NCBI GenBank assembly: GCA_963695185.1
Contig: CAVOGH010000002.1
Location: 193,216 to 257,215, forward strand
Length of the DNA: 64,000 bases
Reading direction: 5' to 3'
DNA from: an uncultured Gemmatimonadales bacterium
GTDB taxonomy: Bacteria; Gemmatimonadota; Gemmatimonadetes; Gemmatimonadales; GWC2-71-9
Shown here: positions 1 to 64,000 of the stretch, one piece after another
Layout of the letters: each line of letters begins with the position of its first letter
Position numbering within the stretch: the first letter of the stretch is position 1
Made by a program: the position numbers and the translations under genes
The notes under the pieces: generated by a model
Databases searched by the model: none
Told to the model about the DNA's origin: nothing
Seen by the model: the letters and a program-made list of their open reading frames with translations, nothing else

Positions 1-212
1 GGGTGCTCGAGGCCATCCAGGCCAAGGTGGACGGGCAGGAGATCGTGTCCGAGGCGCCGGCGGCGGAGGAGCACAAGATCGTCGACCTGATGGAGGCGCT
101 GAAGGCGAGCCTCAGCAAGTCGGGCCACGGCGGCAGCGACAAGAAGCCGGCGCTCAAGATCGTCAAGACCGAGGCCAAGGCCAAGAAGACCAAGAAGGCG
201 GCGCGCGGCTGA
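1..212 (+). CDS. ku: Ku (NHEJ DNA end-binding protein), C-terminal fragment; 5' end outside window
   Basis: Frame is open to the window edge. ...HKIVDLMEALKASLSKS... is followed by a Lys-rich tail (KKPALKIVKTEAKAKKTKKAARG), as in bacterial Ku C-termini. TGA at 210-212. Confidence 0.6.
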   Translation, partial: VLEAIQAKVDGQEIVSEAPAAEEHKIVDLMEALKASLSKSGHGGSDKKPALKIVKTEAKAKKTKKAARG

Positions 213-232
213 AGGCGTACTCGACGGCGGAT

Positions 233-1039
233 GTGGCCCGGCTGCTCGGGCTCTCACCGCGGCAGGTCAGGTCCCTCGCGCGGGGCGGCTTCCTGCTGCC
301 CACCCGCGGCCCCCGCAACACCTACCGCTTCTCCTTCCAGGACCTGGTTCTGCTCCGGACCGCCAAGTCGCTGAGCGATGCCCGGGTGCCGGCCCGCCGA
401 GTCAGGCGGGCGCTGCGCGAGCTGGCGCGCACCCTGCCCCGCGGCCGGCAGCTCTCCGAGGTGCGGCTCCAGGCCGACGGCCAGCGGGTGGTGGTGCGGG
501 ACCGGGACCAGCTGTGGCAGCCGGAATCGGGGCAGCTGATCTTCGACTGGACGGTGGCCCCGCTGGCGACGCGGGCGGCGCCGATCGCCCGGCGGCACGC
601 CCGCCGGGTGATGGAGCGGGACGCGGAGCACTCCAGCGATGAGTGGTTCGACTTGGGGCTGGACCTGGAGGCGGTGGACCTGGGGGAAGCGCTGGTGGCC
701 TACGCCAAGGCGCTGGAGCGGGAGCCGGAGCATGCCGACGCCCACGTGAACCTGGGCCGGCTGCTGCAGATGGTGGGAGAGATGGAGGAGGCGGCCAATC
801 ACTACCGGGAGGCGCTGCGCCACGCGCCCACCCACGCCACCGCCGCCTTCAACCTGGGCACGCTGCTCGAGGACCAGGGCAAGCTGCCCGCCGCCATCGC
901 CGCCTACGAGCGGGCGATCGCGATTGACAACCGGCTGGCGGATGCGCACTTCAATCTGTCGCGGCTGTACGAAAAGGCCGGAAAGAAGCAGGCGGCGTTC
1001 CAGCACCTGAGGACGTACCGGGAGCTGGTGGTGGGGTAG
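233..1039 (+). CDS. MerR-type HTH regulator fused to TPR repeats
   Basis: N-terminal MerR-like HTH (ARLLGLSPRQVRSLARGGFLLP...YRFSFQDLVLLRTAKSL), then TPR repeats (AYAKALEREPEHADAHVNLGRLL, AIAAYERAIAIDNRLADAHFNLSRLYEKAGK). In-frame upstream codons read KAYSTADV, so the true start may be the CTG at 209, overlapping the ku stop. Confidence 0.7.
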   Translation: MARLLGLSPRQVRSLARGGFLLPTRGPRNTYRFSFQDLVLLRTAKSLSDARVPARRVRRALRELARTLPRGRQLSEVRLQADGQRVVVRDRDQLWQPESGQLIFDWTVAPLATRAAPIARRHARRVMERDAEHSSDEWFDLGLDLEAVDLGEALVAYAKALEREPEHADAHVNLGRLLQMVGEMEEAANHYREALRHAPTHATAAFNLGTLLEDQGKLPAAIAAYERAIAIDNRLADAHFNLSRLYEKAGKKQAAFQHLRTYRELVVG

Positions 1040-1097
1040 CGGTAGAGGGATGGGCACCGACGCACGGGGGTGGGTAGGGTGCGTGGTGCGTGGCGTG

Positions 1098-1201
1098 GGC
1101 GAAGGGCAACCAGGGTTCCGCGTCGGCCGTCGGGCCGCAAGGGACAGGTGAGACCGCCTAGCGGCGCCTCCGGCCTCGCTCCACCCCGGATGCCCGTCGC
1201 C
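1098..1201 (+). repeat. Structured intergenic element, copy C (34-nt conserved core 1133-1166 enclosed by inverted repeat 1098-1108/1191-1201)
   Basis: Hand alignment with the copies at 62591-62684 and 42697-42799. Core is GGCCGCAAGGGACAGGTGAGACCGCCTAGCGGCG; arms are GGCGAAGGGCA/TGCCCGTCGCC. Confidence 0.7.
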
Positions 1202-1221
1202 ACCTCGCGGATCGTCCCGAC

Positions 1222-1269
1222 CGTCTGACCGCCTGACCGCCTGACCGCCTGACCGCCTGACCGCCTGAA
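1222..1269 (+). repeat. 8-bp tandem repeat, six units (CGTCTGAC, CGCCTGAC x4, CGCCTGAA)
   Basis: Direct reading of ccgtctgaccgcctgaccgcctgaccgcctgaccgcctgaccgcctgaa. Lies 20 nt upstream of the DUF72 ATG. Confidence 0.9.
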
Positions 1270-1289
1270 CCTCGAAAGGACACCCCACA

Positions 1290-1985
1290 ATGCAAGTCCT
1301 CGCCGGCACCAGCGGCTGGTCGTTCAAGGAGTGGAAGGGCGGGTTCTATCCCAAGGGCCTGCCCGACGACCAGATGCTGACCAGCTACGCCAGCCGCCTG
1401 CCGACGGTGGAGGTGAACAACACGTTCTACCGGATGCCCAAGGAGAAGGTGCTGCTGGGGTGGGCGGAGGCGGTACCCGAGGGGTTCAAGTTCTCGGTCA
1501 AGGCGTCGCAGCGGATCACCCACCACGCCCGGCTCAAGGACGTGGCGGACAACCTGCAGTATTTCCTGCGGGTCTGTTCCTCACTGGGGGAGCGGCGCGG
1601 GCCATCGCTCTTTCAGCTTCCGCCCAACCTCAAGGCTGACCTGCCGCTCCTCACCGACTTCCTGGCGCTGCTGCCCCACGGCTGGCGGGCCACCATGGAG
1701 TTTCGTCACCCGACCTGGTTCACCGACCCGGTCTATGATGCGCTCCGCGCGAAGGACGTGGCCATGACCATCGCCGAGCAGGATGATTTCGAGGTCCCGG
1801 TGGTGGCCACGGCGACGTGGGGCTATCTCCGCCTGCATCGCTCCAGCTACGACGAGGCCCGGCTCAAGCACTGGGCGGCGGAGATCCGGAAACAGCCGTG
1901 GCAGGAGGCGTTCGTGTACTTCAAGCACGAGGGCGAGGGAAGCGGGCCGGAGGTGGCGGAGGCGTTTGGGCGATTGGGCGATTAG
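1290..1985 (+). CDS. DUF72 family protein (YecE-like)
   Basis: MQVLAGTSGWSFKEWKGGFYPKGLP...YASRLPTVEVNNTFYRMP matches the DUF72 N-terminal signature. The last residues (GRLGD*) are encoded by the octamer array. Confidence 0.85.
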   Translation: MQVLAGTSGWSFKEWKGGFYPKGLPDDQMLTSYASRLPTVEVNNTFYRMPKEKVLLGWAEAVPEGFKFSVKASQRITHHARLKDVADNLQYFLRVCSSLGERRGPSLFQLPPNLKADLPLLTDFLALLPHGWRATMEFRHPTWFTDPVYDALRAKDVAMTIAEQDDFEVPVVATATWGYLRLHRSSYDEARLKHWAAEIRKQPWQEAFVYFKHEGEGSGPEVAEAFGRLGD

Positions 1986-2009
1986 GCGATTGGGCGATTG
2001 GGCGATTGA
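1962..2009 (+). repeat. 8-bp tandem repeat, six units (GCGTTTGG, GCGATTGG, GCGATTAG, GCGATTGG x2, GCGATTGA), overlapping the DUF72 stop
   Basis: Direct reading. The TAG stop at 1983-1985 lies inside unit 3. Confidence 0.9.
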
Positions 2010-2026
2010 TGGGGGGGGGCGCTCCG

Positions 2027-2119
2027 GTCATTGCGATGAGGCCCCGCAGGGGCCGAGGAAGCAATCCCTTCCGGTGTTCACTCCGGGGTTGCTGCGCCGC
2101 TCCGAGGCCTCGCAATGAC
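2027..2119 (+). other. Hairpin-rich intergenic segment (arms GTCATTGCGATGAGGCC / GGCCTCGCAATGAC; internal GCCCC-GCA-GGGGC and CCGG-N8-CCGG hairpins)
   Basis: Inverted repeats read directly. Contains AATCCCTT.CGG, resembling the reverse complement of the 34-nt core; possibly a diverged fourth element copy. Confidence 0.35.
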
Positions 2120-2240
2120 GCAGCCGATCGACGCGGGCCCCCCGGGGGCGCACAGCCACCCGCATCCCTTCGGCGGCCCTCTGCGCCTCTGTGGTCAGCC
2201 ACGCCACACGTGTGCGCTCGCCCATGCTCGCTCTCGACTC

Positions 2241-2257
2241 GAATCGCCCAATCGCCT
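2241..2257 (-). repeat. Two octamer units (minus strand reads GGCGATTGGGCGATTC), 17 nt after the stop of the KimA-like gene
   Basis: Plus strand reads gaatcgcccaatcgcct. Confidence 0.8.
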
Positions 2258-2274
2258 GATACCAGCTCACCCCC

Positions 2275-4284
2275 TCAGGCCGTCTGCGGCTCCCGCACCC
2301 GGATGGGCAGGGTGACCATGGTCTTGCCGGCCCATTGGAGCCGGGTCTGCAGCGCCAGTGCGGTACCGTTGTGCAGCCAGCGCTGCCACCACCGTTCACG
2401 CGGAAAGATGAGCTTGCCGGCAAAGAACGTGGCGTGGGGAAACTCCCGGCTGAGCTCCAGGCACAGCTTCTCCCCTTCCTCGACGACATCGGTGCCGATC
2501 GCCATGCGAGTGATGGCCGGGAGCGACAGGCTCCCGGCCAGGGTGACATAGCGCTCCAGAGTCTGCTCGGTGCGCCGGCGCACCTCCGCCACCGCATCCT
2601 CGCGGGCGAAGTCGCCGGAATCGAGCACCCCTACCGACACGAAGACAAGGCCGCGGTAGTGCCCCGGGAAGGCCCGGAGCAGGTTCAGGACCGTGTGAAC
2701 GCCCACCCCGCCGTAGCTCTCCACCAGCACCACGGCCACCGGCTGGCCACGTTGCGGTTCGACCGGGGCGGGCGCGGCGTCGTGGAGGGGCAGTTCCTCA
2801 AGCTCCTGGTAGAGCGCGTCCAGCCGGCGGGCCGAGGCGCGGTAGTGCCGCCGGACCAGGGCGGCGAGGGCGATCACCACGCCAGTGATCAGCAGGGTCA
2901 GCCACCCGCCCTCGAGGAACTTCTCCGTGACGGTGACCGCAAGGATGGTGGCGCACAGCAGGAGCGCCGTCAGGAACAGGGCCAGGCGCCGCCGCCACGG
3001 AGATGGCGATCCCCGCCGCCGCCACCAGAAGCCGCACATGCCCAGCATGGAGAGGGAGAAGGTCAGGAAGACATTGATGCTGTACATCACCACCAGCATG
3101 GCGACGCTGCCCTGGGTGTAGAGCAGCGCCGCGAGTGCGGCGAGGGTCATGAGGAGGATGCCGTTCCGGGCGGTGAGCCGGTCGGAGAGAGCGGCAAAGC
3201 GGTGCGGCATCCAGGAGTCGAGGGCCATGTTGGCCAGGACCCGCGGGCCGTCCAGGAACCCGGCCTGCGCCGCGACCACCAGCAGCATGGCCTCGGCTAG
3301 CAGGGTGAGGACGATGAAGGTCCCGCCGAGCGGAAGGTCTTGCACCACCCGCGCGACCAGCACCGCGTTGAGGGTCTTGCCGGGGACCGGCGTGAGTTGC
3401 CACAGGAGGTAGCACAACAGCAGCCCCGACGCGGTCACCGCCAGCGACACTCCCATGTAGACCATGGTGCGCTTGGCGGTGGCGACCTTGGGCTCCCGCA
3501 TCATGGGCACCCCGTTGGAGACCGCCTCGATGCCGGTGTAGGTCCCGCCACCGAGGGAGAACGCCCGGAAGAAGACCAGTAGCAGCCCGCCGATGCCCAG
3601 GCTCGCGCTGCCGGACGCGAATCCGTTGCCGGCATCCGCCAGGGTCCGGGGCAGCTCCGGCAGGTGGGAGAGCATCGCGCCCCCGATGAGGAGCGCATGG
3701 GTCACCAGGAACAGCAGGAAGACGGGCAGCAGGGTCAGCACCGACTCCCGTACGCCACGCAGGTTCAGCCCGGCGAGCAGCAGCAACAGGGCCAGGTCCA
3801 CGGGCACCCTCAGCGCATGCCAGCCGGCCGGCAGGAAGCTGAACAGGGCGTCGCCGGCGGCGGCGAGGGAGATGGTGATCGTCAGGATATAGTCCACCAG
3901 CAGTGCCGCGCCGGAGACCAGGCCCGCCCGCTCCCCCAGCAGCCGGGTGGCGACGACGTAGCCCCCACCCCCGGTCGGGAATTCCTCGATGATGCGGCGG
4001 TAGGCGGCCGAGATCAGCAGCACCGTCGTGGCCATGAGGCCGGCCAGCGGCAGCGCGAGGTACGGGTGTGCTCCGAGCGCCTTGTAGGCCTCCTCCGGTC
4101 CGTACGCCGAGGACGACAGCCCGTCGGCGCCGAGCCCGACCCAGGCCAGGAACGGCACCAGGGCGAGGCGGTGGAACAGCCGGCGGTCGGCGAGGTCGTG
4201 TGGCGCGCCGAAAATCAGATGTCGGAGGCGACAGCGGCCGGACCACGCTGTGGCCGGCGCCGCATCGGGCAACTTGTTGAGCAT
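2275..4284 (-). CDS. KimA/YdaO-like K+ transporter (APC superfamily) with C-terminal cytosolic domain
   Basis: 669 aa. The polytopic APC-type core includes GADGLSSSAYGPEE, GGGGYVVATRLLGERAGLVSGAALLVDYILT and YTGIEAVSNGVP. The C-terminal ...FPRERWWQRWLHNGTALALQTRLQWAGKTMVTLPIRV resembles, from memory, the B. subtilis KimA tail (...KKRWHTILHNQSAFLLRVRLFWKKDIMVATLPYHF). Confidence 0.6.
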   Translation of the reverse strand: MLNKLPDAAPATAWSGRCRLRHLIFGAPHDLADRRLFHRLALVPFLAWVGLGADGLSSSAYGPEEAYKALGAHPYLALPLAGLMATTVLLISAAYRRIIEEFPTGGGGYVVATRLLGERAGLVSGAALLVDYILTITISLAAAGDALFSFLPAGWHALRVPVDLALLLLLAGLNLRGVRESVLTLLPVFLLFLVTHALLIGGAMLSHLPELPRTLADAGNGFASGSASLGIGGLLLVFFRAFSLGGGTYTGIEAVSNGVPMMREPKVATAKRTMVYMGVSLAVTASGLLLCYLLWQLTPVPGKTLNAVLVARVVQDLPLGGTFIVLTLLAEAMLLVVAAQAGFLDGPRVLANMALDSWMPHRFAALSDRLTARNGILLMTLAALAALLYTQGSVAMLVVMYSINVFLTFSLSMLGMCGFWWRRRGSPSPWRRRLALFLTALLLCATILAVTVTEKFLEGGWLTLLITGVVIALAALVRRHYRASARRLDALYQELEELPLHDAAPAPVEPQRGQPVAVVLVESYGGVGVHTVLNLLRAFPGHYRGLVFVSVGVLDSGDFAREDAVAEVRRRTEQTLERYVTLAGSLSLPAITRMAIGTDVVEEGEKLCLELSREFPHATFFAGKLIFPRERWWQRWLHNGTALALQTRLQWAGKTMVTLPIRVREPQTA

Positions 4285-4396
4285 GGAATGTCCGGTGCGA
4301 ATCGGACCCCAACCTCGCTCCTCCCCCTGCCGCCGTCATCCCCCCGGGCGGAAACATTGATACAGCGTTTACGCCCGGTGGAGTAGTTTAGGGACC

Positions 4397-5533
4397 ATGA
4401 ACGAAGCTCCCCCGGACGCCTCCACGCCCCTCGCCGCCCGGCCTGGCACGCCGCTGCGGGAACATCTGCTGGCGGTCGGGCTGGTGGCTGCCGCGAGTGG
4501 AGTGGCCCTGCTGTTCCGGTCACACCTGGCGACGATTGACGTGGCGATGCTGCTGTTGCTGTCGGTGGTCGGGGTCGCGGCGCGCTGCGGCCGGCCGGCG
4601 GCACTGCTGGCATCGGTGCTGAGTATCGTGAGTTTCGACGTGCTGTTCGTGCCCCCGTACTACCGGCTGAGCGTGGAGGATGGCGCGTACCTGCTCACCT
4701 TCGCGGTGATGCTCATCGTGGGTTTCGTCATGAGCCACCTCACCGCGACCGCGCGGGAGGCCGCCATCAGGCACGAGAGCGCCCGGGCGCTGGTCGAGGC
4801 GGAGCGGCTGCGAACCGCGCTGCTGAGTTCGCTGTCGCACGATCTCCGCTCCCCGCTGGCCAGCATCGAGGGAGCGGCAAGCAGTCTGGCCGCGGATACC
4901 GGCAGCACCACACCGGAGACCCGGAGGGAGCTGGCCGAGACGGTGCTGGAGGAGTCGCGGCGGATGCACCGGCTGGTCACCAATCTGCTGGACATGGTCA
5001 GGGTCGAGAGCGGGACTCTCCAGGTCCAGGCCACCTGGCTGCCGCTGGAGGAGGTGATCGGGGTGGCCCTCATCCGGCTGGACGACCGCCTCGAGGACCA
5101 CTCGGTGACCGTGACCCTCTCCCCCGCCCTGCCGCTGGTCCTGGCCGACGAACTGCTGCTGGAGCAGGTGTTCATCAATCTGCTCGATAACGCCATTCGG
5201 CATACCCCTCCCGGTACCCCCATCGCGGTACGGGCCTGGGCTGAGGACGGTGCGGTCACGGTAGAGGTGGCGGACGAGGGGCCGGGCATCGCCCCGGGGG
5301 AGGAGGACGCGATCTTCGGGAAATTCCACCGGGTGCCCCGCCAGCGGCTGACTCCTCCGGCTCCCGGGGCTGGACTGGGACTGACCATCTGCCAGGGAAT
5401 CATCCGTGCGCACGGCGGCCGGATCTGGGTGGTCCGGGGCACCGGTTCCGGCGCGGTGTTCCGCTTCACCCTGCCGCTGCGGGGGACGCCGCCGGAGGCC
5501 CTGCCCGCCGAGCCGGGCGGCGAGGCCCCCTGA
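4397..5533 (+). CDS. kdpD: KdpD-like sensor histidine kinase, short form (membrane DUF4118-like + HisKA + HATPase; no N-terminal KdpD/Usp modules)
   Basis: TM region LLLLSVVGVAA...SIVSFDVLFVPPYYRLSV, H-box LLSSLSHDLRSPLASI, N and G boxes (INLLDNAIRHTP, GAGLGLTICQGII). The stop overlaps the kdpE start (TGATG at 5531-5535). Confidence 0.75.
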   Translation: MNEAPPDASTPLAARPGTPLREHLLAVGLVAAASGVALLFRSHLATIDVAMLLLLSVVGVAARCGRPAALLASVLSIVSFDVLFVPPYYRLSVEDGAYLLTFAVMLIVGFVMSHLTATAREAAIRHESARALVEAERLRTALLSSLSHDLRSPLASIEGAASSLAADTGSTTPETRRELAETVLEESRRMHRLVTNLLDMVRVESGTLQVQATWLPLEEVIGVALIRLDDRLEDHSVTVTLSPALPLVLADELLLEQVFINLLDNAIRHTPPGTPIAVRAWAEDGAVTVEVADEGPGIAPGEEDAIFGKFHRVPRQRLTPPAPGAGLGLTICQGIIRAHGGRIWVVRGTGSGAVFRFTLPLRGTPPEALPAEPGGEAP

Positions 5534-6239
5534 TGGCTGCGCCGCGCCCGGTGGTGCTGCTGATCGAAGACGAGCCGCAGATGCGCCGGTTCCTCCGGCT
5601 CACGCTTGCCAACCAGGACTACAGCGTCATCGAAGCGGCCACCGCCCGGGAAGGGCTGGGTCAGGCCCGTTCCCGGAACCCCGACGTCGTGTTGCTCGAC
5701 CTGGGCCTGCCCGACGGCGACGGCCTGGAGCTGACCCGTGACCTCCGCCGCCTGGGCCGGATGCCCATCATCGTCATCTCCGCCCGGGGCCGGGAGCAGG
5801 ACAAGGTGGCCGCCCTCGACCGCGGCGCCGACGACTACCTCACCAAGCCGTTCGGCACCCCCGAGCTGCTGGCGAGGCTCCGGGTGGCACTCCGGCATGC
5901 GGCCGTCCCGGTGGATGACAGCGCCGGCCCGGTGTTCCGGAGCGCGGGCATCACGGTAGACCTCGGCGCCCGCATTGTGACCCGGCACGGAGAGCGGCTG
6001 CACCTGAGTCCGACGGAATACCGGCTGCTCGCAGCGCTGGTACGTCACGCCGGCCGACTGATGACTCACCGGCAGCTGCTCACGGAGGTCTGGGGGCGGC
6101 CCACACCTCGGAGACCCACTACCTCCGGGTATACATGGGCCACCTCCGCCACAAGCTGGAAGACGATCCGGCTCGGCCCCGGCTGCTGATCACCGAGCCC
6201 GCCATCGGATACCGGCTGATGGAGCTGACACCGGCGTAG
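5533..6239 (+). pseudogene. kdpE: KdpE-like OmpR-family response regulator, reading frame disrupted near 6092-6100
   Basis: The receiver domain is intact (VVLLIEDEPQMRRFL...DLGLPDGDG...ADDYLTKPF). After ...LLTEVWG the homologous winged-helix sequence AHTSETHYLRVYMGHLRHKLEDDPARPRLLITEPAIGYRLMELTPA* continues in the -1 frame and ends at TAG 6237-6239. Confidence 0.8.
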
Positions 6240-6283
6240 GCCTGCCGGGGGAAGTCGGGTGGCCGAGTCGCTAAGTTCCCCCC

Positions 6284-7852
6284 ATGTCAAACCCCACTCC
6301 CGCGGCCCCCGACGCCGAGCCGGGCGGCTTCCCCGCCCGCGTCCGCGCCGCCAGCGAGCTGCTTGAGGCGATCATCGCCGACCGGAGCCTGCTCACCCAG
6401 ATTTCCCGCGACGAGCAGCACCGCCTGGTCCAGGCCGCCGGTCACGTCTACAGTCCCGACCCCGCTGCCCGACGGCAGCTGGTGCGCGCCACGGTGCGCC
6501 GCAGGAAGGCCGAGAAGATCAGCCGCGAGGACCAGATACTGGAGCAGACCGGCATCCGGGCCCTCCGCCGCCAGCCGGTGTACACCAGCCCCAACGTCTT
6601 CCCGCCCGAGGGTTTTGAGCAGCGGGACGTTAGCGACGATCCCGACTTCCGCGAGGTGATCGAGCTCCAGCACTGCTACGTCTGCAAGCAGAAGTATTCG
6701 GCGATCCACCACTTCTACGACCAGATGTGCCCCGCCTGCGCGGCGTTCAACTTTGCCAAGCGCACGGAGCTGGCGGACCTCACCGGCCGGGTGGCGCTGC
6801 TCACCGGTGGCCGGGTGAAGATCGGCTACCAGGCGGGGATCAAGCTGCTCCGCTCCGGCGCCCACCTGATCGTCACCACCCGCTTCCCGCGCGACTCGGC
6901 GGCCCGCTACGCCCAGGAGCCGGACTTCGCCGAGTGGGGGCACCGGCTGGAGATCTTCGGGCTGGACCTGCGGCACACGCCGAGCGTCGAGGCCTTCTGC
7001 CACGAGCTGCTGGTGACCCGGGACCGGCTGGACTTCATCATCAACAACGCCTGCCAGACGGTGCGCCGGCCGCCCGAGTTCTACGAGCACATGCTGGCGG
7101 GCGAGACGGCCGCCGAGCACGCGCTGCCCGCCGAGGCCCGACGGCTGCTGGGGAGCTACGAGGGCTGGCGCGGCGCGCACCTGCATCTCCACGGCACCGC
7201 CGCCACGCCGGTGGTGTTCGAGCGGCGGCTGGCCAACCTGGCGGGCCTCGCCAACCCGGCGGAGCTGTCGCAGGTGCCGCTCCTGCCCGAGGAGCGGAAC
7301 CCCGAGCGGCACCTCTTCCCCGAGGGCCGGCTGGACCAGGACCTGCAGCAGGTGGATCTCCGGGAGCGCAACAGCTGGCGGATGCTGATGGCGGAGGTGC
7401 CGTCGGTGGAGCTGCTGGAGGTGCAGCTGGTCAATGCCGTCGCGCCGTTCATCATCAACGCCCGGCTCAAGCCGCTGATGCTCCGCACCCCGGGACGGGA
7501 CAAGCACATCGTGAACGTCTCGGCGGTCGAGGGCCAGTTCTACCGGAACTTCAAGACCACGCGGCACCCCCACACCAACATGGCCAAGGCCGCGCTCAAC
7601 ATGATGACCCGCACCTCGGCGGCGGACTACCAGGCCGACGGCATTCACATGAACGGCGTGGACACCGGCTGGGTGACCGACGAGGACGCGGCGGAGATCG
7701 CGGCCCGGAAGGTGGCGGAGCACCGGTTCCACCCGCCGCTGGACATCGTGGACGGCGCCGCCCGGATCGTGGACCCGATCATCTCCGGGATCAACACCGG
7801 CGAGCACGTGTGGGGGAAGTTCCTGAAGGATTACCGGGAGACGGACTGGTAG
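6284..7852 (+). CDS. SDR-family oxidoreductase with long N-terminal extension containing a Cys4 motif
   Basis: Rossmann motif LLTGGRVKIGYQAG, NNAC, and MAKAALNMM in the catalytic region. The N-terminal part has CYVCKQ...CPAC. Confidence 0.8.
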   Translation: MSNPTPAAPDAEPGGFPARVRAASELLEAIIADRSLLTQISRDEQHRLVQAAGHVYSPDPAARRQLVRATVRRRKAEKISREDQILEQTGIRALRRQPVYTSPNVFPPEGFEQRDVSDDPDFREVIELQHCYVCKQKYSAIHHFYDQMCPACAAFNFAKRTELADLTGRVALLTGGRVKIGYQAGIKLLRSGAHLIVTTRFPRDSAARYAQEPDFAEWGHRLEIFGLDLRHTPSVEAFCHELLVTRDRLDFIINNACQTVRRPPEFYEHMLAGETAAEHALPAEARRLLGSYEGWRGAHLHLHGTAATPVVFERRLANLAGLANPAELSQVPLLPEERNPERHLFPEGRLDQDLQQVDLRERNSWRMLMAEVPSVELLEVQLVNAVAPFIINARLKPLMLRTPGRDKHIVNVSAVEGQFYRNFKTTRHPHTNMAKAALNMMTRTSAADYQADGIHMNGVDTGWVTDEDAAEIAARKVAEHRFHPPLDIVDGAARIVDPIISGINTGEHVWGKFLKDYRETDW

Positions 7853-7951
7853 CCGGCGGGAGGCCGTGGTCCTCCGCCAGCCCGCTACCCGCCGCGTTAA
7901 CCCGACGGCCCCGCGAGCGAGCCACGCCCGCGGAGTGTCCGCGCAGCAGAC

Positions 7952-9008
7952 TCAGGGCGATGGGCTGTAGAGGCGCGCGTCATGCGGTCCCGTGGCCGTC
8001 AGGACGCCGGCCGCGCCCTTGGCCACCCGCCACAGCGCGTGGTCAACCAGGAGATATTTCCCCGGCTCATCCAATCTGAACTCGAAGGTGCTGGCCGCGC
8101 CCGGCGGCACGTACCAGGTCTCCTGGTTGGCGCTGTACGTGGCGGGCGATCCGTCGTAGACCCGGTCGAAGATCTCCCCGATCACGTGGAAGTTGGATCC
8201 GATATTCGGACCCCCGACCCCGAAGAACAGCCGCACCCGCTCGCCGACCTTGGCCTGCAGTGGGTGGATCCTGGTAAGTGCGTCAACGTGCCCGTTGAAG
8301 GTGATGTAGTCGGGTTGTTCGGCCATGGCCTTGTCCTGGCTGAACTCCTGGTGACCCTTCTTGCCATTGGCGCCCGCGGTGTACCAGTCGCCCTGGACCA
8401 CGTAGAACTCGCGGTCCACCTGCGGCAGGCCACCCCGAGGCTCGACCACGATCGCCCCATACATCCCCTGGGAGATGTGGTAGTACGGCGGGGAGTAGGC
8501 GCAGTGATAGATGTAGGCTCCCGGCGTGCAGAGCGGTGAAGGTGAAGGTCTTGGTCTGGCCAGGAAACACATCCGTCACCGCCGCGCCACCGCCGGGACC
8601 ATTCACCGCGTGCAGGTCGATGTTGTGCGGCACCTTGCTGGTCGCTGGGTTGACCAGGGTCAGCTTGACCAGGTCTCCCTCCATGACCCGGAGCATCGGG
8701 CCCGGCACGGTCCCGTCGAAGGTCCAGAAACCATAGGTCACCGAATCGGCCAGCTCCGAGACGACTTCGAGGGAGGTCAGTGTGATCTCGACCGTCGTAG
8801 GCGTGGTTCGCCGGATCGGGGCGGGAACGTCGGCGGGGTCTCGGACCACATTCGGAACGTCCAGCGGCCTGGGCGGAGCCTGGGCAGGCGGGGCGTCAGC
8901 GGCGCTGCTGGATGGCGGCGCCTTGCAACCGGCCACGAGCGAGAGCAGCAGCGCCATGGCAGCAGCCGAGACTCGAGCCGAGAGACAGGGTGGCATGAAT
9001 CGGGACAT
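7952..9008 (-). pseudogene. nirK: Copper-containing nitrite reductase NirK (lipoprotein signal), frame disrupted near 8520-8530
   Basis: Lipobox LSLVAGC. Cu-ligand motifs HNIDLHA and YIYHCA..PP..HISQGMYG, and the C-terminal LVDHALWRVAKGAAG. The N-terminal half is in ORF 8283..9008 and the C-terminal half in ORF 7952..8572, with homology continuous across ...FTFTAL|TPGAYIYHCA. Confidence 0.8.
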
Positions 9009-9289
9009 GTGGCACCAAGGCGGGAGAGCGGTGAGCCGCTGAATTACATGTCTATATGAGCTTACGGATACCCCTGCCTCCTGCGCAAGGCGGCGCCGGA
9101 TACTCCGAATGAGTGCTCCGCGCCAAGCCCCAGACGTTCGCGTACAATGAAGCGCCGCATTGCCAATCGCTATTCATGAGAAATCCTCCGAGTTTGCCTG
9201 AACACTTCTTCAGCCCGCCTTCCCACTGAGGCACAAGTAAAGCCCTAGGTTGGACGTTACGGACACCCCGCCCGCGCGGAGGAGGATTC

Positions 9290-11155
9290 ATGACGCCCGC
9301 CACCGGCACCACAGCCGCTCCCACCCACCCCACCCGCCCGATCGAAGAGCTGGAGACGGTCGTCATCCGTCTGGCCGGCGACTCCGGCGACGGGATGCAG
9401 CTGGCGGGTGATGAGTTCGCCCAGGCGGTGGCCGCGGGGGGCAGCGATTTCGCCACCCGGCCCGACTATCCCTCCGAGATCCGGGCACCGGTGGGTACCC
9501 TGTTCGGGGTGTCGGCCTACCAGATCCAGTATTCCTCCCACGACATCTTCACCTCCGGTGACCGGCCCGACGTGCTGGTGGCGATGAACCCGGCCGCGCT
9601 GAAGCTGAACATCGCAGAGGTGAAGCCGGGCGGCATCGTGATCGCCAATACCGGCGCGTTCACCGAGTCGAACCTGACCCGTGCGGGATACCCGGCCAAC
9701 CCGCTCACCGACGGCAGCCTGGACGACTTCCGGCTGTTCCCGATAGACATCGGCGAGCTGACCGCCCTGGCGCTGGCGGACACCGGGCTCTCCAAGAAGG
9801 AGGTCGCCCGCTGCCGCAACCACTTTGCCCTCGGACTCCTGCTGTGGCTGTACCATCGGCCGCTGGAGGACGAGGTGGCCAGCATCGAGCGCCGGTTCGC
9901 CTCGGCGCCCGCGTTTGCCGCCGCGAACGTGGCCGCCCTGCGGGCGGGGTACGCCTGGGCCGATTCCAAGGAGGTCTTCCCGGTCCTCTACCAGGTGCGG
10001 CCGGCACCGCTGGCGCCCGGCACCTACCGGAGCATCACGGGGAACCACGCCACCGCGCTCGGCTTCGTGGCGGCCTCCGAGTTGTCCGGCCTCCCACTGG
10101 TGCTGGGCTCGTACCCCATCACCCCCGCCTCCGACATCATGCATGCGCTGGCCGGCCTCCGGCACTTCAACGTCACCACCTTCCAGGCGGAGGATGAGAT
10201 CGCCGGGATCTGCTCGGCGATCGGTGCCGCCTTCGGCGGGGCGCTGGGCGTCACCAGCACGTCCGGCCCGGGGATGGCGCTCAAGACCGAGGCGCTGGGG
10301 CTGGCAGTGATGCTGGAGCTGCCGCTGGTGGTGGTGAACGTCCAGCGCGGCGGGCCGTCCACCGGGCTGCCGACCCGCATCGAGCAGGCCGACCTGCTGC
10401 AGGCGCTCTACGGCCGCCCCGGCGAGTGTCCCGTCCCGGTGCTCGCGGCCCGCTCGCCGGCCGATTGCTTCGAGTGCGCCATCGAGGCGGTGCGGCTGGC
10501 GATTCGATACATGACCCCGGTGATCCTGCTCTCCGACGGTGGCATCGGCAACAGCACTGAGCCGTGGCGAGTACCGGAGCTGGGCTCGCTGGCGCCCTTC
10601 CCGGTGCGGTTCCGCACCGATCCGGCGGGGTACCAGGTCTACGCCCGCGATGAGCGCCTGGCGCGGGCCTGGGTGCGGCCGGGCACACCGGGGATGGAGC
10701 ACCGGGTGGGAGGACTCGAGAAGGACTGCCTGACCGGCAACCTCTCCGGCGACCCGGCCAACCACCAGAAGATGGTCGAGACCCGGGCGGCCAAGGTTGC
10801 CGGGATGGCCCGCGAGATCCCGCCCTGCGCCGTGCAGGGTGCGCGGGAGGGGGACCTGCTGGTGCTGTCCTGGGGCGGGACCTGGGGCGCCACCGCACAC
10901 GCGGTGGAACAGGCGCTGACCCGGGGCCGGTCGGTGGCGCACCTGCACCTCAGATTCCTGAACCCGCTGCCCGCAGATCTCGGCGCCATCCTGGAGCGCT
11001 ACCGGCAAGTGCTGGTGCCGGAGCTCAACCTGGGGCAGCTGGCGATCCTCATCCGCGACCGGTACCGGTGCGAAGTGGTCCAGCTCAACAAGGTCCAGGG
11101 GCGGCCGTTTGCCGTCGCCGAGATCCTCACCCGGATAGAGGAGCTGACAGCATGA
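9290..11155 (+). CDS. korA: 2-oxoacid:ferredoxin oxidoreductase, alpha subunit
   Basis: 621 aa with a fused gamma/alpha-type architecture (VIRLAGDSGDGMQLAGDEF...SEIRAP; YPITPASDIMH; GPGMALKTEALG). GGAGGAGG lies upstream of the ATG. Confidence 0.85.
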   Translation: MTPATGTTAAPTHPTRPIEELETVVIRLAGDSGDGMQLAGDEFAQAVAAGGSDFATRPDYPSEIRAPVGTLFGVSAYQIQYSSHDIFTSGDRPDVLVAMNPAALKLNIAEVKPGGIVIANTGAFTESNLTRAGYPANPLTDGSLDDFRLFPIDIGELTALALADTGLSKKEVARCRNHFALGLLLWLYHRPLEDEVASIERRFASAPAFAAANVAALRAGYAWADSKEVFPVLYQVRPAPLAPGTYRSITGNHATALGFVAASELSGLPLVLGSYPITPASDIMHALAGLRHFNVTTFQAEDEIAGICSAIGAAFGGALGVTSTSGPGMALKTEALGLAVMLELPLVVVNVQRGGPSTGLPTRIEQADLLQALYGRPGECPVPVLAARSPADCFECAIEAVRLAIRYMTPVILLSDGGIGNSTEPWRVPELGSLAPFPVRFRTDPAGYQVYARDERLARAWVRPGTPGMEHRVGGLEKDCLTGNLSGDPANHQKMVETRAAKVAGMAREIPPCAVQGAREGDLLVLSWGGTWGATAHAVEQALTRGRSVAHLHLRFLNPLPADLGAILERYRQVLVPELNLGQLAILIRDRYRCEVVQLNKVQGRPFAVAEILTRIEELTA

Positions 11156-12189
11156 GCCACATCATGGACACGCCCGTCCGGCTCACCCGGAAGGACTTCG
11201 TCACCGACCAGGACGTGCGCTGGTGTCCCGGCTGCGGGGACTATGCCATCCTGGCCCAGATCCAGAAGCTGCTCCCCGACCTGGGCATCCCGCGGGAGAA
11301 CTTCGTGTTCATCTCGGGCATCGGCTGCTCCAGCCGGTTTCCCTATTATGTCGAGACCTACGGGATGCACAGCATCCACGGGCGCGCCCCGGCCATCGCC
11401 ACCGGCATCAAGCTGGCCCGGCCCGAGCTGTCGGTCTGGGTAATCACCGGTGACGGCGATGCCCTGGCGATCGGCGGCAATCACTTCATCCACGCCATGC
11501 GCCGCAACGTGGACCTCAAGGTGCTGCTGTTCAACAACCAGATCTACGGGCTGACCAAGGGCCAGGCCTCGCCGACCTCGAACCTGGGCGCCCCCAGCAA
11601 GACCACCCCGCTGGGCACCATTGACCGGCCGTTCAACCCGGTGGCGCTGGCGCTGGCGGCCGGCGCCACCTTCGTGGCCCGCACCACCGACGTGGACCAG
11701 GCCCACCTGGCCGGGGTGCTGCGGCAGGCGGCGGCGCACCGGGGCACCGCGTTCGTGGAGATCTACCAGAACTGCGTGACGTTCAACGACGGTGTGTTCG
11801 ACTTGGTGACCGACGCCAGGACCCGCAACGAGCACCGCCTCCTGCTCGAAGACGGCAAGCCGCTGGTCTTCGGCGCCGACCGGGACCGCGGGATCCGCTT
11901 CTCCGGCACCCGCCCGCAGGTCGTGACCCTGCGAAGTGGCGGGGCCGAGGACGACGAATGCGCCGTGCACCATGTGAGAGAGCCCGACGGCGGCATGGCA
12001 TACCTGATTTCCCAGTTCGCGCCGCCCGAGCTGCCGCTCCCGCTCGGCGTCTTCCGCGCCGTCTCGGCGCCCACCTACGAGGAGCTCAACGCCGATGTGG
12101 GCGAACGGGCCCGGAGCCGGCACGGCGGCGGCGACCTGGCCGCGCTTCTCAGAGGAAGCAACGCCTGGACCATCGAGCAGGCCGAGTAA
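11152..12189 (+). CDS. korB: 2-oxoacid:ferredoxin oxidoreductase, beta subunit (TPP-binding)
   Basis: WCPGCGDYAIL, GIGCSSRFPYY, TGDGDALAIGGNH, NNQIYGLTKGQ. ATGA start/stop overlap with korA. Confidence 0.85.
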   Translation: MSHIMDTPVRLTRKDFVTDQDVRWCPGCGDYAILAQIQKLLPDLGIPRENFVFISGIGCSSRFPYYVETYGMHSIHGRAPAIATGIKLARPELSVWVITGDGDALAIGGNHFIHAMRRNVDLKVLLFNNQIYGLTKGQASPTSNLGAPSKTTPLGTIDRPFNPVALALAAGATFVARTTDVDQAHLAGVLRQAAAHRGTAFVEIYQNCVTFNDGVFDLVTDARTRNEHRLLLEDGKPLVFGADRDRGIRFSGTRPQVVTLRSGGAEDDECAVHHVREPDGGMAYLISQFAPPELPLPLGVFRAVSAPTYEELNADVGERARSRHGGGDLAALLRGSNAWTIEQAE

Positions 12190-12237
12190 GGACTTCCCCG
12201 CACCGCGTCCCCGTCACCCTCGAGTCAGGAGGTCGTC

Positions 12238-12705
12238 ATGTCACTCCGCGAGCTGAGAGAGTACCTCGACGAGCAGCAGGTCGAGTACGATATCATCACC
12301 CATTTGCCGTCTCATACCGCGCAGGAGACGGCGGCCGCCGCCCATGTGCCGGGCCAGGAGATGGCCAAGACGGTGATGGTCAAGGTTGATGGGGAGATGA
12401 CGATGCTGGTGCTGCCGGCGTCGATGAAGGTGGACTTCGGCCGGTTGCTGGACGCCACCGGCGCCCAGGACGTCGAGCTGGCCCAGGAGCACGAGTTCCG
12501 CGACCTCTTTCCCGACTGCGAACTGGGCGCGATGCCGCCCTTCGGCAATCTCTTCGGCCTGCCCACGATGGTCGCCGAGGAACTGACCGAGGACGAGAAG
12601 ATCGCCTTCAGCGCCGGGACCACGACCGAAGTGATCCGGCTCGCCTACCGGGACTACGCCCGGCTGGTGTGGCCGCGGGTGCTGCCGTTCCGGATCACGG
12701 TGTAG
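12238..12705 (+). CDS. YbaK/EbsC-type aminoacyl-tRNA deacylase domain protein
   Basis: 155 aa with ...AKTVMVKVDGEMTMLVLPASMKVDF...LGAMPPFGNLFGLP, typical of YbaK-like domains. Confidence 0.7.
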   Translation: MSLRELREYLDEQQVEYDIITHLPSHTAQETAAAAHVPGQEMAKTVMVKVDGEMTMLVLPASMKVDFGRLLDATGAQDVELAQEHEFRDLFPDCELGAMPPFGNLFGLPTMVAEELTEDEKIAFSAGTTTEVIRLAYRDYARLVWPRVLPFRITV

Positions 12706-12706
12706 G

Positions 12707-12741
12707 GGTTAGGCGGTTAGGCGATTAGGCGATTAGGCGAT
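12707..12741 (+). repeat. 8-bp tandem repeat, four units (GGTTAGGC x2, GATTAGGC x2), immediately after the TAG stop
   Basis: Direct reading: tag g ggttaggc ggttaggc gattaggc gattaggc gat. Confidence 0.9.
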
Positions 12742-13062
12742 CCGCTGAGCCGAGGGTAGCGAGGGCCTCGCTTGGGCGGCAGCGGGCAGCGTCACCCGAG
12801 GCGCTTCAGTCCGCGGCCGCCAGACGGGAAAACCGCCGGTTGGAGCGGGGGAAGTCCACGCCCATCCCCGAGCGCGCCCCAGCGGAGCCGGGCCGAGTAG
12901 AGCACCGCCGCGGTGCCCTCGGGCGTGACTAGGTCAAGGTACCACTCGTCCACCTGAAACATGGGGCGTCCCCCGTGCCTACGCTTTCTTCTCGCACGAA
13001 ACGTCACCTGCCCCCTGGGCCACCCATGAGGCCGGTGGTGCCGGAGGGTCGCCCGGCCCCTC

Positions 13063-13746
13063 TCAGCGCCCTGATTCGACCCAGATCCCGCCGTTCGCGC
13101 CGCTGGCGATCACCGCCTGACGCTTGACGGCACACGCCGACGAGTCGGGCAGCACAGCCCGGAGCGCCGCAATCTGCAGACGATCAAGGTGCAGCTGGAA
13201 CGGGATCACTTCAATCACCGCAGCGTGTATCACGCCGGCTGTCGGCGCACCGGTCGCAGCAGCGTGATCGTGAGCCGTCGTGGGTGCAGCGGGCGGCAGG
13301 TTCCGGCGCTCACGGACCGAGACCAGCCCGTGGACCACGATCGAGGCGGAGTCTCGCGGCAGCCTTTCACTCGGCGGCACGACCTCAGTTACGGTCCATT
13401 CTCGCAGCGAATCACCCCGCTGGCGCAGCCTCACCCACGCGGGCCGGGGCCGCGGCCTGCGGAAGGTCGAGTCGCGCGCCCGTCCCACGGCGGCGATGAC
13501 GGCCTCGGAAAAGCCCAGTGCCCGGAGGCCGTCAGGCTCGAGCCCTGCCGGAGTAAACAAGGAGTCGGGCGCCAGCGGCAGGCGGAGCGCAGGGGCGTCG
13601 TCGGAGTCTCCTCCGCCGATCAGATGGCTGGCGCAAACGTCCACGGTGGTATGCATGGCAGGGCCCGCGCGCTCCCGCCCCGCCGACACCAGTACCACGC
13701 CATTGGCCACGACAACCAGCGCCCCGGCGGCGAGAACCCACTTCAT
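13063..13746 (-). CDS. Hypothetical exported/membrane-anchored protein
   Basis: Start chosen at MKWVLAAGALVVVANGVVLV (signal/anchor), giving an ATGA overlap with the upstream gene. No family recognised with confidence. Confidence 0.5.
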   Translation of the reverse strand: MKWVLAAGALVVVANGVVLVSAGRERAGPAMHTTVDVCASHLIGGGDSDDAPALRLPLAPDSLFTPAGLEPDGLRALGFSEAVIAAVGRARDSTFRRPRPRPAWVRLRQRGDSLREWTVTEVVPPSERLPRDSASIVVHGLVSVRERRNLPPAAPTTAHDHAAATGAPTAGVIHAAVIEVIPFQLHLDRLQIAALRAVLPDSSACAVKRQAVIASGANGGIWVESGR

Positions 13747-14792
13747 TTCGCCCCCGCACACGACCAGCGCAACCGCCGCAGGAGCAGAAGCACGGCCAAG
13801 GCGAAGGCGCCGAGCAGCAGAAAGAAGGCCCACTTCGGGAGCAGGTCCCAGAACCAGTCCACCAGCCGCATGAAGAGGTACAGCACCGCTCCCGCCGATC
13901 CGATCTGCATGACCAGGCGCTGATCGCGCCGGATACCCCAGGCCACCAAGGCCGCGAGCACGACGGCGCCGACCAGCTTGTAGCCGATCTCAAGCGTGCG
14001 GAGATCCGAGCCGGCGAAGCCGCTCAGCTCCCCATTGCTCTCCACTATCAGGAGACCAAGGACGAGCACCGTCGCGCCCATGCCCCGCCACCAGGGAGCG
14101 AAGTTTGCTGGGCCGCGCATCCAGGCGGGCGCCGTCAGCGCCAGGAGTCCCACCAGCAGCAGTGGCTCGATGACGGTGAAGCCATCCCGCCACCAGAGGC
14201 CGAGCGGAATGGCCCCGAGGGTCCAGAGCCAGCCACCGATACCACCAATGCCCACGATGAGGGGAAGAGTGAGGCCATAGCCGTACGCGAGCAGCATGGC
14301 AAAGCCACCGACGGCCAGGAGGGCGGTGCGGGAATCGGGGAGGTTGTAGAGCTGGCCCAGGGTGCCGAGGTTGGTGGCAAAGGCGATCGCGGCCACCGTG
14401 CCAAGCAGCGAGGCGACGTAGCCGGAGCGCTCCCACGCCGCGGCGACATGGGTGAGCCCGGCGAGCACTAGCGGAGGCAGGATGACGAGCGCCAGTTGCA
14501 GCGGCAGAACCAGGGCACCCCAGTGGGCACTGACGAAGAGCGCGTAGGCCGCCGAGAGCGCGATCGTGCCAAGCAGCGTGGCGATCTGCATTCCGGCCGA
14601 GAGCCGGGCTGCGGAAGCGTTGAGGTCCACGTCGCCATGCGCCGCGAGGGCCGAAAGGGTGGCGTCGTGGTGAGCGCGAATCTGGTCGCGCGCCGCCGGG
14701 TCGAGGGCGACCACCCCTTCCCGCTCGAGCCGCGCGAGTTCCTCGCGGAAGGCAATGATGGCAGATGCCCGAACCTGATCAGCGGAGGGCAT
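13743..14792 (-). CDS. Polytopic membrane protein (DUF2157-like)
   Basis: Soluble N-terminal helix region (IIAFREELARLEREGVV) followed by about 9 hydrophobic segments. Strong GC3 bias. Confidence 0.55.
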   Translation of the reverse strand: MPSADQVRASAIIAFREELARLEREGVVALDPAARDQIRAHHDATLSALAAHGDVDLNASAARLSAGMQIATLLGTIALSAAYALFVSAHWGALVLPLQLALVILPPLVLAGLTHVAAAWERSGYVASLLGTVAAIAFATNLGTLGQLYNLPDSRTALLAVGGFAMLLAYGYGLTLPLIVGIGGIGGWLWTLGAIPLGLWWRDGFTVIEPLLLVGLLALTAPAWMRGPANFAPWWRGMGATVLVLGLLIVESNGELSGFAGSDLRTLEIGYKLVGAVVLAALVAWGIRRDQRLVMQIGSAGAVLYLFMRLVDWFWDLLPKWAFFLLLGAFALAVLLLLRRLRWSCAGAK

Positions 14793-14961
14793 TCCGCAAC
14801 GTACGGCCGGCGGGCGTCCAGTGGAAGAGGAGCGATCAGCGGAAATGCGAGTACGCCACCAGCAGATGAGCGCGACTGAAACCTGTGGCTCAGAATCTCC
14901 GCCCGGACAGGGCGTCGCCCTTCAACTCCCGGCACACACGCGCGAGTCGCCGCCCCGCCTC

Positions 14962-17620
14962 CTACGACCCTTTCGCCACCGTATCCGCCAGCTCGGCGTG
15001 GAACCGGGCCGAGAGTTCCGGCTGGCCGAGGGAGTCGTAGGCGGCGGCCAGGTCGCGCCGGGCGGCGCGGATGAAGCTGGTGGCCGGGTCGGTCTGCCGG
15101 ATGAGAATGTCGTAGCCCTTCCGGCTGGCCACCACCGCCTCCCGGTAGCGCTGCTGCCGCAGCAGGGTGCGGCCCAGCTTGATGTACCCGATGCCGGTGT
15201 TGACATGATCGGGTGAGAGCGTGGCCTCGTAGATCGCGATGGCCCGCCGGTAGAGGTCTTCCGCCGTCCGGTAGTCCTGCTTCTGCGACCGCACGCTCGC
15301 GACGTTGGCCATCGCCACGCCCACGAACTGGTGCTGCTCCCCGAACACCTGGCGGTAGATCGCCAGCACCCGGCGGTAGCGCGCTTCGGCCAGGTCGAAT
15401 TGATCCGCCTGCCAGGCGGCGTTGCCCAGCTCGTTCAGGGCCTCCGCCGTCTGCGGGTGCACCGGGCCGAAGACCCGTTCGTTGATGGCCAGCGCCTGCT
15501 CCAGGGCGGCGTTGGCCTCGGCCAGCTTCTCGCTCGTACTGCAGCGCCCGGCCCAGCCGGGTGAGGTTGGCGGCGGTCTCGGGATGATCCTCGCCGTACC
15601 ACCCGCGAGCGATTTCCAGCGCCTGCCGGTAGGACTGTTCCGCGTCGGCGTACTTGCCCAGGACCACCTCGATCTCTCCCAGGGTAGCCAGGTCGGTGGC
15701 GATCTCGGGGTGCCGCTCGCCATGGCTGGCGCGGTTGAGCGCCAGCACCCGCCGGATCAGGGAATCGGCGGCGGGGTAATGGCCGGCGTAGAAGTGGGCG
15801 TTGCCCAGCTCGCGCAGGTGGGCGGCCTGATCCCTCGGGCCGGCACTGGTGGCCGAATCAATCTGGACCACCCCTTCCATGACCCGGATGGCTTCGTCGT
15901 ACTGCCCCCGCTTCTGCAACGTCAGTCCCAGCGCCGACGAGGCATCGACGACGCTCGGGTGATTCCGCGGGAGGGTGCGTTCGAAAATCGCCAGAGCCCG
16001 CCGGATGACGCTGTCGGCCTCCTCCAGCCGGGCCTGGTCCACCCGGAGCCGCCCGAGCGCAACCAGCCCCCGGCCGACGTCGGGGCTGGTGGAGTCTTCG
16101 CCGGCCACCCGCAGGGCCAGCGCCCGGGAGAGGAGCGAGTCGGCGCGGTCCAGCTTGCCCAGCCGCTGGAAGACGGTGCCGAGTGTCTGGTACAGCTCCG
16201 CCTGTACGATGGGCTCGCGGTCGAGCGCGGCCGCCTCACGCACGCCGCCATCGAGCAGCGACACCACCCGCAGGCTTTCCGCCGGCGCTACCGCCCCCTC
16301 GCCGCCCCGGAACAGGTTCAGCATGAAGCCCTGGATCCGCTCGGAGCGGGCCGCCTCCGCAACGGCGGTGTTGCGCGCCGAGGCCAGCCGGATGGTGTAG
16401 AACAGCACCAGCCCGATGACCAGCGTCAGTACCACCGACGCAGCCAGCACGGCGGTGAGATTCCGCCGCACGAACTTTCCCAGCCGGTAGCCCACGGTGT
16501 CGGGGCGCGCCTCGAGCGGCTCGCCCTCGAGATAGCGGTCCACCTCGTCGATGAGCGCGTCCACGTTGCGGTAGCGGCGAGCGGGGTCCTGGTGCATCGC
16601 GGTGAGGCAGAGCACGTCGAGGTCGGCCCAGGCGGCGGCGCCCAGTCCCGACCAGAGTTCACCGCTTCGGGCCGACTCCTCCCGCGCCGCCAGCGACGGC
16701 CGCACCGGTTCCTTCTGGGTGATCAGGTCGGCGGCCGATTCCGGGGTCCGTCCGGTCAGGTCGAAGGGGAGCCGGCCGCCGAGCAGCTCGTACAGCACCA
16801 CGCCCAGCGAGTAGACATCGGAGTGCACGCCGACGCGGCCGCCCCGGAGCTGCTCCGGCGCGGCGTAGGCGGGGGTCAGCGCCCGGAGCCCGGTTCGGGT
16901 CTGGTCCTGGGTGAGGTCGACCGTCTCCAGCTGCTTGGCGATGCCGAAGTCGAGCAGCTTCACCACCCCGTCGGGGCGGACCAGGATGTTGGACGGCTTG
17001 ATGTCGCGGTGGATGACGGCGTGCTGGTGGGCGTGGCGAACTGCCTCACACACGGTGCGGAACAGCCGGAGCCGCTCGGTGACGCTGCTGTGGTGCGTGC
17101 GGCACCAGTCGGTGAGCGGCAGCCCGTCCACGTATTCCATGGCGAACCACGGGGTGCCGTCGGGCAGGGTGTCGGCGTCGTACAGCCGGGCGATGCCGGG
17201 ATCGTTGAGCTGGGCGAGGGTGCGCTGCTCGGCAAAGAAGCGCTCCCGCCGGGCGGGGGAGAGCCAGGCGTCGGGCAGGATCTTGATCGCCGCCCGGGCG
17301 CCGAGGTCGGCGCGGTCGGCCAGGTAGACCACCCCCATGCCGCCTTCGCCCAGGACCCGGATCAGCCGGTAGGGCCCGAACAGCTGCTTGCCGAGCTGGG
17401 CCTCGTCGAGACGGCCGAGGATGGCCTCGGCGGTGACCGCAACACCGCGGTCCAGCATCGGCGCTCCGTCCCCGTCGTGGGCGAGCATCCCCATGACGTC
17501 GGCGATCAGCTCGGGATCAGGGCCTGCCTCCTGTTCCACGAAGGGGCGCCGGTCGTCCGGATCCCGTTCCAGCGCCTCGTGGAACAGCGCCTGCACCCGC
17601 TCCCACCGGGCCCGGTTCAT
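14962..17620 (-). pseudogene. Ser/Thr protein kinase with TM segment and long TPR domain, frame disrupted near 15530-15545
   Basis: Kinase motifs GEGGMGVVYLA, AIKIL, HRDIKPSNIL, DFGIAK, APEQ, then a TM segment and TPR repeats. TPR homology continues from ORF 14468..17662 (...LTRLGRALQYE) into ORF 14962..15723 (EKLAEANAALEQALAINERVFGPVHPQTAEALNELG...). Confidence 0.8.
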
Positions 17621-18165
17621 GGCGCTCCGCTCGCGCTGCCCTGGAGCTCGTAGGCCAGCCACGCCCGCGCCGCCCGCCAGTCACGCAGCACCGTCGCTTC
17701 GGAGACGCCGAGCAGCTCGGCGATCTCGGGGATATCGAGCCCGCCGAAGAAGCGGCCCTCGACCATCGCCGCCTGCCGGGGGTTGAGCTGGGCCAGGGTC
17801 TCGAGCGCGTCGTGCAGCTGCAGCAGCTCCTCGGAGGTTGCGTCCGGCTGCTCGAGGGCCTCGTCGAAGGTCACGGCGGTCTGGCCACCACCACGCTTGT
17901 CGGCGTTCCGGCGCCGGGCGGCCTCGATCAGCACCTGGCGCATGGCCCGGGCGGCGATACGCTTGAACTCGAGCCGCGACAGGTGCCCGAGCGCCGGGCT
18001 GGCCGAGAGCTTGAGCCACGCCTCGTTGACCAGGGCGGTGGGCGTCAGGGTGGCGCTCCGGTCTCCTTGCCGGACCGCGCTGGCGAGGCGTTTGAGCTCC
18101 TCGTAGGCGGCGCCGAACAGCCGGTTCACGGCGTCGCGGTCGCGATCGGCGGATGCGGGGGTCAT
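17617..18165 (-). CDS. ECF sigma factor (Sigma70_ECF/TIGR02999-like type)
   Basis: LFGAAYEELKRLA...TALVNEAWLKL (region 2) and LNPRQAAMVEGRFFGGLDIPEIAELLGVSEATVLRDWRAARAWL (region 4). Its TGA overlaps the kinase ATG (ATGA). Confidence 0.85.
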   Translation of the reverse strand: MTPASADRDRDAVNRLFGAAYEELKRLASAVRQGDRSATLTPTALVNEAWLKLSASPALGHLSRLEFKRIAARAMRQVLIEAARRRNADKRGGGQTAVTFDEALEQPDATSEELLQLHDALETLAQLNPRQAAMVEGRFFGGLDIPEIAELLGVSEATVLRDWRAARAWLAYELQGSASGAP

Positions 18166-18381
18166 CCGGTCGTCTCCATGGGTTCCAAGCTACCTGCCGG
18201 TGGGAATTCGGCCAGCGCGCTGGGAGGCCCAGCCCGCGGCGCGAAGCGATCCTCCCGTTGGCCCCGCTCCCCACCACTCCCTTACGGCCGGATGTTCCTG
18301 CCCGAGACCGGCGATCCATCATGACGGTTCTTCCCGTCCGGCTGCGCATAGCGGGGTGAACCCTCTCGAGGAGCACGACGG

Positions 18382-18571
18382 ATGCACTGGCACAGGATGG
18401 CCGGATCGGGGACGGTAACTCTCGCCCTGATAGTGGCTTGCGGCAGCGGCGGGGCCACCGGTCCGGGAGGGGGGGGGCACCCTGACCGCCACCCTAGTAC
18501 CGGCCCCCAACGGCACGGCCACCGGCAACCTCGACATCAGCAACATGACCTTCAGCATCGGCCTCCCCTGA
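18382..18571 (+). pseudogene. Small putative lipoprotein interrupted by a G9 tract (18469-18477)
   Basis: Signal and lipobox MHWHRMAGSGTVTLALIVAC are in frame 1. After the G9 run, the frame with near-total GC3 reads TLTATLVPAPNGTATGNLDISNMTFSIGLP* (stop 18569-18571), whereas the continued frame 1 has poor GC3. Confidence 0.4.
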
Positions 18572-18622
18572 GCCTCGACGCCCAGGGATCAACGGCAGTT
18601 CACCCCTACGGGAGCACCGACC

Positions 18623-19510
18623 ATGTGGGATTTCATCACCGGGATCTTCACCCTCGTGCTGTGGATCGGCATTCCGCTGATCATCTTCGCGGCGTGGACC
18701 TACAACAAGCTGCAGCGGCAGGCACAGGATGTTCGTGAGGCGACCTCAAATGTCCAGGTGGCGGTCAGCAAGAAACTCAACCTCCTCAATCAGTTGATGG
18801 ATGTCGTGAAAAGCTACCAGGAAAGCGAGCAGTTCACCCACCTGAAGGTGTCGCAGGACAATTCCGCGGTGGCGCTGGCGGCCGCGTACCAGGAGTCGGG
18901 ATCCATGATGGCCACCATCCAGGGCATGGCCGATCGATTCCCCAATCTCAAGGCCAGCGAGCAGTATCATCGGCTGACCGACAGCATCCAGCACTGCGAG
19001 ATGGACATCCAGCGGACCCGCGAGCTCTACAATGGCACCGTCAAGGGCTACAACAACGCCTATCTCAAATTCCCCACCGTGCTGGTGGCGCCTGTGCTGG
19101 GCTTCTCCAAGGCACCGTACCTGGAGTTCGACGTGTCGGGGAACATCGACGCCACCGCGCTCAAGTCCTTCCAGACCGACGACGGTGCGCGGCTCAAGCA
19201 GCTCCTGGCCGGCGCCGGGGGATCCATCGCCGGGGCGACCCGGGCGCTGGCGGGCGGGGCGGGCCAGGCCGGGAAGATGATCGCCAGCCACGCCGGCCAG
19301 GCGGGCAAGCTCATCGCCGCCAAGGTGGCGGAGCAGCAGGCCCAGAACGGGGCGACCTACTTCTACCTGCCCAAGGGCGGCGTGCCCCGGGGTCCGGTAC
19401 CGCTGCCCACCGTCCGTGAACTGATCCAGCGGGGCGAACTCGAACCCGACGTGATGGTGGCCCGCACCGGCTCGGAGGACTGGCAGCCGATGTCGGCGGT
19501 GGAGGGGTAG
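18623..19510 (+). CDS. lemA: LemA family protein with C-terminal GYF_2-like domain
   Basis: N-terminal TM plus YNKLQRQAQDVREATSNVQVAVSKKLNLLNQLMDVVKSY (LemA-like). C-terminal YFYLPKGGVPRGPVPLPTVRELIQRGELEPDVMVARTGSEDWQPM. Confidence 0.75.
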   Translation: MWDFITGIFTLVLWIGIPLIIFAAWTYNKLQRQAQDVREATSNVQVAVSKKLNLLNQLMDVVKSYQESEQFTHLKVSQDNSAVALAAAYQESGSMMATIQGMADRFPNLKASEQYHRLTDSIQHCEMDIQRTRELYNGTVKGYNNAYLKFPTVLVAPVLGFSKAPYLEFDVSGNIDATALKSFQTDDGARLKQLLAGAGGSIAGATRALAGGAGQAGKMIASHAGQAGKLIAAKVAEQQAQNGATYFYLPKGGVPRGPVPLPTVRELIQRGELEPDVMVARTGSEDWQPMSAVEG

Positions 19511-19555
19511 CAGGCGATTGGGCGAGTAGGCGAGTAGGCGATTGGGCGATTCGCG
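19511..19555 (+). repeat. 8-bp tandem repeat, five units (CAGGCGAT, TGGGCGAG, TAGGCGAG, TAGGCGAT, TGGGCGAT), directly after the lemA TAG; 19527-19555 is the left arm of a 29-bp inverted repeat
   Basis: Direct reading. Confidence 0.9.
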
Positions 19556-19622
19556 AGCGTCTGAGAATGGGCGCGGAGAACTACCACGGTGGCTCTTCCC
19601 GGCACCGTACTCCAACTCCCAG

Positions 19623-19651
19623 CGCGAATCGCCCAATCGCCTACTCGCCTA
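19623..19651 (-). repeat. Octamer units on the minus strand (TAGGCGAG TAGGCGAT TGGGCGAT TCGCG); right arm of the 29-bp inverted repeat; first TAG is the helicase stop codon
   Basis: The reverse complement of 19623-19651 is identical to 19527-19555. Confidence 0.9.
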
Positions 19652-22555
19652 TATCAACCCCATCTCCCACAGGTACATCGCCTCCCCGCTCTCCACTCCG
19701 CGGCGGCGCTCGGCCCGGGTCAGCACCAGCCGGTCGCGGGCCCGGGTCATGCCGACATAGAGCAGCCGGCGGCCGTCCTCGATGTCAGCCTTGCTGGGCC
19801 GCTTCCCGGGTTGGGCCCCGGGAAGCTGGCCGTCTTCTACCCCCACCACATACACCCGGGAGAACTCGAGCCCCTTGGTGGCATGCAGGGTGAGCAGGTT
19901 CACCCGGTCATCACTCACCTCGGCGCCGGCGGTGGAGGTGGAGAGTGCCACCCGGGCCAGGAACTCACCCAGCTGGGCCTGGAGGTCCTCGCCGGTGAGG
20001 GAGCTGAGCAGGCTCGCCAGCCGGGCCATGGTGGCGGGATAGCGGTCATTGGCGGTCTTCTCCCGCTGAATGGCCGCCATGAGCTTCCGTCCGCCCAGCC
20101 GCTCGATGAGCTGCTCGACGTCGGGCGTCTCGCCGGCACCGGGCTCGCTCCGCTCCGCTTCATAGGATGAGAGCGCCCGGGTGTAGCGCCCCAGCGCGAA
20201 GATCCGGCCGGCATCGAACAGCATCCGGTCTTCGTTGGCCTGCTCACCGAGCGGGGTGAGCGCCAGCGCCACGGCGAGGTGATCCAGCATGTTGCCCAGG
20301 CTGATGGTTCGGGCCCGCTTGAGCCGCTCCTCCTCCAGCTTGAAGACCACCCGCGCCAGGGTACGGCAGTCGTCGAGGGCGCGGTGGGCCCGACCGGTAT
20401 CGATGCCGAAGGCCTGGGCGAGGTCACCGAGCCGGGCGCTGCCGCGGTGGACGTCGCGGGCCAGCGGCAGGGTGTCGTAGCAGGCGGAAGTGAGCCCGGC
20501 TCCGGCCTGCTCGGCCAGGCGGCGGAGTACCGGGAAGTCGAAGTCGTGCCCGTTGTGGGCCACCAGCTGGTCGTCCCCGGCAAAGGCGCGGAACTCCCGC
20601 CACACCGCTTCGAACGGCGGCGCCGTGGCGACCTCTGCATCGCCGATCCCGTGGACCCGTTGGGCGGCCGGGCTGATCGGCCGGGTCGGCTGCACCAGCC
20701 GCTGGAATTCCTCGACCAGTTCCCCGCCCCGCACCCGCACCCCCGCCAGCTCCACCACCTCCGAGCGGCTCCGGTCGAACTCGTTGGTCTCGACATCCAC
20801 CGCCACGAAGTCGGTCAGCGACGAGCGCAGCCCGCGGCCCTCGATGGCCTGGAGCGCCTTGAAAAGCGTCCCCGCCAGGCTGAGCGCACCGCGGTCCTCG
20901 GGGCGGATGATCTCGTCCTCCGGATGGGGACGGGCGCCTTCATCGAGGTAGCCGATCATCGTCACCCCGGCGCCCCGAAGCATCCCGGCGATGCCAAGCG
21001 CCGCCCCGCCCACCCGCGGCAGCCAGACGCGCTTGCGGCCGTGGCGGGCGGCCGCGAGCCGGGTGGCGAGTGCCGCGGCGGCGGGATCGGCGAGCGGGTC
21101 GCTGAGCAGCGACTCCTCGTACCTCTCCTCCAGCGGGGTGCGGGTCGGGCCCACGCGATGGGAGAGCAGCTCCTCCACCAGCGGTGGCAGGGTGGCGAAG
21201 CGGTCCCTCGTGCTGGGAAGGTTGGCGAGGTTGGTCAGGCAGCGGAGGATCCGCTTGCCGTCCACGTCGGGGTTGCCGCGGACCCGCTTGCCCTCGCGGG
21301 CCAGCCACTCGGGAAACTCGACCTTCTTCCGTTCAGCCCCTGCCCGGAGCGTCCCCATGAGCGGCCGGGGGAGCTGCGCCGCGGCGAACTGTTCGACGAA
21401 CACCGGATCATCGGGCCGGTGAATCACCCGCAGGGCAGCGATGAGGTAGCCCACCACCGGGTCGTCGGCGAGGGCGCGGCCGGTGGCGAGCTGGCAGGGG
21501 ATGCCGGCCTCCACCAGGCGCGACTCCAGCAGGTCTCCGGTCTCGTGGCGGCGGTAGAGCAGCGCCACCTCGCCCCAGTGGTGCTGGTGGTCCGCCCGGT
21601 CCCGCTGCATGTCCTCGATGAGCCAGCTGGCCTCCGCGTCCTCGTCGGCAAAGGTCTGGGCGGTAACCTCCCACTCCGACTCCCGCAGGGCGCGCAGCTC
21701 CTTGTGATGGTCGCGGGGGTTGAGGGCGATGAGCCGCCGGGCGGCCTGAAAGATCTGCCGCGAACAGCGCCGGTTCTCATCGAGGATGATCGGCTGGGTG
21801 ATGCCGTGGTCGTTGAGATACCGGGTGAGCACCGTGGAGTCGGCACCGGCAAAGCCGAAGATGGACTGCTCGTCGTCTCCCACCACGAAGCTGTTGCGGT
21901 GACCCGCGGCCAGGCGGGAGAGTACTTCGTACTGTCCCGTGGTGAGGTCCTGGGCCTCGTCGATGAGCAGGTAGTCCCAGCGCGCGGCAATCGCCTGGGC
22001 GGTCGATTCCCGGGTGCGCAGGAGGAGCTCGGTGTTGGCGATCAGGTCGTCGAAGTCCAGCAGACTCCGCTTGGCCAGGTGGGCGCGGTAGCGCTCGTAG
22101 ATAGGGGTGAGCCAGTCGCCCAGCGGATCGCCCTGGAGCCGGTGCCGGCTGAAGCGGGTGAGGGGCCACTTCCCTTCCTTGTAGAACCCCGAGCGGCGGA
22201 GGGTCTGGAGCTGGTACTCCTCGTCGGCGATGCCGAAGCCGCGGGGGACGCCGACCTCCTCGCCGTACGCGCGCAGCAGCTCGACGCAGAGCGCGTGGAT
22301 GGTGCCGCGATGGATTCCCTCGGCCCGGTCTCCCAGAGCGGCGGCGAGGCGGGCGGCGATCTCGCCGGCGGCGCGGTTGGTGAAGGTCACCGCCACGATG
22401 CGTGACGGCTCGAAGCCCAGCTCCTCGATCAGGTAGCGGATGCGCTGGATGAGGCAGAACGTCTTCCCGGCCCCGGGCCCGGCCAGGACCAGCACCGGAC
22501 CGAGTGGCGCGGCGATGGCCTGCGCCTGGGCCGCAGAGGGGACGATGGTGGCCAC
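19649..22555 (-). CDS. UvrD/PcrA-family helicase with an embedded DEDDh (DnaQ-like) 3'-5' exonuclease domain
   Basis: Helicase motifs AGPGAGKT, LLIDEAQDLT, VVGDDEQSIFGFAGA, TLHATKGLEF, LLYVGMTRARDRL. Between motifs IV and V lies an exonuclease module: VAVDVETNE, GIGDAEV, LVAHNGHDFDFPVL, HRALDDC. Confidence 0.85.
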   Translation of the reverse strand: MATIVPSAAQAQAIAAPLGPVLVLAGPGAGKTFCLIQRIRYLIEELGFEPSRIVAVTFTNRAAGEIAARLAAALGDRAEGIHRGTIHALCVELLRAYGEEVGVPRGFGIADEEYQLQTLRRSGFYKEGKWPLTRFSRHRLQGDPLGDWLTPIYERYRAHLAKRSLLDFDDLIANTELLLRTRESTAQAIAARWDYLLIDEAQDLTTGQYEVLSRLAAGHRNSFVVGDDEQSIFGFAGADSTVLTRYLNDHGITQPIILDENRRCSRQIFQAARRLIALNPRDHHKELRALRESEWEVTAQTFADEDAEASWLIEDMQRDRADHQHHWGEVALLYRRHETGDLLESRLVEAGIPCQLATGRALADDPVVGYLIAALRVIHRPDDPVFVEQFAAAQLPRPLMGTLRAGAERKKVEFPEWLAREGKRVRGNPDVDGKRILRCLTNLANLPSTRDRFATLPPLVEELLSHRVGPTRTPLEERYEESLLSDPLADPAAAALATRLAAARHGRKRVWLPRVGGAALGIAGMLRGAGVTMIGYLDEGARPHPEDEIIRPEDRGALSLAGTLFKALQAIEGRGLRSSLTDFVAVDVETNEFDRSRSEVVELAGVRVRGGELVEEFQRLVQPTRPISPAAQRVHGIGDAEVATAPPFEAVWREFRAFAGDDQLVAHNGHDFDFPVLRRLAEQAGAGLTSACYDTLPLARDVHRGSARLGDLAQAFGIDTGRAHRALDDCRTLARVVFKLEEERLKRARTISLGNMLDHLAVALALTPLGEQANEDRMLFDAGRIFALGRYTRALSSYEAERSEPGAGETPDVEQLIERLGGRKLMAAIQREKTANDRYPATMARLASLLSSLTGEDLQAQLGEFLARVALSTSTAGAEVSDDRVNLLTLHATKGLEFSRVYVVGVEDGQLPGAQPGKRPSKADIEDGRRLLYVGMTRARDRLVLTRAERRRGVESGEAMYLWEMGLI

Positions 22556-22559
22556 GCGG

Positions 22560-23862
22560 TCAGTCCTTGCCGCCCCCTGCGCCGGGCCGGGGTCCGAGCT
22601 TCCCCAGACGCCAGCGGATGGCGGGCGGCGTGACCAGCGTGGTGACCACGACCATCACCACGGCCGCAGCGAAGGTCTCCCGGCTGACGATCCGTTCGCC
22701 GGCCACGAGCAGCGCGGCGCCCATGTTGGCGAAGATCAGGCCCACCTCGCCGCGCGGGATCATGCCGAGTCCCACCATCACCCGGTCCACCCCGCGGGTC
22801 AGGACCCCGAACCCGGCGAACTGCTTGCCGATCACCGCGGCGACCGTGAGCGCCACGGCGAGGCCGGCCACGCCCGGCTGCACGAAGGCGCGCAGATCGG
22901 TCCGCATGCCCATGAGCACGAAGAACACCGGCACCAGGAAGGAGGAGATGGGATGGATCAGTTCCTCCAGGGCGTGCTCGCCCCGGTCGGTGAAGTCGCG
23001 GTAGTGCACCGACTCGAGGATCAGGCCGGCGCCGAAGGCGCCGACGATCGGAGCCAGCCCGACGGCGCTCGCCAGCCAGGACATGATGAAACAGAAGGAC
23101 AGACCGGCGGCCAGCAGCACCCCGCGGGTCCTGAGCCGTGAGGCCAGGCCGAACGCCCGCGGCGCCACCACGAGGCCCAGGGCCAGCGACCCGACGAGGA
23201 AAGCCATCGCCTTGGCCATGATGCCGGCGATGTCCCCCAGCGCGATCTCTCCCCCCAGGTTGGCCGCGGCGATGATCCCGGTGACGATCGCCAGGATCAC
23301 CAGGCCCAGCACGTCGTCGATCACGGCGGCGCCGAGGATGATGCGGGCCTCGCCGGTGTGGGCGATATCGAGGTCCTTGAAGACCCGGGCGGTGATCCCG
23401 ACGCTGGTCGCGGTGAGCATCGCGCCCAGGAAGGCGTGCACGATAGACGCTGTGGTCCGGCAGCAGCCAGGCGCCGACGCCCCAGCCCAGGGCGAAGGGA
23501 AAGATCACCCCGATCAGCGCCACCAGCAGCGATGACCAGCCCACCTTGAGCATGGAGCTGACGGTGGACTCGAGCCCCACCTCGAACAGCAGCAGGATCA
23601 CGCCCAGCCGTGACAGCATGTCGATGCTGGGATCCTCCTTGATGACCTCCATGCCGTGGTAACCCAGCAGCACGAGGTTGCCGAGGATGATTCCCACGAC
23701 CAGCTCGCCCAGGACGGCAGGCTGCCCGGCCCGGCTGGCCAGGTCTCCCCCCAGCTTGGCGGCGAGCAGGATGACCGCCAGGAATAGGACGACCGCGGCG
23801 ATGGGATCGTAATGGGCGGCTTCGGCGGCCTCTCCGGCGGCGGCCAGCGAGTCCAGAGTCAC
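22560..23862 (-). pseudogene. CPA2-type cation:proton antiporter, frame disrupted near 23436-23446
   Basis: The N-terminal third is in ORF 22429..23862 (...GELVVGIILGN...LLLFEVGLES...LLPDHSVY). The remainder is in ORF 22560..23441 (HAFLGAMLTATSVGITARVFKDL...GEARIILGAAVIDDVLGL...). GTGA overlap with the otsAB stop. Confidence 0.8.
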
Positions 23863-26061
23863 GATGTCGGGCCGGGGTGGGATTCGAGGATACCGCGGAG
23901 GAACTGGCGGCAGGCCGCCACGTTGGAGAGGCGCACCCGCGCGATGCTGGGCTTGGGCCCGACGTGTACCGACAGGCCGTCCTCCGGCAGGGCGGCGAAC
24001 ATGTCCTCATCGGTGGTGTCGTCTCCGACGGCCATCACCAGGGTACCTGGCCGGATAGTCTCCAGCAGGCGGGTCACGATGACCCCCTTGTGGATCCCGG
24101 CCGGGCGGATTTCGATGACCTTCTCGCCCCGCAGCACATCTACGACCTCCTCGGAGAACCGCCGCCTCGCCTCAGTGACCAGCGCGTCGGCGTTGCGGGC
24201 GGCGGAGTCGGCGGCCCCCAGCCGGAAGTGCCAGGCCAGGCCGCCGGACTTCCGCTCGATATGGGAGCCAGGGGTGAGTTCCGTGAAATGCCGGAACAAC
24301 GCCAGGACGTCGTCGTAGGGCACCGGTTGCGCCGGGTTGCCCCGCTCCCAGACGGCGGCGCCTGGTGCGCGCGACCACAGGCCGTGTTCGGCGTGCAGGC
24401 CCACCGGCAGGTGGCCGACCCAGGCTTCCAGTGTGGTGCGGCCCCGGCCGCTGACCACGTGCACCTGGATCCGGGGCGACGCAACCAGGTCGCGGAGCAG
24501 CTCCAGCAGTTCCTCGTCGGGGATCGCCAGTTCGGGCGTGGGGGCGTATGGCACCAGGGTGCCGTCATAATCCAGCAGCAGCAGCAGTGGCCCGGCCTTG
24601 CGAATCCGCGCCTGAATCGCCTCGACCTCAACCGGTCCCGCTGTGCTCTCCAGGGCGGCAGCCTGGGAGGCAGCCGCGGCCTGCAGCGCGCCCAGGAACG
24701 ATCCCGCCCAGCGGTCAATGCCGCCGGCCTGGACCCGCTCCCGCAGGGCGTGCATCCGGGTACGACGCTCGTGCCGCGGCATCGTGAGCGCGCGGTAGTA
24801 GTCCTCCGCCGATTCGTCGATGTCGTACGGATTGACCTGCACGGCCTCGGCCAGCTCGGCGGCGGCCCCGGCGAACTCGCTCAGCACCAGGACGCCGTCG
24901 CCGTCTACCCGGCTGGCCACGAACTCCTTGGCCACGAGGTTCATGCCGTCCCGGACCGGGGTGACCAGCATGACGTCGGCGTTGCGGTAGAGACTGATGA
25001 GTTCCGACTGAGTGAAGCCGCGGTAGAGGTACTGCACCGGGGTCCAGCCCGGGCTGCCGAAGGTGCCGTTGATCCGGCCGACCATCGCGTCCACGTGCCG
25101 CCGGAACTTCTGGTAGGCCCGCACGCCGGTCCTGGAGGGCACCGCGACCTGGATCAGCGTCACCTGCCCGCGGAGTTCCGGATGCTGGCGCAGCAGCTGT
25201 TCGTAGGCCAGTAGCCGGCGCGGAATGCCCTTGGTGTAGTCGAGGCGGTCAATGCCCACGAGGGTCTTCCCCGGCCCGCCGGGCCCGGCCGGCCGCTCGA
25301 CCCCGAACGGGCCCTCCGCCACCGGCCGCTCGAACCGCGCCACGTCAATCCCCATCGGAAAGACACCGACCCGCGGGGTCCGCGCCTGATACTCGATCTG
25401 TCCCTGCTCCAGCGCGGCGGCCCCCAGCAGACGCCCTGCCGCCGTGGTGAAGTGCTCGGCGTAGGAGGCGGTGTGGAAGCCGATCAGGTCCGCGCCGAGC
25501 AGCCCCTCCAGAAGGAGGTGCCGCGAGGGCAGGATGCGGAAGACCTCGTAGGACGGGAAGGGAATATGGAGGAAGAAGCCGATGCGGACGTCGGGCTGGA
25601 GCTGGCGGAGATGGTGGGGCACCCGCATCAGCTGGTAGTCCTGGATCCAGACGTCGTCGCCGGGACGGGTGTGCGCCGCCACCACCTCGGCGAAACGCCG
25701 GTTGACGGACTCGTACTCCGCCCAGGCGCGCGAGCGCAGTGGCACCTGCTGGATGAGATAATGAAAGAGCGGCCAGATGACGCCGTTGGAGTACCTCTGG
25801 TAGAACCCACGCACTTCGGCGCGCGTCAGGTGCACCGGCACGCAGTGGATCTCCTGCAGTCGGCGCTCGAGGTCTGCCGCCTCCTCCCCGCTCAGCTGTT
25901 CGCCGGCCTGACCGGGCCAGCCGATCCACACCCCGCCCCGGGACTCCTGCAGACCGCGAAGCCCGGTGGCCACGCCACCGACGCTTTCCGGCCAGCGAGA
26001 GCCCCTCGGCGTTGCGGCGGATGGTCACCGGGAGGCGGTTGGAGACGACCACGAGCGCCAT
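23859..26061 (-). pseudogene. otsA: Bifunctional trehalose-6-phosphate synthase/phosphatase (OtsA-OtsB fusion), frame disrupted near 25975-25992
   Basis: MALVVVSNRLPVTIRRNAEGLSLAG... is in ORF 25345..26136, and homology continues as SVGGVATGLRGL..GVWIGWPG in ORF 23859..25973. Also GFFLHIPFP and the C-terminal HAD motif LLLLDYDGTLVP. Confidence 0.85.
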
Positions 26062-26174
26062 CGATTCAGCCCCTCGTCCGAGGCCCGGCGGGCGTAGCGC
26101 GGTTCGCCCTGGCGGCGTATGATCCGTGGCGCTCATCCGGAGCGCGGCCCGCCGGCAGGGAGATTATATCGTTC

Positions 26175-27416
26175 ATGGATTCTCCGATCTTGATGCCCAG
26201 GGATCTGTCGTATGTGATCCTGCTCTTCGTGCTCTTCGTGGTGCCGCGCTTCCTGCAGCGTTACCGGCTCCCGGGCGCGATCACCAGCCTGGCATTGGGC
26301 GTGGCGGCCACGGCCCTGGGCCTGTTCACCCACGATGAGACCATCGCGCTGCTGGCGACGTTCGGCATCGTGGCCCTGTTCCTGTTCGCCGGCCTCGACG
26401 TGGACATCGAGGAGCTGAAGCCCGACGCCCGGGTCCTGGCGCAACACCTTGCCATCTGGACCGTCACCCTGGCGCTGCTCACGGCGGCCGTGGCGCAGGT
26501 TTTCTCGCTGGCCACGCGCGAGGCCTCGCTGGTGGCGCTGGCCCTGCTGACGCCCTCGACCGGGTTCATCCTCGATTCGCTGGAACTGTTCGGCTTATCC
26601 ACCGCCGAGAAACGCTGGACCAAGTCTAAGGCCATCGCCTCGGAACTGCTGGCGCTGCTGGTGATGTTCTTCGCCCTGCAATCCACCTCGGCGCAGCAAC
26701 TCGGCCTGAGCGTGCTGGCACTCACCGGGCTCATCGTGGTGCTGCCGCCGCTGTTCCGCTGGTTCGCCGCCCGGATCTCCCCGTACGCGCCCCGCTCGGA
26801 GTTCGCGTTCCTGCTGATGGTGGCCGTGGTCTGCGCCTCGGCCACCCGCCGGCTGGGAGTGTATTACCTGGTGGGCGCGTTCCTGGTGGGAATCGCCGCC
26901 CGGCAGTTCCGGCAGCGGCTGCCCGCCATGTCGTCCGAGCGCATGCTGGGCGCGGTGGAGGCGTTTGCCTCGTTCTTCGTGCCGTTCTACTTCTTCAAGG
27001 CCGGCCAGGGCGTCAGCCACGGCGAACTGGACCTCACGGCGCTCCTCACCGGGGTAGCGCTCCTGATCACCTGCGTGAGCCTCCGGCTGGGCGAGGTGGC
27101 CCTGCATCGCTGGCTGGCCCTCCGGGAACGGCCCAAGGTCAGCCTTCGAATCGGGGTGGCACTGCTCCCCACGCTGGTCTTCACGCTGGTCATCATCGAC
27201 ATCCTGCGCGAGCGCCCCGGCGTGCCACCCGCCCTTCTCGGGGCACTCGTGCTCTACACCACGTTGATCACCCTGCTGCCGGGACTGATCCTGCGGGTGC
27301 CGGTGGTGGAGTATGCGGTGCCTCACCTCGATCCGCTGTCCACCACACCGCTCGACCTGCCGCTGGACGCGCCTTCCTCGAGCGAGTCCGGGGCACCAGC
27401 CAGTATGCGCCCGTAG
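26175..27416 (+). CDS. Cation:proton antiporter family membrane protein
   Basis: Start taken at MDSPILMPRDLSYVILLFVLFVVPRFLQ. About 11-12 TM segments (LFLFAGLDVDIEELK). The upstream part of ORF 25452..27416 is the antisense shadow of otsAB. Confidence 0.7.
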   Translation: MDSPILMPRDLSYVILLFVLFVVPRFLQRYRLPGAITSLALGVAATALGLFTHDETIALLATFGIVALFLFAGLDVDIEELKPDARVLAQHLAIWTVTLALLTAAVAQVFSLATREASLVALALLTPSTGFILDSLELFGLSTAEKRWTKSKAIASELLALLVMFFALQSTSAQQLGLSVLALTGLIVVLPPLFRWFAARISPYAPRSEFAFLLMVAVVCASATRRLGVYYLVGAFLVGIAARQFRQRLPAMSSERMLGAVEAFASFFVPFYFFKAGQGVSHGELDLTALLTGVALLITCVSLRLGEVALHRWLALRERPKVSLRIGVALLPTLVFTLVIIDILRERPGVPPALLGALVLYTTLITLLPGLILRVPVVEYAVPHLDPLSTTPLDLPLDAPSSSESGAPASMRP

Positions 27417-29230
27417 AGCGCCAGCACGTCGCTGCGGCTCAGCAACCCTTCCAGCCGGCCGCTTTCCCGGTCCACCACCGGTAGGGCCGCGGCGCCGCGA
27501 GCCCCCAGGCGGCGCATCGCCTCCAGCAGCGAATCGGCGCCAGTCAGGGTCTCGGTCGGCTGGGCTGCCTCCCGCGCCTGCAGCTCATGATGCCGCTCCC
27601 GCTCGTCCCGGGCAATCCGCGCCAGGTCGGCCACGCTGAGGACCCCGAGCAGTCCCCGCCGCTGGTCCACCACCGGGAACACATCCTGGGTTCCGGCACC
27701 GAGGTGCATCAGGAACTGGCTCGCGAGGGCCTCGCCGGTGATGACCTCAGGCGAGTGATCGAAGGCGTCCGCCACGCGGAGCCCGGCCATGACGTCGCGG
27801 TCCGCGCCCTGTTCGATATGCTCCCCACGGCGCCGGAGCCAGCCGCTGTACAGGGAATCCCGCTCCAGCCGGCGAGCCACCACGTGGCTCACCACCACCG
27901 ACAGCATCAGCGGCAGCATGATGCTGGAGTTGTCGGTCATCTCCCACACCATCAGGATGCCGGTCATGGGGGCATTCAGCGCCCCCGCGATCACCGACCC
28001 CATGCCCACCAGCGCGTAGGGCTCCGCGCTCAAGTGGAGGCCGGGGAACAGCAGCAGGAGCAGCCCGCCGAAGGCGCTGCCGGCGGCGGCCCCCACGTAG
28101 AGCGACGGGGTAAACAGGCCGCCGGAACCACCGGTGGTGAGGGTGACCGAGGTTGCGAGAATCTTGCCGAGCGCCAGCAGGGCGAGCAGGTACCAGGCCA
28201 GATGCCCGAAGCGGTTGAGCGGGATGGCGACATGGCCCGAGCCCACCAGCAGGCCGCGGGAGAGAAACGCCATCCCGCCCACGAAGATCCCCCCGGCCAG
28301 GGCGAGCCACACCCGCGGCACGGTGCGCCGATGCACCCACTGCTCGGTCCCGAAATAGACCCGCACGAACAGCACCGAGAGCAGCCCCGTCAGCAAGCCG
28401 AGCAGCGGGTAGAACAGGGCTACCTCGCGGGTGAAGAGATAGCCCTGGTCGAGCTCTACCGGGAACACCGGGTGGTTGCCGAAGACCGAACGTGACACCA
28501 CCGCCGCCACCACGCTGCTCACCACCACCGGTGCGAAGGCCCCGATGCTGAACGAGCCGAGGATCTCCTCCAGCGCAAAGAAGGCGCCGGCGAGGGGGGC
28601 GTTGAAGGCGGCGGAAATGCCGGCGGCGGCACCAGCCCCGACCAGCACGCCGGTGCGCGCCCCCGAAAACCGGAAGGCCCGGCCCAGCCGGGAGGCGATC
28701 AGCGCCCCGAACACCGCCACTGGCCCCTCGCTGCCCGCCGAACCGCCACTCCCGATGGTGACGGCACTGGCCGCGGTGCGGGCCAGCGCCGGTTGGGTGG
28801 GAATGTTCCCCTCACGCCGCAGCACCGCCAGCTGCACATCGGGCACGTTCAGCCCATCGTGGCCCTGGGCGAAGCGCTGCATCACCCAGAACGCCGCCAC
28901 CGCGCCGGCGCCGGTGAGAATGGGGCGGTAGGCCAGCTGGCCGAGCACGGGCAGCACCGACTCGGGCCAGTCGAAGAACGCCCCATGGGCCAGGTCGATG
29001 AGCTTGTAGAAGCCGACGACGCCGAGCGCCCCGGCCAGGCCGATGACGACGGCAAAGCCGATCAGGATGCTGTTCTCGCTCAACTCGCGGCCGTTGAACC
29101 AGTCCACGGCATCGTCCCAGGCTCCCTGCGCGGCGTTGACTGGGCCGTAGGTGGTGCGCCGGGCCTGTGCCGCGAGGCGGCGGAGCCGCCGACGGGTGCT
29201 GCGCCAGCTGAGGAGCGGCCAAGTTGCCAT
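27323..29230 (-). CDS. ClC-type chloride channel with C-terminal CBS pair
   Basis: GSGGSAGSEGP, GAPLAGAFFALEE, GGLFTPSL, then two CBS-like segments. Start set at MATWPLLSW because the longer ORF would translate the AT-rich palindrome at 29286-29295. Confidence 0.8.
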   Translation of the reverse strand: MATWPLLSWRSTRRRLRRLAAQARRTTYGPVNAAQGAWDDAVDWFNGRELSENSILIGFAVVIGLAGALGVVGFYKLIDLAHGAFFDWPESVLPVLGQLAYRPILTGAGAVAAFWVMQRFAQGHDGLNVPDVQLAVLRREGNIPTQPALARTAASAVTIGSGGSAGSEGPVAVFGALIASRLGRAFRFSGARTGVLVGAGAAAGISAAFNAPLAGAFFALEEILGSFSIGAFAPVVVSSVVAAVVSRSVFGNHPVFPVELDQGYLFTREVALFYPLLGLLTGLLSVLFVRVYFGTEQWVHRRTVPRVWLALAGGIFVGGMAFLSRGLLVGSGHVAIPLNRFGHLAWYLLALLALGKILATSVTLTTGGSGGLFTPSLYVGAAAGSAFGGLLLLLFPGLHLSAEPYALVGMGSVIAGALNAPMTGILMVWEMTDNSSIMLPLMLSVVVSHVVARRLERDSLYSGWLRRRGEHIEQGADRDVMAGLRVADAFDHSPEVITGEALASQFLMHLGAGTQDVFPVVDQRRGLLGVLSVADLARIARDERERHHELQAREAAQPTETLTGADSLLEAMRRLGARGAAALPVVDRESGRLEGLLSRSDVLALYGRILAGAPDSLEEGASSGRSSGVVDSGSR

Positions 29231-29285
29231 GGGGCGGGAGCAGTCCGGCGGCAGAGCGGTTGACGGAATGGGGGCGGGTACTAGT

Positions 29286-29295
29286 TTGATATCAA
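29286..29295. promoter_or_regulatory. Perfect 10-bp palindrome TTGATATCAA in the ClC/MarR divergent intergenic region (candidate MarR operator)
   Basis: An AT-rich island (actagtttgatatcaatatacc) in otherwise GC-rich DNA, between divergent starts. Confidence 0.45.
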
Positions 29296-29328
29296 TATAC
29301 CAACTCACTCCACAGGCGCCACTTCCCG

Positions 29329-29832
29329 ATGAGTCCCACCCCCCGAAAGCGGCGCCCGGCCGCCCTCCCCCTGCCCGACGAAGCCATGGATATCGTCAAT
29401 GGGCTCAGGCGAATCGTCCGCGCGATCGAGCTGTACTCGCAGGAGATCTATAAGTCCTTCGGCCTGACCGGCCCGCAGCTCTGGGTTCTCAAGACCCTGA
29501 GCCGGCGCGGGCCGCTGGCCACGACCGACCTGGCCCGGGCGCTGGCGGTGCAACCGAGCACCCTGTCGGTGCTGGTGGACCGGCTGGTCAAGCGGGGGCT
29601 GGTACGGCGCCACCGGCCCCGCGAGGACCGGCGATTCGTGGAGCTGGAACTCACGGCTGAGGGCGTGGCGCTGGCGGCGCGGGCGCCCGAGCCGGCGCAG
29701 GGCCGGCTGCTCCACGGGCTGCGTGAACTCAGCCCGCGCCAGGTCCATGCCATCCGCGCGTCGGTGCAGCGCCTGGTGGAGATGATGGAGGCGACCGACA
29801 TGGAGGCCCGGTTCTTCTTCTCCGACGACTAG
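29329..29832 (+). CDS. MarR family transcriptional regulator
   Basis: LTGPQLWVLKTLSRRGPLATTDLARALAVQPSTLSVLVDRLVKRGLVRRHRPREDRRFVELELTAEG is a winged-helix MarR signature. An alternative start is MDIVNG at 29386. Confidence 0.85.
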   Translation: MSPTPRKRRPAALPLPDEAMDIVNGLRRIVRAIELYSQEIYKSFGLTGPQLWVLKTLSRRGPLATTDLARALAVQPSTLSVLVDRLVKRGLVRRHRPREDRRFVELELTAEGVALAARAPEPAQGRLLHGLRELSPRQVHAIRASVQRLVEMMEATDMEARFFFSDD

Positions 29833-29845
29833 GCCTCCCCGCCGG

Positions 29846-30925
29846 TCAGGCGGCCCGGGACTTCCCCTCTCCCCCACCCTCCTGGCGGACGTATACCGTC
29901 CGGGTGGGATAGGCGAACTCGATCCCTTCCCGCTCAAAGCGGGTAAAGATCTCCAGGTTGACCCGCTGCTGAGTGTCCATGTAGCGGTTGTAATCGGGAT
30001 CCAGCACGAAGTAGACGATCTCGAAGGTCATGGCGGAGTCGTCGTAGCTCTTGAAATGGGCCCGGTCGAAGCGTACCCCGGCCTGGGACGCCACCGCCTC
30101 CTGCAGGATCCGCGGGATCTCGACCAGCTTGCGCGCCGGCGTCTGGTAGGTCACCCCCACCGTGAACAGGATGCGCCGCTCGGACATCCGCTTGAAGTTG
30201 CGGATCCGGCTGCCCAGCAGGTCGGAGTTGGAGAAGACCAGCTGCTCACCGGAGAGGCTCCGCAGCCGGGTGGTCTTGACCCCGACGTGCTCCACGGTGC
30301 CCATGAGGTCGCCCACCACGATGAAGTCGCCCACCACGAATGGCTTGTCCAGCACGATGGCGAGCGAGGCGAAGAGGTCGCCCAGCACGCTCTGGGCGGC
30401 CAGGGCGATGGCCACGCCGCCGATGCCGAGGCCGGCCACCAGGGCGCTGATGTTGACACCGAGGTTGTCGAGGGCGAGGAGCACCAGCACCACCCACATC
30501 GCTCCCCGCGCCAGGATGGTCAGGCCGTTGAGGGTGGTGGCCGATGAGGGATCGGCCCTGCGCAGCTGGGCCACCCGGGCCTCCAGCACATGGGCGATCA
30601 GGATGTTGCCCCAGATGGCCAGCTGCACGCCCGCCACCAGCACGGTGACGATGCGCGCGACGTTCTGGACGGCGGCGGAGGCGTCCAGCATGGCCAGCAG
30701 CGGCCACAGGGCGACGACCGCCATGGCAAGGGTCTTGGTGTGCTGGACCAGCAGCACGAAGAGATCGTCTACCCGGTTGGCGGTCCGGGCGGCGAGCGCA
30801 CCCAGGCGGCGGACCAGGAGCCCGCGGACCAGCCACAGCGCGCCCAGGGTGGCGGCGGCGACCCCGAGGGCCCGGGCCCACAGGGCGAGGGTGTTGCCGA
30901 GGAAAACCACGTCGGAAAACGGCAT
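29846..30925 (-). CDS. Mechanosensitive ion channel (MscS family)
   Basis: TM3-beta domain signature GVAIALAAQSVLGDLFASLAIVLDKPFVVGDFIVVGDLMGTVEHVGVKTTRLRSLSGEQLVFSNS. Confidence 0.85.
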   Translation of the reverse strand: MPFSDVVFLGNTLALWARALGVAAATLGALWLVRGLLVRRLGALAARTANRVDDLFVLLVQHTKTLAMAVVALWPLLAMLDASAAVQNVARIVTVLVAGVQLAIWGNILIAHVLEARVAQLRRADPSSATTLNGLTILARGAMWVVLVLLALDNLGVNISALVAGLGIGGVAIALAAQSVLGDLFASLAIVLDKPFVVGDFIVVGDLMGTVEHVGVKTTRLRSLSGEQLVFSNSDLLGSRIRNFKRMSERRILFTVGVTYQTPARKLVEIPRILQEAVASQAGVRFDRAHFKSYDDSAMTFEIVYFVLDPDYNRYMDTQQRVNLEIFTRFEREGIEFAYPTRTVYVRQEGGGEGKSRAA

Positions 30926-31034
30926 CGGTGCAGCTCCTCCGGTCGAGGCGGTCAGGTTGCGGTCAGGTTAAGGCACGGCGGGGGTCCGTCCGAAGACGGA
31001 CCCCCGCCGGGATGAACCGAGTTCGGGGTGTGCC

Positions 31035-31673
31035 CTACCGATTGGCCATCGGCCGGATCAGCGACTCGAACCCTGCCACCGGGGTGTACTCGGTGCGCCG
31101 GTTCATCTTCCAGGCACTCTCGTCATGACCCACGACGAGCGGCCGCTCCTCCCCAAGGGACACCACCTCGATGCGAGCCGGGGCGATCCCCATGTTGACA
31201 AGATAGGTCCTTGCCGAGGCTGCCCGACGGGCGCCCAGCGCGAGGTTGTATTCGTCTGACCCCCGCTCATCTGCGTGTCCGGCGATCCGGATGGTGAGAC
31301 CGGTGTTGGCTTTGAGGATGGCGACCTTGCGAGCCAGCGCCGGCCGGTCCTGGGTCCGGATGTCGGAGCGGTCGAAGTCGAAGAAGGTCCGCTGCCCCAG
31401 GGTATCCCGCAGGGCCATGCGCATCCGGTCCAGCCGGGCTGCCTCGTCGCGAGCCAGCTGGTCGGCCCGGGCCCGCTCCGCCTTGGCGATCGAGTCGGCT
31501 CGCGCCATCGCGGCCCGACGAGCGGCGTCCGCGGCGGCGATCGAGTCGGCCCGGGCGCGGGCCGCGTAGTCCTCGGTGGGCGCCGGCGCGGGCGCCTGCA
31601 CCACCGGGGTATTGCCACCGCAGCCAACCGCAGCGACCAGTCCCAGCACGACGGCAAGATTCCGAATTCGCAT
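31035..31673 (-). CDS. pal: OmpA-family peptidoglycan-associated lipoprotein (Pal-like)
   Basis: Lipobox LVAAVGC, an Ala/Arg-rich coiled linker, and an OmpA_C domain (FFDFDRSDI...GHADERGSDEYNLALGARRAASARTYL...NRRTEY). Confidence 0.75.
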   Translation of the reverse strand: MRIRNLAVVLGLVAAVGCGGNTPVVQAPAPAPTEDYAARARADSIAAADAARRAAMARADSIAKAERARADQLARDEAARLDRMRMALRDTLGQRTFFDFDRSDIRTQDRPALARKVAILKANTGLTIRIAGHADERGSDEYNLALGARRAASARTYLVNMGIAPARIEVVSLGEERPLVVGHDESAWKMNRRTEYTPVAGFESLIRPMANR

Positions 31674-31855
31674 GCATCCTCCCCTTGAAAGTGAACACCG
31701 GGGGAAATCCGCGCGAATCGGCGCCCGCCACCAACCGGGACCTGCCGGCGGGCCGAGTGCCCGTCCGAGTCCCTGGGGCAGCCACCCAGCGCTGCGCCCC
31801 GGTTTATGTTTAGCTATGAATATGGATATGAAAGTAATTGGTCGGACGCCCGTTG

Positions 31856-32554
31856 TCAACCGCGGCCGACACCGCCCACCATCGGGCGAAAGCGGGGATC
31901 GCCGGCGTGGTAGTCCTCGGCCCGGGCCACATCCGGGTTGAGCCACTCGATCACCGCGGCGTGGCCCAGGCTCTCGGGGTCGTGCGCCAGGTAGGCCGTC
32001 GTCACCGCCAGCACCCGGAAGCCGCGGCGGAGCTGGAAGGTGAGGGTGGGATCGGTGAGGTCGCCACGCACCACGCCGGTCACGTACTCCTCGGGGCTGT
32101 AGCGGTCGGCAAAGGCGTGATACCCGCGGAGCCGAGCGCCGGCCCGGATCCGGAGCAGCCCGAGGTGGCGGGCCAGCGCCTCACGCGCAGCGTAGAACTG
32201 CTTCCCCACCCCGCGCCCCTGCCAGGCGGGATGCACCATGATCTCGGCGCCGTAGAGGGTGCGGCCCCGCTCCGGGTCGTGGTTGGTGAAGGTCCCCCGG
32301 GCGGTGAGCTCCCGCCAGCCGGTATCGAAGGTGTAGTCGTCCCACTGCACGATCAGGCTGGCGGCAAAGCCGATCAGCTGCCCCCCTTCCACCGCCAGCG
32401 CCACCCACTGCCCGTCGGGAAAAAGCCGGTGGTGCGATGCCAGCTGGGCCTCGGTCCATGGCGGCGAGTCCGGATACACCGCCAGACACAGGGCGATGAT
32501 GCCGGCGAAATCAGCCGGCTCGGTGTTCCGGACCATCGCGGCCGGCTGGCTCAT
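31856..32554 (-). CDS. GNAT family N-acetyltransferase
   Basis: MVHPAWQGRGVGKQFY acetyl-CoA binding motif. Start at MSQPAAM, with an ATGA overlap with the hydrolase gene. Confidence 0.75.
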   Translation of the reverse strand: MSQPAAMVRNTEPADFAGIIALCLAVYPDSPPWTEAQLASHHRLFPDGQWVALAVEGGQLIGFAASLIVQWDDYTFDTGWRELTARGTFTNHDPERGRTLYGAEIMVHPAWQGRGVGKQFYAAREALARHLGLLRIRAGARLRGYHAFADRYSPEEYVTGVVRGDLTDPTLTFQLRRGFRVLAVTTAYLAHDPESLGHAAVIEWLNPDVARAEDYHAGDPRFRPMVGGVGRG

Positions 32555-33441
32555 ACCTTCACCACCTCCGGGCGGGCCACCAGCGAGGAGGTGCGCGCGC
32601 TGTCGTGCAGCGGCAGCACGGTGCCGCTGGCGCGGGTCTCGACGATGGTCTTCAGGTTGAGCTCGCCGATCACCATCATCTCCTGGTTGGAATTCCCCTC
32701 CGCCAGGATCCCGTCGCGCGAGAAGGAGAAGTCGCTGGGCGTCAGGATCGAGGCCTGGCCGTAGTTGAGCGACACCGCGGGCACCATCGGCAGCGAACCG
32801 ACGGTGCAGGCGCAAATGACATACATCTGGTTCTCGATGGCGCGGGCATGGGCGCAGTAGCGCACCCGGTAGAACCCCTGGCGGTCATCGGTGCAGCTCG
32901 GCACCACCAGGATGTGGGCGTCCTGCCCGGGCGGCCGCCCGGGCGATCTCGGGAAACTCCACGTCGTAGCAGACGGCGATGGCCACCCGACCGAACTCGG
33001 TCTCGAACACCCGCAGGGTCGAGCCGGGGGACACGAACCAGTCCTCGGTCTCGAAGCGGGTCATGTGCAGCTTCCGCTGGACCCCGATCCCACCGCCCGG
33101 GCCGAAGAACATGGACTGGTTGTACACCACCTCCCCGCCCTCCGGCATCACCGGGATGGTGCCGCCGACGATGTAGCAGCTGGTGGCGCCGGGCCAGGCT
33201 GCTCATCAGCTCGATGAAGCGGTCGGCCTGCCCGGCGAGGTCGCGGACCTGCTCGCGGATCGGCCGGCGGACGTTCGCCCAGGGTCAGCAGCTGAATGGT
33301 GAAGTACTCGGGGAAGACCAGCAGGTGGCACTTGTAGTCCACCGCGGTCTCCACCAGGGCCTCCACCTGGTCGCGGAACTGGTCGAAGGTCTTGACCGGC
33401 CGGATGTAGTACTGCAGCGTGGCAACCCGGATTCTCTCCAT
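32551..33441 (-). pseudogene. Carbon-nitrogen hydrolase (nitrilase superfamily), three frame disruptions (about 33275-33280, 33176-33182, 32915-32925)
   Basis: Homology runs MERIRVATLQYY...LLVFPEYF (frame a), then ANVRRPIREQVRDLAGQADRFIELMSSLARRHQL (frame b). It continues as YIVGGTIPVMPEGGEVVYNQSMFFGPGG...GRVAIAVCYDVEFPEIARAAARAG (frame c), then AHILVVPSCTDDRQGFYRVRYCAHARAIENQMYVI... (back in frame a). The catalytic E, K-region and C (VCYD) are all present. Confidence 0.8.
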
Positions 33442-33651
33442 GCTGCTCCTTGATCGGTCGAGTGCCGTCGCCGGCCAGGGCGCGGGGGTGCCGGGCGGAC
33501 GCGGGCGTGACCGGCCCCAGCCGACTGGCTGCGCATGGGGTTGATCTGCCGCCGGGCGGCGCACGGAACGTAACACCCAGCGGCACCCGGGCCGGGGCGC
33601 GAGTCGGGACCGGCGGCGGGCTGACCCCGCACGCCACCTGCCCGCGGGACG

Positions 33652-34071
33652 CTAGATCTTCGTCAGCGTGATCGTCACCGGGTTCCCGTCAATGGATCCG
33701 GTGAGCGTGGCGGTCGTCCCCTGGAGGGTGAAGTTCAGGGTGACTTCGTCCGGATCCCCGGGATCGAACGTGATCGTCGAGCCCGTCTGCGAGTAGGGGC
33801 CCGAGTCGGTGCAGTCGGGGTCGGGATCGCAGATCCCGATCAGGTCGTTGGTGACGTCGAAGGTGTAGGTGCCGCCGGACAGCGACATCGAGAAGGTCAT
33901 GCCATCGGCGATGACATCGGTTCCCATGACCATGAAACTGGTCACGTCCCAGTCTCCGCTCAGCGAGTTGCTGGGGCCATTGCCGCCATCCGAACTGCAG
34001 CCGGTGAGCGCCGGGGTAAGGCTTGCGGAGAGACAGAGTCCGGCGACAAGTAGTGACCGAGGGATACGCAT
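33652..34071 (-). CDS. Small lipoprotein of unknown function
   Basis: Signal and lipobox LTPALTGC; Gly/Thr/Asp-rich mature part. Good GC3 bias. Confidence 0.6.
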   Translation of the reverse strand: MRIPRSLLVAGLCLSASLTPALTGCSSDGGNGPSNSLSGDWDVTSFMVMGTDVIADGMTFSMSLSGGTYTFDVTNDLIGICDPDPDCTDSGPYSQTGSTITFDPGDPDEVTLNFTLQGTTATLTGSIDGNPVTITLTKI

Positions 34072-34164
34072 GGGACCTCCTGCGTGTGCACACGTGAAGC
34101 GTGAAGAAGGAATCCTCCTGGAGATCGTCCCGCTTCGGCAAGATCGGGCGGGAACGGGGTCGGG

Positions 34165-35487
34165 TCAAGGCGCGGGATCGCTCCCGCCACCGGGGTAGAT
34201 CGCGCCCCGCTTCATCACCTCGTGGACACCCGCCACGTTGCCGATATCGGCGAGCGGATCGGCGTCGAGAATGACCAGATCCGCCAGCTTCCCCGCCTCG
34301 ACCGTTCCCCGGTCCCCCTGAGCGCCAAGCGCCCTCGCGGCATCGAGCGTCGCGGCGCGGAGCGCCGCGGCGGCGCCCAGTCCCGCGTCCCCCGCCAGCC
34401 GGCGGAGTTCCTCGGGCAGGTTGGGCGCCGTCCAGCCACCCTCGTCACCCACGCCGAGGGAGTCGGTGCCGGCCACGATCGTCACCCCCATCCGATGCGC
34501 CCGCCGGGTGAGCTCGGCGGCGAGGAGATAGAGCCGCTGGCGGTCTTCAGGATAGATGAACAGGGTGGGCTCGAAGCTGGTGCCGCGGCGGCGCATGATC
34601 GCGAAGAGCGAGTCGAAGGCGGGGGAGTCGAAGCGGCCCCGCACCACGCCGCTGGAATCTGCCAGCCGGGCGGCGTAGCCGTCCCGTCCCGGTTCGCGCG
34701 CGAGCAGCGATGCGTGGGACACCACATCCACTCCGGCCGAGACCATCTGCCGGGGTGACACCTCGCCCATCGCCGCGTGGGCCCAGACGAGCAGGTGCTG
34801 GCGATGCGCCTCGGCGGTGATGGCGGCGACGATCCCGGGGGTCAGTGCCGCATACAGCTTGATGGCCGTGGCACCGGTGCCGCGGGCCTCCGCGACCGCC
34901 TGGTGGAGGTCGGTGGTGGAGTCGACGCTCCGCATCCACGGCAACGAGCCGGGCGTCGCGCCGGCACTGGCCGACGCGGTGCGTGGATCGGCGAAGAAGG
35001 CCGGGCCGGCCCACAAGGCGGCGTAGTAGACGTCGGGAGCGGCGATGTCGCCGACCCGGGCGTCCCGTTGCAGCGACGCCAGCGCCCGCACGTCGCCGGC
35101 CATGTCGCGGACGGCGGTGATCCCCCCGAGCAGCGCCCGGCAGAGCCGCCGCTCGGTGCGGGCACGCGAGTCCTCTCCGGAGGGATCGGTGGCCACGTGC
35201 ACATGGGTATCGATGAGGCCGGGGATCGCGTACTTCCCGGTCAAGGGATGGACGATGGTGCTCTCCGGAAGCGCCTGCGTGCCGTCCGCAAAGATCGCGG
35301 CGATCCGCCCGTCCCGGATGAGGATGGTCGTGCCAGCCCGGGCGGCGGAACCGGTGCCGTCCCACAGAGTCAGACCGGTGAGTGCGCGGAAGCCCGCGGC
35401 CGGGTGGCGCGGGGTACAGTCGGACTGGGCCGAGGCGGAGGAGGCCAGCAGCAGCGCGCCGCCGGCCAGCGAGAGGAGTCGTCGCAC
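34165..35487 (-). CDS. Amidohydrolase family protein (metal-dependent hydrolase), secreted
   Basis: GTG start giving the signal peptide RRLLSLAGGALLLASSASAQ. Also GLIDTHVHV metal-binding motif, ...VSHASLL..., and GTDS near the C-terminus. Confidence 0.8.
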   Translation of the reverse strand: MRRLLSLAGGALLLASSASAQSDCTPRHPAAGFRALTGLTLWDGTGSAARAGTTILIRDGRIAAIFADGTQALPESTIVHPLTGKYAIPGLIDTHVHVATDPSGEDSRARTERRLCRALLGGITAVRDMAGDVRALASLQRDARVGDIAAPDVYYAALWAGPAFFADPRTASASAGATPGSLPWMRSVDSTTDLHQAVAEARGTGATAIKLYAALTPGIVAAITAEAHRQHLLVWAHAAMGEVSPRQMVSAGVDVVSHASLLAREPGRDGYAARLADSSGVVRGRFDSPAFDSLFAIMRRRGTSFEPTLFIYPEDRQRLYLLAAELTRRAHRMGVTIVAGTDSLGVGDEGGWTAPNLPEELRRLAGDAGLGAAAALRAATLDAARALGAQGDRGTVEAGKLADLVILDADPLADIGNVAGVHEVMKRGAIYPGGGSDPAP

Positions 35488-35516
35488 GAACGTCGGCGCG
35501 TCGGCGGAGGCGGGGC

Positions 35517-36188
35517 TCAGCGATCCCGGGACTTGTCGAGCATCGCGTCCCAGGCCCGCTGGATGGCGCGGGAGGAACCGACGCCCACCGCCAGGGCAAA
35601 GGCCACGCCGATCGCGCCGAAGCCGATCAGAAAGGCGGCCAGCACGATCTGCCGGGCGAAGTTGAGCTGCCACAGCGCCAGCGCGCCCACCACCGCCAGC
35701 AGCGCCCCCTTGAAGATCTTGGAGACCAGCCGGGCCCGGCCCACCCCTTCTTCCTCCAGCGTGCCTTCCACCCGGTCGGCCAGGGCGTTGGCGAGCAGCA
35801 CGCCAACGCCGGCGATGGCGAGCACCATGACCAGGTTGGGAAGGTAGAACAGGAACTGGTCCAGCAGGCGGGACAGGACGATGAGGCCCCAGATCTGCAG
35901 GGCGTTATCGAGGAACACCAGCACCACCAGCGCCATGACGATGCTGCCCACCAGGCCGTACAGGGAAGCGCGCACGTCGCCCTTGGCAAACGCCGCACGC
36001 CACGACTGGGTGCCGCCGAGCCGATCCAGGCGCAGCCAGACGAGCGCGCGGATGAGGGCGCGTTTGGCCAGCCACCCGACGCCCACGCCGACCGCCAGCA
36101 GCACCAGGCCGGCCGCGAGCGTGGGGAGATACTCGGCGAGCCGGCTCTGGAACTCGGCGAGGGTACCGGAAGTGGGAATCTGGGTCAT
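35517..36188 (-). CDS. Integral membrane protein with repeated TM-helix modules
   Basis: 223 aa with 5-6 hydrophobic segments. 3-nt gap to the upstream APC-Usp gene. Confidence 0.55.
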   Translation of the reverse strand: MTQIPTSGTLAEFQSRLAEYLPTLAAGLVLLAVGVGVGWLAKRALIRALVWLRLDRLGGTQSWRAAFAKGDVRASLYGLVGSIVMALVVLVFLDNALQIWGLIVLSRLLDQFLFYLPNLVMVLAIAGVGVLLANALADRVEGTLEEEGVGRARLVSKIFKGALLAVVGALALWQLNFARQIVLAAFLIGFGAIGVAFALAVGVGSSRAIQRAWDAMLDKSRDR

Positions 36189-36191
36189 GGC

Positions 36192-38438
36192 CTACTTCCT
36201 CGAGAAGAAGACGTCCTCATGCCCGCGGGCGCGCTGTTCTTCCACGGCCCGCACCACGATGACGGGATTACGCTGGCGGCTGGCAATGAGCGCGGGAATA
36301 GTCTGGCCCACCAGCGGCGTCAGCGGTCCGCTGGAGGGGGCGCCGATCAGCACCAGCTCCCCTTCCTCGATCGTCCGGAGCAGTCCGCTGGCCGGGTCCC
36401 GCCGCCGGTGCACTTCAAGCTCCTGTTCCAGCTCCGCCCCTTCCAGCACCGCCCGCCCCTCGGCGATCCGCTGCTCCGCTTCGGCATCGGTGAGGGTCCG
36501 GTCCACGATCGTGACCGGACGGATGCCGGCCTTGAACCAGCCGCCGAAGGCGGGCGCCAGCCGCGCCGCCAGGGTCGAGTTGGCGCCCCGGGTGACCGGC
36601 ACGATCACCCGCTGCACGGTGTCCGGCCGGACCAGACCGTAGACCACCGCCATCTGGCAGGGCGCGTCCTCCAGCACATGTTCCACCACCGAGGGCAGCA
36701 GCCGCTCCAGCACGGACTGCGGCCGGGGCTGCCCCATGACGAGGAAATTGCAGTCGGCCTCGCGCGCGGCCTGCACCAGGGCGGAGCTCACGCGGCGGCC
36801 GATCTCCACCACCGGCCGCACTTCCATCCCGCGCTCCCGGCCGTAGCGCACCGCCGTTTCCAGCCGCTGCTCCACCCCCGGCGGCAGGGCCCGGCCGGCG
36901 CTGATCGGCTCGCCCTCCGGCACCTCCACGACCGTCACCGCGACGACCTCTCCCTGGTGCGTCCGGGCGATGGCCAGGGCGGTCTCCATCAGGCTCGGCA
37001 GGTTGTCCGTGTCGGCCAGGGCGACCATCACCCGGTATTCATCGCGCTGGATCCGCTCCATCCACGAGGTGCGGGCCTGGAAGGCGGTTTCCCGCTTGCG
37101 GCTGTAGAGCACGTAGAAGAACCAGCCCGCCACCATCCAGCCCCCGGCCGCCAGCCAGGCGAGCGGATAGCCCACGAACATAAACACCGCCACGAACAGC
37201 ATCGCGGCGATCGCCACGATCGGGGTGAGCGGGACAAGCGGCACCTTGTAGCCGCGGTCCAGGTCGGGGCGCAGCTTCCGGAGCCGGATCAGGGCGATGT
37301 TCACCCCGCCGAAGAGCAGCAGGAACATCACACTCGCCGCGGCCGCCACGTCCTCGATCGGCAGGAGGATGGCCATGGCGATGATCAGCAGCGTCGAGGC
37401 CAGGATGGCCACGTGCGGCGTGCCGCGGGTGGGGTGCACCCTGGCCATCGCCTGCGGCAGGCTGGCATCGCGTGCCATGGCAAACGCCACCCGGGAGGAG
37501 GAATAGATCGTGGCGTTGAGCGCCGAGAGCGTAGAGAGCAGACCACCCACCAGGATCACGATCCCGCCGCCAACGATGAACTGATCGGCCGCGGCCACCA
37601 GCGCGACCTCCTTTTCCTCCCCCAGAAACTGGGTCACCGGCACGCCGGCCGGCGGGGTCACCGCGCCGATGGCCACCAGCGCCACCAGCAGGTAGATCGG
37701 AATCACGATCAGCAGCGAGAGGAACACCGCCCGGGGCACGTTACGCTTGGGATCTTCCACCTCCTCGCTGGTCTGGGCGACGATCTCGTAGCCCTGGAAG
37801 GCGATGAAGGTGAGTCCCATGGCCGCGAATACCCCGCCCCAGCCGTTGGCGACGAACGGCGTGAACGATCCCTGCCAGCCGGTGCGCTGGGCCATGGTCC
37901 AGAGTCCTGCGGCGATGAAGGCCCCGATGATCGCGATCTTGCCGATGGTGACGACGTTGCCGGCCTTGCCCGCCTCCGAGGCGCCCCGGTAATTGATGAA
38001 GGCGAAGACGGCGCAGGCGCCGACAGCCAGCCAGATCTCCAGAGATGCGAGCGGCGGATGGACTTCCGGAATGCCCATCACCACGAGCACTTCCTTGAAG
38101 TAGGCTCCGAAGCCGAGGGCATAGAGCGAGCAGGCCACGGCGTGGGCAAACCAGTCCATCCAGCCGGCCAGGAAGCCGCTGGGATCGGGGAGGGACTGCT
38201 TGATCCAGAGGTAGCCGCCGCCGGCGCCGTGCACGGCACCGCCCAGTTCGGCGTAGGCCATGGCGGTGAGCAGTGCCACGAAGCCGTTGAGCAGGAAGAC
38301 CAGCAGCAGCGCCGGGCCCGCCACCCCGGCGGCGATGCCGGTCAGCACGAAGATGCCGGCGCCGATCATGGCGCCGACCCCGATCATCGTGACATCCATC
38401 AGCCGCATCTCGCGGCTGAGGCGTACTTCGACGGCCAT
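36192..38438 (-). CDS. APC-family amino acid permease fused to two universal stress protein (Usp) domains
   Basis: MIGVGAMIGAGIFVLTG, AELGGAVHGAGGGYLW and 12 TM segments. The C-terminal half has two Usp-like modules (YRVMVALADTDN...; QRVIVPVTRGANS...GAPSSGPL). Confidence 0.8.
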   Translation of the reverse strand: MAVEVRLSREMRLMDVTMIGVGAMIGAGIFVLTGIAAGVAGPALLLVFLLNGFVALLTAMAYAELGGAVHGAGGGYLWIKQSLPDPSGFLAGWMDWFAHAVACSLYALGFGAYFKEVLVVMGIPEVHPPLASLEIWLAVGACAVFAFINYRGASEAGKAGNVVTIGKIAIIGAFIAAGLWTMAQRTGWQGSFTPFVANGWGGVFAAMGLTFIAFQGYEIVAQTSEEVEDPKRNVPRAVFLSLLIVIPIYLLVALVAIGAVTPPAGVPVTQFLGEEKEVALVAAADQFIVGGGIVILVGGLLSTLSALNATIYSSSRVAFAMARDASLPQAMARVHPTRGTPHVAILASTLLIIAMAILLPIEDVAAAASVMFLLLFGGVNIALIRLRKLRPDLDRGYKVPLVPLTPIVAIAAMLFVAVFMFVGYPLAWLAAGGWMVAGWFFYVLYSRKRETAFQARTSWMERIQRDEYRVMVALADTDNLPSLMETALAIARTHQGEVVAVTVVEVPEGEPISAGRALPPGVEQRLETAVRYGRERGMEVRPVVEIGRRVSSALVQAAREADCNFLVMGQPRPQSVLERLLPSVVEHVLEDAPCQMAVVYGLVRPDTVQRVIVPVTRGANSTLAARLAPAFGGWFKAGIRPVTIVDRTLTDAEAEQRIAEGRAVLEGAELEQELEVHRRRDPASGLLRTIEEGELVLIGAPSSGPLTPLVGQTIPALIASRQRNPVIVVRAVEEQRARGHEDVFFSRK

Positions 38439-38757
38439 GAACGCTCCGCATGGCTGGCCGGACGAGGATACCGGCCGGACACCGGGTCGGCAAGGAGGAC
38501 CGGCGCCGCATCCACGGCCGATCCGCCAGAAAATCGGCCGGGGTCGACATCTCCGGTCCACGATGCCATGTTGCAAAGGCGGGGCATCGCGCCCCGCCGT
38601 TCACCCGGACCTCGGGCGCACCATCAGCCGCAGTGCCCACCTGCCGAAGGAAGCGCGCCGACCCGGCGCCGCTCGCCATCCGGCCCTTCCTCACCCAGGG
38701 CACGCCTGATCTGCCCGGAGCACCGGCGAATTTTCCTCGCCGTGAAGGAGGTTCATC

Positions 38758-39201
38758 ATGCCAGCATCCACAATGATTCCCGAAAAGCAGCTGATCGAAG
38801 CGGCCAAGGCCCCGGTCCAGGCCTACAACGACAAGAAGTGGGACGCCGTGAAGGCGTCGGTCACCCCCGATATCGTCTACGACGAGGTCGCCACCGGACG
38901 CAAGGTCCGCGGCACGGACGATGTCCTCACCCTGTGGAAGGGCTGGGCGGCGGCATTCCCAGACTCGAAGGCCTCCTTCGACGCCGCTCACGTCAGCGGC
39001 GACAAGGTCGTGCTCGAGGTCACCTGGCGCGGCACCCACTCAGGCCCGATGCAAACCCCCAAGGGGCCGATCCCGCCGACCGGCAAGCAGATCCAGATGC
39101 GCTCCTGCATCATCTGCGAGATGGCCGGGGAGAAGACCAGGGTTCAGCGGCAGTACTTCGACATGGCCACGATGTTCCAGCAGCTGGGCATCGGCGGCTG
39201 A
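38758..39201 (+). CDS. SnoaL-like / ester cyclase family protein
   Basis: 147 aa: ...YNDKKWDAVKASVTPDIVYDEVATGRKVRG...VTWRGTHSGPMQTPKGPIPPTGKQIQMRSCIICEM. GGAGG lies upstream. Confidence 0.65.
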   Translation: MPASTMIPEKQLIEAAKAPVQAYNDKKWDAVKASVTPDIVYDEVATGRKVRGTDDVLTLWKGWAAAFPDSKASFDAAHVSGDKVVLEVTWRGTHSGPMQTPKGPIPPTGKQIQMRSCIICEMAGEKTRVQRQYFDMATMFQQLGIGG

Positions 39202-39349
39202 GCGCCGCGCGCCACCGCTGGATGAAGCTGGCCGGGGGGCTCCGCCGAGGAGCCCCCCGGTTGTGTCTGGCCATGCCGTTGCTCGACTGGCGGGGGCTCA
39301 CCAGCCGGGCCAGATTGCGACTCTACACCATGACCAGCGACCCTGCCGC

Positions 39350-40301
39350 ATGATGCCTCCGCTCTCCCGACGGAGCCTCCTCCAGCGACTCGCCTTCGCG
39401 GGTGCGCTGCTCACCCTTCCGGGCCCACTGCGGGCGTGCAGTGGAGAACGGAACCGCGGCCCGGACAGGGATTCCGGGCCGGACCCGGATCACGAGCGGT
39501 TGGCCGACTGGACGGGGAGGGTGCGCGCCGATGGCCTGACCTCGGGTGGTGTCCCGCTTGGCCGGGGCGCGGTCCGCGTCGGTGAGCTGGCAGCCGGCAC
39601 GCCGTACGTGCCGGGCACCCTGGACGCCTATATCGGGGCTGGCAGCGCCCCACCAGCACTCGAGCCGCTCGCGCTCTCCCTCACCCGCTTTGACTGCGTC
39701 ACCCTGGTGGAAGCCTGCCTGGCTGTGGCGCGGGACGCGCGCGCTCGGGGAGAACCGACGTGGGGGCGCTTCGGTCGGGAGGTGGAGTTGATGCGCTACC
39801 GGCAGGGAGTGCGGCAGGGCTACGCGTCCCGGCTGCACTACTTCAGCGAGTGGATCAGCGACGGCGCGGCCCGTGGCCTGGTGCGGGATGTGGGGGCCGA
39901 GCTGGGTGGGGTGGAGGACACCCGCCCACTCCGATTCATGACCGAGCATCGGAGCAGCTACCCCGCCCTGACCAGCGCCACAGTGTTCGACGAGATCGGT
40001 GTGCTGGAGCGCAGTCTGGACGGAGCGCCCCGGCGAGTGGTCCCGGCTGACCGCATCGCCGAGAGGTCGGGCCAGATCGAGACCGGCGACGTGCTGGCGT
40101 TTCGCCACCGCGATCCCCGGGCTGGACGTGACCCACGCCGCCTTCGCCTACCGGGACCGAGCCGGCATCCTGCGGGTGCTGCACGCTCCGCTCTCGGGTG
40201 GGGTGGTAGAGATCACCCGCAGCACGCTGTCGCAATACGTGGCCGCGATCCGGCGCTGTACCGGAGTGCTGGTGGCACGGCCGCTGGGGATGGCGGTGTG
40301 A
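39350..40301 (+). pseudogene. DUF1460-like (amidase-like) secreted protein, frame disrupted near 40098-40106
   Basis: Tat-like signal MMPPLSRRSLLQRLAFAGA, then FDCVTLVEACLA and RLHYFSEWISD. After ...IETGDVLAF, homology continues in ORF 39999..40301 (ATAIPGLDVTHAAFAYRDRAGILRVLHAP...). Confidence 0.6.
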
Positions 40302-40705
40302 CCGCACCACTGCCAGACGGCACCCGGCGAGCCTGGACGGTAGCGTACTGGGGCCTGACGGTGGCGTTTCTGGTCACCGGGTTCATCAGCATGTACCGGA
40401 TCCGGGCCGGATTCCTCTCCAACTACGCCGCCGACCTCACCTGCCCCGCCTGGCTGTACATAGGCATTCGGGGACCCCACCGCACCAATCGACCCAGCAG
40501 GTTCGGGCAGTTCTTCGGGGCCACGCCGGAGCGGGCTGCCCTGGTCATCTTCGGGGGCAGCGCGCTGACCGAACTGAGCCAGATCTGGTGGCCGCATGGG
40601 TTCTTCCGGGGCGCATTCGATCCCTACGATATTCTTGCCTATGCGGTCGGGGTGGGGGTTCCCTACCTCGTTGAGAAAGTCACTACTTCCAATCGGCATC
40701 GATGA
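40298..40705 (+). CDS. Small membrane protein of unknown function
   Basis: GTG start overlapping the upstream stop (GTGA). 3-4 hydrophobic segments. ATGA overlap with the downstream aldo/keto reductase. Confidence 0.45.
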   Translation: MTAPLPDGTRRAWTVAYWGLTVAFLVTGFISMYRIRAGFLSNYAADLTCPAWLYIGIRGPHRTNRPSRFGQFFGATPERAALVIFGGSALTELSQIWWPHGFFRGAFDPYDILAYAVGVGVPYLVEKVTTSNRHR

Positions 40706-41727
40706 CAACCCAGAACTCCTCCCTTCCCACCCGCCCGCTCGGCACCAGCGGCCTGGCCATCACCCCCGTGGGCTTCGGCGCCTGGGCCATCGGCGGCGGC
40801 GACTGGGCCTTCGGCTGGGGGCCGCAGGACGACGCCGACTCGATCGCGGCGATGCGCCACGCCGTCGAGCGCGGCATCAACTGGATCGACACCGCCGCGG
40901 TGTATGGACTGGGGCATTCCGAGGAAGTCGTCGGCCGGCTGCTCAAGCAGCTCCGGCCGGCCGAGCGGCCGTTGCTGTTCACCAAGGGCGGGATGGTCTG
41001 GGACGAGGCCAACCGCATGGCCGAGCCGGCCCGTACCCTCGCCCCCAGCTCGATCCGGGCCGAGTGTGAGGCATCACTCCGGCGGCTGGGGGTGGAGCAG
41101 ATAGACCTGTATCAGTTCCACTGGCCTGACGCGGGCGGGACTCCGGTCGAGGAATCCTGGGCGGAGATGGTGCGACTGGTAGAGGCGGGCAAGGTGCGCG
41201 CGATCGGGGTGTCCAACTTCGATCTCCCGCTGCTGGAGCGCTGCCGGAGGATCCGGCAGGTGGACACGCTGCAGCCGCCATTCTCCCTGATCCGGCGCAA
41301 GGCAGGCGAGGCACTGCTGCCGTGGTGCGCGGCCCACGGCACCGGGGTGATCGTCTACAGCCCGATGCAGGCCGGGATCCTGACCGACAGCTTCGGCCAC
41401 GCCCGGGTCGCCGCCCTCGCGCCCAACGACTGGCGGCGCGGCACCAAGGAGTACCAGTCCCCCAACCTGGAGCGGAACATCGCCTTCAGGGACGCGCTGG
41501 TCCCGATCGCCACCCGGCACGGGACCACGGTGGCCTCGGTGGCCGTCGCGTGGACCCTGTCCTGGCCGGGAGTGTCGGGCGCGATCGTCGGCGCCCGCTC
41601 GCCGGCGCAGGTGGACGGCTGGCTCGGTGCCGCGGCGCTCTCGCTCACCGCCGCCGACCTGGACGAGATCGCCGTCGCGCTGGAGCGAACGGGGGCCGGC
41701 GTTGGACCGGTCCGGGCCGGCCGGTAG
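40702..41727 (+). CDS. Aldo/keto reductase
   Basis: LGTSGLAITPVGFGAWAIGG, IDTAAVYGLGHSEEVVG, DLYQFHWPD, GVSNF. Confidence 0.9.
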   Translation: MTTQNSSLPTRPLGTSGLAITPVGFGAWAIGGGDWAFGWGPQDDADSIAAMRHAVERGINWIDTAAVYGLGHSEEVVGRLLKQLRPAERPLLFTKGGMVWDEANRMAEPARTLAPSSIRAECEASLRRLGVEQIDLYQFHWPDAGGTPVEESWAEMVRLVEAGKVRAIGVSNFDLPLLERCRRIRQVDTLQPPFSLIRRKAGEALLPWCAAHGTGVIVYSPMQAGILTDSFGHARVAALAPNDWRRGTKEYQSPNLERNIAFRDALVPIATRHGTTVASVAVAWTLSWPGVSGAIVGARSPAQVDGWLGAAALSLTAADLDEIAVALERTGAGVGPVRAGR

Positions 41728-41965
41728 GAATCGGGCGGTGGGGTGTTTGGTGCCCTACCCCCTCTTGCCAGATCCGGCCCCAGGCTTCACTGTAGAGGCA
41801 CGGGCGGCGGTCCACGCCCCACCTCGTTGACCCTCCCCCAGCGTGGGTCCTCGTCGAGGCAAAGGGGGGCATACTCCCGGATCCTGGCTCATCGAATCCT
41901 TTGCGTCGCCATGAGCGTCGCCGCTGGGGGGTGTCTGCCCGTGGCCTGACCAGAGGATTCCTCCG

Positions 41966-42670
41966 ATGCCCGTCCAGAAAGACCTCAAGCGCCTGATCCG
42001 CGCCCGCATGCAGAAGACCGGCGAGGCCTATACCGCGGCCCGCCGCCAACTCCTCTCCCGCAAGCCGAATTCCTCGCCCGTCACGGCGTCGCTGGCCGCG
42101 GCCTCACCCGCGCCCGCCGACTTCGCCCGCCTCGCCGGCATGAGCGACTCGGCGGTCAAGGCCAAGACCGGCTGCGATTGGGGGCGCTGGGTCTATGCCC
42201 TCGACCGCGCCGGTGCATCGGCGTGGTCCCATCGCGAAATCGCGGCGCATGTGCAGAAGTCCTACAAGCTTCCCGGCTGGTGGAGCCAGACCGTGACGGT
42301 GGGTTACGAGCGCATCAAGGGGTTGCGCGCCATCGGGCAGCGCCGCGATGGCGGCTTCGAGGCCAGCAAGAGCAAGACCTTCCAGCTGCCGGTCTCCAAA
42401 CTCTACCGCGCCTTTCGCGACGCCCGGCTCCGGGGCCGATGGCTGCCGGATGCGGCCCCCACGGTCCGGACAGCCACGAAGGACAAGTCGCTCCGGCTCA
42501 CCTGGCCCGACGGTACCCGGGTGGAGGCCAACTTTTCTTCCAAGGGACGCGGCAGGGCCCAGGTGCAGCTGCAGCACGGAGTGTTCGCGGACAAGGCGTC
42601 CGCGACCCGGGCGAAGAAGCTCTGGGAGGAGCGGCTGAAGGAGCTGGAGCGCTGGAGCGCGACGGGATAG
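41966..42670 (+). CDS. Hypothetical protein (DUF4287-like N-terminal region plus SRPBCC-like C-terminal half)
   Basis: MSDSAVKAKTGCDWGRWVYALD...WSHREIAAHV...GWWSQTVTVGYERIKG. The stop TAG is part of a TAGGCGAG octamer unit. Confidence 0.5.
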   Translation: MPVQKDLKRLIRARMQKTGEAYTAARRQLLSRKPNSSPVTASLAAASPAPADFARLAGMSDSAVKAKTGCDWGRWVYALDRAGASAWSHREIAAHVQKSYKLPGWWSQTVTVGYERIKGLRAIGQRRDGGFEASKSKTFQLPVSKLYRAFRDARLRGRWLPDAAPTVRTATKDKSLRLTWPDGTRVEANFSSKGRGRAQVQLQHGVFADKASATRAKKLWEERLKELERWSATG

Positions 42671-42696
42671 GCGAGCGGCCACAGAGCACAGGGGGA

Positions 42697-42799
42697 GCAA
42701 GCGCCCTTGCGCGCAGCGAGGAGGATACCCGCGCCGCTGGGCGATCTCACCGATCCCTTGCGGCCGGGTCTCCGACGAGACGTGCGCAGGGGCGCTTGC
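42697..42799 (-). repeat. Structured intergenic element, copy A (core at 42732-42765 on the minus strand), 70 nt downstream of the gdh stop
   Basis: Minus-strand core GGCCGCAAGGGATCGGTGAGATCGCCCAGCGGCG; arms GCAAGCGCCCCTGCGC/GCGCAAGGGCGCTTGC (15 of 16 paired). Confidence 0.7.
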
Positions 42800-42869
42800 C
42801 CTCACCTCGGCTGATCGCCGGGTTCCCATCGCCCTCGCACACGGAGCGTCGCGTCGCCGAAGCGCCGCC

Positions 42870-44285
42870 CTACGGAAAGATTCCGCCCTGCTCGTAGCTC
42901 AGCGCCACCTTGTCGATGGCCACGATCATCGCCGCGGTGCGCATGTCGATCTTGCCCTTGCGGCTCTTCCATTCGTTCCGGACGGCCTGGTAGGCGTAGA
43001 TCATCGTCTCCTCCAGCCCGCTGTTGACCAGGTCCTCTTCATCCGGCCCCCGGGCGATCAGCTCCGCCTCGGCGGGTGGCAGGCGCTTCCCGGTCATCCC
43101 CGAGACCGCCTCGAGGAGCCGCTCCGAGGCGCCCTGCTCGAACCGCTTCTGCATCCGCCCAAAGCGGACGTGCCCGAGGTTCTTGACCCACTCGAAATAG
43201 CTCACCGTGACGCCGCCGGCGTTGATGAGCGCGTCGGGGATGACCATGACCCCGTTCCTGGTGAAGACCTCATCGGCCTCCGGCGTGGTGGGGCCGTTGG
43301 CGCCCTCGGCGATGATCTTGGCCTTGATGCGCGGGGCGTTGTCGCCGGTGATCTGCCGTTCCAGCGCCGCTGGAACCAGAATGTCGCAGTCGAGCTCGAG
43401 CCCGGCGGGCCCGCTGGCAAGATCCTTGGCCCCGGGGAAACCCAGCATCGAGCCGGTCTCCCGGCGGTGGGTCATGACGGCCTCGATGTCGAGTCCCTTC
43501 TCGTTGGCGATGGCCCCCTCCCGCTCCACCAGGCCCACCAGCACCGCTCCGCCCTCCTGGAAAAACTTGGCGGCGTGGTAGCCGACGTTGCCCAGACCCT
43601 GCACCACGACCCGCTTCCCCTGGAGCCCCGTGCCCAGGCCGAGCTTCTTCATGTCCTCGGCGCTGCGGCAGGCCTCACGGACGGTGAAGAAGACGCCCCG
43701 GCCGGTGGCCTCGGTGCGGCCACGGATGCCGCCGCCGCTCACCGGCTTGCCGGTGACACAGCCCACCGCGTCGAGTTCGCCGTTCTTGAGGGCGGAGTAG
43801 GTGTCGGCGATCCAGGCCATCTCCCGGGGGCCGGTGCCCATGTCGGGGGCGGGGACGTCGAGACCGGGACCGATGAAATTCTTCTTGACCAGCTCGAAGA
43901 TGTAGCGCCGGGTGATCCGCTCCAGCTCGCCGGCGGAGTACTGCTTGGGGGCGATGCGCACCCCGCCCTTGGCCCCGCCGAAGGGCACATCCACCAGGGC
44001 GCATTTCCACGTCATCAGCGAGGCCAGGGCCTGTATCTCGTCCGCGTCCACGTCGGCGGCGTAGCGGATGCCGCCCTTGCAGGGGAGCTTGTGATGGCTG
44101 TGCTCGGCCCGCCAGGCGTGGATGACCTCGATGGTGCCGTCATCCTTCTTGATGGGGAAGGAGGTGTAGTAGACGTTCCGGCACACGCGGAGGTTCACGA
44201 GGAGACTCGGGTCGTGATTGGTGTAGGCCGCGGCCCGGTCGAAACTCTGGTTGACCTGCTCGAGGAACTTGGTGCCGATGGACAT
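42870..44285 (-). CDS. gdh: Glutamate dehydrogenase (Glu/Leu/Phe/Val dehydrogenase family)
   Basis: KGGIRY, VPFGGAKGGV, GPGLDVPAPDMGT and the Rossmann motif VVVQGLGNVGYH. Confidence 0.9.
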   Translation of the reverse strand: MSIGTKFLEQVNQSFDRAAAYTNHDPSLLVNLRVCRNVYYTSFPIKKDDGTIEVIHAWRAEHSHHKLPCKGGIRYAADVDADEIQALASLMTWKCALVDVPFGGAKGGVRIAPKQYSAGELERITRRYIFELVKKNFIGPGLDVPAPDMGTGPREMAWIADTYSALKNGELDAVGCVTGKPVSGGGIRGRTEATGRGVFFTVREACRSAEDMKKLGLGTGLQGKRVVVQGLGNVGYHAAKFFQEGGAVLVGLVEREGAIANEKGLDIEAVMTHRRETGSMLGFPGAKDLASGPAGLELDCDILVPAALERQITGDNAPRIKAKIIAEGANGPTTPEADEVFTRNGVMVIPDALINAGGVTVSYFEWVKNLGHVRFGRMQKRFEQGASERLLEAVSGMTGKRLPPAEAELIARGPDEEDLVNSGLEETMIYAYQAVRNEWKSRKGKIDMRTAAMIVAIDKVALSYEQGGIFP

Positions 44286-44552
44286 GAGATTGGGTGGGGT
44301 GAGGGAACTCTAGTGATAGCGACGGCAGAGCCATTTGGCTAGCGGGGGTGGGCTGGCGGCTCCGGTGCACCTCGCCGCGCGCCGCCGCCACCTCGACCGC
44401 GTCACGAAGCGAGATGGCGTTCGCGTCCCACCTTCCGCATCCTCTGGCTTCCCGTAGATTCGCAAGCGTGCCGGCACCGCCGCGGCCCGCAGCAGGGGCG
44501 CGGCCCAAGGATCGTCCCACCGGCCTGAGACCCTGTGAAAGTGCGGTGATGG

Positions 44553-45629
44553 ATGGCCGAGATTCACCCGATGTTTGTCTTCGAAGTGGCGCAGAGCATC
44601 GACCTCGACAAGGTCGAGCGGCTGCTGGGCCCGGGCTCCGAGCGCCAGACGTTCCGGCACCGGGGCCGCTCGACGACGTTCTTCCATTACCGTCCCGCCC
44701 CGCTGCGCATCTCGCAGGACCGGGCCTCCATCGTGATTCACCGCTGGACCACCGATCCGCAGGTGGAGCTGGTGCTGTACGACTTCGGCGCCGCCAGCGT
44801 GACCTACCGGCTGCCGGTGGCCAGCGACCTCGACGAGTTGCTCCAGGCCAGCGTCGCGCTCCGCTCGACCGAGCTGCTCCGGCAGGACGCCCACGGACGG
44901 GTCGAGGCGCTGCTCAAGTCCATCGCCGGGGCGGTGCAGCGGCCGCGGGTGGCCGACTTCATGGAGGACTACACCCTGATGGGCATGCGGGAGAACCCCG
45001 GCCCCGGCACCGCCGCCCAGTTCTGCGAGGGCCAGGCGGCCCAGATCGCGCGGATCCTGCGGCCGGCGGCGGGGGGGCTGTCCGCCGAGGAGGTGCAGAA
45101 CGCCACCGAGGTGCGGATCGCCTTCGGACCGGACGACGTGACCATCGTGGACTGGGACGCCGCCTTCGTGCTGGACCCCGATCCCGACGACGTGCGGGCG
45201 GTGCTGGAGTTTGCCAATGTGCAGCTGCTGGAGATGCGCTGGCTCGACTTGCAGCTCGATACCGCCATGGAGCGGTCCTACCAGCTGCTGGGGCGGTCGC
45301 AGGGAATCCGGCTCCTACTGCCCTCGTCCGCCTCGGCCGATCTCCACAAGGTGGCGGAGCTGCAGCTGGAAAGCGCGGTGATGCTGGAGCGGGTGTCCAA
45401 CGCGCTCAAGGTGTTCGGAGAGGAATACCTGACCCGGATCTATCGGCTGGCCTCCGCCCGATTCCACCTCGGCGAACTGGACGCATCCATCACCCGGAAG
45501 CTCGGCACCATCGAGAGCATCTACCAGAAGCTGTCGGACCGGGCGTCCGGAGTCCGCATGGTGGCGCTGGAGTGGATCGTGATCCTGCTGATCGCCTCGG
45601 AGATCGTGCTGAGTCTGTGGCACGGGTGA
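44553..45629 (+). CDS. Hypothetical protein, possibly DUF155/RMND1-like, with C-terminal TM helix
   Basis: 358 aa with good GC3. ...VLYDFGAASVTYRLPV... and terminal LEWIVILLIASEIVLSLWHG. The family call is tentative. Confidence 0.45.
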   Translation: MAEIHPMFVFEVAQSIDLDKVERLLGPGSERQTFRHRGRSTTFFHYRPAPLRISQDRASIVIHRWTTDPQVELVLYDFGAASVTYRLPVASDLDELLQASVALRSTELLRQDAHGRVEALLKSIAGAVQRPRVADFMEDYTLMGMRENPGPGTAAQFCEGQAAQIARILRPAAGGLSAEEVQNATEVRIAFGPDDVTIVDWDAAFVLDPDPDDVRAVLEFANVQLLEMRWLDLQLDTAMERSYQLLGRSQGIRLLLPSSASADLHKVAELQLESAVMLERVSNALKVFGEEYLTRIYRLASARFHLGELDASITRKLGTIESIYQKLSDRASGVRMVALEWIVILLIASEIVLSLWHG

Positions 45630-45895
45630 GCTCGCTGGTGTGCATGCCCGGAGCCGCGCATCCGGTGGGTGGCGGCGATGAAGACCGGCCGTTACGCGAC
45701 GCCGCATCGCCGACAGAAGGGCCCGCGCAGGCAACCTAACAAGAGATGGTCAGACGTTGTGCGGCTTTTGGTTGACTTTCACGGTACCGTCTCCCAGATT
45801 GGGCGCGTCCGGGGCGCGGGCCACTCGCCTCGGCAGCGCTGCTCCCCACAGCTGGCCTCCTGCGCCCATCATCGGCGCACCCGCGGGAGGATTCC

Positions 45896-47389
45896 ATGCT
45901 TCCGTCCCTGCAACGTCCTATCGCCCTGGTCCTGCTGCCGCTCTTCCTGATCGAATCCACCGGTTGTTCCAGCACCCATCGCGTGGGTGCGGTGGAGGCC
46001 GCTCCCCCGACCCAGGAGGCGCTCGTCGGCATCACCACCCTGGCGGGGCAGGAGATCGCCTTCGACCGCGAGGGAAGCATCCAGGCCGATACGGTTCATG
46101 CCGTCGTCAGAGGAAACGCCATCAGCGTCCCCGTCGACAGCGTGCAGCGGTGGTGGCTGCGGCGAACAGATACTGCCAAGAGTGTTCTTGCGTTCATCGG
46201 TGTCGTGGCCGGAGTGGTCGTCGTGGCGGCGGCCATAGCGCTCGCTACCAAGGAGTCTTGTCCGTTCGTTTACTCCTGGGACGGCAATGCCTTCATCTTC
46301 GACGCGGAACCGTACGGCGGGGCAATCACCCGCGGACTGGAGCGGGACGACTACAACCCGCTCCCCCATCTTCGGGCCGACGGCGGCAGGTACCGCCTGC
46401 TGGTCACCAACGAAGTGAACGAGACCCAGATGACGAACCTGTTCGAGCTCTGGGCGGTGGACCATGCCCCCGGGGTTCGGATCATCCCCGACGAGTCGGG
46501 CACGCTGCACACGGTTGGCGCGCCGGCGCTTCCCGTCCGCGCCGTTGACCAGGCGGGACGCGATCTCCTGCCATGGATCGCCTTCGACGACCGGCTCATC
46601 TGGGAACAACTCCCAATCCGGGACGTCTCGGGCTCGTTGCGCGATGAGATCACCCTGACGTTCCCAAAGCCAGCCGGAGCCAGGCAGGCAAAGCTGGTCG
46701 CAAGGGTGGGCACGGCGCTCTGGGGATCCCACATGATCCGGTCGCTGCTCGAGGCCAGGGGGCAATCGGTCGAAGAGTGGTACGCTCGGGTGGACGGTTC
46801 TCCTGAGGCGGCGGACTCGGTGCGCGTGTGGGCGGTCCGGGAGGAGCTGTTCGGACTGCAGGTGAACGTGGAGGAGCCCGATGGGTGGCAGGTCCGGGGG
46901 ATCATCGGTGGTGGTGGGCCGTTCCTGGCATCGGAGCGGGTCATCCCGCTCGATGTCAGCGCCGTCGCGGGTGAGGTCTTGACCATCCGGCTGCGCCCGC
47001 CACGAGGTTTCTGGGCCCTCAACTACCTGGCCATCGACTACAGCCCCGATCAGGCCGTGGCCGTGGACACGCTGCTTCCGACCAGGGCATCCGGCAACAC
47101 GACGGCCGACATCCTCGGCGCCCTGAGCAGCGCCGACACGCTCTACTATGCGATGCCGCGCACCGGCGACCGGGCGTCCCTTGAATTTGTGGCGCCCGGC
47201 GCCCCGCCGGCCGGCCTCACCAGGTCCGTCGTGCTGCATAGTCGCGGCTACTATTCTCTGCACATGGAGCCCAGTGGTACGGCGGACACGATGCTGGTGC
47301 GTCAGATGGAACAGGTCCCCGGCACCACCGTGGAGTATTCGGCCCGCCTGTATCAGGTGTGGTCCACGGTGAGGCCAAAGGCGTTCTAG
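45896..47389 (+). CDS. Lipoprotein of unknown function
   Basis: Lipobox LFLIESTGC and one internal hydrophobic helix, followed by KESCPFVYSWDGNAFIFDAEPYGGA.... GGGAGGA lies upstream of the ATG. Confidence 0.6.
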   Translation: MLPSLQRPIALVLLPLFLIESTGCSSTHRVGAVEAAPPTQEALVGITTLAGQEIAFDREGSIQADTVHAVVRGNAISVPVDSVQRWWLRRTDTAKSVLAFIGVVAGVVVVAAAIALATKESCPFVYSWDGNAFIFDAEPYGGAITRGLERDDYNPLPHLRADGGRYRLLVTNEVNETQMTNLFELWAVDHAPGVRIIPDESGTLHTVGAPALPVRAVDQAGRDLLPWIAFDDRLIWEQLPIRDVSGSLRDEITLTFPKPAGARQAKLVARVGTALWGSHMIRSLLEARGQSVEEWYARVDGSPEAADSVRVWAVREELFGLQVNVEEPDGWQVRGIIGGGGPFLASERVIPLDVSAVAGEVLTIRLRPPRGFWALNYLAIDYSPDQAVAVDTLLPTRASGNTTADILGALSSADTLYYAMPRTGDRASLEFVAPGAPPAGLTRSVVLHSRGYYSLHMEPSGTADTMLVRQMEQVPGTTVEYSARLYQVWSTVRPKAF

Positions 47390-47400
47390 GCAGCCGGCCG

Positions 47401-47871
47401 ATGCGCCACTACTGGCTCGACCGGATCACCCACCTGGAGCCCGGTGTACGCGCTTCGGGGGTCAAGGCCGTGGCGCTGGCCGAGGACGAGTTCGAGGCCC
47501 ACTTTCCCGGCAACCCGGTGCTGCCGGGTGTGTATCTGCTGGAAGGGCTGGCGCAGACGGCCGGGGTGCTGCTCCACCGGTCGGACCCGGCGCATCGCAT
47601 CGCCCTGATGGCCACGGTCGACCGCGCAAGGTTCACCGGGTTCGCTCGGCCGGGGGATGTGGTGGTGCTGCAGGTGGAGATCGAATCGCTCGAGGCCGAT
47701 ATCGCGCGGGTGCGGGGAACCGCATTGTTAGGGGAGCGCGTGATCGCTTCCGCGCGGGTGACGTTCAAGCTGGTCGTCGCCGACCAGCTGATTCCAGCCA
47801 TGTACGAGCCCCTCTGGCGCCAGACGATGGAGACCTGGCTGGGGCACTTCCCCGAGATTGCCGATGGCTGA
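47401..47871 (+). CDS. FabZ/FabA-like hotdog-fold 3-hydroxyacyl-ACP dehydratase
   Basis: EAHFPGNPVLPGVYLLEGLAQTAGVLL matches the FabZ active-site region. Confidence 0.7.
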   Translation: MRHYWLDRITHLEPGVRASGVKAVALAEDEFEAHFPGNPVLPGVYLLEGLAQTAGVLLHRSDPAHRIALMATVDRARFTGFARPGDVVVLQVEIESLEADIARVRGTALLGERVIASARVTFKLVVADQLIPAMYEPLWRQTMETWLGHFPEIADG

Positions 47872-49168
47872 ACGGGTCGCCGTGACGGGCGTGGGGGTCG
47901 TGACGCCGATCGGTTCGGGCTATGAGGCGTATCGTGACGCGCTCCGCCAGGGCCGATCAGGGGTCGGCCGCATCCGGGCGTTCGACTGCACCGGTCTTAC
48001 CACCCAGCTTGCCGCCGAGGTGGAGGAGCGCGAGGTTGATCTCCAGGCCTGGGTGGAGCCGCGCAAGGCAGTGAAGCTGATGAGCCGGAGCGCTCTCTTC
48101 GCGGTGGCCGCGGCCGCGATGGCGCGCCGCCAGGCAGGGCTGGGCCGGGAGGCGGCGGATCCGTGCCGGTTCGGCATCGTCGTCGGGGCCGGCGGCATGG
48201 GGCCGACCGATCTGGACCTCTTCCAGATCCAGGCGGATTCGGTCATCGAATCGGCCCGCGACAATGGAGGCGACGCCTGGGACCTTCCGGCTTTCGCCCG
48301 GTGCTACGAGTCGAAGACCAATCCGGTAGCCACATTGCGCGGCTTGCCCAATCTGGCCGCCGCGCACGTGGCGATCCAGAATGACGCCCGGGGACCGAAC
48401 TCGACCATCACCACGGCGTGCAGTGCAGGCACTCAGGCGATCGGTGAGGGACTCAGGCTCATCCAGCGGGGGGACGCCGACGTGGTGCTTGCGGGCGGCA
48501 CCGACGCCGCGGTCAATCCGGTCGCGGTGCTTGGCTTCAGCCTCCTCGGAACGCTTTCCCGGCGCAACGACGACCCTTCCCGGGCCAGCCGGCCCTTCGA
48601 GCGGGACCGGGATGGTTTCGTCATCGGAGAGGGTGCTGGGTTCGTCCTGCTGGAGCGGGAGTCCCACGCCCGCGCCCGACACGCACCGATGCTGGCCGAA
48701 CTGGCCGGCTACGGCGTCACCTGTGACGCCTATCGCATCACCGACGAGCGCCCCGATGCGGAGGGGGCGGCGCAGGCCATTCGACTGGCCCTGCGCGAGT
48801 CGGGACTGACCCCGGCGGATGTCGGCTACGTCAACGCCCACGGCACCGGCACCCGGATGAACGACATCACCGAGACGCGCGCCCTCAAGCTGAGCCTCGG
48901 GTCGTCGGCCGGTAGCATCCCCGTCAGTTCCACCAAGTCCATGATCGGCCACCTGCTCGCGGCGGCCGGAGCCGTCGAACTCGTCGCGGCCCTGATTGCG
49001 ATAGGCGAGGGTTTTCTGCCGCCCACAATCAACCTCGAGCGAGCGGACCCGGAGTGCGACCTCGACTACGTGCCGAACGTGGCTCGCGCGGCCACACCGG
49101 CGGTCGCGCTCAGCACCTCCTTTGGGTTCGGGGGTCAGAACGCCTGCCTGGCGATCCGCCAGTGGTAG
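47858..49168 (+). CDS. Beta-ketoacyl-ACP synthase (KAS I/II, FabF-like)
   Basis: VAVTGVGVVTPIG, active-site TTACSAG, NAHGTGT, SSTKSMIGHLLAAAGA, FGFGGQNA. Overlaps the dehydratase stop. Confidence 0.85.
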   Translation: MPMAERVAVTGVGVVTPIGSGYEAYRDALRQGRSGVGRIRAFDCTGLTTQLAAEVEEREVDLQAWVEPRKAVKLMSRSALFAVAAAAMARRQAGLGREAADPCRFGIVVGAGGMGPTDLDLFQIQADSVIESARDNGGDAWDLPAFARCYESKTNPVATLRGLPNLAAAHVAIQNDARGPNSTITTACSAGTQAIGEGLRLIQRGDADVVLAGGTDAAVNPVAVLGFSLLGTLSRRNDDPSRASRPFERDRDGFVIGEGAGFVLLERESHARARHAPMLAELAGYGVTCDAYRITDERPDAEGAAQAIRLALRESGLTPADVGYVNAHGTGTRMNDITETRALKLSLGSSAGSIPVSSTKSMIGHLLAAAGAVELVAALIAIGEGFLPPTINLERADPECDLDYVPNVARAATPAVALSTSFGFGGQNACLAIRQW

Positions 49169-49452
49169 ACCCACACGCGCTGCGCGAGGAGGTACAGCGC
49201 ATCATCGCGGAGGTGCTGGTGGTCTCGCTCCCGGAGGTCCAGCCGGGAAAGGCGCTGGTCCGCGACCTGGGCGCGGAATCGCTCGACTTCCTCGATCTGG
49301 TGTTTCGACTGGAGGACGTGATCGGGCGAAAGATCCCGTTCTCCCGGTGGCAGCGCTTCCTCGAGGTCACCCTGCCGGACCAGGACCTGGCGGTCGCTAT
49401 CACGCCCGAGGTCGTCGAAAGCTTCGCGCAGCAGGAAGCGTCGGGCGGGTGA
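49162..49452 (+). CDS. Acyl carrier protein-like
   Basis: GTG start overlapping the KAS stop. Phosphopantetheine-site context LVRDLGAESLDFLDLVFRLED. Confidence 0.6.
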   Translation: MVDPHALREEVQRIIAEVLVVSLPEVQPGKALVRDLGAESLDFLDLVFRLEDVIGRKIPFSRWQRFLEVTLPDQDLAVAITPEVVESFAQQEASGG

Positions 49453-50012
49453 TCTTCTGCGCTCGCGTGGAGCAGCGCATCTGGCTTGCGCTTGCACAGG
49501 AGAAGGCTCCTTTCGCGGTCGCCGCGAGCCGGCGCCTGCCAACCGATCGGGCCGCGGCGGCACGAGCCGAGTCGCTGGCGAGGCGGGCCCTCCGACTGGG
49601 GCCGGATGCCGGGTCGGTCTCGCGCGCCCACACCGAGGGAACCGGCGCCGCGCTGGTGGCCCCGGCAACGATGCGGTTGGGCGTGGACCTCGTGCGGTCT
49701 GGTCGAGTGCGGTGGCGCCACTCAGCCAGCATCCTGCGCCAGCACGAGTGGGATGCCCTGGCGTCCTACGCGCCGACATGTCACGCACTGGGCTGGGCCC
49801 TGAAGGAGGCCGCCGCGAAGGCGAGCGGTGACCCGCGGCGCTACTTCCCTGAGGGGGTGGTGATCGCGACGGCCCCCGAAGGCCTGGTGGTGCGACTTGC
49901 CAACGAGGCGATGCCGCTCGCGACCGGCTGGCTCGACTTCGGAGATCTGCTCTGTGCCTGGGTCGTACCGGTCGAGTCACCGCGACAAGGCTCGGGGGCG
50001 ACCGGGAGCTGA
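49449..50012 (+). CDS. 4'-phosphopantetheinyl transferase-like
   Basis: GTGA overlap with the ACP stop. MRLGVDLV and GWALKEAAAKASG resemble PPTase motifs. Confidence 0.55.
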   Translation: MIFCARVEQRIWLALAQEKAPFAVAASRRLPTDRAAAARAESLARRALRLGPDAGSVSRAHTEGTGAALVAPATMRLGVDLVRSGRVRWRHSASILRQHEWDALASYAPTCHALGWALKEAAAKASGDPRRYFPEGVVIATAPEGLVVRLANEAMPLATGWLDFGDLLCAWVVPVESPRQGSGATGS

Positions 50013-50148
50013 CTTCTTTCCCTTCCGGGAGTCGCTTTGCGACGCCGGCGTCCTCCCCGCTAGGTGCAGCGTCTCCCCTCTCCCAGCCACTCGCCTGACC
50101 GCCACCCACTCCGAGCGCTCCAACCCTAGCCTGCCCCGCTCCATAGAG

Positions 50149-50158
50149 TAGGTTACCT
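50149..50158 (+). promoter_or_regulatory. TAGGTTACCT motif, 6 nt upstream of the kinase ATG (TTACCT at -12..-7); candidate -10 element of a leaderless transcript
   Basis: The identical 10-mer with identical spacing occurs at 54943-54952. There is no purine-rich SD between motif and ATG. Confidence 0.4.
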
Positions 50159-50164
50159 CTACAC

Positions 50165-52864
50165 ATGCCTCCTGCCCCGCAGCTTTCCGCCGCCCTGTCC
50201 GACCGCTACCGCATCGAGCGTGAACTCGGTGCTGGCGGCATGGCCACCGTCTACCTGGCCCTGGACCTCCGGCACGACCGGCGGGTCGCGCTCAAGGTGC
50301 TCCGGCCCGAACTGGCCGCCATACTCGGCGGTGAGCGGTTCCTGCAGGAGATCAAGACCACCGCGAACCTGCAACACCCCCACATCCTGCCGCTGCACGA
50401 TTCCGGCGAGGCCGGCGGACAGGTGTTCTACGTCATGCCGTACGTCGAGGGCGAGAGCCTGCGCGACCGGCTGAACCGCGAAAAGCAGCTGCCGGTGGAA
50501 GACGCGATCCGCATTGCCCGGGAGGTAGCCGACGCCCTGCACTACGCCCACCTGCACGGGATCATCCACCGCGACATCAAGCCCGAGAACATCCTGCTGC
50601 ACGGCGGCCACGCCCAGGTGGCCGACTTCGGCATCGCCGTCGCCGCCGTGCGCTCCGAAGGCGACACCCGGCTCACCGAGACCGGCATGTCGCTCGGCAC
50701 GCCCCACTACATGAGCCCGGAGCAGGCCATGGGCGGGCGGGACATCGACGCCCGCACCGATGTGTATGCCCTGGGCTGTGTGCTGTACGAGATGCTGACC
50801 GGAGAGCCCCCCTTCACCGGTCCGACGGCGCAGGCGATCATCGCCCGGGTCATGACCGAGACACCGCGCTCGCTGGCGTCCCAGCGTCCCACCGTGCCGC
50901 CGCATATCGATGCCGCCGTGCGCACCGCGCTGCAGAAGCTGCCGGCAGACCGTTTCGCGAGCGCGGGACAGCTGCTCGATGCACTGAACCGGCCCGAGTA
51001 CGCGACCCTCGCCGTCGAGGCAGTCGCGGTCTCCGGTTCAACACCCATCGCCATGACGCGACGCCTGAACCGGGTGCTGCCGTGGGGAGTCGCCGCCGCG
51101 GCCGCCGCGTTTGGGATCTTCGAGTGGCAGACACGGCTGCATGCGAGCAACCTGGTCCCGTCCCGGCTGGCGATGCTCACCCCCAGCCTGACCAGTTCCG
51201 GCATCACCTCGCTGCGGCGCCAGCTCGCACTCACCCCCGATGGCCGGTCGGTGATCTTCACCTCGGTGAGCGACGAGGGAGGATTGCAGCTGGCCCGCCA
51301 GGAGCTCGACGCGGCGACACCACGCCTGATCCCCACCCGGAGCGATGGCGAGGTGAGCGATCGGCAGAGCGGGCTGACCAATTTTGTGATCTCGGGGGAC
51401 GGGCGCTGGCTGGTGGCCCAGACCCTGAGCGCCACGGTGCTGCGATTCCCCATCGAGGGGGGAACCGGAGCGCGCCTCCCCTTGCAGGCGTCGGGTTTCG
51501 CGGTGTTTGACGGGAAGGGCAATCTCTGGTCGGACGCCGGTGCCGAGCGCAGCCAGAAGGGGTACCTGGTACGGCTCGGCGCCGGCGACTCCCTGACGCG
51601 GGAGTTGGCCGGCAAGGTCGGGGCGGATCAGCTCATGCAGATCCTGCCCGACGGCCGCACCGCGATCACCATGCTGCGCCCGCCGGGCACGTTCTCCGCG
51701 CCGAGCCGTCTGGTGGATCTGGTCACCGGTGACACCACGCCGCTGATGGCGACCCCGGCGGTCGAGGTCCGCTACACCTCCGGCCTGCTGGTGTACGTGC
51801 TGGGCGACGGCACCATGATGGCGGCCCCGTTCGACCCGAAGCGACGCCGCCTCACCGGGAACGCGGTCACCGTCGCGACCGGAGTCTCGCTCACCGGGAC
51901 CGGCATTGCCCAGATGGCGGTGGCGCCCAACGGCACCGTGGCATACATCCCGGAGGAACCGCGCTGGCTGGTGCTGGTGGATCGGTCGGGAGCGGTCCGT
52001 CCGCTGCTGACGGAGCGCCATAGCTATCACGCGCCGGTGTTCTCGCCCGACGGCCGCCGGCTGTCTGTTGACCTGACCGACGCCGAGGGGCGTGATGTCC
52101 GAGTGCTGAATCTGGGCGAGCGGACCCTGACGCGCGCCACTTTCGACCGCGACGGCCACGACGCCACCTGGACGCCGGACGGGCAGTTCCTGACCTACAA
52201 CTCGTTCAAGTCCGGGGTGCTGGGCATCTACCGCACCCGGCCGGGCCGGGCGGAGCCGGCCGAATCGCTGCTGGCGTCGGGGGCGCTCGGCTACACCGGG
52301 TACTGGCTGCCTGACGGCAGCGGGCTGGTCACGGCCGCCCAGAGGCTGAACGAGCAATCGGGATCCGATATCGCCCTGGTGACCAACGGCGGCCGCGGGC
52401 CGCTGGAGCCGCTGGCGGCGAGCCGCTTCGCCGAGAGCCATCCGGCGGTGTCGCCCGACGGCCGGTGGCTGGCCTATGCCTCCGACCAGTCGAACGAGCT
52501 GGAGGTCTACGTGCGTCCGCTGGGCCGGGATGGCGACCTGGTGCAGGTGTCGCGGGGCGGAGGCACCGAGCCGCTGTGGAGCCGGGACGGACGGGAGCTG
52601 TTCTACCGCGGAATGGTGGACGACCAGCCGCAGTTGATCGCCACGAGCGTGCGGACCGCGCCGTCGTTCTCGGTGACCGCCCGCCGCCCGCTGTTTCCGG
52701 TGGCCGACATGGTGACCGCCACACCGCACCGCAACTACGACATCACTCCCGACGGGCGCTCATTCGTGATGGTGCAGCGCAGTCCCGGCACCCGGATCAT
52801 GATCATCCAGAATCTGCCGGCGCTGGTAGCCCGGCTGCGGGGTGGAGCCGGCGAGTCGCGGTAG
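50165..52864 (+). CDS. Ser/Thr protein kinase with TM segment and C-terminal PD40/TolB-like beta-propeller region
   Basis: GAGGMATVYLA, VALKVL, HRDIKPENILL, DFGIA, GTPHYMSPEQ, then repeated ...SPDGR.../...TPDGQ... propeller-like segments. Confidence 0.9.
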   Translation: MPPAPQLSAALSDRYRIERELGAGGMATVYLALDLRHDRRVALKVLRPELAAILGGERFLQEIKTTANLQHPHILPLHDSGEAGGQVFYVMPYVEGESLRDRLNREKQLPVEDAIRIAREVADALHYAHLHGIIHRDIKPENILLHGGHAQVADFGIAVAAVRSEGDTRLTETGMSLGTPHYMSPEQAMGGRDIDARTDVYALGCVLYEMLTGEPPFTGPTAQAIIARVMTETPRSLASQRPTVPPHIDAAVRTALQKLPADRFASAGQLLDALNRPEYATLAVEAVAVSGSTPIAMTRRLNRVLPWGVAAAAAAFGIFEWQTRLHASNLVPSRLAMLTPSLTSSGITSLRRQLALTPDGRSVIFTSVSDEGGLQLARQELDAATPRLIPTRSDGEVSDRQSGLTNFVISGDGRWLVAQTLSATVLRFPIEGGTGARLPLQASGFAVFDGKGNLWSDAGAERSQKGYLVRLGAGDSLTRELAGKVGADQLMQILPDGRTAITMLRPPGTFSAPSRLVDLVTGDTTPLMATPAVEVRYTSGLLVYVLGDGTMMAAPFDPKRRRLTGNAVTVATGVSLTGTGIAQMAVAPNGTVAYIPEEPRWLVLVDRSGAVRPLLTERHSYHAPVFSPDGRRLSVDLTDAEGRDVRVLNLGERTLTRATFDRDGHDATWTPDGQFLTYNSFKSGVLGIYRTRPGRAEPAESLLASGALGYTGYWLPDGSGLVTAAQRLNEQSGSDIALVTNGGRGPLEPLAASRFAESHPAVSPDGRWLAYASDQSNELEVYVRPLGRDGDLVQVSRGGGTEPLWSRDGRELFYRGMVDDQPQLIATSVRTAPSFSVTARRPLFPVADMVTATPHRNYDITPDGRSFVMVQRSPGTRIMIIQNLPALVARLRGGAGESR

Positions 52865-52884
52865 CCGGCCGCGCCGTCTCGCCG

Positions 52885-54111
52885 CTACGACACCGGGATC
52901 CGCTTCTCGGGGTCGACGAAGGGCATCGGGGTGACCCGGGCCTGGCGGCGGCCCCACTCGCTGGCCACCGAAACGTCGGTGCCGGCCTCGGCGAGCGCCG
53001 TGGGGAGCCAGCAGTACCCGATGTTCTTCTTGAGCCGGGGCGAGTAGATCGCCGAGGTCACCTCGCCGACCCGGCGGCCCTCGAAATGGGCTGGCCACCG
53101 GGTGAAGTTGAGCGCCGGGAAGGGCTCGCCGTCCAGTTCGACCCCGACGAGCCGGCGGTCCACCCCCCGATCGCGGATCCGCCGCAGCGCATCCATCGCC
53201 AGGCATTCCCCCGCCATGTTGAAATCCACCAGCCGGCCCAGCCCCACCTCGAAGGGGTTGTGCTCGTGGGTCATGTCGGCACCCCAGTTGAGGATGCCGC
53301 CCTCGATCCGGCGGATGTCGGAGGGACCGGTGGGCCGGATGTTGTAGGGCGCCCCGGCCTCGAGGATCCGCTCCCACAATTCGGTCCCCCGGCCAGGATC
53401 GAGCAGATAGATCTCATAGCCGATCTCCGAGGTCCAGCCGGTCCGGGTCACGACCACCGGGATGCCGTCGATGCTGGTCTCGCGGAAGAAGTAGTACTTG
53501 AGGTCGAGGATCCCGTCTCCGAAAAGGTCCCGTGCCACCTCGCGGGCCCGGGGTCCCTGCAGCTGCAGCGGGTGGACATCGGCTTCCCGGATCTCGACCG
53601 CGAGGCCGGTGCTGGCGGCGAGTCCCTTGGCGTAGAACAGGACGTCGCTCGAGGCCAATGCGAACCAGAACCGGTTCTCCCCCATCCGGGTCATGACGGG
53701 ATCATTCAGGATCCCCCCGTCGGGCGCACAGATCAAGACGTACTTGGCCTGCCCCACCGCGCAGGCGGAGAGATCCCGCGGCGTCATGAGCTGGGCGAAT
53801 CGCAGCCCGTCCTTCCCCGAGATTTCCAGGCAGCGCTCGACGGCCACATCCCACAGCGTCACGTGGTGCAGCAGGTGCCAGTACTCCGCCTCGAAGTCGG
53901 CGTAGTTGGTGGGGAAGAGCATGTGATTGTACATCGTGTAGCCGCGGGGGCTGTGACGCTGCTCCGCGTCATAGAACGGCGAGCGGCGCAGGCGCGCTCC
54001 CCGCTGCACCAGACTCATGTCGAAGGGAGGCATCGGGGCTCCGGCGGTGTAGGGGTCAGCATCGGGGACCGGCGCGACCGCGACGGTCCTGGCAGCACCC
54101 CGAACGGTCAC
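52885..54111 (-). CDS. Aminomethyltransferase (GcvT/DmdA-like) family protein
   Basis: RRSPFYD, VTLWDVAVERCLEISGKD, LQGPRAREV, TRTGWTSEIGYEIY. The real start may be MSLVQRG at 54018. Confidence 0.8.
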   Translation of the reverse strand: MTVRGAARTVAVAPVPDADPYTAGAPMPPFDMSLVQRGARLRRSPFYDAEQRHSPRGYTMYNHMLFPTNYADFEAEYWHLLHHVTLWDVAVERCLEISGKDGLRFAQLMTPRDLSACAVGQAKYVLICAPDGGILNDPVMTRMGENRFWFALASSDVLFYAKGLAASTGLAVEIREADVHPLQLQGPRAREVARDLFGDGILDLKYYFFRETSIDGIPVVVTRTGWTSEIGYEIYLLDPGRGTELWERILEAGAPYNIRPTGPSDIRRIEGGILNWGADMTHEHNPFEVGLGRLVDFNMAGECLAMDALRRIRDRGVDRRLVGVELDGEPFPALNFTRWPAHFEGRRVGEVTSAIYSPRLKKNIGYCWLPTALAEAGTDVSVASEWGRRQARVTPMPFVDPEKRIPVS

Positions 54112-54280
54112 CCTTGCGGATGAGACCGGGGTGAATCGAACGCGAAGGGGTCATCATCGCGCGGCGGGCGACGACGGGCGGTTCCTCGCGCCGGACCGGC
54201 GTCGAATGTCCCTGCTGGACTTTCCCGGCTGGTGCGCCACATTTGTGAACGAATCCTCAGACAGGCCAGAACCAACCAGG

Positions 54281-54748
54281 ATGAGAGCAGCCCCCCGCTC
54301 CCGGCTCCTCCGGCACGCCACCCTCGCGCTGCTGCCGCTGTGGGCCGGATGCTCCCGCGCGGCCCCGCAGGCCGCAGCCGACGGCGCCGTGCCGGTGACG
54401 CCCGTGGTCGCGGCGCAGCCCTATCACGCGGAGCCCACGGACACGGTCGAGGTGGCCGTCTACCGGGCGTGGCAGCAGTACATGCTGCAATGCGCCCGCT
54501 GCCACGGCGAAGAGGCCCAGGGATCGTCCTTCGGCCCGAGCCTGCTGCAGTCGCTCCGGCCGGACGGCACCCTCCCGACCCGGGAAGCGTTCCTGAACGT
54601 CCTGATCAACGGAAGGCCGGAGAAAGGCATGCCGGCAGCCACCGGACTGGGTGTTGATCCGGCGCACTTCGAGGGGCTGTACCAGTATCTCAAGGGCCGC
54701 AGCGACGGCCGGCTCCTGGGCGGGCGCCCGGCCCAGCGAGAGGGGTAG
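54281..54748 (+). CDS. Mono-haem c-type cytochrome (lipoprotein/secreted)
   Basis: Signal LALLPLWAGC, haem-binding CARCHG and a distal GMPA. Start chosen at MRAAPRS. Confidence 0.7.
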   Translation: MRAAPRSRLLRHATLALLPLWAGCSRAAPQAAADGAVPVTPVVAAQPYHAEPTDTVEVAVYRAWQQYMLQCARCHGEEAQGSSFGPSLLQSLRPDGTLPTREAFLNVLINGRPEKGMPAATGLGVDPAHFEGLYQYLKGRSDGRLLGGRPAQREG

Positions 54749-54942
54749 CGGCCCGCCTCACCGCCACGGCATGGACGGCCGAGTCGAACGCATCGGCCAG
54801 CCGGGTCTGGAGCTCGGTGCGGGTGATCTGGAGATTCGAGCCTACGGTGCCGCCCCTGATCGCCGCTCGCAGCGTGGGGATGCGCAGGTCCCGGCCGGCT
54901 TCTCAGCTCATCCCTGCGTCTGGACTGCACCCCTTCACGACA

Positions 54943-54952
54943 TAGGTTACCT
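54943..54952 (+). promoter_or_regulatory. TAGGTTACCT motif, 6 nt upstream of the ATG at 54959
   Basis: Exact copy of 50149-50158 with the same spacing to an ATG. Confidence 0.4.
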
Positions 54953-54958
54953 GCACCC

Positions 54959-55024
54959 ATGCGCACCGCCCCGCGGGATCGACCCGGCGGGGCCGGTCGA
55001 GGGGGCTCGCACCGACCAGGATGA
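54959..55024 (+). CDS. Speculative 21-codon upstream ORF (MRTAPRDRPGGAGRGGSHRPG) whose TGA overlaps the dioxygenase ATG
   Basis: The ATG sits exactly where the kinase ATG sits relative to the shared motif. The stop forms ATGA with the start at 55021. No homology evidence. Confidence 0.2.
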   Translation: MRTAPRDRPGGAGRGGSHRPG

Positions 55025-55974
55025 ACCCGATGGACAAGCCGATCCGCGGTCTTCACCACGTCACCGCAACGGTGGGCGAAGCCCAGCCGGACCTCGACTT
55101 CTATGCCGGCCTGCTGGGCCAGCGGCTGGTCAAGCAGACGGTCAATTTCGACAACCACCACGTCTATCACTTCTATTACGGGAACGAGGCAGGCACACCG
55201 GGGACGATCATGACCACCTTCCCCTACCAGGAGATTGGCGTCCGGGTGGGGACTCACGGCGCGGGCCAGATCACCGTCACTTCCTTCTCCGTGCCGGGCG
55301 GCTCGCTGGGATTCTGGCGGGACCGGCTGGCCGGCGCCGGCATCACGGCACGCGACGAAATGACTCCCTTCGGCGAGTCGGCGCTCCGCTTCAGCGACCC
55401 CTCCGGACTCACCATCCGGCTGGTGGAGAACCTCGCCGACGGGCGGGAGCCCTGGCGCCGCCCGGACATCGACGCCATGAACGCCATCCGGGGCATCCAC
55501 GGCGTCACACTGCTGGTGCGGGAACCGGCGAAGACGATTGCCTTCGTCCGGGAGCTGATGGAGACCGTCGTCGTGGGCGAGACCGCCGCCGCCACCCGGC
55601 TGGCCGTCAACGGCGAGACCCCCGGCCGGCTGATCGAACTGGTACAGGCCGGTGACGCCCCCCAGGCCGTCAACGGGCTCGGCACGGTGCACCACGTAGC
55701 CTTCGCGGTGGACGATCCCGAGCAGCAGCTCGAACTCCGCCGGGAGCTGATCCGCCGGGGCATCCAGGTCACCGAGGTGATGGACCGCCAGTACTTCCGC
55801 TCCATTTACTTCCGCGAACCCAACGGGGTGCTGTTCGAGGTGGCCACGGTGCCGCCCGGCTTCACCGCCGACGAACCGCTCGGCAAACTCGGCAGCTCAC
55901 TCAAGCTGCCGCCGTGGGAGGAGCCGAACCGGACCGCCATCGAGGCCGGCCTTCCCAGGGTGACACCCCCATGA
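55021..55974 (+). CDS. VOC-family ring-cleaving dioxygenase (glyoxalase/bleomycin-resistance fold, two modules)
   Basis: IRGLHHVTATVG...DFYAGLLGQRLVKQTVNFD...YHFYYGN and a second module GIHGVTLLV...VHHVAFAV...YFRSIYFREPNGVLFE. Confidence 0.85.
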   Translation: MNPMDKPIRGLHHVTATVGEAQPDLDFYAGLLGQRLVKQTVNFDNHHVYHFYYGNEAGTPGTIMTTFPYQEIGVRVGTHGAGQITVTSFSVPGGSLGFWRDRLAGAGITARDEMTPFGESALRFSDPSGLTIRLVENLADGREPWRRPDIDAMNAIRGIHGVTLLVREPAKTIAFVRELMETVVVGETAAATRLAVNGETPGRLIELVQAGDAPQAVNGLGTVHHVAFAVDDPEQQLELRRELIRRGIQVTEVMDRQYFRSIYFREPNGVLFEVATVPPGFTADEPLGKLGSSLKLPPWEEPNRTAIEAGLPRVTPP

Positions 55975-56618
55975 CCCCTGCACTCGCGCCCCACGCCGGC
56001 CAGCCGGTGCTCCTGGCCGGCGCATCGCTGGCAGAAGCCCGCCTGGCCGTGATCCTGATCCACGGCCGGGGGGCCGGGCCCCGAAACATCATGGACCTGG
56101 CGCCGTCTATTGATCACCCCGACGCGGCTTACCTGGCTCCAGCCGCCCAGGGCGGCACCTGGTACCCCCAGACCTTCATGGCGCCCATGGCGCAGAATGA
56201 ACCCGGCATCAGCTCCGGCATCTCGGTGATCCACGGATTGATGGACGAGGTCATCGCCGCGGGGATTCCCGCGGAGCGGATCGTGCTGCTGGGCTTCTCA
56301 CAGGGCGCCTGCCTGGCCTCGACCGCGGCGCACCGGCGGCCCATGCGTTACGGCGGGGTGATCGCCTTCTCCGGCGGGCTCATCGGCCCGCCGGAAACCA
56401 GGTGGGACGAGACCGGTGACTTCCGCGCCACGCCGGTGTTTCTGGGTTGCAGCGACCAGGATGCCCACGTCCCGGCCTCGCGGGTACGGGAAAGTGAGGC
56501 GGTGTTCCGCCGGATGAAGGCCGAGGTCACCGCCCGGATCTACCCCGGCATGGGACACCTCGTGAACGAAGACGAGATCCGGTTTGCGAAGGAGTTGATG
56601 GGGCGGTTGGGCGGTTAG
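55971..56618 (+). CDS. Alpha/beta hydrolase (phospholipase/carboxylesterase type)
   Basis: LIHGRGAG, nucleophile elbow GFSQGA, and GCSDQDAHVP...GMGHLV. ATGA overlap with the dioxygenase. The C-terminus GRLGG* is encoded by the octamer array. Confidence 0.8.
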   Translation: MTPALAPHAGQPVLLAGASLAEARLAVILIHGRGAGPRNIMDLAPSIDHPDAAYLAPAAQGGTWYPQTFMAPMAQNEPGISSGISVIHGLMDEVIAAGIPAERIVLLGFSQGACLASTAAHRRPMRYGGVIAFSGGLIGPPETRWDETGDFRATPVFLGCSDQDAHVPASRVRESEAVFRRMKAEVTARIYPGMGHLVNEDEIRFAKELMGRLGG

Positions 56619-56630
56619 GCGATTGGCGAC
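56601..56630 (+). repeat. 8-bp tandem repeat (GGGCGGTT x2, AGGCGATT, GGCGAC) overlapping the hydrolase stop codon
   Basis: Direct reading. TAG at 56616-56618 lies inside the array. Confidence 0.85.
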
Positions 56631-56645
56631 TCACACGGGCGGAAG

Positions 56646-57923
56646 GTGATCCTGACCATGGCGAAGCTGCTCGTGCTGTTCGTCACCGCCTTCGTGGACA
56701 TGGTGGGGCTCACCATGATCGTCCCACTGCTGCCCTACTACGCCACCGACTTCGGAGCCAGCGCCACCATGGTGGGGCTGCTCATCTCCGCGTTCTCCAT
56801 TGCCCAGCTGGCGGTGGCGCCGAGCTGGGGCCGCTTCTCCGACGGGTACGGTCGCCGCCCGGCGATCCTCGCCGGCCTGCTGCTCACTGCCGCGGCGTAC
56901 GTGCTGTTCGCCTTTGCCGGGTCCATCACGGCGCTGCTGGTCTCCCGGCTGATCCAGGGCGCCGGCGGTGGTACCATCGGGGTGGTGCAGGCGTACGTGG
57001 CCGACGCCTCGGCCCCCAAGGAGCGCACCAAGAGTCTGGGCTGGCTCTCGGTGGTGACCAGCTTCGGCGCCGTGGCCGGTCCCGCCTTCGGCTCGGCGAT
57101 GATCAGCATCGGCGGCCGCCGGGCGCCCGGCATCGGGGCAGCGATCCTCAGCCTGCTCGTGGCCGTCTTCGCCTGGCGCTTTCTGAGGGAGTCGCGCGAG
57201 CTGCGCCACTCCGCCAGCCACAGCATCCCGCCCTCCACTACCGGCCGGGCGGCGATCCTCCGGGTGATGACCCACTGGCGGGAGCCGGCGAGCCGGCTGA
57301 TCTGGATCTACACCATCGCCATCGGCGCCTTCTACGGGACCATCCAGACGGCGCCGCTCCTGCTCTCGAACCGCTTCGGCGTGACCGAGCAGAACGTCGG
57401 CTACTTCGTGATGTATCTGGGCGGGATGGGGGTGGTGGTCCGTTCCCTGGTCCTGGGCCGGATGGTGGACCGGCTGGGTGAAGCCCGGCTGTCCCGACTG
57501 GGAGTGATTCTCCTGGCGCTCGGGCTTGCCGTCACGGGGCTGGCGACCGGCTACCCCGCGCTGGCCGTGGGATTCACCCTCATGCCGATCGGGACGGCGT
57601 TCCTCTTTCCCTGCGTGACGGGCCTGCTCTCCGGGGTGGTGCCCTCCAACGAGCGGGGACTCTACATGGGGGTGCAGCACACCTTCGGCGGGGTATCGCG
57701 GGTGGCAGTGCCGATCGCGGCGGGTTTTCTGATGGATCACGCCGGCATCGGAGTGCCGTTCTGGCTCTCCGGGCTGCTGGTACTGGGGACGCTGCCGCTC
57801 ACCGCCGCCCTGCTCCGACACCCGACGGAGCGGACCATGACGCCGGTCCCCGGTGCCGCCGTGGAGGAGATCACCGGCCAGTTCCCGGTGCCGGCACCGG
57901 AGCCGGGCGGGAAGTCAGGGTAG
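56646..57923 (+). CDS. MFS transporter
   Basis: Motif A-like GRFSDGYGRRP and 12 predicted TM segments. An alternative ATG start is at 56658. Confidence 0.85.
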   Translation: MILTMAKLLVLFVTAFVDMVGLTMIVPLLPYYATDFGASATMVGLLISAFSIAQLAVAPSWGRFSDGYGRRPAILAGLLLTAAAYVLFAFAGSITALLVSRLIQGAGGGTIGVVQAYVADASAPKERTKSLGWLSVVTSFGAVAGPAFGSAMISIGGRRAPGIGAAILSLLVAVFAWRFLRESRELRHSASHSIPPSTTGRAAILRVMTHWREPASRLIWIYTIAIGAFYGTIQTAPLLLSNRFGVTEQNVGYFVMYLGGMGVVVRSLVLGRMVDRLGEARLSRLGVILLALGLAVTGLATGYPALAVGFTLMPIGTAFLFPCVTGLLSGVVPSNERGLYMGVQHTFGGVSRVAVPIAAGFLMDHAGIGVPFWLSGLLVLGTLPLTAALLRHPTERTMTPVPGAAVEEITGQFPVPAPEPGGKSG

Positions 57924-57987
57924 CCGGGCACGGCGAGGCAGGTCGGCGAGCCGGAAGCGATCTCCACGGCGTTGCTTTCCAACACAA

Positions 57988-58009
57988 ACGGCCCCGCTCC
58001 GGGGGCCGT
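57988..58009 (+). terminator. GC-rich hairpin ACGGCCCC-N6-GGGGCCGT downstream of the MFS gene (candidate intrinsic terminator, weak T-tract)
   Basis: Perfect 8-bp stem read directly, followed by TTCGTG. Confidence 0.35.
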
Positions 58010-58378
58010 TCGTGGGCTGGCGTCCTGTCGTTGCTGCGCCTCAGTGGCGCCATCACCCGTGCACACCGCACGAGCCTGGCCGGGGGTTCGCTGGGCAGGA
58101 GGTCCGTTAGCGCCGGGCGGCGCTCCCAGCGAACGCTGCGCATTACCCCGCAACCAGCACCGGCACTGCACCGGGACCGCGATCATCCAGGGAGATTTTC
58201 GTTCAGTCCGGCGAAAGAGTAGAAGGCAAGCGGTGTGCCGACAGGGGGCAGCCAGTCAAGCCGTTGTGAATGAGGCGGATGCCGAAATGCGACGTGGAAA
58301 AGTGTCTCGGTTCTGGGACGAAGGTGTGGTCCGGGATCAACGGCGCGCGCCGGTGTGGCAGCCAGATCGCATCGGCTG

Positions 58379-60160
58379 TCACCTGGCCCGCAGGACGTGG
58401 GTCGCCTGCAGGCTCCCACCGATCAGCCGCACGACCAGGCGCGACTCCGCCCTGGCCTTGAGTGGAGTCCAACCGATGGCGGCCCGGCCCGTCGAATCGC
58501 TCCGGACCCGGCTCTCGGCCAGCCGACCGCCCACGGCGGTCACGGCCAGGTAGACACCCGGCACCGGGTTGCCGTGGGCATCCAGTACCGTTGCCTGCAG
58601 CCGTTGCTGGGTGGATCCGGTCTTGCCGGGGAGATCCCGGATGCTGATCCGGGCCGGCGGGGCCGCCTGGGCGGAGGCATGGACCCGAAGGACGCTGTCG
58701 ACCGCCGCGATCCGGACCCGCAGTACCTGCTCTCCCGCTGCCGTCCCCAGGGTCCAGCGGAGCGCCGCCCGACCCCGCGCATCGGTGACAGCCGGCACTG
58801 CGCCGCCGCCGCCCTTGTCCGGCGCAGGGGTGACCGTCACGCCCGGCACCGGGTTACCGCGACCGTCCCGGACCACGACAGTGACCGGCTTGCCCAGGGG
58901 TTTTCCGACCGTACCGCGCTGCTGGTCGCCCCCGTCGAGGCCGATCGCGACCCCAGCGCCGGCCAGCGCCACTCCAACGATGCTGAGTGGCGCAATGGTG
59001 CGGGGGTTCCCCACCTGGGCGAGCAGCCGCTGCCGGCCGGCGCGAGGGCCGAAAGTCCATTCGGCGGAGGCCAGACCCAGCGAGTCGGTACGCGCCTGGC
59101 CCGCCACCGCCCCGCCGTCCAGCGCGCTCCAGCGCACCGGCAGCCCGTCCAGCGCCACGCCCGCGGAGTCAGTGAGCCGGATGCGGATCGGGCTCGCGCC
59201 CGCCGCACCGGCGGTGCCGGTGGTGTCGCCGCCAAGCAGCTCCATCCGGAGGTTGCCGGCAACGGGGTCGGCGTCGGCCCCGATGCGGAGCACGCTGTCG
59301 ATCCCCGCCACCCTGGCGGAGAGCTGCTGCAGCCCCGCCCGCTGACCCAGGCTCCAGCTCACCGTGACTCGCCCATCACGGTCGGTGACGGCGCTATCGT
59401 GGTCCACCCCGCCTTCGCCTTCCGGCAGGCTGAAATGGACGACAGTCCCGGGGACCGGCTGCCCCTGGCCGGCGTGGGCGCGCAGCACGATCGGTTCCGG
59501 CAGCCGGTGCCCGGCGGGCATGCGCTGGCCGGTGCCGGCGACCAGCGTAAGCCCGGTCGGGGCGAGATCAACCCGCACGCTCAGCTCCGCCTGCCCTTCA
59601 CCCGACCTGGCACGCAGCCGCGCAGTCCCGGCCCCTATGCCGATGGCGGTTCCAAGAGAGTCCACCCGGACCAGGGTGGAGTCGGCGCTCTGCCAGCGGG
59701 GGGCCACGCCGATCCGATGGCCGCGTGAGTCCAGGGCCACGGCGGCAAGTTGCAGGGTATCGCCCTGGCGGATCCGAAGGGCGCTGTCCCCCGGGATGAT
59801 GACCCGCACCGGGCGGGGGATGACCGTCACCACCGCGGCGGCGGAGCGCTCGCGCACCCGGGCGGTGACGGTGGTGCGGCCCGGCCCGCGGGCCACGACC
59901 GCGCCAGAGGAGTCCACCGCCACGACGGCGGTATCCTGGCTCTCCCAGCGGAGCCGGGCCCCGTACAGCACCGCGCCCAGACGATCGGTGACGGTGGCCG
60001 CCAGCAGGGTGGTGTCGCCGACGGCAAAGAGGGAGTCGGTACGCGGAGTGACCAGCAATCGCTGGGCGGCGTGATCGGCAAAGCTGAGCCTGGTACCGCC
60101 CAGCCAGTCGGTGATCCCCAGGTTCCGGGCGTTGAGCAGCACGGTGAGCAGTGCGGCCAC
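58379..60160 (-). CDS. Large surface/secreted protein with Big_2-type and invasin-like Ig-fold repeats; N-terminus uncertain
   Basis: Repeated ~90-aa modules (...[15 protein letters not shown]...[31 protein letters not shown]...; ...[15 protein letters not shown]...; ...[15 protein letters not shown]...; ...[12 protein letters not shown]). Confidence 0.7.
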
Positions 60161-60550
60161 CGTGGTGAACGTCCAGGTGAGACTCTTGCCCGCGCCCGAG
60201 AGGACGCGGGTGGTGGGCGCTGGGGCGGAGGCCGGGGAGCGGCTCGTTTCATTGGTCCTGGATCTCGGGAGGGGACCCTCTCTATGTACACCGGGAGCCT
60301 GCGCGCCTCTGTGGGACGGAGCACACTCGCCGCCCTGGTGGTCCAGGACACATTGTGGAAGGGAGGCGGGTCACCCTGCCAAATGGGCGCCAGAGCTGCC
60401 CCAGGGGTGGCGCCAGCCGGCGGAATCGCTCCCAATGAGGGCCACCCGATTTCGCGGCCCGTGGTGTGGAGCCATTACAGCGGCCTTCATGTTGTCCTCA
60501 CGCCCGCCCGCTTGATTACCATGGACCCCCATCCTCTCCGAGGTGTCCGC

Positions 60551-62113
60551 ATGACGACCACCACCAGCAAGCCCAAACCCACCCAGAATGCGACGCTGCC
60601 CGGCGCCGCGGCCGGGTTCAAGAACCAGCTCCCCATCCGGGCCCGTTACGACAACTGGATCGGCGGCGAGTACGTCGCCCCGGCCAAGGGACGGTACTTC
60701 GACAACCCGACGCCGATCACCGGGCAGAAGCTGTGTGAAGTGGCCCGCTCCACCCACGAGGACGTGGACAAGGCGCTCGACGCCGCCCACGCCGCGGCCC
60801 TCAGCTGGGGCATCTCCTCACCCGCCTATCGGGCGAACATTCTCAATCGCATCGCCGACCGGCTGGAACAGAACCTGGAGGCGATCGCCCTGGTCGAGAC
60901 GATCGACAACGGCAAGCCGATCCGCGAGACCGTCAACGCCGATCTGCCGCTGGCGGTGGATCACTTCCGCTACTTCGCGGGGGCACTGCGGGCCCAGGAG
61001 GGCGGCATCTCCGAGATCGACCACGACACCGTGGCCTACCACTTCCACGAGCCGCTCGGCGTCGTGGCGCAGATCATTCCGTGGAACTTCCCCCTGCTGA
61101 TGGCGGTCTGGAAGCTGGCGCCGGCGCTGGCCGCGGGGAACTGCATCGTGCTCAAGCCAGCCGAGCAGACCCCGGTGGCCATCATGGCGTTCATGGAGCT
61201 GGTGGCGGACATCCTGCCGAGCGGGGTGGTGAACGTGGTGCAGGGCTTCGGGGTGGAAGCGGGCAAGCCGCTGGCGTCCAGCCCGCGCATCGCCAAGGTG
61301 GCCTTTACCGGTGAGACCACCACCGGCCGGCTGATCATGCAGTACGCCGCCGAGAACCTGATCCCGGTGACCCTGGAGCTGGGCGGCAAGTCGCCCAACA
61401 TCTTCTTCGCTGACGTCATGGAGGCGGACGACGACTTCTTCGACAAGGCGCTCGAAGGGTTTACCATGTTCGCGCTCAACCAGGGCGAGGTCTGCACCTG
61501 TCCCTCGCGGGTCCTGGTGCAGGAGTCCATCTACGACCGGTTCATGGAGCGGGCGGTGGCGCGCACCAAGGCCATCGTCGAGGGCAACCCGCTCGACTCC
61601 AAGACCATGATCGGCGCGCAGGCCTCCAACGACCAGCTGGAGAAGATCCTGAGCTATATCGACATCGGGAAGAAGGAGGGAGCCAAGGTCCTGACCGGCG
61701 GCGCCCGCCGGGTGCACCCGGGTGAGCTCAAGGACGGCTACTACATCCAGCCCACCATCTTCGAAGGCCACAACCGGATGCGGATCTTCCAGGAGGAGAT
61801 CTTCGGGCCGGTGGTCTCGGTCACCAGGTTCAAGACCCAGGACGATGCCCTCGCCATCGCCAACGATACCCTCTACGGGCTGGGCGCCGGAGTGTGGAGC
61901 CGCGACGCCAACACCTGCTACCGGATGGGCCGGGCCATCAAGGCCGGCCGGGTGTGGACCAACTGCTACCACGCCTATCCGGCGCACGCGGCCTTTGGCG
62001 GGTTCAAGCAGTCCGGCATCGGGCGGGAGAACCACAAGATGATGCTGGACCACTATCAGCAGACCAAGAACCTGCTGGTCAGCTACTCCCCGAAGAAGCT
62101 CGGGTTCTTCTAG
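60551..62113 (+). CDS. NAD-dependent aldehyde dehydrogenase
   Basis: Start at [10 protein letters not shown]. Motifs [43 protein letters not shown]. The upstream part of ORF 59750..62113 is an antisense shadow of the Ig-like gene. Confidence 0.9.
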
Positions 62114-62116
62114 CCG

Positions 62117-62509
62117 ATGGCAGTGGCCCGGGTGGAGATCACGCCGGAAGCCACGACCGTGCTGCGCCAGCTGGCGGCGCAGCACGGTCCGCTGCTTTTT
62201 CACCAGTCGGGCGGCTGCTGCGACGGCAGCGCCCCGATGTGTTATCCCCGAAACGAGTTCCGCATCGGCTCCCGGGATGTGCTGCTGGGGGAGATTGACG
62301 GCACGCCCTTCTACATCGGCGCCGACCAGTACGAACTGTGGCGCCACACCCAGCTGCTCATTGACGTGGTCCCCGGGCGCGGCAGCGGCTTCTCGGTGGA
62401 AGCCCCGCTTGGCGTCCGTTTCCTCACCCGCTCCCGGGTGTTCGACCCGGAGGAGCAGCGGTGGCTCGACGCCTGCCCGCCCCATCGAGGGCCGGTGGCC
62501 GGCGCCTGA
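62117..62509 (+). CDS. DUF779 family protein (commonly paired with aldehyde dehydrogenase)
   Basis: LLFHQSGGCCDGSAPMCYP...GTPFYIGADQYELW. 3-nt gap after the dehydrogenase stop. Confidence 0.85.
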   Translation: MAVARVEITPEATTVLRQLAAQHGPLLFHQSGGCCDGSAPMCYPRNEFRIGSRDVLLGEIDGTPFYIGADQYELWRHTQLLIDVVPGRGSGFSVEAPLGVRFLTRSRVFDPEEQRWLDACPPHRGPVAGA

Positions 62510-62590
62510 GACCTCCAGACACCGACTCGTCAAGGAAACCTCCGCCGGGCCCCAGGGCGGCCCGACCGTGAGGCTTGCGGGGGGGTCGGC

Positions 62591-62684
62591 GGCTCCTGCG
62601 CGCGACTTGTCGGACACCTCGGCCGCAAGGGATTGGTGAGATCGCTTAGCGGCGTGGGCGTCCTCCTCGCTGCGCGCAGGAGCC
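62591..62684 (+). repeat. Structured intergenic element, copy B (core 62621-62654; perfect 13-bp closing stem 62591-62603/62672-62684)
   Basis: Core GGCCGCAAGGGATTGGTGAGATCGCTTAGCGGCG; arms GGCTCCTGCGCGC/GCGCGCAGGAGCC. Confidence 0.75.
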
Positions 62685-62704
62685 ACCGGCCCGCTTGGAC
62701 CAGC

Positions 62705-62720
62705 GAATCGCCCAATCGCC
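62705..62720 (-). repeat. Two octamer units (minus strand reads GGCGATTGGGCGATTC), 20 nt after element B
   Basis: Plus strand reads gaatcgcccaatcgcc. Confidence 0.8.
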
Positions 62721-62751
62721 GAGCCTACCTCACGCCCCCCGAGCGCGCACC

Positions 62752-62757
62752 TTACCT
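62752..62757 (+). promoter_or_regulatory. TTACCT at -12..-7 of the second kinase ATG (candidate leaderless -10 element)
   Basis: caccTTACCTttagtcATG; same spacing as at 50153-50158 and 54947-54952. Confidence 0.35.
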
Positions 62758-62763
62758 TTAGTC

Positions 62764-64000
62764 ATGCCCACTCCCCAGCAACTCTCCCAGGCCCTCGCCG
62801 ACCGCTACCGCATCGAGCGGGAGCTGGGCCAGGGGGGCATGGCGACGGTGTACCTGGCGCACGACGTCCGTCACGACCGCAAGGTGGCCCTCAAGGTGCT
62901 CCGCCCCGAGCTGGCCGCGATCCTCGGCGCCGAGCGCTTCCTGGCCGAGATCAAGACCACCGCCAATCTGCAGCATCCCCACATCCTGAGCCTGTTCGAC
63001 TCGGGCGAAGCGGGCGGGCAGGTGTTCTACGTGATGCCCTACGTGGAGGGCGAGTCGCTGCGCGACCGCCTGGCCCGGGAGCATCAGCTGCCGGTGGAGG
63101 AGGCGGTGCGGATCGCCCGGGAGATCGCCGACGCGCTGCACTACGCCCACGGCCACGGCGTCATCCACCGCGATATCAAGCCCGAGAACATCCTGCTCCA
63201 CGGCGGACACGCCCAGGTGGCCGACTTCGGCATCGCCCTGGCCGTGAGCCGGAGCGACGGCGGCACCCGCATGACCGAGACCGGCATGTCGCTCGGCACC
63301 CCGCACTACATGGCGCCCGAACAGGCCATGGGAGAACGGGAGATCACCGCCGGCGCCGACATCTACGCGCTCGGATGCGTGGTCTACGAGATGCTCACCG
63401 GCGACCCACCCTTCACCGGCTCGACCGCGCAGGCGATCGTGGCCCGGGTGGTGACCGAGAACCCGCGGCCCATGACCGCCCAGCGACGCACCATTCCGGC
63501 CCACGTCGAGGCGGCGGTGCTGACCGCACTGGAGAAGCTGCCGGCGGATCGCTTCGCCAGCGCGGCGGCCTTCGCGGAGGCGCTGGGGAATCCGGGGTTC
63601 GCCAGGCCTGGTGGCTACGCAGCGGCAGCCGCCGGTGGCGCGGGCATCCGCTCCGCCCGCACCCGCACCCTCGTGACGGCAGGCGCCGTCGGGGTGCTCA
63701 CCCTGCTGGCCGCGTGGGGCTGGTTGCGGCCCCGGCCCGACGCACCCAGGCCGGTGGTGCGCTACGAGCTGGGCCAGGCCGATGCCGAGCGGTTCCTGCC
63801 GGGGTCCGACATCGTCCGCCTGGCCATCTCCTCCGATGGGAACCGCCTGGCGTATGTCGGACCGGCGCAGAGCGGCACCCAGCTCTGGCTCCGGGAACGC
63901 AACCAGTTGCGCGCGACGCCGATCCCCAGCACCGACAACGCCCGCAACCCGGCCTTCTCGCCCACCGGGGGGCAACTGGCGTTCTTCGACGGAGCACGCA
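62764..64000 (+). CDS. Ser/Thr protein kinase paralogue with TM and PD40/TolB-like region; 3' end outside window (not in the supplied ORF track)
   Basis: I translated this by hand. It reads MPTPQQLSQALADRYRIERELGQGGMATVYLAHDVRHDRKVALKVL...HRDIKPENILLHGGHAQVADFGIA...GTPHYMAPEQ. That is followed by a TM (VTAGAVGVLTLLAAWGW) and then ...ISSDGNRLAYV...AFSPTGGQLAF. No stop occurs before position 64000. Confidence 0.85.
   Translation, partial: MPTPQQLSQALADRYRIERELGQGGMATVYLAHDVRHDRKVALKVLRPELAAILGAERFLAEIKTTANLQHPHILSLFDSGEAGGQVFYVMPYVEGESLRDRLAREHQLPVEEAVRIAREIADALHYAHGHGVIHRDIKPENILLHGGHAQVADFGIALAVSRSDGGTRMTETGMSLGTPHYMAPEQAMGEREITAGADIYALGCVVYEMLTGDPPFTGSTAQAIVARVVTENPRPMTAQRRTIPAHVEAAVLTALEKLPADRFASAAAFAEALGNPGFARPGGYAAAAAGGAGIRSARTRTLVTAGAVGVLTLLAAWGWLRPRPDAPRPVVRYELGQADAERFLPGSDIVRLAISSDGNRLAYVGPAQSGTQLWLRERNQLRATPIPSTDNARNPAFSPTGGQLAFFDGAR

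Follow-up and report, generated by a model that had tools for sequence, protein, structure and literature searches.

Three intergenic regions of the 64,000-nt stretch of Gemmatimonadales DNA analysed here (the window) carry a palindromic sequence whose centre is nearly identical in each copy, while its arms differ from copy to copy and stay self-complementary. This arrangement raises the question of whether the sequence acts as an RNA, binds a protein or spreads as a repeat, and the preliminary description of the locus had named all three readings: a structured 3'-UTR RNA, a protein-binding module and a REP/MITE-like element. The analysis points to a previously undescribed family of non-autonomous palindromic DNA repeats, confined to Gemmatimonadales as far as sampled, and it is considered probable, at a moderate level of confidence, that these are a new REP/BIME/MITE-like mobile palindrome.

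On the forward strand, copy C occupies positions 1098-1201, with arms (1098-1108 and 1191-1201) that are complementary at 10 of 11 positions. Folding carries its predicted pairing to approximately 1090-1208, and the covariance model matches positions 1103-1197 (72.5 bits, E 3e-17). The 34-nt apex core, GGCCGCAAGGGACAGGTGAGACCGCCTAGCGGCG, lies at 1133-1166 and is followed, past a tail of about 15 nt, by a tandem array of approximately six GACCGCCT octamers on the same strand (1217-1271), the identical octamer being present in the 3' half of the core. Copy B, also on the forward strand (62591-62684, 90.9 bits), has outer arms at 62591-62603 and 62672-62684 that are complementary throughout (13 of 13) and an apex core at 62621-62654. 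A second-tier stem is formed in this copy by GGACACC (62612-62618) and GGGCGTCC (62656-62663), and the alignment assigns conserved unpaired motifs to ACTTGTC (62605-62611) and TCCTCGCT (62664-62671). Its right tail (..CGCTTGGACCAGCGA) is unpaired, shares homology with those of the nested copies considered below and runs into two octamer units (ATCGCCCAATCGCC) within 62685-62720, forward strand. Copy A lies on the reverse strand at 42698-42799 (89.4 bits), with arms at 42799-42784 and 42713-42698 that pair at 15 of 16 positions and an apex core at 42732-42765. It sits between the convergent gdh gene and a gene of 234 aa, and its predicted pairing, approximately 42650-42850, takes in almost the entire intergenic region, including the right tail and degenerate octamer-like units (TCCCCCTGTGCTCTGTGG CCGCTCGCCTATCCCGTCGCGC) at 42650-42697 on the same strand.

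All three copies fold as a single long hairpin on either strand, with z-scores from -2.2 to -8.0. The core pattern matches the window three times against 0.00 expected (100 shuffles), and a covariance-model scan with filters off likewise gives a total of three copies. A stretch at 18234-18291 on the reverse strand, in which a 5'-half-like GGCCGTAAGGGA and a 3'-half-like GATCGCTTCGCGCCGC are separated by 26 nt, may be a degenerate relic; its membership in the family is uncertain, the match being weak (14.3 bits, E 0.2) and restricted to the apex part of the model. The core coordinates and strands of the preliminary description were correct, as were its count of 3-4 differences among the 34 core positions, its arm sequences with their complementarity, the neighbouring genes (MerR+TPR, DUF779 and glutamate dehydrogenase) and the distances of 58, 81 and 70 nt from stop codon to arm. 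Octamers had been described 3' of each copy, which is clear at copy C with its six units and weak at the other two, where two AATCGCC units follow copy B and one or two degenerate units follow copy A.

A search for copies beyond the window, which the preliminary description had advised, revealed many in related genomes. A pattern scan of three Gemmatimonadales MAGs recovered 21 true loci, and the covariance model gave 28 matches with E <= 2.5e-13 in approximately 190 kb of their sequence. Two additional genomes hold divergent cores, at L146 (24-118, 59.7 bits) and at L156, where the entire 290-nt intergenic region is one palindrome, inverted octamer arrays surrounding the element. Besides the window, the element is thus carried by binchicken_co245_78, SRP287453_co1_140, STL-GEM5, GCA_044229695.1 and GCA_964647615.1, and the genomes of L145, L147 and L148 are relatives that lack it. 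Copy number appears modest, apparently tens per genome, with sampling biased by the exact-match pattern. With ends read by eye, since arm-against-arm local alignment is broken by internal loops, the hairpin measures approximately 95-130 bp, or 150-210 bp including tail and flanks. Its near-invariant 34-nt apex is an imperfect hairpin (GCCGC-AAG-G-GATC / GGTGA / GATC-G-CTT-A-GCGGC), below which lies a second-tier stem whose sequence varies from copy to copy. In Gemmatimonadaceae copies, two conserved pyrimidine-rich motifs remain unpaired, ..TCTCGTC.. in the 5' half and ..TCCTCGC.. in the 3' half. The outer stem diverges increasingly with distance from the apex, the outermost arms being the most divergent part, and an unpaired right tail of about 20 nt follows. 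Across genera the apex is nearly unchanged while its surroundings diverge.

Outside this group, a candidate in a 'Massilia' MAG (L004) was rejected because it agrees with the 20 specified bases by chance and has unrelated flanks. When metagenomes were scanned with a looser pattern that placed no constraint on the apex, the matches listed were due to chance and mostly coding, and none of those listed had the true apex; these loci (L023-L142) are irrelevant to the family, with the possible exception of L064. No match to the element was found in the viral contigs, plasmids and phages searched. Rfam returned no match for the whole window at the gathering score and a single chance miRNA match (E 1.6) in E-value mode, and literature searches found no description of the element, in keeping with the earlier statement that it belongs to no described family.

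The statistical test of covariation that had been called for gave strong support. Among the aligned copies, 92.3% of cells are paired, compared to 74.7% in shuffles and 38-53% when the partners are slid, and 100 double-change cells were counted against 36.7 +/- 4.4 in shuffles, none of 500 shuffles reaching 100. Twelve pairs vary on both sides, and in each of them Watson-Crick pairs are exchanged only for other Watson-Crick pairs, save for pair 35/71, which additionally shows five U-G cells. Arm-against-arm mismatches over 21 copies comprise 28 G:T and 25 A:C. Strict Watson-Crick exchange together with equal numbers of G:T and A:C mismatches is in keeping with a DNA palindrome, or with selection that acts on both strands, and does not fit an RNA made from one strand. 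The same strict pairing would equally be expected if a bidirectional terminator were under selection in both of its transcripts.

The element differs in presence and orientation at orthologous sites. The window and L007 both carry it downstream of gdh, while at the gdh locus of L008 its orientation is reversed and its arms differ. It is absent in L143/L144, where gdh is 93% identical and the genes abut (7 nt apart), as well as in L145, L148 and L154, and octamers only are found at the gdh locus of L146. At L006, an insertion of approximately 185-190 bp corresponds to a whole second copy with both arms, which the orthologous L002 lacks. No target-site duplication is visible in two comparisons of filled and empty sites or at apex insertions, among which clean cases are few, nor is any conserved terminal inverted repeat. 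That position and orientation are fixed with respect to genes, as had been claimed, holds for the three window copies and fails family-wide: by a crude gene caller, roughly 10 copies share the orientation of the upstream gene and five oppose it, and some copies lie upstream of genes. Several copies (A, L007, L008 and L016) are placed between convergent genes. Two further origins for the variable arms were rejected, namely that the outer stems are older host terminator hairpins entered by a small core, and that the outer arms are fold-back copies of the local flanks, since both arms are missing from empty orthologous sites and nested copies come with arms of their own.

Such nested copies were found in two co-assembled MAGs, in which whole elements lie inside the apical loops of other elements. 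Nests occur at eight loci and comprise at least 12 layers, each oriented like its host copy, the deepest nests having three or more layers. L008 and L012, for instance, carry the module M1 intact, and it is interrupted between ..GCAAGGG and GAGATCGC.. in L010 and L011. An 'onion' at L013 contains at least three left-arm units and at least four right-arm units, and L015 holds a tandem triplet of copies. The apex insertions drop 6-9 nt of the loop, and their left junction is variable, falling after AAGC, AAGG or AAGGG. Nested forms are limited to these two short-read MAGs, with none in the window or in long-contig genomes, and the pairing of layers is sometimes inconsistent (L003, L010 and L011), possibly a product of recombination, or of assembly, by way of the shared 34-mer. 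Turnover at orthologous sites and insertion into the tips of other copies together indicate that the element behaves as small mobile DNA and not as a structured RNA gene. The REP/MITE-like reading of the preliminary description is therefore upheld by additional copies in relatives, by presence and absence, by the flipped orientation and by nests and tandems.

Octamer arrays accompany the element, lying within approximately 100 nt of at least 11 of some 25 element loci. Their units include GGCGATTR, GGCGGTYN and GACGGTCN, and the 3' half of the core resembles the array unit. An exact match between the core 8-mer and an array unit is found in 3 of 14 adjacent pairs, compared to 7 of 885 non-adjacent pairs. 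Many arrays begin at or just past stop codons, their G-rich strand being the sense strand, an arrangement of which literature searches found no description.

A mechanism can be proposed for the mobile palindrome. A putative trans-encoded enzyme would copy or move the element after recognising its folded, probably single-stranded, apex and internal-loop region. Its substrates would be only copies whose arms still pair, unless arms are homogenised upon hairpin extrusion; under either condition, the arms would stay Watson-Crick paired while lineages diverge, and covariation would arise without any RNA function. An incoming copy would be joined into a resident's apical loop in fixed orientation, replacing the 6-9 nt between ..GCAAGG(G) and (GA)GATCGC.., and copies would likewise insert next to C-rich octamer arrays, the unit of which is similar to the 3' half of the core. 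A more specific version, which is judged unlikely, would have a self-targeting hairpin transposon with enzymology new for bacterial small repeats, aimed at its own loops and at octamer arrays. A precise right junction, a ragged left one and the loss of a few target nucleotides would then resemble one-ended, rolling-circle or target-primed copying more than cut-and-paste, the gene-end arrays would be landing pads or by-products, and the exact match between core 8-mer and array would be a footprint of the process. No transposase or recombinase was found beside any copy; the ORFs by the nests and by a duplicated L020/L021 copy are outer-membrane-like, decarboxylase-like, HflX-like and an AAA ATPase. 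Likewise, tblastn with approximate query sequences found no RAYT/IS200 TnpA homologue in approximately 300 kb of local sequence.

Junctions that vary by a few nucleotides and lose 6-9 nt are untidy for a classical transposase, and repair of breaks or recombination at the palindrome tip could fit them equally well. General nucleases of the SbcCD type might cleave the tips, with ectopic copies repairing them through the shared 34-mer cores; the constant loss of 6-9 nt of the loop, the occasionally mismatched layers that recombination through a shared core predicts, and the local gene conversion suggested by the match between core 8-mer and neighbouring array would all agree with this. Random capture would yield both orientations, whereas the nested layers all follow the host, whole elements with their own tails stand at sites that lack a core (L006 compared to L002, gdh compared to L143), and 10-15 nt of half-core homology alone cannot create the junctions of half-core to left flank. 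Break repair in place of a dedicated transposition system is regarded as very unlikely. A structured RNA, either borne on 3' UTRs or independent, with loops that bind protein or RNA and stems that covary for the fold, is held to be highly improbable. It would account for the conserved core, the compensating closing stems, the conserved unpaired internal-loop motifs and the shared orientation of window copies and upstream genes, and the internal loop of the opposite strand is purine-rich (GACGAGA / AGCGAGGA), which might be taken for a common type of RNA motif. Against it, the variable pairs pass almost without G-U intermediates, no G:T excess appears on either strand, and orientation is flipped at an orthologous locus and mixed across the family. 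In addition, the element comes and goes among close relatives, a host copy loses its apical loop once another is nested in it, and a promoter consensus scan of the three loci was empty, as was Rfam. The 3'-UTR RNA of the preliminary description is thus not supported.

More weight is due to a gene-end module selected by the host, although this too is considered fairly unlikely as an alternative. Here the hairpin would be a bidirectional terminator independent of a U-tract, or a barrier to 3' exonucleases, spread mainly by recombination and gene conversion, with the invariant apex as a putative binding site for a host protein. The position of the window copies 58-81 nt past stop codons, the copies between convergent genes, the strong folding of both strands and the palindrome at L156 are consistent with such a role, selection on both strands predicts the observed pairing and mismatch balance, and the apex is conserved across genera amid diverging surroundings. 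Set against this are the missing U-tract and the empty terminator scan of the three loci, the close relatives in which the same gene pair abuts without the element, the multi-layer nests and tandem triplets that have no obvious terminator logic, and those copies that precede a gene or run antisense to the one before them. The gene-end and mobile-element readings are compatible and not exclusive; the REPs of Escherichia coli are both a mobile-type repeat and a gene-end module. Resident copies of the mobile palindrome could possibly serve as GC-rich gene-end hairpins that block transcription or stabilise mRNA 3' ends, and the invariant apex is a plausible candidate for the protein-binding module proposed earlier.

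Among known systems, the element shares with the REP and BIME sequences of enterobacteria and pseudomonads, whose RAYTs are REP-associated tyrosine transposases (Y1 HUH) flanked by the repeats, its intergenic location, its GC-rich imperfect palindromes repeated over the genome, and its frequency at gene 3' ends and between convergent genes. As in BIMEs, it forms a mosaic with other short motifs, here hairpin, tail and octamer arrays, and as among REP sub-families, stems differ while pairing is kept. REPs are also insertion targets for other mobile DNA (PMC1525189). The palindromes of the RAYT-associated superfamilies carry GTAG or CGTC tags, CGTC REPs having 8-9-bp stems that start with A/T and loops of 4-5 nt (PMC3733652). 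In most Gemmatimonadaceae copies the second-tier stem has a CGTC immediately 5' of it, the motif at this place being YGTCG; it is missing from four STL-GEM5 copies, and the stem does not start with A/T. The element is three to five times longer than a REP, with 95-130 nt and three stem tiers instead of 20-40 nt, a 5-13-bp stem and a small loop. Its conserved part is the apex, whereas in REPs it is a tag at the foot of the stem and the stem itself, its copies apparently number tens and not hundreds per genome, and it nests in its own loop, of which the REP literature searched holds no description. REPINs are similar in being units of approximately 100 nt that form one long hairpin, are non-autonomous, are thought to move as a unit and maintain the hairpin by compensatory change, and they differ in having a conserved stem with a variable loop or spacer, the reverse of the invariant apex and varying stems seen here (PMC3116915). 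Nor was any flanking RAYT gene seen.

MITE-type repeats such as Correia/NEMIS of Neisseria and ERIC/IRU of enterobacteria are likewise non-coding intergenic sequences of 100-170 bp that form long hairpins and vary in presence among strains. ERIC copies with internal insertions are known. MITEs have terminal inverted repeats conserved among copies and target-site duplications, whereas the outermost arms are the least conserved here, and no parent IS was seen. Integron attC sites, including the VCR type, are imperfect palindromes of 60-140 nt that follow a stop codon in the orientation of the gene. Their recombination takes place on the folded single strand, and other mobile elements use them as targets. 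Identity with attC was rejected: the boxes R''/R' (RYYYAAC...GTTRRRY) are absent from the element ends, attC ends are conserved and the centre variable where the element shows the reverse, and the three copies, which stand 20-40 kb from one another with housekeeping genes around them, form no cassette array. The single central conserved hairpin, the target loss of 6-9 nt and the variable left junction depart from the palindrome-associated elements derived from IS200/IS605, which have two sub-terminal hairpins in direct orientation, one at each end, and insert 3' of a fixed tetra- or pentanucleotide with the target kept whole, and no T run follows the arms at the three loci, as an intrinsic (Rho-independent) terminator would have. 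The octamer arrays recall the STRR of cyanobacteria, which are intergenic tandem heptamers with several unit variants per genome; both have short units of 7-8 nt, and they differ in phylum, in unit and in the tie of the octamers to a hairpin element and to stop codons.

Gemmatimonadales are abundant in soil and freshwater and few of them have been cultured, and literature searches found no account of their repeat content. The family described here reverses the arrangement typical of palindromic repeats in bacteria, its centre being conserved and its ends variable, and inserts repeatedly and in a specific orientation into its own loop. The octamer arrays at stop codons constitute a second feature without description in the literature searched. 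Short-read assemblies are broken by the elements, many contigs ending within them (L010-L013, L018), and in comparative screens the elements give a strong but false signal of 'covarying RNA'. The family constitutes a natural system in which the recognition and joining of hairpin DNA in vivo, the maintenance of arm complementarity without RNA selection and the shaping of gene ends can be studied.

The 34-nt cores reported in the preliminary description lie at 1133-1166 (+), 62621-62654 (+) and 42732-42765 (-) and differ at 3-4 positions, and the arms said to enclose them are indeed complementary, at 10 of 11 positions in copy C, 13 of 13 in copy B and 15 of 16 in copy A. The neighbouring genes are likewise those that had been named (MerR+TPR, DUF72, DUF779, a Ser/Thr kinase and glutamate dehydrogenase). 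A generalised core pattern gives 3 matches in the window versus 0.00 expected from dinucleotide-preserving shuffles, and a covariance model run with filters off detected no further true copies in the 64 kb. When folded, each copy forms one long hairpin on both strands, with energies for the three of -67 to -72 kcal/mol (z -2.2 to -5.9) on the strand originally described and -72 to -78 kcal/mol (z -5.1 to -8.0) on the opposite strand. Directly 5' of copy C, a G-rich heptamer repeat (GGTGCGT, 2.3 units, 1078-1093) joins in its extended predicted pairing. In a divergent intergenic region, 18234-18291 (-) weakly resembles the apex: GGCCGTAAGGGA is followed by 26 nt and then GATCGCTTCGCGCCGC, perhaps the relic of an old copy whose loop has been replaced.

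Outside the window, a scan of one genome per species for an exact pattern of 20 specified core bases returned 22 loci, 21 of them in three Gemmatimonadales MAGs (two labelled uncultured Gemmatimonadaceae, and Gemmatimonadales bacterium STL-GEM5); the remaining locus, in a Massilia MAG, has unrelated flanks and was dismissed as a chance match. The expectation of more copies elsewhere was borne out by a covariance model built from 19 copies, which found 28 at E <= 2.5e-13 in about 190 kb, while no match was obtained in the viral contigs, plasmids and phages searched. Loci around gdh (glutamate dehydrogenase) homologues revealed divergent versions in two more genomes, with one copy in L146 (24-118, core CGCCGCAAGGGAACGGGGAGTCCGCCGAGCGGCG, 59.7 bits with the covariance model) and two in L156. 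The apex hardly changes, even when STL-GEM5 is compared with the Gemmatimonadaceae genomes, a sample that the strict 20-base pattern biases towards an invariant apex; in divergent copies it can change, partly with compensation. On a soil metagenome contig (L064, about 2700-2790), a chance match to a permissive pattern has CTCTCGTCGGAC upstream, TCCTCGCCGC downstream and a core-like GGCCGCAAGGG...GCGGC whose centre differs; unscored by the covariance model, this stretch could be a distant relative. Two STL-GEM5 contigs (L020 1-2756 and L021 5245-8000) share a 2.76-kb stretch, 99.6% identical, holding an element copy between two paralogous outer-membrane-like genes, which is either a real duplication or assembly redundancy.

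The apex reads GCCGC-AAG-G-GATC / GGTGA / GATC-G-CTT-A-GCGGC. Outside it lies a second-tier stem of 5-8 bp whose sequence is specific to each copy (for example GGACACC/GGGTGTCC, GGAGAGTG/CACTCTCC, GGCCG/CGGCC and AACGGGCG/CGCCCGTT), followed in Gemmatimonadaceae copies by a conserved, non-complementary internal loop, pyrimidine-rich on both sides, in which the 5' motif ..TCTCGTC.. and the 3' motif ..TCCTCGC.. form a direct rather than an inverted repeat. The inner part of the outer stem (..CTGCGCGC) is common to many copies and its outer part is copy-specific, so that copies diverge more the farther one moves from the apex. On the right, about 20 nt remain unpaired as a tail of the type TGGnTTGGACCA-N5-7-GAAGG(A), which can also be recognised 3' of window copy B at 62685-62706. 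In STL-GEM5 the copies form almost perfect hairpins, each with its own arms and a stem of 45-50 bp.

The region downstream of gdh, where copy A lies, documents turnover between related genomes. In L007, with flanks 88% identical in DNA, an element is present in the same orientation with many arm substitutions on both sides, while L008, which has the same flanking genes, carries another sub-type (the GGAGAGTG stem) in opposite orientation. A divergent copy in L156 is flanked by inverted octamer arrays, making the entire 290-nt spacer one palindrome, and L146 has only (GACGGTCG)n octamers after the stop codon. In L143/L144, where the gdh protein is 93% identical, only 7 nt separate the two convergent genes and neither arm is traceable; L145, L148 and L154 are compact and lack the element. 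Since empty sites are without either arm, the arms travel with the element, and insertion of a small core into pre-existing host hairpins is ruled out. At L006, an insertion of ~185-190 bp missing from the orthologous L002 comprises a complete second copy, including arms and flanks.

At eight loci in two MAGs, the apex of one copy encloses another whole element, arms and tail included, and the nested layers, 12 or more, are all oriented as the host copy. The cleanest nest concerns module M1, intact in L008 and L012, where GCAAGGGATYGGT adjoins GAGATCGC; in L010 and L011, GCAAGGG is followed by TGCCGG, 215-290 nt and then CCCTG or CCGAAG before GAGATCGC, the insert substituting for 6 nt (ATCGGT). 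In other nests, the insert takes the place of the 9 nt (GATCGGTGA) that separate the two GATC motifs. On the right, the junction hardly varies and directly precedes (GA)GATCGC or GCGC; on the left it is variable, falling after AAGC, AAGG, AAGGG or AAGGGATCG. At L013 1980-2480 (-), at least 3 identical 52-nt left-arm units, a ~100-nt N-masked centre and at least 4 right-arm units of 66-68 nt form an onion, which is the same element repeatedly nested in its own apex. Three tandem copies of one sub-type, 149 and 185 nt apart, occupy L015 1983-2411 (-), the last two of them separated by (GACCGCCT)6. All the nests come from short-read co-assemblies, and some of their layer combinations (in L003, L010 and L011) are inconsistent, a result that either recombination or assembly across the shared 34-mer could give; the junctions between half-core and left flank share no k-mer, and assembly mis-joins should thus be unable to make them. 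MAG contigs L010-L013 and L018 terminate inside the element, indicating that the repeat breaks short-read assemblies of these genomes. Paralogous Ser/Thr kinases with very similar N-termini recur near copies (window 62764-64000 and 50165-52864; L001, L003, L005, L007 and L013), an element or nest lying directly upstream of one in window copy B, L003 and L013 (in L013 in opposite orientation); this proximity may simply reflect the abundance of these kinases.

The octamer units described beside the copies are present and linked to the element, but are not specific to it, being a general feature of these genomes: 292 kb of Gemmatimonadaceae DNA contain 29 period-8 arrays, whose units include GGCGATTR, GGCGGTTN, GACGGTCN and GTCTGYCC. 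Five window arrays without a hairpin (1960-2010, 12705-12744, 19513-19551, 19627-19651 on the other strand, and 56601-56624) start on a stop codon or just past it, and their G-rich strand is the sense strand of the gene; the same holds outside the window at L146 11419-11471 and L007 5593-5631. The units of such stop-codon arrays are GGCGATTR, GGCGGTTA and GACGGTCG, the stop codon lying inside the array in two cases, and literature searches gave no description of these arrays. At 19513-19651, two inverted arrays about 75 nt apart, with no hairpin element between, separate the convergent genes 18623-19510 (+) and 19649-22555 (-) and, pairing with each other, would yield a long hairpin whichever strand is transcribed. 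An array, usually C-rich and located 3' of the tail, lies within about 100 nt at no fewer than 11 of some 25 element loci. The 3' half of the core (GATCGCTT or GACCGCCT) resembles the C-rich unit (AATCGCCT or GACCGCCT), and among 14 adjacent pairs the core 8-mer is the same as the array unit beside it in 3 (window copy C, 1133-1166 with 1217-1271; L015 2021-2291; L017 1993-2138), versus 7 of 885 non-adjacent pairs. Copies with GACCGCCT rather than GATCGCTT in the core sit beside (GACCGCCT)n arrays, and between window copy C and L014, of one sub-type, core differences exactly parallel array differences. Array and apex may thus have exchanged sequence, or the apex may have seeded the arrays.

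The covariation proposed for the closing stems is supported. Among 27 distinct aligned copies, standard pairs make up 92.3% of cells versus 74.7% +/- 1.2 with shuffled partners and 38-53% with partners slid by 1-3 columns, and 100 cells changed on both sides versus 36.7 +/- 4.4 (none of 500 shuffles reaching 100), counts that lean towards structure given an alignment fitted to the model; a MAFFT-based RNAalifold analysis agrees, with double changes at 12 of 23 pairs. The covariation is real, yet it is no RNA signature. In 11 of the 12 pairs varying on both sides, no cell falls in the class with one side changed, which includes G-C to G-U, the sole exception being pair 35/71 with 5 U-G cells, and arm-against-arm alignments of 21 distinct copies hold 28 G:T and 25 A:C mismatches beside 888 Watson-Crick pairs. 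Variable pairs thus switch directly from one Watson-Crick pair to another and G:T equals A:C, which argues against an RNA made from one strand, and the pairing has the look of a palindrome maintained at the DNA level. A folding requirement on both transcripts would be expected to leave the same pattern; all in all, a structured RNA is the least probable of the explanations considered.

The comparisons reveal a DNA palindrome present as a repeat: between related genomes, copies appear and disappear, change orientation, nest and line up in tandem. The arms are kept strictly complementary, and the apex and internal loop are strongly constrained. The preferred reading is that it is probably a mobile palindrome, moved as a folded single strand and joined at resident loops or octamer units. 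The constrained apex and loop would be the recognition site of a trans-acting, structure-specific protein, and either propagation would require foldability or extruded hairpins would be corrected, in which case covariation would arise without RNA. Incoming copies would join in fixed orientation, either next to octamer units or within the apical loop of a resident copy, with a precise right and a ragged left junction. Landing 5' of an octamer-like unit would be a single rule for nests and arrays, the apex itself being a target as it carries such a unit; the rule admits exceptions, such as the reversed second copy in L006. That the element is mainly a host-selected terminator or protein-binding module appears unlikely, and this account is not exclusive of the mobile one. 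Break repair or recombination without a dedicated system is quite improbable. No transposase adjoins any examined copy, and no RAYT or IS200 TnpA homologue was found in the roughly 300 kb searched.

With regard to known families, Rfam gave none at gathering score for the whole window, the sole match there in E-value mode being a chance miRNA match. An attC site is ruled out, R''/R' boxes and a cassette array being absent, as is a canonical terminator, with no T run and empty scans. The element is not a REP in the defined sense, being much longer and conserved at the apex instead of at a foot tag; a look-alike of the REP CGTC tag is missing from the STL-GEM5 copies and, where present, is followed by a different kind of stem. 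Nor is it a MITE in the defined sense, as conservation is lowest at its termini and no duplication of the target was seen. Full-text literature searches returned no description of such repeats in Gemmatimonadetes, and the repeats of the host phylum appear undescribed in the literature searched. The element is of a known kind, that of palindromic intergenic repeats of the REP/BIME/REPIN/MITE sort, with an unusual architecture (a conserved centre with free ends, and a conserved asymmetric internal loop) and an unusual behaviour, namely orientation-specific self-nesting and coupling to octamer arrays, and its resident copies may additionally act as gene-end hairpins.
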